Source of the DNA: a virus | Taxonomy: Duplodnaviria > Heunggongvirae > Uroviricota > Caudoviricetes | Reading direction: 5' to 3' (one strand) | Virus record (IMG/VR): IMGVR_UViG_2585427761_000006 | DNA: 4,108 bases | Shown: in pieces, positions 1-4,108 of the stretch | Numbering within the stretch: position 1 is the stretch's first letter | How the letters are laid out: each line of letters begins with the position of its first letter | Program-made: the position numbers and the translations under genes | The notes under the pieces: generated by a model | Told to the model about the DNA's origin: nothing | Databases searched by the model: none | What the model saw: the letters and a program-made list of their open reading frames with translations, nothing else

Positions 1-2243
1 TCCTGCTTCTGCATCTCCGTCAGGGTTTTCAGTTCGCCCTGCGCAGTCTGGTATTTCAGCTTCGCCAGCTCTGTATTCTGCCCCGCCAGTGCCAGTTGCT
101 CTTTCTGCTGCTTCAGCAGCCGGGAAAAACTGTCTTCCGCTTTTTCCGTCTCTGATTTTCCACCCCGGGATTTGGGTTTATTCGCCTCGTTATTGCGCCA
201 GGCTTCCAGGGCATTACTGATATAACGTTGTCTCGCCTCCTGATACGGTTCACCCACAAAACCGAGGTCATCCGCCGCATACCCCAGTCGGACACGCTCT
301 TTTTCTTCCCCTTTCAGTCTGGACAGGGCCAGCTCACGCTCTGTTTTTGTCAGGGCACTCTGCTGTTTATCATCCAGAGTGGCCTGTGGCAGCCGTAACG
401 GCACATTCACCAGTCCCTGCCGCTGCTGAAGCAGTTCATTACCCAGCCCCAGCAGACGGTTGAATTCCGTATGCTGACCATTCATAACCAGCATGGACTG
501 GTACACCTTATTCTGCTCTGCCGCCTGCTGACGAATTAACGCCACACGACGGTCTTCCAGCCCGGCAAGCACATCCTGAATGGACTGCGCTTTTTCCTGC
601 ATCTGTGCCAGACGGGACTGCTCAACGGCAAGCTGCTCTGTTGCCTGAGCAAGCCCTTCCGTTACGGTCTTCACCGAGGTCAGATGGTTTATCATGAATC
701 CGTCACCGGTCGTCCAGCCCGGGTTCGCCAGAACATACTGATATCCTGCGATTTTTTCCTGCAGGGATTTCACCCGACTGGCCTGTTCATCAATCAGCCG
801 GTTCTGCTCTGTCAGCGCCGCCCGTGTTCGTCCTTCATTATCTGAGGCTTCAGGCAAAGACATTGACGGCGTTTTATGCGCGATTTCATCTATCGTCAGT
901 GCATACTGGCGCGCAGACTCCCTGGCCTGCTCCTGATTCTGGTACAGCGTGTACCATGCTGCAGCCCCCAGCATCACCAGTCCGGGTACGCCACCAACCA
1001 GCCCCAGCGCACCGCTCATCAGACGTGAGCCCACCGCCGTTGTACTGTTCAGCGCATTCTGGGCGGCGCTTCTGGCAGCAATATTTCTGTTCAGGCGTTC
1101 CTGTGTGGCCGCCAGACGGGCCTCTGCAGCAATCTGCATCTCCGTCCCGCGGGCTGCCGCCACGGCCTGCTGAGCACGGTACACGGCTGCCCTTGCCCGC
1201 GCCGTGGCAATCTGCGTTCCCCTGAACTGTGCTTCCGCCAGTGCAACTTCATTACGTGCAGCCGTCACAAGTCCTGCCGTGGCAGACATCGCTCCGGAGG
1301 CCATATTGCCAAAGTACCGGGCAACCCCGACGGCAACCAGCGCGCCCACGGCTGTTGCCACATTATCAATCTGTCCGGCAACACCGTTCAGCACGCCGGA
1401 GAGCGTTTTCGTCACCCCGCTGGCCTCATTCGCACCACCCACCCAGGCCATAAAGGCGTTTTCCACCTTTGTGATCCCGTCAGAGACCGTTTCCGGCATG
1501 GCCGCGTATTCATCACGCAATACCTCCAGCTGGCTGATTAACGCAGGAACGACTTTATCCGCCGTCAGTTTGCCGTCGTCCGCCATCGCCTTAAGGTCTT
1601 TACGGGCCACGCCCATACCCGCAGCCAGTGCACGTACGATCCGGTCTCCGCTTTCATTGACCGAATTAAATTCCTCACCGCGTAACACACCCTGTGCCAG
1701 CGCCTGGCTGAACTGGGTGATCACCGAGCCCGCCTCTGCCGTACTGGCACCGGAGATTTTCAGCCCCGTGGAAATGGCCTCCGTCACCTTCAGCACATCA
1801 TCAGCACTGTAACCATATTCACGCATTGAGGCTGCCGAGCGGGCAAACAGGGCCGCATTATCTGAAAATGCCGTGCCCGTCCGCTGGCTGATATCCATCA
1901 GCACTTTCTGTGATGACGAAAATTCATCGGATGACTGCGACGCCTGTTTCAGTCGGGCATTCACGGAACTCCATTCATCGGCCAGAGAAATCAGGTGTCC
2001 GGTGGCAAAGGCACCTGCAAATGCCCCCGCCGTTCCGGCAGCTGAAGCGCGGATTTCCGTCAACTGGCTGTTCAGCTCAGCCAGGGCGCGTCGCTGCTCC
2101 CGGGCGACTGCGGCAGCCTGACGCCCGCCATTCTGCAGGGTCCGGTAATATTCACTGCCCATACGGGAAGCCCGCTGGATCTCCGACTGGAATGACTGCG
2201 AATTTGCCGAAATTTTGATAATCAGTTCACGTAACGTCGCCAT
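1..2243 (-). CDS. Phage tail length tape measure protein (lambda gpH-like), N-terminal 747 codons; 3' end lies beyond window position 1
   Basis: ATG at 2243..2241 (minus) preceded by GGAG at 2255..2252 with an 8-nt spacer. Manual reverse-complement translation gives MATLRELIIKISANSQSFQSEIQRASRMGSEYYRTLQNGG... and stays open to the window edge. Frame confirmed independently at 1500..1559 (DKVVPALISQLEVLRDEYAA), 661..720 (NPGWTTGDGFMINHLTS) and 3..59 (KLKYQTAQGELKTLTEMQKQ). Ala/Gln/Glu-rich, coiled-coil-like composition with a hydrophobic Gly/Ala/Leu segment is typical of tape measure proteins. Position directly downstream of G/GT matches lambda gene order. Confidence 0.85.
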   Translation of the reverse strand, partial: MATLRELIIKISANSQSFQSEIQRASRMGSEYYRTLQNGGRQAAAVAREQRRALAELNSQLTEIRASAAGTAGAFAGAFATGHLISLADEWSSVNARLKQASQSSDEFSSSQKVLMDISQRTGTAFSDNAALFARSAASMREYGYSADDVLKVTEAISTGLKISGASTAEAGSVITQFSQALAQGVLRGEEFNSVNESGDRIVRALAAGMGVARKDLKAMADDGKLTADKVVPALISQLEVLRDEYAAMPETVSDGITKVENAFMAWVGGANEASGVTKTLSGVLNGVAGQIDNVATAVGALVAVGVARYFGNMASGAMSATAGLVTAARNEVALAEAQFRGTQIATARARAAVYRAQQAVAAARGTEMQIAAEARLAATQERLNRNIAARSAAQNALNSTTAVGSRLMSGALGLVGGVPGLVMLGAAAWYTLYQNQEQARESARQYALTIDEIAHKTPSMSLPEASDNEGRTRAALTEQNRLIDEQASRVKSLQEKIAGYQYVLANPGWTTGDGFMINHLTSVKTVTEGLAQATEQLAVEQSRLAQMQEKAQSIQDVLAGLEDRRVALIRQQAAEQNKVYQSMLVMNGQHTEFNRLLGLGNELLQQRQGLVNVPLRLPQATLDDKQQSALTKTERELALSRLKGEEKERVRLGYAADDLGFVGEPYQEARQRYISNALEAWRNNEANKPKSRGGKSETEKAEDSFSRLLKQQKEQLALAGQNTELAKLKYQTAQGELKTLTEMQKQ

Positions 2244-2251
2244 TCACCTTT

Positions 2252-2255
2252 CTCC
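2252..2255 (-). promoter_or_regulatory. Shine-Dalgarno (GGAG) for the tape measure gene
   Basis: Minus-strand GGAG 8 nt upstream of ATG 2243. The AAGGTG at 2250..2245 is only 1 nt from the ATG and probably too close to act as the SD. Confidence 0.5.
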
Positions 2256-2259
2256 GGGC

Positions 2260-2281
2260 AAAAAAAACCGCCACAGCGGTT
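2260..2281 (-). terminator. Intrinsic-terminator-like hairpin plus U-tract between GT stop and tape measure start (minus-strand sense)
   Basis: Minus strand reads AACCGC-tgtg-GCGGTT (6-bp stem, 4-nt loop; plus coordinates 2281..2266) followed by a T-run (plus-strand A8 at 2260..2267). It sits between the GT stop (2292..2290) and the SD of the tape measure gene. The stem is short, so termination is probably partial. Confidence 0.4.
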
Positions 2282-2289
2282 CTCATCAT

Positions 2290-2909
2290 TCATGACAGTG
2301 CTGCAAAGCTCAGCGCGTCTTCCAGCGCCGCAAACGGATCCACCTCCGGCTTATCCTCATCCTCGCCCCAGCAGAGCATGGCGCCCTTCAGTGCAACATT
2401 CATCCCCTGTGCCCCAAAAACCGCTTTCACGATCTGTGCATTACGGATATCCCCGCGCTCATCACCCAGCGGGGATACCCTGTCGAACTCCATCCACATC
2501 ATCGCCTCGCTCGCACTCAGGCTGTGCCGCAGTTCGGATAAGGTGCGCCCCAGACGGAGCGCAAGTCGCATCAGAAAGCGAATTTCCGGGCGGGCTACTT
2601 TTTTCTGGCCGACTCTGCATCAGCGATCAGTTCCAGTGCCTGACGCAGCAACCGGGCATGTACCGGACCATAGACGGCCAGCACCTGCTCACGGTCGTCC
2701 GGAGCGAACACCCGCTGCAGATCAGTATCACACAGGACATCGCAGAACAGCGTCACATCCGCTTCCAGGTTACGGCGGGTTTTCGCCACCACCGACAGGG
2801 TATCGTCATCCTCTCCATCACCATTGAGCACTTCCTGCCACAGATACCAGGCCTCTGCCGAAGGCTCCCGCAGCACCACGCTGACATTACCCCATTCCGG
2901 CACCTTCAC
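2290..2909 (-). CDS. Tail assembly chaperone GT fusion (lambda G-T-like), made by programmed -1 ribosomal frameshift at 2598..2604; about 206 aa
   Basis: The 0-frame G ORF ends ...ADAESARKK-TAG with the heptamer A AAA AAG immediately before the stop. The -1 frame from that point is open (KK-VARPEIRFLMRLALRLGRTLSELRHS...ALS) to TGA at 2292..2290. Frame arithmetic: G codon high positions are 2 mod 3, T-frame positions are 0 mod 3, which is a -1 shift on the minus-strand mRNA. A G/GT frameshift between the major tail and tape measure genes is a conserved feature of long-tailed phages. Confidence 0.75.
2595..2909 (-). CDS. Tail assembly chaperone G (lambda gpG-like), 104 aa, GTG start
   Basis: ORF (M)KVPEWGNVSVVLREPSAEAWYLWQEVL...ADAESARKK. 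The N-terminal motif EWGNVSVVLREPSAEA resembles, from memory, lambda gpG (..EHNGVTVTLSELSALQ..). Acidic, short, located between major tail and tape measure genes. The start is uncertain: there is no in-frame ATG, GTG at 2909 is the first start after the in-frame stop at 2993..2991, and the SD is weak. Confidence 0.7.
   Translation of the reverse strand: MKVPEWGNVSVVLREPSAEAWYLWQEVLNGDGEDDDTLSVVAKTRRNLEADVTLFCDVLCDTDLQRVFAPDDREQVLAVYGPVHARLLRQALELIADAESARKK
2598..2604 (-). promoter_or_regulatory. Programmed -1 frameshift slippery heptamer A AAA AAG (X XXY YYZ) at the 3' end of G
   Basis: Minus-strand sequence GCC AGA AAA AAG TAG. It is the same heptamer as the E. coli dnaX frameshift site, and the 0-frame stop lies directly 3' of it. 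The -1 frame continues into the T domain. Confidence 0.7.
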
Positions 2910-2974
2910 CGTTTTATGACGAAACCCCGACAGTCTGGCCAGCGCCAGCGTTTTCAGATCTTTTGCAATAAGCC

Positions 2975-3222
2975 TTATCCGCCCGCACCACTAACCGTCA
3001 CGGTACACGCAACAGACGTAACACTCTGCGCTGTTCTGCAGAATCCGTCACCACGCAGGTATAATCCCCCTTATCACCTGACTGCGTATTGGCTTTACTG
3101 AAAGTGTCAGTAGTCTGCCCCTCAACCGGCTGACCATCCTTCTTCCAGGCGTATTTATAAGGCGGCGTTCCCCCGTTAACACTGACTGACATTGTCAGCA
3201 GCGCACCGGTATTCACGGTAAG
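2975..3222 (-). other. Ig-like domain of the major tail protein; its final beta-strand (2975..3034) is encoded in the -1 frame
   Basis: In-frame part (3222..3031): LTVNTGALLTMSVSVNGGTPPYKYAWKKDGQPVEGQTTDTFSKANTQSGDKGDYTCVVTDSAEQ. The frame with codon highs at 1 mod 3 from 3034 reads TAQSVTSVACTVTVSGAGG then TAA at 2977..2975. This is the canonical Ig G-strand (S-V-T-S...A-x-L/V-T-V) expected right after the YxC strand. Confidence 0.6.
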
Positions 3223-3690
3223 TGTCTTATCCAGATTTTTCACAAACGCCAGCGGTACCACAAAGGACACCGGTTTACCCTTCAGACGAAGTGAAAACGT
3301 TGCAGCCACCACGCCGTTGGTACCGGATGACCAGGTGTGCTGACGCACTTCCGCCAGGAACTTAAAGCCCTTACCGGACGGAAACAGCACCTTAAACGCA
3401 TACAACGCGTCATTGTCATAGGCATCACGCAGGGCGTTCTGGGCCTGATTCAGATAAAAATTACCCGACATGGAAATCTCAGACGACGCCCCCAGACCGT
3501 TGATGTTCTCCTGCTCTGTGGAGCAGAGCGTGGTCACATCAATATCCTGTTTCTGACCGGCGGTGAACTGGACTTCCTTGATGGTGCAGTCCAGGCGCAG
3601 ATATTCCGCCTTATCCATGGTTTCAGCAGTCGCCGGGGCAGATGAAATCATCACCTGCGTCAGCTGTGAACGTTCATACAAAGCAGACAT
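2998..3690 (-). CDS. Major tail (tube) protein with C-terminal Ig-like domain (lambda gpV position), 230 aa as encoded
   Basis: ATG at 3690..3688 with AGGAGG at 3700..3695 (4-nt spacer). Protein MSALYERSQLTQVMISSAPATAETMDKAEY... The C-terminal part TPPYKYAWKKDGQPVEGQTTDTFSKANTQSGDKGDYTCVVTDSA is a recognisable Ig-like module (W...DG...DxGxYTC). Position upstream of G/GT/tape measure fits. The ORF-track version starts 21 codons earlier at a GTG (3753) that crosses the hairpin and SD, which I reject. The C-terminal 15 residues (EQRRVLRLLRVP) look frameshifted; see findings. Confidence 0.85.
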   Translation of the reverse strand: MSALYERSQLTQVMISSAPATAETMDKAEYLRLDCTIKEVQFTAGQKQDIDVTTLCSTEQENINGLGASSEISMSGNFYLNQAQNALRDAYDNDALYAFKVLFPSGKGFKFLAEVRQHTWSSGTNGVVAATFSLRLKGKPVSFVVPLAFVKNLDKTLTVNTGALLTMSVSVNGGTPPYKYAWKKDGQPVEGQTTDTFSKANTQSGDKGDYTCVVTDSAEQRRVLRLLRVP

Positions 3691-4091
3691 TCTGCCTCCT
3701 GATAATAAAAAACCCGCACGCGGCGGGGTATGGTTCTGTAGAAAAAAGTACACCGTGACCTGAAACTCCAGGGTTGCACGGTAACAGCGGTTTTCCGGAA
3801 TATAGTCTGCATTTCACTGACGGATCCCGGGGCCAGCAGCATTATGGCTTCACGGGCGTCCTGACGTATCTGACGCGCCTGCGTCACAGTCCCGGCATAA
3901 ACGTCTATCTGCACCGACACTGAGGACTCCGCCTGCCCGCCCATCACGTCCGCAGACACCGATGAAATCAGGCTGAAAACCACCCACGGAAGCGCCACCG
4001 ACGGCCTGCCATCCAGCAGGGGGACCACATACGGGTACACCTGCCCGCCGGCAAGATGCGCCAGATGAGGATACAAATCCGCCTCCGTCAT
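3660..4091 (-). CDS. Putative tail terminator / tail completion protein (lambda gpU position); 3' end uncertain
   Basis: ATG at 4091..4089 with an in-frame stop 12 nt upstream. Protein MTEADLYPHLAHLAGGQVYPYVVPLLDGRPSVALPWVVFSLISSVSADVMGGQAESSVSVQIDVYAGTVTQARQIRQDAREAIMLL... has a beta-rich small-protein character and sits immediately upstream of the major tail gene. The last ~34 codons (..SFRSRCTFFYRTIPRRVRVFYYQEAECLLCMNVHS) run through the hairpin/U-tract and SD and overlap the major tail gene by 31 nt, and look non-native. Confidence 0.55.
   Translation of the reverse strand: MTEADLYPHLAHLAGGQVYPYVVPLLDGRPSVALPWVVFSLISSVSADVMGGQAESSVSVQIDVYAGTVTQARQIRQDAREAIMLLAPGSVSEMQTIFRKTAVTVQPWSFRSRCTFFYRTIPRRVRVFYYQEAECLLCMNVHS
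3695..3700 (-). promoter_or_regulatory. Shine-Dalgarno (AGGAGG) for the major tail protein gene
   Basis: Minus strand AGGAGGcagaATG. Perfect SD complement, 4-nt spacer. Confidence 0.6.
3707..3727 (-). terminator. Intrinsic-terminator-like hairpin plus U-tract directly upstream of the major tail gene SD (minus-strand sense)
   Basis: Minus strand reads CCCGC-cgcgt-GCGGG (5-bp all-GC stem; plus coordinates 3727..3713) followed by TTTTTT (plus-strand A6 at 3707..3712), then ATTATC, AGGAGG and ATG. The plus-strand sense lacks a T-tract after the stem, so it is orientation-specific. Confidence 0.45.
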
Positions 4092-4108
4092 CGTCTCAGT
4101 ACCTCATC
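4089..4108 (-). CDS. 3' end of an upstream minus-strand gene (head-tail joining region); only the last ~6 codons are in the window
   Basis: Minus strand ...GAT GAG GTA CTG AGA CGA TGA, with the TGA overlapping the ATG of the next gene (ATGA), a classic translational-coupling arrangement. Too short to identify. Confidence 0.25.

What the first reader, a model, noticed from the sequence alone, without database searches (positions are those of the whole stretch)
2290..2909. G/GT tail assembly chaperone pair with -1 frameshift at A AAA AAG directly before the G stop codon
Seen directly: the heptamer A AAA AAG (2604..2598) is the last two sense codons of G and is followed by TAG. The -1 frame is open for 102 further codons to TGA at 2292..2290, giving a fusion of about 206 aa. 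From established knowledge, a conserved programmed translational frameshift between the two genes located between the major tail and tape measure genes is near-universal in long-tailed phages, and A AAA AAG is a proven high-efficiency -1 site (E. coli dnaX). The site differs from lambda's G GGA AAG. The adjacent 0-frame stop may act as the stimulatory element, since I see no strong downstream stem-loop.
Basis: partly seen in the sequence, partly recalled or inferred. Interest (0 to 1): 0.5.

Follow-up and report, generated by a model that had tools for sequence, protein, structure and literature searches.

The report
Known phage tail-chaperone G/GT frameshift site
This is the well-known programmed -1 ribosomal frameshift that lets a lambda/HK97-type phage make two tail-assembly chaperones (G and the longer GT) from overlapping genes; this exact sequence has already been shown in a published reporter assay to shift frame about 7% of the time, so it is real but ordinary.

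Summary
On the minus strand the heptamer A AAA AAG (2604..2598) forms the last two sense codons of the upstream gene and is followed by TAG (2597..2595). The -1 frame is open from 2619 to TGA at 2292..2290.

The upstream protein is an HK97 gp13-type tail assembly chaperone (Pfam PF06222, E 5.5e-61; PDB 2OB9, E 3.4e-46). The -1 frame encodes a lambda-T-type domain (PF06223, E 2.7e-17). The pair lies between the major tail and tape measure genes.

An in-phase slippery site at the homologous position recurs in relatives from Escherichia, Burkholderia, Bordetella and Moraxella phages. 73 of 80 IMG/VR relatives carry A AAA AAG TAG.

Window 2624..2550 is identical to a 75-nt cassette tested by Antonov et al. 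2013 (PMC3711429, Table S2). That cassette gave 7% ± 0.79 frameshifting in E. coli.

- G starts 60 nt further upstream, at 2969, so the fusion is 226 aa, not 206.
- That start is ATG in relatives but ATT in this window.
- The measured efficiency is modest, not high.
- A stop codon next to the heptamer is common in the family but not universal.

The window also carries frameshift lesions in two neighbouring tail genes.

Verdict: already known, low interest.

The parts
2595..2969 (-). Gene G: HK97 gp13-type tail assembly chaperone, 124 codons plus TAG. The start codon at 2969..2967 is ATG in relatives and ATT in this window.
   Evidence: PF06222 Phage_TAC_1, E 5.5e-61, residues 3-124 on model positions 3-124 of 124. 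phrog_344, E 1.3e-45. PDB 2OB9 'Tail assembly chaperone', E 3.4e-46. Start position taken from annotated relatives and the alignment.
2598..2604 (-). Slippery heptamer A AAA AAG, in phase with G (codons AAA AAG preceded by the A of AGA).
   Evidence: In-phase A AAA AAG is also present in PhiR49_2, Bcep176, phiE125, phi644-2, PHB09 and Mcat17, and in 73 of 80 IMG/VR loci. It lies inside the cassette that gave 7% frameshifting.
2595..2597 (-). G stop codon TAG, directly 3' of the heptamer and followed by C.
   Evidence: A stop next to the slip site is seen in the close relatives, PhiR49_2, the Klebsiella phages and Mcat9. It is not adjacent in the Burkholderia and Bordetella phages.
2595..2619 (-). 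Overlap window: the only stretch where both the G frame and the -1 (T) frame are open. The -1 frame is closed upstream by TGA at 2622..2620.
   Evidence: overlap of 25 nt.
2290..2604 (-). T-frame segment: 104 codons including the two slip-site lysines, then TGA 2292..2290. It encodes a lambda-T-type domain.
   Evidence: PF06223 Phage_tail_T, E 2.7e-17. phrog_337, E 6.4e-40, and phrog_14766 profile positions 123-221. Protein conservation starts right at the slip site, upstream of the ATG at 2571.
2290..2969 (-). Predicted GT fusion product, 226 aa, with junction ...ESARKK-VARPEIRFLM...
   Evidence: The phrog_14766 profile of 224 positions spans both halves. Bcep176 gp69' is annotated as a joined CDS. 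The mEp234 gp12 note reads 'translated due to a -1 frameshift'.
2975..3690 (-). Upstream neighbour: major tail subunit with a C-terminal Ig-like domain. In the window it is frameshifted by a 1-nt deletion near 3030, so the ORF as it stands ends at 2998.
   Evidence: phrog_158, E 1.6e-108. Ig-like and tail tube Pfam matches. Alignment and translations.
1..2243 (-). Downstream neighbour: tape measure protein. ATG at 2243..2241; the ORF is open to the window edge (747 codons).
   Evidence: PF06120 Phage_HK97_TLTM, E 4.6e-91, and PF20155 TMP_3, E 2.1e-58.
2544..2592 (-). Two small predicted RNA hairpins 3' of the slip site. The first (2592..2567) has a 5-nt spacer and is rich in A-U and G-U pairs. 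The second (2563..2544) starts about 35 nt downstream. Any role as a stimulator is unproven.
   Evidence: The 121-nt fold has z -0.49 and the 63-nt fold has z -2.0. RNAalifold keeps only the distal 6-bp stem, with no compensatory changes. Pair counts are inconclusive.

Best explanation
This is the G/GT tail assembly chaperone pair of an HK97/lambda-type siphovirus tail module. The module is widespread in Stx-converting phages and E. coli lambdoid prophages.

Most ribosomes translate G (2969..2598) and terminate at TAG, making the 124-aa chaperone. A minority, about 7% in a reporter, slip back one nucleotide on A AAA AAG. The lysine tRNA(s) re-pair with AAA AAA, the next codon read is GTA, and 102 more codons are translated. 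The product is a 226-aa GT protein, ...SARKK-VARPEIR....

By analogy with lambda, G and the G part of GT coat the tape measure protein. The T domain recruits the major tail subunit. The fixed G:GT ratio set by the slip frequency is what the frameshift is for, and neither protein ends up in the virion.

**Shown here:** the anatomy, the family membership of both halves, the conservation of the two-frame layout and slip site, and identity to a cassette with measured frameshifting.

**Inferred:** ribosomal rather than transcriptional slippage, and the roles of G and T, which are transferred from lambda.

**Caveat:** in this particular window the canonical G start is ATT and two neighbouring tail genes are frameshifted. 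The signal is intact, but the module may no longer be functional here.
For: - **Sequence anatomy:**
- **Families:** G matches PF06222 (E 5.5e-61) and T matches PF06223 (E 2.7e-17). PDB 2OB9 matches at E 3.4e-46. phrog_14766 spans G and T as one 224-position profile.
- **Gene order:** the pair sits between the major tail and tape measure genes.
- **Abundance:** 92 phage records and 1,246 of 5,426 E. coli genomes carry the region at 90-99% identity.
- **Conservation of the slip site:** it is in phase and at the homologous position in relatives of 30-67% identity from four genera. 73 of 80 IMG/VR loci have A AAA AAG TAG, and nearby positions vary while the heptamer and stop do not.
- **Constraint on where the shift can occur:** in PhiR49_2 the -1 frame opens only at the heptamer.
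- **No sign of independent T initiation:** T-frame protein conservation begins at the slip site, 11 codons before the ATG at 2571. That ATG has no Shine-Dalgarno sequence, and the methionine is F in the Moraxella phages.
- **Existing annotation:** Bcep176 gp69' is a joined CDS and the mEp234 note says '-1 frameshift'.
- **Experiment:** Antonov et al. 2013 (PMC3711429) tested a cassette identical to window 2624..2550 and measured 7% ± 0.79.
- **Function of G and GT in lambda:** summarised in PMC5009743.
Against: - No direct protein evidence exists from this genome.
- The reporter assay does not separate ribosomal from transcriptional slippage.
- In this window the G start codon is ATT, a variant not found in the 93 loci fetched up to that point, in IMG/VR, in the GTDB species representatives, or at full length in 5,426 E. 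coli genomes.
- The adjacent tail completion and major tail genes carry 1-nt deletions, so the element may be a relic here.
- Most database records still annotate T as a separate ORF starting at the ATG equivalent to 2571.
Confidence: 0.93

Rival explanations
1. T is made on its own, by initiation at ATG 2571..2569, as most automated annotations show. The A-run would then be incidental.
For: PGAP and several phage records annotate a 93-aa 'tail assembly protein T' from that ATG. In the Klebsiella relatives a T-frame ATG lies 2 nt after the G stop, so coupled re-initiation is conceivable in that lineage.
Against: - There is no Shine-Dalgarno sequence before ATG 2571; the upstream sequence is CCCGGAAATTCGCTTTCTG.
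- T-frame protein conservation (KKV..P..RFL) runs from the heptamer to that Met.
- The Met is F in the Moraxella phages.
- An in-phase slippery site is conserved across genera.
- The identical cassette gives a 7% fused product.
Confidence: 0.04
2. The frame change happens at the RNA level. RNA polymerase slips on the A6 run, and some transcripts gain or lose an A, putting T in frame.
For: The GST-MBP reporter cannot tell transcriptional from translational slippage. The PhiR49_2 group has a longer run of 8 A's.
Against: Productive transcriptional realignment is usually described for homopolymers of eight or more (PMC3711429). This run has six A's. A AAA AAG is the proven ribosomal site of dnaX. 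Relatives use G GGA AAG, which is not a homopolymer, at the same place with 6% efficiency.
Confidence: 0.04
3. The product is the same but the slip mode differs. A single tRNA-Lys slips from AAG to AAA in the P site while the weak stop TAG-C waits in the A site (a 'shifty stop'), rather than two tRNAs slipping in tandem.
For: The stop is directly adjacent here, in PhiR49_2, in Mcat9 (A AAA AAC TAA) and in the Klebsiella phages, where only A AAG TAA remains and the -1 frame is open for just 10 nt. No strong RNA stimulator was found.
Against: The stop is 10-11 codons downstream in the Burkholderia and Bordetella relatives and 1 codon downstream in HK542 and Mcat17. HK542-type G GGA AAG CCG TAA still shifts at 6%. 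The full X XXY YYZ heptamer is conserved, which a one-tRNA slip would not need.
Confidence: 0.2
4. In this particular genome the element is a non-functional relic. The signal is intact, but the tail module belongs to a decaying prophage or a poor assembly, and no useful G/GT is made.
For: - The G start is ATG in relatives and ATT here.
- A 1-nt deletion plus a lost stop affect the gp17-like gene, and a 1-nt deletion affects the major tail gene.
- No E. coli genome matches this part at 99% or better.
Against: All indels lie in short homopolymers, so they may be sequencing errors. ATT can initiate at low level. G, T and the tape measure frame are otherwise intact.
Confidence: 0.4

Closest known systems
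Phage HK97 gp13 / gp13-14 (tail assembly chaperone and its -1 frameshift extension; gp13 structure PDB 2OB9)
   Same: Same protein families for both halves (PF06222 and PF06223). G matches 2OB9 at E 3.4e-46 over its full length. The position between the major tail and tape measure genes is the same, and the slip point is homologous.
   Different: HK97-like phages (mEp234, about 60% identity) have CGG GAA AAG at the homologous place and a G tail 7 codons longer, rather than A AAA AAG followed directly by a stop.
Phage lambda G / GT (slip site G GGA AAG; G:GT ratio about 30:1)
   Same: Same logic and gene position. The T domain belongs to the same Pfam family (PF06223). There is no strong RNA stimulator. 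The roles are G on the tape measure and T on the major tail protein (the lambda slip site is from my own knowledge of Levin et al. 1993).
   Different: Here G matches only PF06222 Phage_TAC_1 in Pfam. That lambda G belongs to a separate family is from my own knowledge and was not tested here. The heptamer differs, the stop is directly adjacent, and the measured efficiency is about twice lambda's (7% against roughly 3-4%).
GeneTack cluster 'Phage_TAC' [862991913], fs-gene 15618692 (Antonov et al. 2013, NAR, PMC3711429)
   Same: The listed 75-nt insert is identical to window 2624..2550 on the minus strand. It gave 7% ± 0.79 frameshifting in E. coli.
   Different: That was a reporter context, not the phage. 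The source gene of the cassette is a relative with an ordinary ATG start for G.
E. coli dnaX frameshift site (A AAA AAG; about 50% efficiency)
   Same: Identical heptamer and the same host translation apparatus.
   Different: dnaX has an upstream Shine-Dalgarno-like stimulator and a strong stem-loop 3' of the site. Here no SD-like sequence lies upstream and only a weak hairpin of doubtful significance lies downstream. Efficiency is 7%. In dnaX the shifted product is the shorter one.

Membership tests
G/GT tail assembly chaperone pair with programmed -1 frameshift (Xu, Hendrix & Duda 2004 class) | Two overlapping ORFs located between the major tail gene and the tape measure gene | tested here: met
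   The order is major tail (3690..2975), G (2969..2595), T frame (2604..2290), tape measure (2243..1)..
G/GT tail assembly chaperone pair with programmed -1 frameshift (Xu, Hendrix & Duda 2004 class) | The upstream ORF is a tail assembly chaperone | tested here: met
   PF06222, 204.4 bits against a cut-off of 25. PDB 2OB9, E 3.4e-46.
G/GT tail assembly chaperone pair with programmed -1 frameshift (Xu, Hendrix & Duda 2004 class) | The downstream ORF is in the -1 frame, encodes a conserved T-type domain, and is conserved upstream of any start codon of its own | tested here: met
   PF06223, 63.4 bits against a cut-off of 25.9. The alignment of 9 T-frame segments has 12 invariant columns, and conservation starts at the slip site. 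There is no SD before ATG 2571.
G/GT tail assembly chaperone pair with programmed -1 frameshift (Xu, Hendrix & Duda 2004 class) | An in-phase slippery sequence lies inside the short overlap, and the arrangement is conserved in divergent relatives | tested here: met
   A AAA AAG lies in a 25-nt overlap. [quoted passage not shown]
G/GT tail assembly chaperone pair with programmed -1 frameshift (Xu, Hendrix & Duda 2004 class) | A frameshifted fusion product is actually made | tested here: met
   The wet assay was not run here. What was checked here is that window 2624..2550 is identical to the published cassette. The measurement of 7% ± 0.79 in a GST-MBP reporter comes from PMC3711429 Table S2.
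G/GT tail assembly chaperone pair with programmed -1 frameshift (Xu, Hendrix & Duda 2004 class) | GT is required for tail assembly, and G and GT are absent from virions, in this phage type | not testable with these tools
   Known for lambda only (PMC5009743). Transferred here by homology of the T domain.
G/GT tail assembly chaperone pair with programmed -1 frameshift (Xu, Hendrix & Duda 2004 class) | An intact, expressible G gene in this window (canonical start codon) | tested here: not met
   Codon 2969..2967 is ATT here and ATG in relatives. The ATT variant is absent from the 93 loci fetched up to that point, from IMG/VR, from the GTDB species representatives and, at full length, from 5,426 E. 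coli genomes. This concerns the state of this copy, not the identity of the element.
dnaX-type stimulated -1 frameshift site | A AAA AAG heptamer | tested here: met
dnaX-type stimulated -1 frameshift site | A Shine-Dalgarno-like stimulator about 10 nt upstream | tested here: not met
   The upstream sequence is CTGATGCAGAGTCGGCCAG, with no GGAGG-like element. Bcep176 does have GGGAGG 7 nt upstream, so this feature is lineage-specific.
dnaX-type stimulated -1 frameshift site | A stable stem-loop 5-8 nt downstream | tested here: inconclusive
   A weak hairpin rich in A-U and G-U pairs lies at 2592..2567. The 63-nt fold has z -2.0 and the 121-nt fold has z -0.49. There are no compensatory changes, pair counts are not decisive, and there is no Rfam frameshift element.

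The most novel reading that the evidence does not exclude
The stop codon directly 3' of the slip site is a working part of the signal. A single lysine tRNA would slip in the P site while the weak stop waits in the A site. Under this reading the HK97-type family shows an evolutionary series, from full tandem-slip heptamers far from the stop (Burkholderia, Bordetella) to a minimal 'A AAG + stop' site (Klebsiella phages). In the Klebsiella group T might alternatively be made by coupled re-initiation at an ATG 2 nt after the stop.
Probability: 0.2. Interest if true: 0.3.

Novelty: already known. Interest (0 to 1): 0.08.

Why it matters
It matters mainly for annotation. Most records for this very common Stx-phage and E. 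coli prophage tail module still list 'tail assembly protein T' as a separate 93-aa ORF. The real product is a 226-aa G-T fusion made by a -1 frameshift.

Nothing new about recoding follows from this window. The phenomenon, the family and even this exact sequence have been published and measured.

The only mildly open point is mechanistic: whether the adjacent stop codon contributes to the shift.

Tried and rejected
- **NCBIfam:** no model matched G, T, the major tail protein or the gp17-like protein.
- **Rfam:** no frameshift element was found. The only match is a sub-threshold isrK hit over the T 3' end and terminator (23.5 bits against 50). I regard it as driven by the hairpin and T-run.
- **RNA stimulator:** the 121-nt fold is no better than shuffles (z -0.49). 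RNAalifold on 8 relatives keeps only a 6-bp stem about 36 nt downstream, with no compensatory pairs. That stem lies in the codons of the invariant LALR.GRT motif. A hairpin with a 5-nt spacer is possible but unproven.
- **Source of the window:** exact-match scans for the ATT-start variant in the GTDB species representatives and in IMG/VR found nothing. No complete E. coli genome has it at full length.
- **Xu et al. 2004 (Mol Cell):** I could not find the full text in the paper search and used it only as cited in PMC5009743 and PMC3711429.
- **Pseudogene reading:** a single ancestral gene broken by a mutation is rejected. The two-frame layout with a slippery site is conserved across genera.
- **Technical failures:** two protein-family calls failed on a wrong tape measure frame, and one script failed on a file name.

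Full report
**Observation**

All genes in the window are on the minus strand. [quoted passage not shown] The -1 frame read from 2604 gives KKVARPEIRFLMRLALRLGRTL...FAALS and stops at TGA 2292..2290, 102 codons beyond the two lysines. Upstream, the -1 frame is closed by TGA at 2622..2620. Only 25 nt (2619..2595) are open in both frames, and the A-run is the only slippery sequence there. AAAAAAG is expected 0.45 times in the whole window on both strands. Finding it in phase inside a 25-nt overlap is not a chance feature.

**What the two frames encode**

- The upstream protein, taken from the start used by relatives (2969), matches Pfam PF06222 Phage_TAC_1 over its whole length (E 5.5e-61). It also matches phrog_344 'tail assembly chaperone' and the solved structure 2OB9 'Tail assembly chaperone' (E 3.4e-46).
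- The -1 frame segment matches PF06223 Phage_tail_T 'Minor tail protein T' (63.4 bits against a cut-off of 25.9) and phrog_337.
- One PHROG family, phrog_14766, has a 224-position profile. G matches positions 2-122 and the T frame matches positions 123-221. Fused G-T proteins of this family are therefore already deposited.
- The neighbours are a major tail subunit with a C-terminal Ig-like domain upstream, and an HK97-type tape measure protein downstream (PF06120, E 4.6e-91).

**Relatives**

The region is 97-98% identical to 92 phage records. These are mostly Stx1a-, Stx2a- and Stx2c-converting phages, along with BP-4795, phage 2851 and Lys8385Vzw. It is 90-99% identical to prophages in 1,246 of 5,426 complete E. 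coli genomes. Those records annotate 'tail assembly chaperone' (124 aa) followed by a separate 93-aa 'tail assembly protein T' starting at the ATG equivalent to 2571.

A tblastn search with the fused protein finds 232 phage records. Most matches come as two pieces, one for each half of the query.

I extracted the G/T junction from 16 phage and prophage records:

| Relatives | Junction |
|---|---|
| Window and close relatives | A AAA AAG TAG |
| PhiR49_2 (67% identity) | A AAA AAG TAG; the -1 frame opens exactly at the A-run |
| Burkholderia Bcep176, phiE125, phi644-2; Bordetella PHB09 (36-41%) | in-phase A AAA AAG, 10-11 codons before the G stop |
| Moraxella Mcat17 | A AAA AAG GAC TAA |
| Moraxella Mcat9 | A AAA AAC TAA |
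| HK542 | G GGA AAG CCG TAA |
| HK97-like mEp234 | CGG GAA AAG at the homologous position |
| Three Klebsiella phages | GCA AAG TAA |

Among 80 IMG/VR loci, 73 have A AAA AAG TAG and 2 have A AAA AAA TAG. Positions just upstream vary while the heptamer and stop do not.

The T-frame proteins align from the very first residue after the slip (KKV..P..RFLM.LALRLGRTL.EL) and share 12 invariant columns. Conservation thus begins 11 codons before the ATG at 2571. That ATG has no Shine-Dalgarno sequence, and the methionine is phenylalanine in the Moraxella phages. Bcep176 gp69' is annotated as a joined CDS, 'alternative C-terminus for gp69; lambda T equivalent'. The mEp234 record says 'translated due to a -1 frameshift'.

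**Published experiment on this exact sequence**

Antonov et al. 2013 (NAR 41:6514, PMC3711429) describe a GeneTack cluster, 'phage tail assembly chaperone', of 41 frameshifted genes similar to an HK97 protein. They tested two members in a GST-MBP reporter in E. coli. [quoted passage not shown] Its efficiency was 7% ± 0.79. A second insert with G GGA AAG CCG TAA gave 6% ± 0.61. The first insert is identical to window 2624..2550 on the minus strand, with zero mismatches.

**Mechanism**

The best-supported reading is ordinary programmed -1 ribosomal frameshifting. Lysine tRNAs on AAA AAG re-pair with A AAA AA, the next codon read is GTA, and the ribosome continues for 102 codons.

The run has six A's. 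Transcriptional realignment is usually described for runs of eight or more. The non-homopolymeric G GGA AAG does the same job in a relative. A AAA AAG is also the proven ribosomal site of dnaX.

No strong stimulator is evident:
- No SD-like sequence lies upstream.
- The 121-nt fold has z -0.49.
- There is no Rfam frameshift element.
- RNAalifold keeps only a 6-bp stem about 36 nt downstream, without compensatory changes, in the codons of the invariant LALR.GRT motif.
- A weak hairpin with a 5-nt spacer (2592..2567) gives z -2.0 on 63 nt, but the comparative counts are inconclusive.

A 7% efficiency fits an unstimulated or weakly stimulated A AAA AAG.

The suggestion that the adjacent stop helps is untested. 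Adjacency recurs in several lineages but is absent in the Burkholderia and Bordetella relatives.

Function is transferred from lambda. G and the G part of GT bind the tape measure protein. The T domain binds the major tail protein. The ratio matters, and neither protein is in the virion (PMC5009743).

**Corrections and the state of this copy**

Relatives start at the position of 2969, so G is 124 aa and GT is 226 aa.

In this window that codon is ATT. The ATT variant is absent from the 93 loci fetched up to that point, from IMG/VR, from the GTDB species representatives and, at full length, from 5,426 E. coli genomes.

The window also carries lesions in neighbouring genes:
- The gp17-like tail completion gene has a 1-nt deletion (GG to G, about 3807), and its stop codon has become TAC (3750..3748).
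- The major tail gene has a 1-nt deletion (CC to C, about 3030). This replaces the last 21 residues of the Ig-like domain with RRVLRLLRVP.

These lesions may reflect prophage decay or homopolymer sequencing errors. I cannot tell which. The frameshift signal and the G, T and tape measure frames are otherwise intact.

**Verdict**

The element is a member of the HK97 gp13/gp14 branch of the G/GT frameshift class. Its T domain falls in the same Pfam family, PF06223 'Minor tail protein T', to which lambda T belongs by my own knowledge (not tested here). It is already known, down to a published efficiency for the identical sequence. Interest is low. The residual open point is whether the adjacent stop contributes to the shift, together with the minimal or alternative arrangement seen in the Klebsiella relatives.

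Noticed in passing
window 2967..2969 (minus strand): The start codon of G is ATT here and ATG in all close relatives. The ATT variant was not found in the 93 loci fetched up to that point, in IMG/VR, in the GTDB species representatives, or at full length in 5,426 complete E. coli genomes.
   Followed up: yes
window 3660..4091 (minus strand); lesions near 3807 and at 3748..3750: The gp17-like tail completion gene has a 1-nt deletion (GG to G) after ...SEMQ, and its stop codon (TAA or TGA in relatives) has become TAC. The ORF therefore runs on to 3660, overlapping the start of the major tail gene. The original frame now has no stop before the major tail ATG.
   Followed up: partly
window 2975..3690 (minus strand); lesion near 3030: The major tail subunit gene has a 1-nt deletion (CC to C). 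This replaces the last 21 residues of its C-terminal Ig-like domain (…QPQSITSDACTVTVNGAGG in relatives) with RRVLRLLRVP. All four 1-nt deletions in the window lie in short homopolymers, so they could reflect either prophage decay or sequencing error.
   Followed up: partly
L006 781..800; L094 and L095 about 681..700: Klebsiella phage relatives (52-55% identity) lack a full heptamer. Their G ends GCA AAG TAA, the -1 frame is open for only 10 nt, and a T-frame ATG lies 2 nt after the stop. This is either a minimal A AAG + stop slip site or coupled re-initiation.
   Followed up: partly
L096 (Moraxella phage Mcat9) about 701..719; L008 (Bcep176) about 775..802: Mcat9 uses A AAA AAC directly before TAA. 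Bcep176 has a GGGAGG Shine-Dalgarno-like sequence 7 nt upstream of its A AAA AAG, which resembles the dnaX upstream stimulator and is absent from the window.
   Followed up: no
window 2261..2328 (minus strand): There is a sub-threshold Rfam match to the isrK Hfq-binding sRNA (23.5 bits against a gathering score of 50, E 0.0014-0.0084). It covers the 3' end of T and a terminator-like hairpin, AACCGC-UGUG-GCGGUU plus a T-run (2281..2260), just before the tape measure gene. It is probably driven by the hairpin and T-run. The terminator scan did not list this hairpin.
   Followed up: partly
window 3713..3727 (minus strand): A terminator-like hairpin, CCCGCCGCGTGCGGG plus a T-run, lies between the tail completion gene and the major tail gene. 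Related HK97-like records annotate rho-independent terminators inside the tail gene block as well.
   Followed up: no
window 1..1600 (minus strand, tape measure gene): Identity to the closest E. coli prophage falls to 92-96% in parts of the tape measure gene (bins at 200, 1000-1400), against 98-100% elsewhere. This suggests mosaic exchange within the gene. There are no indels there.
   Followed up: no

What the first reader, a model, noticed from the sequence alone, without database searches (positions are those of the whole stretch)
2975..3060. Final beta-strand of the major tail protein Ig-like domain is out of frame (probable 1-nt indel near 3034..3036)
Seen directly: the in-frame protein runs ...GDKGDYTCVVTDSA-EQRRVLRLLRVP-stop (TGA 3000..2998), an Arg/Leu-rich tail that does not look like an Ig strand. 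The -1 frame starting at 3034 encodes TAQSVTSVACTVTVSGAGG-stop (TAA 2977..2975), a textbook Ig G-strand, immediately after the conserved DxGxYTC F-strand. The two frames are bridged by only 2 nt (3036..3035) where 3 are expected, so the simplest explanation is loss of one base in GCAGAACAG (for example GAAACA to GAACA). There is no X XXY YYZ slippery heptamer here, so a programmed shift is unlikely. Either this copy carries a genuine lesion in the decoration domain or it is an assembly error. From established knowledge, the C-terminal Ig-like domain of lambda gpV is dispensable for viable tails, so a prophage could tolerate this. A side effect is that the apparent V-to-G spacer is 88 nt rather than 65 nt.
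Basis: partly seen in the sequence, partly recalled or inferred. Interest (0 to 1): 0.6.

Follow-up and report, generated by a model that had tools for sequence, protein, structure and literature searches.

The report
One-base deletion truncating prophage tail-tube protein
A single missing base near the end of a prophage tail-tube gene in one draft E. coli assembly puts the last strand of its small surface domain out of frame; this is an ordinary broken gene or an assembly error, not a new mechanism.

Summary
The minus-strand major tail subunit gene (3690..2998) ends in ...TDSAEQRRVLRLLRVP*. The -1 frame carries QSVTSVACTVTVSGAGG* (stop 2977..2975), which is the conserved end of this protein family. 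Homologues read CAGCCGCAG where the window reads CAGCGCAG. The repaired protein is 238 aa, ...TDSAEQPQSV..., the same length as its homologues.

All 60 evenly sampled complete E. coli genomes (of 2,467 copies) have the extra base. There is no slippery site, so a programmed frameshift is rejected.

The window is the whole contig JOQE01000092 of E. coli 3-475-03_S3_C2 (ST29; 100-bp Illumina reads, MaSuRCA). A second contig of the same assembly repeats 1,655 bp verbatim, lesion included. No other record holds the truncated protein, and none holds any repaired version.

Neighbouring genes are damaged too: a gp17 frameshift and stop loss, and an ATT start on the chaperone G gene. A real lesion in a decaying prophage (about 0.5) and a consensus error in collapsed prophage repeats (about 0.4) cannot be separated without the reads.

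Interest is low.

The parts
2998..3690 (-). Major tail subunit (lambda gpV-like tube protein) CDS as written, 230 aa. GenBank KEK74928/KEK75360, named 'immunoglobulin I-set domain protein'.
   Evidence: Homologues are annotated 'major tail subunit'. The AF2 model of the intact homologue P0002 has lambda tube protein V (7t4f) as its best PDB fold match, E 4.8e-9.
3250..3690 (-). N-terminal tail-tube domain (about residues 1-147), intact.
   Evidence: 100% identical at protein level over the aligned N-terminal part (about 160 residues) to another database allele, P0026. Pfam Phage_TTP_11 and Phage_tail_2 hits fall just below cut-off. Fold match to the lambda gpV tube domain.
2975..3249 (-). C-terminal Ig-like (I-set/Ig_3 type) decoration domain, split over two frames by the lesion.
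   Evidence: Pfam Ig_3 34.8 bits (cut-off 30), Ig_2 and I-set. PDB profile hits to phage Ig-like domains 9ncf, 9c2d and T5 pb10 5lxk run to the last profile position. In the AF2 model, blocks from residue 141 have mean pLDDT 80-95, with strand F at 208-215 and strand G at 223-225 plus 229-234.
3030..3031 (-). Site of the one-base deletion. Homologues have CAG CCG CAG (or AAR GCA CAG); the window has CAG-CG-CAG.
   Evidence: Alignments. All 60 evenly sampled complete-genome homologues are one base longer over 3075..3000.
2998..3030 (-). Aberrant out-of-frame tail RRVLRLLRVP plus TGA.
   Evidence: No homologue conserves it.
2975..3028 (-). Stranded remnant of the ancestral frame, QSVTSVACTVTVSGAGG plus TAA (Ig strand G and C-terminus).
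   Evidence: Against the O157-type allele it carries 4 synonymous and 3 nonsynonymous codon changes in the restored frame and no stop codon.
2595..2969 (-). Tail assembly chaperone G. The start codon reads ATT (2969..2967) where all 9 compared alleles have ATG.
   Evidence: The change is shared with the second contig, L006.

Best explanation
The gene is the lambda-gpV-like major tail tube protein of an HK97-gp10/gp17-type lambdoid prophage (Stx-phage / BP-4795-like tail module) in E. coli 3-475-03_S3_C2.

Relative to every homologue, one C of a CC pair at 3031/3030 (codon 221) is missing. Translation therefore leaves the ancestral frame just after Ig strand F, adds ten unrelated residues (RRVLRLLRVP) and stops 8 codons early. 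Strand G and the C-terminus remain untranslated in the -1 frame.

Shown:
- The deletion is private to this assembly.
- It is not conserved in any homologue.
- There is no recoding signal at the site.

Inferred: the change is most likely a genuine, evolutionarily very recent inactivating mutation in a prophage tail module that is decaying. The adjacent chaperone G gene has lost its ATG. This copy's gp17 gene carries a frameshift and has lost its stop codon. Four of the five private substitutions in the contig are non-neutral.

The predicted product keeps an intact tube domain. It carries an Ig-like domain that cannot close its beta-sandwich, so at best it would give tails with a defective decoration domain.

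This reading is only slightly favoured over an assembly artefact (see the rival explanations).
For: - Deletion and frame.
- 60 of 60 sampled complete-genome homologues have the extra base.
- The conserved C-terminal strand is present in 32 homologues.
- Strand G maps to residues 223-234 in the AF2 model of the intact homologue.
- The restored frame shows 4 synonymous and 3 nonsynonymous changes and no stops, so the lesion is recent.
- Neighbouring lesions point to real decay. G start ATG to ATT is shared by both contigs. gp17 has a frameshift at 3807 and a TAA to TAC stop loss.
- The private substitutions are 1 synonymous, 2 nonsynonymous, 1 start-loss and 1 stop-loss. That pattern suggests relaxed selection and is hard to produce from Illumina consensus errors.
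- Pseudogenes are common in this module in finished genomes: portal and tape-measure genes flagged as pseudogenes, and frameshifted V proteins such as P0108, with 270 members on contigs up to 5.5 Mb.
- The reads were Illumina HiSeq, a platform on which one-base indel errors at a CC pair are rare (my own knowledge).
Against: - The lesion exists only in one short-read draft assembly.
- The two contigs that carry it are identical over 1,655 bp, so they may be one collapsed consensus used twice rather than two independent observations.
- No clonal sibling isolate exists to confirm it. Six isolates came from this child and none share a lineage.
- Both coding deletions (3807 and 3031) fall exactly on positions where natural alleles differ by a substitution: GGA/GAA/GAG and CCG/GCA. 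A consensus of mixed alleles could turn such positions into gaps.
- Neither the truncated allele nor any repaired version is found anywhere else.
Confidence: 0.5

Rival explanations
1. Assembly or consensus artefact. The strain (ST29, 5.45 Mb, 203 contigs) probably carries several near-identical lambdoid tail modules. The MaSuRCA/Celera consensus of 100-bp reads merged paralogous alleles in this repeat and dropped a base where they disagree. On this reading the true gene or genes are intact.
For: - Sequencing and assembly method and strain statistics.
- Related complete genomes carry up to 8 copies of the module.
- The window is a 4.1-kb repeat contig, and a second contig repeats 1,655 bp verbatim, including the lesion.
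- Over 3075..3000 the allele is below 90% identical to all 2,467 copies in complete genomes.
- In the last 100 nt or so every variable site carries either the O157-type or the P0002-type state, with no private substitution.
- The missing base sits at a C/G difference between those two types, and the 3807 deletion sits at a G/A difference.
- None of the 7 possible repaired proteins is in a collection of 15 billion proteins.
- From memory, not tested here: MaSuRCA's recommended bacterial setting tolerates very divergent contig overlaps (cgwErrorRate 0.25).
Against: - Illumina data rarely produce one-base deletions.
- The runs test for a fine-scale blend is not discriminating. The natural allele L009 is interleaved to a similar degree.
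- The intergenic 'deletion' at 3733 turns out to be a natural polymorphism, also present in the complete genome of strain M1/5.
- The private substitutions ATG to ATT, D to G in T and D to E in the tape measure cannot come from blending known alleles. They suggest a real, diverging, decaying lineage.
Confidence: 0.42
2. Programmed -1 ribosomal frameshift or transcriptional slippage. This would make two isoforms, as when Ig-like or FN3 domains are appended by recoding in SPP1 gp17.1*, the Listeria phages A118/A500/PSA, T3 and Lactobacillus phage A2.
For: Such recoding is well documented for phage Ig-like extensions (PMC5009743; PMC8718954). The required shift direction here is -1.
Against: - There is no X XXY YYZ heptamer or homopolymer run in GAT TCT GCA GAA CAG CGC AGA.
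- The shift would fall inside the domain, before its last strand, not at a domain boundary.
- All homologues examined are in a single frame.
- The window's real programmed site, G-T at A AAA AAG, looks quite different.
Confidence: 0.02
3. The Arg/Leu-rich tail is a genuine, selected alternative C-terminus of the tube protein.
For: None beyond the open reading frame itself.
Against: No homologue conserves it. The out-of-frame remnant still shows a coding pattern of substitutions and no stop codon. The exact protein occurs only in this assembly.
Confidence: 0.01

Closest known systems
Major tail subunit of Stx-converting and related lambdoid prophages (phage BP-4795 ORF64; EDL933 WP_001275506; TW08637 WP_001275471)
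   Same: 96-97% nucleotide identity over the gene. Same gene order: gp10-like, gp17, V, G, T, tape measure. Same 238-aa length once repaired. Same two-domain architecture.
   Different: The window lacks one C at codon 221 and so loses strand G. Its Ig-domain allele is not found elsewhere: at most 94.7% identity over 301 nt and 89.6% over 76 nt.
Bacteriophage lambda gpV (tube domain plus C-terminal Ig-like domain; PDB 7t4f, 6p3e)
   Same: Best PDB fold match of the intact homologue's model, covering both domains. It has the same position in the tail gene cluster. Its C-terminal domain can be removed and tails still form.
   Different: Only about 16% sequence identity. The lambda domain belongs to the Big_2 family, whereas this one scores as I-set/Ig_3.
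Frameshift-appended Ig/FN3 extensions (SPP1 gp17.1*, Listeria A118/A500/PSA Tsh, T3 capsid 10B, Lactobacillus A2)
   Same: A C-terminal Ig-type module of a structural protein lies in a different frame from the upstream part.
   Different: Those shifts are conserved, sit at slippery sites and add a whole domain. This one is private to one assembly, has no slippery site and cuts a domain before its last strand.
Frameshifted V pseudogenes in other E. coli prophages (for example clusters P0108, P0118, P0022, P0026, P0141)
   Same: Same gene, interrupted by single-base frameshifts, in both finished and draft genomes.
   Different: The frameshifts are at different positions. None shares the lesion at codon 221.

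Membership tests
Lambda-like siphophage major tail tube protein with C-terminal Ig-like domain | N-terminal tail-tube (TTP) fold | tested here: met
   Pfam Phage_TTP_11 (24.4 bits, cut-off 28.4) and Phage_tail_2 (22.7 bits, cut-off 23.8) fall just below cut-off. The AF2 model of the 94%-identical intact homologue has lambda gpV as its top PDB match (7t4f, E 4.8e-9; also 7t2e, 8k36).
Lambda-like siphophage major tail tube protein with C-terminal Ig-like domain | Position between the tail terminator/completion gene and the G/T chaperone genes, upstream of the tape measure | tested here: met
   Gene calls with Pfam families on the contig: Tail_completion_gp17, V, Phage_TAC_1, Phage_tail_T, TMP_3. 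Homologues are annotated the same way.
Lambda-like siphophage major tail tube protein with C-terminal Ig-like domain | Complete C-terminal Ig-like beta-sandwich, including the final strand G | tested here: not met
   As written, the frame leaves at codon 221 and strand G (residues 223-234 of the model) is replaced by RRVLRLLRVP. The feature is met only after inserting one base.
Programmed-frameshift Ig/FN3 extensions of phage structural proteins | Slippery sequence at the shift site | tested here: not met
   No X XXY YYZ heptamer and no homopolymer run in 3045..3022.
Programmed-frameshift Ig/FN3 extensions of phage structural proteins | Two-frame organisation conserved among relatives | tested here: not met
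   60 of 60 sampled complete-genome copies, and all aligned alleles and phages, are in a single frame with one more base.
Programmed-frameshift Ig/FN3 extensions of phage structural proteins | Two protein products detected in virions | not testable with these tools
   Needs proteomics of induced particles.
Prophage pseudogene (genuine frameshift mutation) | Disrupting lesion relative to intact orthologues | tested here: met
Prophage pseudogene (genuine frameshift mutation) | Lesion present in the organism's DNA (read support or independent assembly) | not testable with these tools
   Only one assembly carries it. The second contig is identical over 1,655 bp and may not be independent. There are no clonal sibling isolates.
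Tail assembly chaperone G/G-T -1 programmed frameshift (control, same window) | Slippery heptamer near the end of G, with the -1 frame open through T | tested here: met
   A AAA AAG lies at 2604..2598. The -1 frame is open from 2598 to the T stop at 2292..2290 and contains the Phage_tail_T ORF.

The most novel reading that the evidence does not exclude
The deletion is real, and low-level spontaneous -1 shifting or transcriptional error in the GAA-CAG-CGC region restores a minority of full-length tube protein. Tails would then carry a mixture of subunits with complete and defective Ig-like domains, an accidental analogue of SPP1 gp17.1/gp17.1*. A milder version is that the window carries a genuinely new, unsampled recombinant allele of the tail Ig-like domain.
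Probability: 0.02. Interest if true: 0.3.

Novelty: already known. Interest (0 to 1): 0.06.

Why it matters
It matters little for biology. Frameshifted tail genes in E. coli prophages, and indels in short-read contigs from multi-copy prophage regions, are both routine.

There is some practical value for annotation:
- KEK74928/KEK75360 should be treated as a frameshifted major tail subunit, not as a distinct 'I-set domain protein'.
- The chaperone G gene starts at 2969 (ATT), not at GTG 2909.
- gp17 on this contig is disrupted.

If the lesions are real, this tail module cannot make normal tails, so the prophage is unlikely to yield infectious particles on its own.

Tried and rejected
1. Programmed frameshift. 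Rejected: there is no slippery site, homologues are in frame and the shift falls inside the domain.

2. Pfam on repaired versus truncated protein as a discriminator. Both pass the Ig_3, Ig_2 and I-set cut-offs with nearly the same scores, so the test is uninformative.

3. Search for an intact copy of this exact allele. Nothing was found in any of these:
- exact look-up of all 7 possible repaired proteins;
- exact 35-41-nt DNA patterns in IMG/VR, JGI metagenomes and GTDB representatives;
- BLAST against phages and 5,426 complete E. coli genomes;
- a protein search with the repaired Ig domain.

4. Test of the idea that the allele is a fine-scale blend of two known allele types, using a runs test. 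The window has 19 runs against 21 expected at random, but the natural allele L009 looks similar, so the test is not discriminating.

5. Excess of indels over substitutions as evidence for an artefact. This argument weakened once the 3733 'deletion' was found in a finished genome (strain M1/5). What remains is 2 coding indels against 5 private substitutions.

6. Confirmation from sibling isolates of the same child. None is clonal with this strain.

7. Identification of the origin in the GTDB representatives. This failed. The origin was found through the exact-protein look-up instead.

Full report
WHAT THE WINDOW IS

The window is the reverse complement of the complete 4,108-bp contig JOQE01000092.1 of assembly GCA_000713935.1, Escherichia coli 3-475-03_S3_C2. 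The strain is a commensal ST29, phylogroup B1, O71:H8 isolate from a Tanzanian child. Its genome is 5.45 Mb in 203 contigs. It was sequenced as 100-bp Illumina HiSeq 2000 reads and assembled with MaSuRCA 2.3.2 (PMC6222053).

On the minus strand the window carries a lambdoid tail module:
- tail completion/terminator gp17 (from 4091);
- the major tail subunit 'V' (3690..);
- the chaperones G (2969..2595) and T (to 2290);
- the first 747 codons of the tape measure protein (2243..1).

These assignments rest. Over the V gene region (window 2900..3760) it is 96-97% identical to Stx-converting phages, phage BP-4795 and O157/O26 prophages. The best whole-window match is 98.4%, to strain TW08637.

THE OBSERVATION

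The V ORF as written (3690..2998, 230 aa) ends ...GDKGDYTCVVTDSAEQRRVLRLLRVP*. The -1 frame from 3028 reads QSVTSVACTVTVSGAGG*, with TAA at 2977..2975.

Alignment with BP-4795, EDL933, TW08637, RM10386, strain 114 and alleles of a second type shows a single missing base. Homologues have GAA CAG CCG CAG (or GAG AAR GCA CAG); the window has GAA CAG -CG CAG. The lost base is therefore a C next to C3030. Inserting one C restores a 238-aa protein, the length of all close full-length homologues.

In an alignment of 32 full-length homologues down to 56% identity, spanning Escherichia, Klebsiella, Enterobacter, Pectobacterium, Dickeya and Erwinia, the terminal motif (I/V)TSxxCTVT(V/I) is conserved in nearly all. 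Only the window's protein deviates.

An AlphaFold model of the 94%-identical intact homologue P0002 places strand F at 208-215 (GKYTCVVT) and strand G at 223-225 plus 229-234. Blocks of ten residues from 141 onward have mean pLDDT 80-95. The shift at codon 221 therefore removes the whole of strand G. The best PDB fold match is lambda tube protein V (7t4f, E 4.8e-9). Profile hits to solved phage Ig-like domains (9ncf, 9c2d, T5 pb10 5lxk) run through the last strand.

IS IT CONSERVED OR PROGRAMMED?

No. The 76-nt stretch 3075..3000 finds 2,467 copies in 1,240 complete E. coli genomes. In 60 records sampled evenly down the ranking, every match is exactly one base longer than the query.

The codons GAT TCT GCA GAA CAG CGC AGA contain no slippery heptamer and no homopolymer run. 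The shift also lies inside the domain, not at a domain boundary. Ig-like extensions made by programmed frameshifting are well known (SPP1 gp17.1*, Listeria phages, T3, A2; PMC5009743, PMC8718954). They add whole domains at conserved slippery sites. The window's own genuine recoding site, A AAA AAG at 2604..2598 joining G to T, is present and looks as expected.

IS IT A REAL MUTATION OR AN ASSEMBLY ERROR?

The truncated 230-aa protein occurs only in this assembly, on two contigs. The second contig, JOQE01000087 (L006), is identical to the window from 3727 to 2073, a stretch of 1,655 bp that includes the lesion. It differs from the window on both sides of that stretch. The two occurrences may therefore be one repeat consensus placed twice.

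None of the 7 possible repaired proteins exists in the 15-billion-protein collection. Exact patterns downstream of the lesion are absent from IMG/VR, JGI metagenomes and GTDB representatives. No complete genome is more than 94.7% identical over the Ig part, or more than 89.6% over the 76-nt stretch.

Two natural allele types dominate the C-terminus: the O157 type (...EQPQSITSDACTVTVNGAGG) and the P0002 type (...EKAQSVTSVECTVTVSAAAG). Apart from the missing base, the window's last 100 nt or so carries either one type's state or the other's at every variable site, with no private substitution. The missing base falls exactly where the two types differ, C against G. The window-only deletion in gp17 (GCAGGAC to GCAGAC at 3807) likewise falls on a hypervariable codon, GGA/GAA/GAG. 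A consensus built from mixed paralogous alleles could produce this. Related genomes carry up to 8 copies of the module.

Several points argue against that view:
- A runs test does not separate the window from a natural mosaic allele.
- The apparent deletion at 3733 is a natural polymorphism, also present in the finished genome of strain M1/5.
- The contig's five private substitutions are 1 synonymous (3178), D to G in T (2384), D to E in the tape measure (249), loss of the G start codon (ATG to ATT, 2967) and loss of the gp17 stop (TAA to TAC, 3748). This pattern suggests relaxed selection in a decaying prophage. Blending known alleles cannot create it, and Illumina consensus errors are an unlikely source.
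- Pseudogenes are common in this module even in finished genomes.
- In the restored frame, the 17 codons after the lesion show 4 synonymous and 3 nonsynonymous differences from the O157 type and no stop codon. If real, the lesion is very recent.

I put a genuine lesion at about 0.5 and an artefact at about 0.42. Only the reads can decide.

CONSEQUENCE IF REAL

The tube domain (about residues 1-147) is intact. Natural relatives of 147 aa lack the Ig domain altogether (P0115 and others). Lambda gpV without its C-terminal domain still forms tails at about 100-fold lower activity. The truncated protein could therefore in principle still polymerise, with an unfoldable decoration domain (inference). 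With the chaperone G start codon changed to ATT, and gp17 broken on this contig, the module as written is unlikely to build normal tails.

Three details need correcting.
- The site is 3031/3030, not 3034..3036.
- The restored sequence is TDSAEQPQSV, not TDSA-x-TAQSV.
- The V-to-G spacer is 5 nt when repaired and 28 nt as written, not 65 and 88 nt. G begins at 2969, not at GTG 2909.

The suggested Pfam test does not discriminate.

VERDICT

This is an ordinary single-base disruption of a well-known prophage gene, private to one draft assembly. It is not a new kind of feature, and its interest is low.

Noticed in passing
window 3807 and 3750..3748 (minus strand, gp17 gene 4091..): The tail completion gene gp17 is also broken on this contig. 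One G is missing (GCAGGAC to GCAGAC), which shifts the frame after ...SEMQ. The normal stop, TAA or TGA, reads TAC. If the G is restored, gp17 reads through in frame into the major tail gene. The second contig of the same assembly (L006) has an intact 114-aa gp17.
   Followed up: partly
window 2969..2967 (minus strand): The tail assembly chaperone G gene starts with ATT where all nine compared alleles have ATG. The change is private and is shared with contig JOQE01000087. On that contig the called G gene (124 aa) begins at this ATT; on this contig the call is a shorter 94-aa product. The ORF finder's GTG at 2909 is not the homologous start.
   Followed up: partly
window 2604..2598 and 2598..2290 (minus strand): The canonical G/G-T programmed -1 frameshift site is present. 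The slippery heptamer A AAA AAG sits just before the G stop (TAG 2597..2595), and the -1 frame is open through the Phage_tail_T ORF to 2292..2290.
   Followed up: yes
L006 (JOQE01000087.1) against window 3727..2073: A second contig of the same assembly is 100% identical to the window over 1,655 bp (V, G, T and the start of the tape measure). It diverges in an 80-nt patch (3808..3728) and in the tape measure (2072..1394). This is either a collapsed repeat used twice or two prophages homogenised by gene conversion.
   Followed up: partly
window 3727..3713 plus T-run to about 3703 (minus strand): A terminator-like GC hairpin (CCCGC-CGCGT-GCGGG) followed by TTTTTTATTA lies between gp17 and the major tail gene. 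It is conserved in all homologues aligned. The scan as a whole is not above the shuffle expectation.
   Followed up: partly
window 3750..3728 and 2974..2970; loci L003, L004, L008, L014-L016: Both intergenic junctions are naturally polymorphic for indels. A 7-8-nt CTTTTT(T) tandem unit lies after the gp17 stop, with CC or CCC at 3733. A 9-nt insertion (GGATGGGTCA-type) lies between the V stop and the G start in P0002-type prophages.
   Followed up: partly
proteins P0016, P0023, P0051, P0108, P0118, P0022, P0026, P0141, P0144: Many other assemblies carry differently placed frameshifts in gp17 or V. They include gp17-V fusion ORFs of 294-374 aa and a 135-aa truncated V with 270 member sequences, on contigs up to 5.5 Mb. 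Some are probably real pseudogenes. Others, such as the original EDL933 annotation and error-prone long-read assemblies, are probably sequencing errors.
   Followed up: no
proteins P0115, P0116, P0125-P0134 (about 147 aa): Relatives that are about 80% identical in the tube domain end right after it (…LKGKPENIESGS) and have no Ig-like domain. The decoration domain is therefore naturally optional in this family.
   Followed up: no
window 3153..2981: The Ig-domain allele is not sampled elsewhere. It is at most 94.7% identical over 301 nt, and at most 89.6% over 76 nt, to any of roughly 2,500-2,900 copies in complete E. coli genomes. It looks intermediate between the O157-type and P0002-type alleles. 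Amino-acid differences cluster in the Ig-like domain (residues 180, 209, 213, 224, 227, 234).
   Followed up: partly

Follow-up and report, generated by a model that had tools for sequence, protein, structure and literature searches.

An apparent overlap of gp17 with the major tail gene in a lambdoid prophage contig of Escherichia coli: a probable case of a lost G and a lost stop codon

The question raised by this locus is whether a phage tail gene genuinely extends into its downstream neighbor or whether the overlap is the mark of a broken gene. In the window, i.e., the entire stretch of 4,108 nucleotides analyzed here, an open reading frame on the minus strand (4091..3660) encodes 143 amino acids and ends with ...RSRCTFFYRTIPRRVRVFYYQEAECLLCMNVHS* at a TGA codon (3662..3660). 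The initial annotation had noted that this frame crosses a hairpin with a T-run as well as the AGGAGG motif of the following gene and that it overlaps the major tail gene by 31 nt (3690..3660), and these coordinates were confirmed. We conclude, with a probability of roughly 0.93, that the frame is an ordinary gene for a 114-aa gp17 protein from which one G and the stop codon are missing, and that the overlapping extension is not genuine.

The reading frame and its surroundings

An exact-sequence look-up identified the window as the entire 4108-bp contig JOQE01000092.1 of assembly GCA_000713935.1 from E. coli 3_475_03_S3_C2. The strain (3-475-03_S3_C2) belongs to ST29, phylogroup B1 and serotype O71:H8, and its draft assembly of 203 contigs was built with MaSuRCA 2.3.2 from 100-bp HiSeq 2000 reads (PMC6222053). 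Table S1 of the same publication prints the BioSample as SRSS568243, and its Table S4 apparently lists no clonal sibling isolates of child 3_475_03. Megablast assigned the stretch to the tail module of Stx-type, Pankowvirus-like lambdoid prophages of E. coli, with phage 1717, BP-4795 and Stx2a_WGPS4 as examples. Of 5,426 complete E. coli genomes, about 1,245 contain it at identities of up to 98.9%, and relatives of the tail module are present in up to eight copies per genome.

The list of open reading frames combined with Pfam scans yielded the order gp17, major tail subunit, G/GT chaperone and tape measure, all on the minus strand. The window ends 17 nt upstream of the gp17 start codon. In a second contig of the same assembly, JOQE01000087.1 (the sister contig), and in relatives, a gp10-like gene resides directly upstream, such that the frame lies between the HK97-gp10-like and the major tail genes. 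The depositors annotated it as 'hypothetical protein AC35_5486' (KEK74929.1). The relevant features are:

3660..4091, minus strand: gp17-family reading frame as deposited (KEK74929.1, 143 aa), read here as a frameshifted tail completion gene
3807..4091, minus strand: codons 1-95 of gp17 in the native frame (...GSVSEMQ), identical to WP_000133388.1
3806..3807, minus strand: frameshift site from DNA alignment, one G of GG missing (CAGGAC to CAGAC; listed at about 3808 in the alignment tables)
3660..3806, minus strand: out-of-frame read-through, codons 96-143 plus the stop codon TGA (3662..3660), from translation and alignment
3748..3750, minus strand: position of the native stop codon in the alignment; relatives have TAA in allele A and TGA in allele B, the window has TAC
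3691..3747, minus strand: native intergenic spacer between gp17 and the major tail gene, with the look of a hybrid of two natural alleles
3707..3727, minus strand: terminator-like hairpin CCCGC-cgcgt-GCGGG (stem-loop 3727..3713) followed by T6 (3712..3707), conserved in relatives
3695..3700, minus strand: AGGAGG, Shine-Dalgarno sequence of the major tail gene, read from the sequence and conserved in relatives
2998..3690, minus strand: major tail subunit gene (ATG at 3690..3688) with a C-terminal Ig-like domain, 230 aa as deposited, 238 aa in relatives
2969..2595, minus strand: Phage_TAC_1 chaperone, from Pfam scan
to 2290, minus strand: Phage_tail_T frame, from Pfam scan
ATG at 2243, minus strand: tape measure gene, 5' 2.2 kb only, from the list of reading frames and Pfam

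Lesions in gp17 relative to its native form

In the annotated relatives PA20, TW08637, C1-057 and Stx2a_WGPS4, gp17 comprises 345 nt and 114 codons for amino acids and is followed first by a spacer and then by the major tail gene. The native product is the tail completion protein gp17 (WP_000133388.1; Pfam PF11367, Tail_completion_gp17 / DUF3168). It ends with ...SEMQDYIPENRCYRATLEFQVTV* at a TAA or TGA codon, after which a spacer of 58-66 nt with the hairpin follows; read from the alignment, the native C-terminus is ...ATLEFQVTV*. The 114-aa form is encoded by 87 of the 95 loci fetched, forms a protein cluster with 746 members and is matched at full length in the IMG/VR loci fetched (n = 80). 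Homologues in Yersinia, Citrobacter, Erwinia, Pantoea, Kluyvera, Phytobacter and Martelella have 114-116 residues and keep the C-terminal Y-x7-RA-x-LE motif. Alignment with tail completion homologues, put forward in the initial annotation as a way of locating the true end of the protein, places it at residue 114, before the spacer.

The window copy departs from this form at two sites. At 3807/3806, which lies 19 codons ahead of the native stop codon, one G is absent and the frame shifts after residue 95; at 3750..3748, the native stop codon reads TAC. When only the G was restored, gp17 and the major tail gene formed a single fused frame, while restoring the G together with a change from TAC to TAA returned exactly the 114-aa reference protein. 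Both of these outcomes accord with the earlier suspicion of an error further upstream, which can now be specified as the one missing G, and with the statement that no single indel within 3790..3690 would give the frame a tidy end, since the repair takes the upstream G plus the stop codon. The course of events that we propose is as follows: loss of the G would shift the frame after residue 95, the TAC codon would leave even the fused frame without a stop, and the shifted frame would then traverse the hairpin with its T-run and the Shine-Dalgarno sequence and, after a 31-nt overlap with the major tail gene, end at the TGA at 3662..3660.

That the frame runs on so far past the native end can be explained by the fact that neither alternative frame contains a stop codon until after the start codon of the major tail gene. 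The initial annotation had remarked on the openness of all three frames, and indeed none of the minus-strand frames holds a TAA, TAG or TGA from 3816 to 3676. This stop-free stretch of 140 nt is the second-longest of its kind within the window, and 121 of 4008 segments of 101 nt in the whole window are free of stop codons in all frames. Codons 96-143 are thus an out-of-frame reading of the gene end, the spacer, the Shine-Dalgarno sequence and the first ten codons of the major tail gene and do not represent native protein sequence.

This also bears on the proposal that a base substitution within the TGG of ...VTVQPW-SF abolished the stop codon. While TGG is a single step away from TGA or TAG, nothing further speaks for this idea. 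The stretch is out of frame; the native frame at this point reads ACC CTG GAG (T-L-E), and the native stop codon, TAA or TGA, lies 18 nt downstream in another frame at 3750..3748. The alignment refutes such an origin.

Profile searches point in the same direction. Residues 30-88 of the window frame match positions 28-87 of the 124 positions of PF11367 with 27.4 bits, above the Pfam gathering cut-off of 24.5, whereas the match covers positions 28-122 in the intact protein. The window frame lacks the C-terminal Y-x7-R-A-x-L-E that goes with a full-length match of about 114-116 residues and regains it only after restoration of the G and the stop codon. Since the conserved C-terminal strand region (Y-x7-RA-x-LE...) is lost, the gp17 product of the window copy is almost certainly non-functional.

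The CAGAC junction had no exact-pattern match in IMG/VR, GTDB representative genomes or JGI metagenomes. The hybrid spacer with TAC had none in IMG/VR and is private to the window, and among about 15 billion proteins the 143-aa product forms a cluster with one member, on a single contig. Sequence comparison establishes that the lesions are private to this contig and that relatives have the native architecture described above.

Intact gp17 genes are not universal among relatives. Phage 1717 (NC_011357) carries a 1-nt deletion early in gp17, at the equivalent of window position 4054, leaving a frame of 40 aa, and its gp17 is unannotated. Its major tail gene as annotated in this record (1791..2636 of the locus) starts 43 codons upstream, inside gp17, and has 846 nt versus 717 nt in PGAP records. 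The major tail gene of Stx2a_WGPS4 received the same long call.

Extended gp17 forms in the databases

The initial annotation had also considered a genuinely overlapping C-terminal extension and had named independent homologues of the same length and C-terminal sequence as the finding that would speak for it. A protein search did return such candidates (P0032-P0039 and P0063), which have 126-146 residues and share the last approximately 25 of them (...RRVRVFYYQEAECLLCMN[V/A]HS). The shared C-terminus stands, but conservation was not borne out, as the junctions differ: the out-of-frame part is entered after residues 88, 92, 95, 100, 106, 107 and so on. The common end can be explained by alternative frames that are open up to the TGA at 3662..3660 or the TGA at 3676..3674, and the differing junctions indicate independent breakages that converge on one stop codon instead of a conserved extension. 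Because both alternative frames lack stop codons across the junction, any late frameshift in gp17 gives a similar 'extended' protein, which can mimic conservation in protein databases.

The best-populated of the long forms, P0033, is the only one whose carriers were examined. It has 146 residues, and its cluster comprises 28 member sequences. All five carriers are single-contig long-read assemblies in which the neighboring gp10-like, major tail and tape measure genes are also fragmented. At these five loci (gp17 at 1501..1941), we observed a shared 1-nt deletion inside CCTGG (CCCTGGAG to CCCTGAG). CCTGG is a Dcm methylation motif, at which nanopore basecalling is known to err systematically, and the deletion resembles a systematic artefact of long reads at such a site.

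Taken at face value, the open frames across the junction, which are found in relatives as well, and the several database proteins that end alike could speak for a C-terminal extension of gp17 over the major tail gene, be it conserved or produced by programmed recoding. However, each long form shifts at a different codon and the best-populated one comes from assemblies with broken genes. The shift in the window is a deletion in the DNA without a slippery site, and it removes positions 88-122 of the conserved domain, the Pfam match ending at residue 88. Known homologues have 114-116 residues, and the 114-aa form dominates throughout (the 746-member cluster, about 1,245 complete genomes and the 80 IMG/VR loci), while the 143-aa product stands alone. 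A genuine extension is therefore highly improbable.

Origin of the lesions and comparison with known systems

The spacer between gp17 and the major tail gene occurs in two natural alleles. Allele A reads GTG TAA TTTTTTCAACAGAACCCATA[A/C]CCC (in shorter form TAA TTTTTTCAACAGAACCC) and allele B reads GTG TGA CTTTTTC T6-7 CTACAAAACC[C]ATACCCC. In the window spacer, A-type and B-type characters alternate column by column over about 30 nt. Position 3740 is a T as in allele B, and the CC in place of CCC at 3733..3732 is a natural variant present in 15 of the fetched loci. The TAC in place of the stop codon is what column-wise mixing of TAA from allele A with TGAC from allele B would give. Derivation of the window spacer from allele B through one contiguous deletion was considered and proved impossible; at least two events are needed.

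The hairpin within the spacer conforms to the terminator consensus of a G+C-rich stem-loop and a T-run in that it has an all-GC stem of 5 bp, a loop of 5 nt and T6. It is nearly invariant among relatives, with single-base variants in two loci. Note that it is the one terminator-like site in the region, which is no more than in shuffled sequences (mean 1.6), and that the z-score of its fold is -0.5. Another element of the terminator type, AACCGC-tgtg-GCGGTT with further T residues after it, is located at 2260..2281 on the minus strand, between the stop codon of T (2292..2290) and the tape measure start codon (2243). It was not listed by the consensus scan, and its flank is polymorphic in relatives, which show an ATGA indel of 4 nt at about 2284. 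Judged from sequence features, it is plausible that the hairpin and T-run may act as an attenuator or an RNA-stability element in the late operon. Two more far-reaching ideas appear unlikely to us: that the strain truly carries the lesions, with translation of the dead gp17 running across the hairpin and the ribosome-binding site of the major tail gene and altering the expression of the latter, and, separately, that both hairpins are functional intra-operon attenuators or RNA-stability elements setting the stoichiometry of the tail proteins.

The sister contig encodes an intact gp17 of 114 aa. Its sequence agrees with the window at every position of 4108..3809 and 3727..2073, and the interval 3808..3728 between them holds six differences. 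All six thus sit within 81 nt, with zero in the remaining 1,955 nt of this segment of the overlap. In the tape measure gene, window and sister contig differ again, each with naturally occurring alleles.

Further anomalies are found in the adjacent genes. In the major tail gene, a 1-nt deletion near 3031 (CAGCCGCAG to CAGCGCAG), within 2998..3070 on the minus strand, exchanges the last approximately 19 residues of the Ig-like domain, resulting in 230 aa (...AEQRRVLRLLRVP) versus 238 aa (...PQSITSDACTVTVNGAGG) in relatives. The deletion is also present in the sister contig, and the 230-aa protein is known only from assembly GCA_000713935.1. The chaperone start codon (2967..2969, minus strand) is ATT in both contigs of the assembly versus ATG in relatives; in the gene table, the chaperone has 124 aa from ATT on the sister contig and 94 aa on the window contig, although the DNA is identical. 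The doubts raised at the outset about sequence quality across 2975..3800 were thus justified for both the major tail gene and the chaperone start.

The same region harbors a cluster of 16 differences (2967..3178) that is absent from all other sequences searched. Fourteen of 15 substitutions affect positions where the reference has A or C in the coding strand (p ~4e-4). The divergent Ig-domain allele was sought in other sequences and not found. Private changes in the window numbered about 40, with a bias toward A and C in the reference, when three references were used and 22 with seven references. Adenine mutagenesis of the DGR type was considered and rejected, given that the private set shrank to 22 and that 8 of the 14 coding changes in the cluster (3178..2967) are synonymous and that the cluster includes C and G changes. 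Aside from the A/C bias, the cluster looks like an unsampled natural allele as far as sequence can tell.

How, then, did the window copy of gp17 come to lack a G and a stop codon? One explanation, to which we give about even odds, is an error of assembly or consensus, in which several near-identical prophage copies, unlike in their spacer alleles, contributed reads to one small repeat contig, such that a hybrid spacer lacking a stop codon arose and a base was dropped. The window is a complete 4.1-kb contig of a short-read draft in 203 pieces, and the module occurs up to eight times per genome. Positions that differ from the sister contig form a tight cluster, and the spacer is a mosaic of A-type and B-type characters, including TAC in place of the TAA of A and the TGAC of B. 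The deletion and the hybrid spacer are each absent from all other sequences searched, and another two anomalies are located at a distance of 700 nt. However, mixing of known alleles does not account for the missing G, the rate of indel errors in Illumina data is low and a base is seldom dropped from a GG pair. Furthermore, the tape measure part differs from the sister contig by natural alleles, so that a distinct copy does exist.

The distinct copy leads to the second explanation, a real pseudogene, whereby one decaying lambdoid prophage copy truly lacks the G and the stop codon in gp17. We consider this a serious candidate with a slightly less than even chance. Frameshifted structural genes are common in defective lambdoid prophages, as exemplified by the portal gene of PA20, annotated as 'frameshifted', the portal pseudogene of Stx2a_WGPS4 and gp17 of phage 1717 with its 1-nt deletion. 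The assembler kept the contig apart from its sister, which suggests that many reads carry the variants, and the frameshift in the major tail gene and the ATT start codon are common to both contigs, as inherited lesions would be. On the other hand, three changes within 75 nt are needed, two of them private, next to about 2 kb that are identical to the sister contig. The mosaic look of the spacer does not favor decay, and neither does the fact that the private lesions are found in no other genome.

Under either origin, the reading of the window frame as a damaged 114-aa gp17 gene stays the same. KEK74929.1 is a frameshift product, best handled either as a pseudogene or as an error in the sequence and not as a new long form of the tail completion protein. 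The gene family is already known, and the 143-aa frame does not add new biology.

The closest known counterpart is the system around WP_000133388.1, with which the window shares residues 1-95 of gp17 and the order HK97-gp10-like gene, gp17, major tail gene, G/GT chaperone and tape measure. It differs from it by the absence of one G (3807/3806) and of the stop codon, whereby 19 native residues are lost and 48 out-of-frame residues are gained. With the long forms P0032-P0039 and P0063, the window frame has the same out-of-frame end in common, while the frameshift junctions are different. A likeness to the programmed -1 frameshift of the lambda G/GT type exists insofar as a reading frame continues in another frame beyond the normal stop codon. 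In contrast to that system, gp17 possesses no slippery heptamer, its shift is encoded in the DNA, and neither the junction nor the extended frame is conserved in any relative. The window has an intact -1 site of its own in the chaperone gene, A_AAA_AAG at 2604..2598 on the minus strand, just before the TAG stop codon. Beyond it, the -1 frame leads on into the Phage_tail_T domain up to 2290, resulting in a G-T fusion.

Follow-up and report, generated by a model that had tools for sequence, protein, structure and literature searches.

In other mobile elements, terminators placed inside operons are described (PMC8955417, PMC11658703) as suppressing spurious and read-in transcription whilst being ignored by antiterminated polymerase. 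Q-loaded RNA polymerase is resistant to termination, with its RNA exit channel narrowed (PMC9388147, PMC6606751), and the moron (Juhala et al. 2000, cited by PMC4104026) is a unit of promoter, gene and terminator lying between late genes. The closest annotated junction is that of phage HK97, whose record (NC_002167.1) gives four places as “putative” terminators (Table 1), with 6692..6719 separating gp11, the tail terminator protein, from gp12, the major tail subunit, and 8398..8422 coming after the gp15 moron and immediately ahead of the tape-measure gene. Our literature search found nothing specific on terminators preceding major tail genes. In lambda, genes U and V are separated by only a few bases, and no such hairpin is known there.

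The locus considered here lies in a window of 4,108 bp, the entire contig JOQE01000092.1 of draft assembly GCA_000713935.1, which carries tail-module genes of a lambdoid prophage that is HK97-like and of the Stx-phage type. Judged by its junction, its start-codon spacing and its homologous flanking genes, the hairpin T1 in front of the major tail gene of this window is orthologous to the HK97 putative terminator 6692..6719. The two share a core stem of CCCGC(C)/(G)GCGGG, a T-rich tail, and an equal distance to the Shine-Dalgarno sequence and ATG, however the HK97 element has a 6-bp GC core that A-U pairs lengthen to 9 bp, folds at −15.5 kcal/mol with the 4-nt loop AGAT, and is followed by an interrupted T-tract (TTTTCTTTTT), compared with a 5-bp stem, a 5-nt loop and T6 in the window (−8.1 kcal/mol), both terminators being predictions only. 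The A-U extension of the stem is present in BP-4795 as well as HK97, and is missing from T1 of the window. The wider arrangement resembles processively antiterminated operons, such as the lambda Q/pR′ late-promoter system and the antitermination systems of conjugative elements, in that a long operon holds several sense-strand intrinsic terminators and, in complete relatives, is preceded by an annotated antiterminator gene. As the counterpart of the HK97 annotation, and one of several such elements in late operons of this kind, T1 is essentially known and ordinary; what is added here is its conservation with covariation across Enterobacterales, and the bracket that it forms with a second hairpin, T2.

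The hairpin in the window

Read on the minus strand from 3727 to 3688, the window runs CCCGC-CGCGT-GCGGG, T6, ATTATC, AGGAGG, CAGA, ATG, with the 5′ arm of T1 at 3727..3723, the loop at 3722..3718 and the 3′ arm at 3717..3713. The original prediction, made from the letters of the window, was of a 5-bp all-GC stem with a 5-nt loop and T6, followed by a ribosome binding site and start codon; read on this strand, its coordinates and every detail are right, and T1 was also returned by our terminator scan. In the folding calculation that it proposed as a check, RNAfold gives −8.1 kcal/mol, with the hairpin making up 97% of the ensemble. With five G-C pairs and a loop of 5 nt, T1 is among the shorter and weaker of intrinsic terminators.

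Table 1. Coordinates of T1, its neighbouring genes and the elements compared with it.
Feature	Coordinates	Strand	Evidence or remarks
Window: gp17/DUF3168 tail completion (“tail terminator”) gene, HK97 gp11 homolog	3660..4091 as sequenced	-	Pfam; relatives
Window: terminator hairpin T1	3713..3727	-	sequence, terminator scan, RNAfold, covariance model match 3702..3734, 25 orthologous loci
Window: U-tract	3701..3712	-	T6 3712..3707 then ATTATC; adjoins Shine-Dalgarno sequence
Window: Shine-Dalgarno AGGAGG, major tail gene	3695..3700	-	4 nt (CAGA) ahead of ATG 3690..3688
Window: major tail (tube) protein gene, HK97 gp12 homolog	2998..3690	-	protein identity, Pfam
Window: tail assembly chaperone gene, G-like	2595..2969	-	Pfam Phage_TAC_1, Phage_tail_T (both chaperone genes)
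Window: tail assembly chaperone gene, T-like	2290..2571	-	as above
Window: terminator-like hairpin T2, AACCGC-TGTG-GCGGTT overlapping T8 run	2260..2281	-	sequence, covariance model
Window: tape-measure gene, 5′ part, leaves contig end	1..2243	-	Pfam TMP_3, Phage_HK97_TLTM
HK97: putative terminator after capsid gene			GenBank annotation
HK97: putative terminator	6692..6719		GenBank annotation
HK97: putative terminator after gp12			GenBank annotation
HK97: putative terminator	8398..8422		GenBank annotation
Sp9 (L006): element before capsid/protease gene, AACCGC-TGCG-GCGGTT, T-run, ATTTTC, AGGAGG	6117	+	covariance model
Sp9 (L006): T1	12377	+	covariance model
Sp9 (L006): T2	13829	+	covariance model
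Sp9 (L006): element before lom	21404	+	covariance model
Sp9 (L006): element after lom	22158	+	covariance model
Sp9 (L006): element after last tail-fibre-region gene	23805	+	covariance model

The genes of the window all lie on the minus strand, in the order gp17/DUF3168, major tail, G and T chaperones and the start of the tape measure, with T1 following the first of these and T2 preceding the last. The window DNA is 97–99% identical to the tail modules of Stx-converting and other E. coli O157 lambdoid phages and prophages, among them BP-4795, Sakai Sp9, and Stx1a, Stx2a and Stx2c phages, and the module is present in 1,245 of 5,426 complete E. coli genomes, at up to 8 copies per genome. The exact variant of the gp17/major-tail spacer found in the window is absent from these 5,426 genomes, the best match being 98.9%. 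The major tail protein is 66–75% identical to the proteins of HK97, Salmonella phage FSL SP-016 and phage PhiR49_2 (66% for HK97 gp12), and its assignment draws on weak Pfam tail-tube matches, an Ig domain, and the annotation of its relatives as major tail protein.

Called against BP-4795 and strain PA20, the window carries several lesions. The gp17 gene has a 1-nt deletion at ~3808 that causes a frameshift, its stop codon (TAA or TGA in relatives) is TAC at 3750..3748, and the upstream ORF as sequenced traverses T1 to end at 3660 inside the major tail gene. A further 1-nt deletion lies in the gp17/major-tail spacer, and another near ~3031 puts the final ~17 major tail codons out of frame, leaving a C-terminus unlike that of relatives, with the start codon of the G-like chaperone changed from ATG to ATA (2967..2969). 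Since the draft assembly offers only a short contig for a prophage repeat that occurs in many copies, the lesions may be artefacts, errors from a collapsed repeat, or the marks of a decaying prophage. Read-through of the upstream ORF in this contig, if real, would interfere with termination at T1. The intact gp17-like gene of relatives encodes 114 aa, corresponding to an ancestral extent of 4091..~3750 in the window, and in intact relatives T1 occupies an intergenic spacer of 58 nt and begins some 21 nt or more past the stop codon, so that a terminating ribosome would not block the hairpin.

Taken alone, T1 is weak evidence. Its folding z-score is only −1.4 against dinucleotide shuffles, and a loose terminator scan found 4 sites in the window compared with 3.3 ± 1.7 in shuffles, figures that agree with T1 being a chance inverted repeat beside a T-run, without function. 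Against this, a strict pattern (a perfect all-GC 5-bp stem, a loop of 3–8 and T6 immediately after), picked post hoc, was found in 0 of 4000 first-order Markov random windows searched on both strands. It is the comparative evidence that is strong and decisive.

Conservation and covariation at the junction

Among close IMG/VR relatives, the junction is readable in 77 of 80, with the hairpin and T6 almost invariant and indels abundant from the stop codon up to the hairpin. For distant loci, one genome per species was scanned with an alignment of four major tail proteins, yielding 20 loci from Symbiopectobacterium, Serratia, Phytobacter, Pectobacterium, Leclercia, Enterobacter, Kosakonia, Superficieibacter, Brenneria, Providencia and Salinicola; with the window, BP-4795, HK97, FSL SP-016 and PhiR49_2, these make up a set of 25 loci. 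A GC hairpin and T-run, ending 18–26 nt 5′ of the major tail start codon, is found in all 25, with the T-run directly 3′ of the hairpin in every case (at least 5 T among the 8 bases past the extended stem). The stems of the distant loci differ with pairing kept (GCCGCC/GGCGGC, CCCGGC/GCCGGG, ACCGCC/GGCGGT, AGCTGC/GCAGCT, CCACC/GGTGG), the loops are free to vary (CGCGT, AGAT, TCCG, GCT, CATAGA, TTCG, GGAA, TACG), and the flanking spacer is otherwise unalignable among the 25. The Shine-Dalgarno sequence is kept as (A)GGAG in most relatives, with a weaker TAGGAA in Providencia.

In alignment A5, built without gaps from nine sequences whose loops are 4 nt long, pairing holds in 96.3% of cells and the covariation is 0.685, compared with 0.19 ± 0.07 in shuffles (0/500) and at most 0.18 for slid partners, some of the “both sides changed” counts arising from a one-position shift of register (ACCCGC vs CCCGCC) and not from independent substitutions. 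Unambiguous compensations are seen in Leclercia, Kosakonia, Phytobacter and two Providencia stems. Two MAFFT alignments of the spacer (A3 and A4) were discarded because the variable loop lengths led to misplacement of the 5′ arm, and were replaced by A5 and a covariance model. A further hairpin that would enclose the start codon (GCAGA-AUG-UCUGC) was dropped as a candidate, being conserved in neither HK97 nor FSL SP-016.

The hairpin and T-run in front of the major tail gene are real and conserved, and from these comparisons we conclude that, at the gp17/major-tail junction, both hairpin and U-tract are under selection. With all 25 loci keeping a hairpin at one junction, and with covariation in its stem, a chance origin is barely credible, the comparative data having effectively refuted it already.

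Related elements along the late operon

T2 begins 9 nt past the stop codon of the T chaperone gene (2290) and lies 16 nt 5′ of the tape-measure ATG (2243), in the position of the HK97 putative terminator at 8398..8422. The segment from T1 to T2 holds the major tail gene and the G and T chaperone genes. The covariance model built from the nine-sequence seed, which behaves as a generic terminator model, matches T1 in every locus and T2, with varied stems, in nearly every related locus. In the 24.8-kb late region of Sp9 the model gives six sense-strand intergenic matches (Table 1), over an operon stretch of about 18 kb, with the capsid and major tail genes each preceded by a near-identical cassette of hairpin, T-run, ATT(A/T)TC and AGGAGG. 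On the Sakai chromosome (NC_002695.2, + strand) the U-tract of Sp9 T1 falls at about 1789257-1789264 and T2 at about 1790700-1790715, and a Term-seq dataset exists for this strain (GSE143631, cited in PMC7547250). The original prediction had called a terminator in front of the major tail gene unexpected. This framing is overstated, because the HK97 ortholog is annotated and such terminators are regular in the late operon, T2 being conserved and one of the six Sp9 elements preceding the capsid gene.

The junctions occupied by these hairpins also receive additional genes. In a prophage of Enterobacter intestinihominis (L097, 322..1500), a KilA-N gene at 843..1373 lies between the gp17 and major tail genes with a terminator-like hairpin on each side, and is a moron at the T1 junction in the classic terminator-bounded layout. 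Likewise, the gp15 moron of HK97 has the counterpart of T2 as its terminator, and lom in Sp9 is flanked by hairpins. In contrast to morons, the terminators of the window and of most relatives stand alone, with neither an additional gene nor a promoter-like site at the two junctions. The 58-nt spacer at T1 holds neither an ORF nor a promoter-like sequence, and a promoter scan of the window found nothing. At one IMG/VR contig end (L066, 1..~78), sequence other than gp17 adjoins the hairpin and matches a multicopy IS-like element that occurs >10,000 times across chromosomes and plasmids of E. coli. One of the listed matches coincides with an annotated “transposase” feature, and an insertion beside the hairpin seems likely.

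Antiterminators are annotated in the Q position of both Sp9 (ECs_1778) and HK97 (gp69), with the genes lying upstream of, and co-directional with, the lysis and structural genes. That the operon depends on Q is read from this annotation of relatives, the window contig containing no regulatory region.

Possible functions of T1

We favour the reading that T1 is a genuine Rho-independent terminator, one of a series inside a Q-antiterminated late operon, at a probability of roughly 0.6. The original prediction of a terminator stands in part: the structure is real and selected as a hairpin with a U-tract, and it is not special to the major tail gene. A U-tract is required for termination and not for a hairpin of mere stability, and its occurrence in every locus favours a terminator, as does the KilA-N gene between two hairpin copies, which fits a terminator-bounded moron architecture. 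During lytic growth, Q-modified polymerase, in whose narrowed exit channel no terminator hairpin would form, would read through all of these elements, so that T1 would cost the major tail gene nothing; stoichiometry would then be set by translation, from a perfect AGGAGG after a U/A-rich tract, and by mRNA decay. In the lysogen, or for polymerase not coming from the late promoter, each terminator would halt transcription and the tail genes would be insulated, with the spacer possibly doubling as a slot for extra moron genes bearing their own terminator. Termination activity, Q read-through and an insulating role are what we infer for T1. Because complete relatives carry an upstream Q-type antiterminator and a co-directional operon, antitermination together with insulation in the prophage state would be the most economical resolution of the stoichiometry paradox raised by the original prediction, in which a terminator stands before a gene whose product is needed in far higher copy number than that of its upstream neighbour.

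Whilst we prefer a terminator, T1 may act mainly after transcription, as a determinant of mRNA processing or stability and a translational enhancer raising the output of major tail protein, a proposal that we regard as the main rival and as less likely. The hairpin would block 3′ exonucleases at the end of the upstream head-tail segment or, alternatively, serve as a protective 5′ stem-loop of the major-tail/chaperone segment once RNase E had cut within the A/U-rich spacer, with the U/A-rich tract beside AGGAGG acting as an enhancer of the ribosomal-protein-S1 type. This would agree with the like cassettes ahead of both abundant-protein genes in Sp9 (capsid, 6117; major tail, 12377), with T1 and T2 bracketing exactly the most highly expressed tail genes, and with the tightly constrained distance of 18–26 nt between hairpin and start codon; moreover, a terminator rendered inert by Q in lytic growth might leave selection to act on another role, and intercistronic hairpins take part in selective RNA processing and stabilisation elsewhere (PMC4423207). 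However, the same type of element precedes the low-copy tape-measure gene and flanks lom, which does not fit a tuning of abundance, the tight spacing may simply be the minimum for a terminator and ribosome binding site in a compact spacer, and the U-tract, needless for a stability hairpin, is retained everywhere, although its conservation could also reflect a translational role since it adjoins the Shine-Dalgarno sequence. Rather unlikely, to our minds, is the more specific proposal that the T1/T2 bracket is a differential-expression device setting the stoichiometry of tube and chaperones post-transcriptionally across HK97-like siphophages, in which an endonuclease would cut the antiterminated late transcript and leave the bracketed segment as a sub-mRNA stabilised in its own right. 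T1 would then be the stem that protects its 5′ end, T2 would block exonucleases at its 3′ end, and the U-tract would enhance translation. Termination and post-transcriptional roles are not mutually exclusive, and functions of T1 in RNA stability or translation are possible as extras to termination. It is improbable that T1 is passive, a relic or boundary mark left by the exchange of modules or the insertion of a moron. As such it would once have been the terminator of an inserted gene, or would mark a recombination joint, and would be kept by linkage without a present role. The KilA-N moron with its hairpin on each side, the gp15 moron terminator at the HK97 equivalent of T2, and the unrelated IS-like sequence adjoining the hairpin in L066 are all consistent with such an origin, however a relic would decay, whereas hairpin and U-tract have here been kept from genus to genus, with compensatory changes, beside a spacer that has diverged beyond alignment.

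A very improbable reading makes T1 the terminator and Hfq-binding module of a prophage sRNA, either derived from the gp17 3′-UTR or of the EcOnc/HnrS kind. The EHEC prophages Sp9, Sp10 and Sp12 encode multicopy sRNAs of the late region, among them HnrS (EcOnc10/11/12), a multicopy 66-nt prophage sRNA with a GC hairpin and U-tract at its end (PMC13502914). The Rfam search of the window gave only sub-threshold, terminator-driven matches to isrK, isrD and Trp_leader, with the weak likeness to the Hfq-binding isrK (19.9 bits vs a gathering threshold of 50) and isrD (18.7 vs 37 bits) lying far under threshold, and an isrK-like match, also weak, at 2261..2328 in the T2 region. HnrS was located in Sp9 by 15-nt complementarity to the 3′ end of mazF, using what we take to be the K-12 mazF sequence. 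HnrS/EcOnc12 of Sp9 lies at ~2790..2845 of L006 on the minus strand, between the Rz and terminase genes, antisense to the late operon and with its own terminator, in agreement with where Table S2 of Tree et al. 2014 puts EcOnc12; that table has no Hfq peak at the Sp9 T1 junction. HnrS and T1 differ in locus, strand and sequence, HnrS being about 9.5 kb away on the opposite strand and missing from the window, in which we found no match to the mazF-complementary 15 nt and CUUCU seed; an identification of T1 with HnrS/EcOnc was rejected. The lack of a promoter-like site in the window also argues against an sRNA.

The significance of an antiterminated terminator at this junction is modest, and it leaves the current understanding of phage gene regulation unchanged. 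If these terminators work as proposed, they would account for the silence of long lambdoid late operons in lysogens in the face of read-in or spurious transcription, and would explain the insertion of morons such as lom and KilA-N at these spacers. In EHEC, with up to eight copies of the module per genome, terminator strength could affect leaky expression of prophage structural genes.

The comparative result also aids the annotation of major tail CDS starts. Major tail starts lying upstream of the hairpin in several database records are almost certainly mis-annotated, because the Shine-Dalgarno sequence and ATG after the hairpin are conserved. Records that place the start of the major tail CDS 5′ of the hairpin include BP-4795 RefSeq ORF64 (L001, 3792..4637) and PhiR49_2 (L005, 1488..2243), and the upstream-placed starts in both overlap the gp17 gene or the spacer. 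Just 3′ of the gp17 stop codon, T-runs vary in length, with T6 at 3741..3747 in the window and CTTTTTCTTTTTT(T)(T) in others, and this stretch is the most indel-prone among close relatives.
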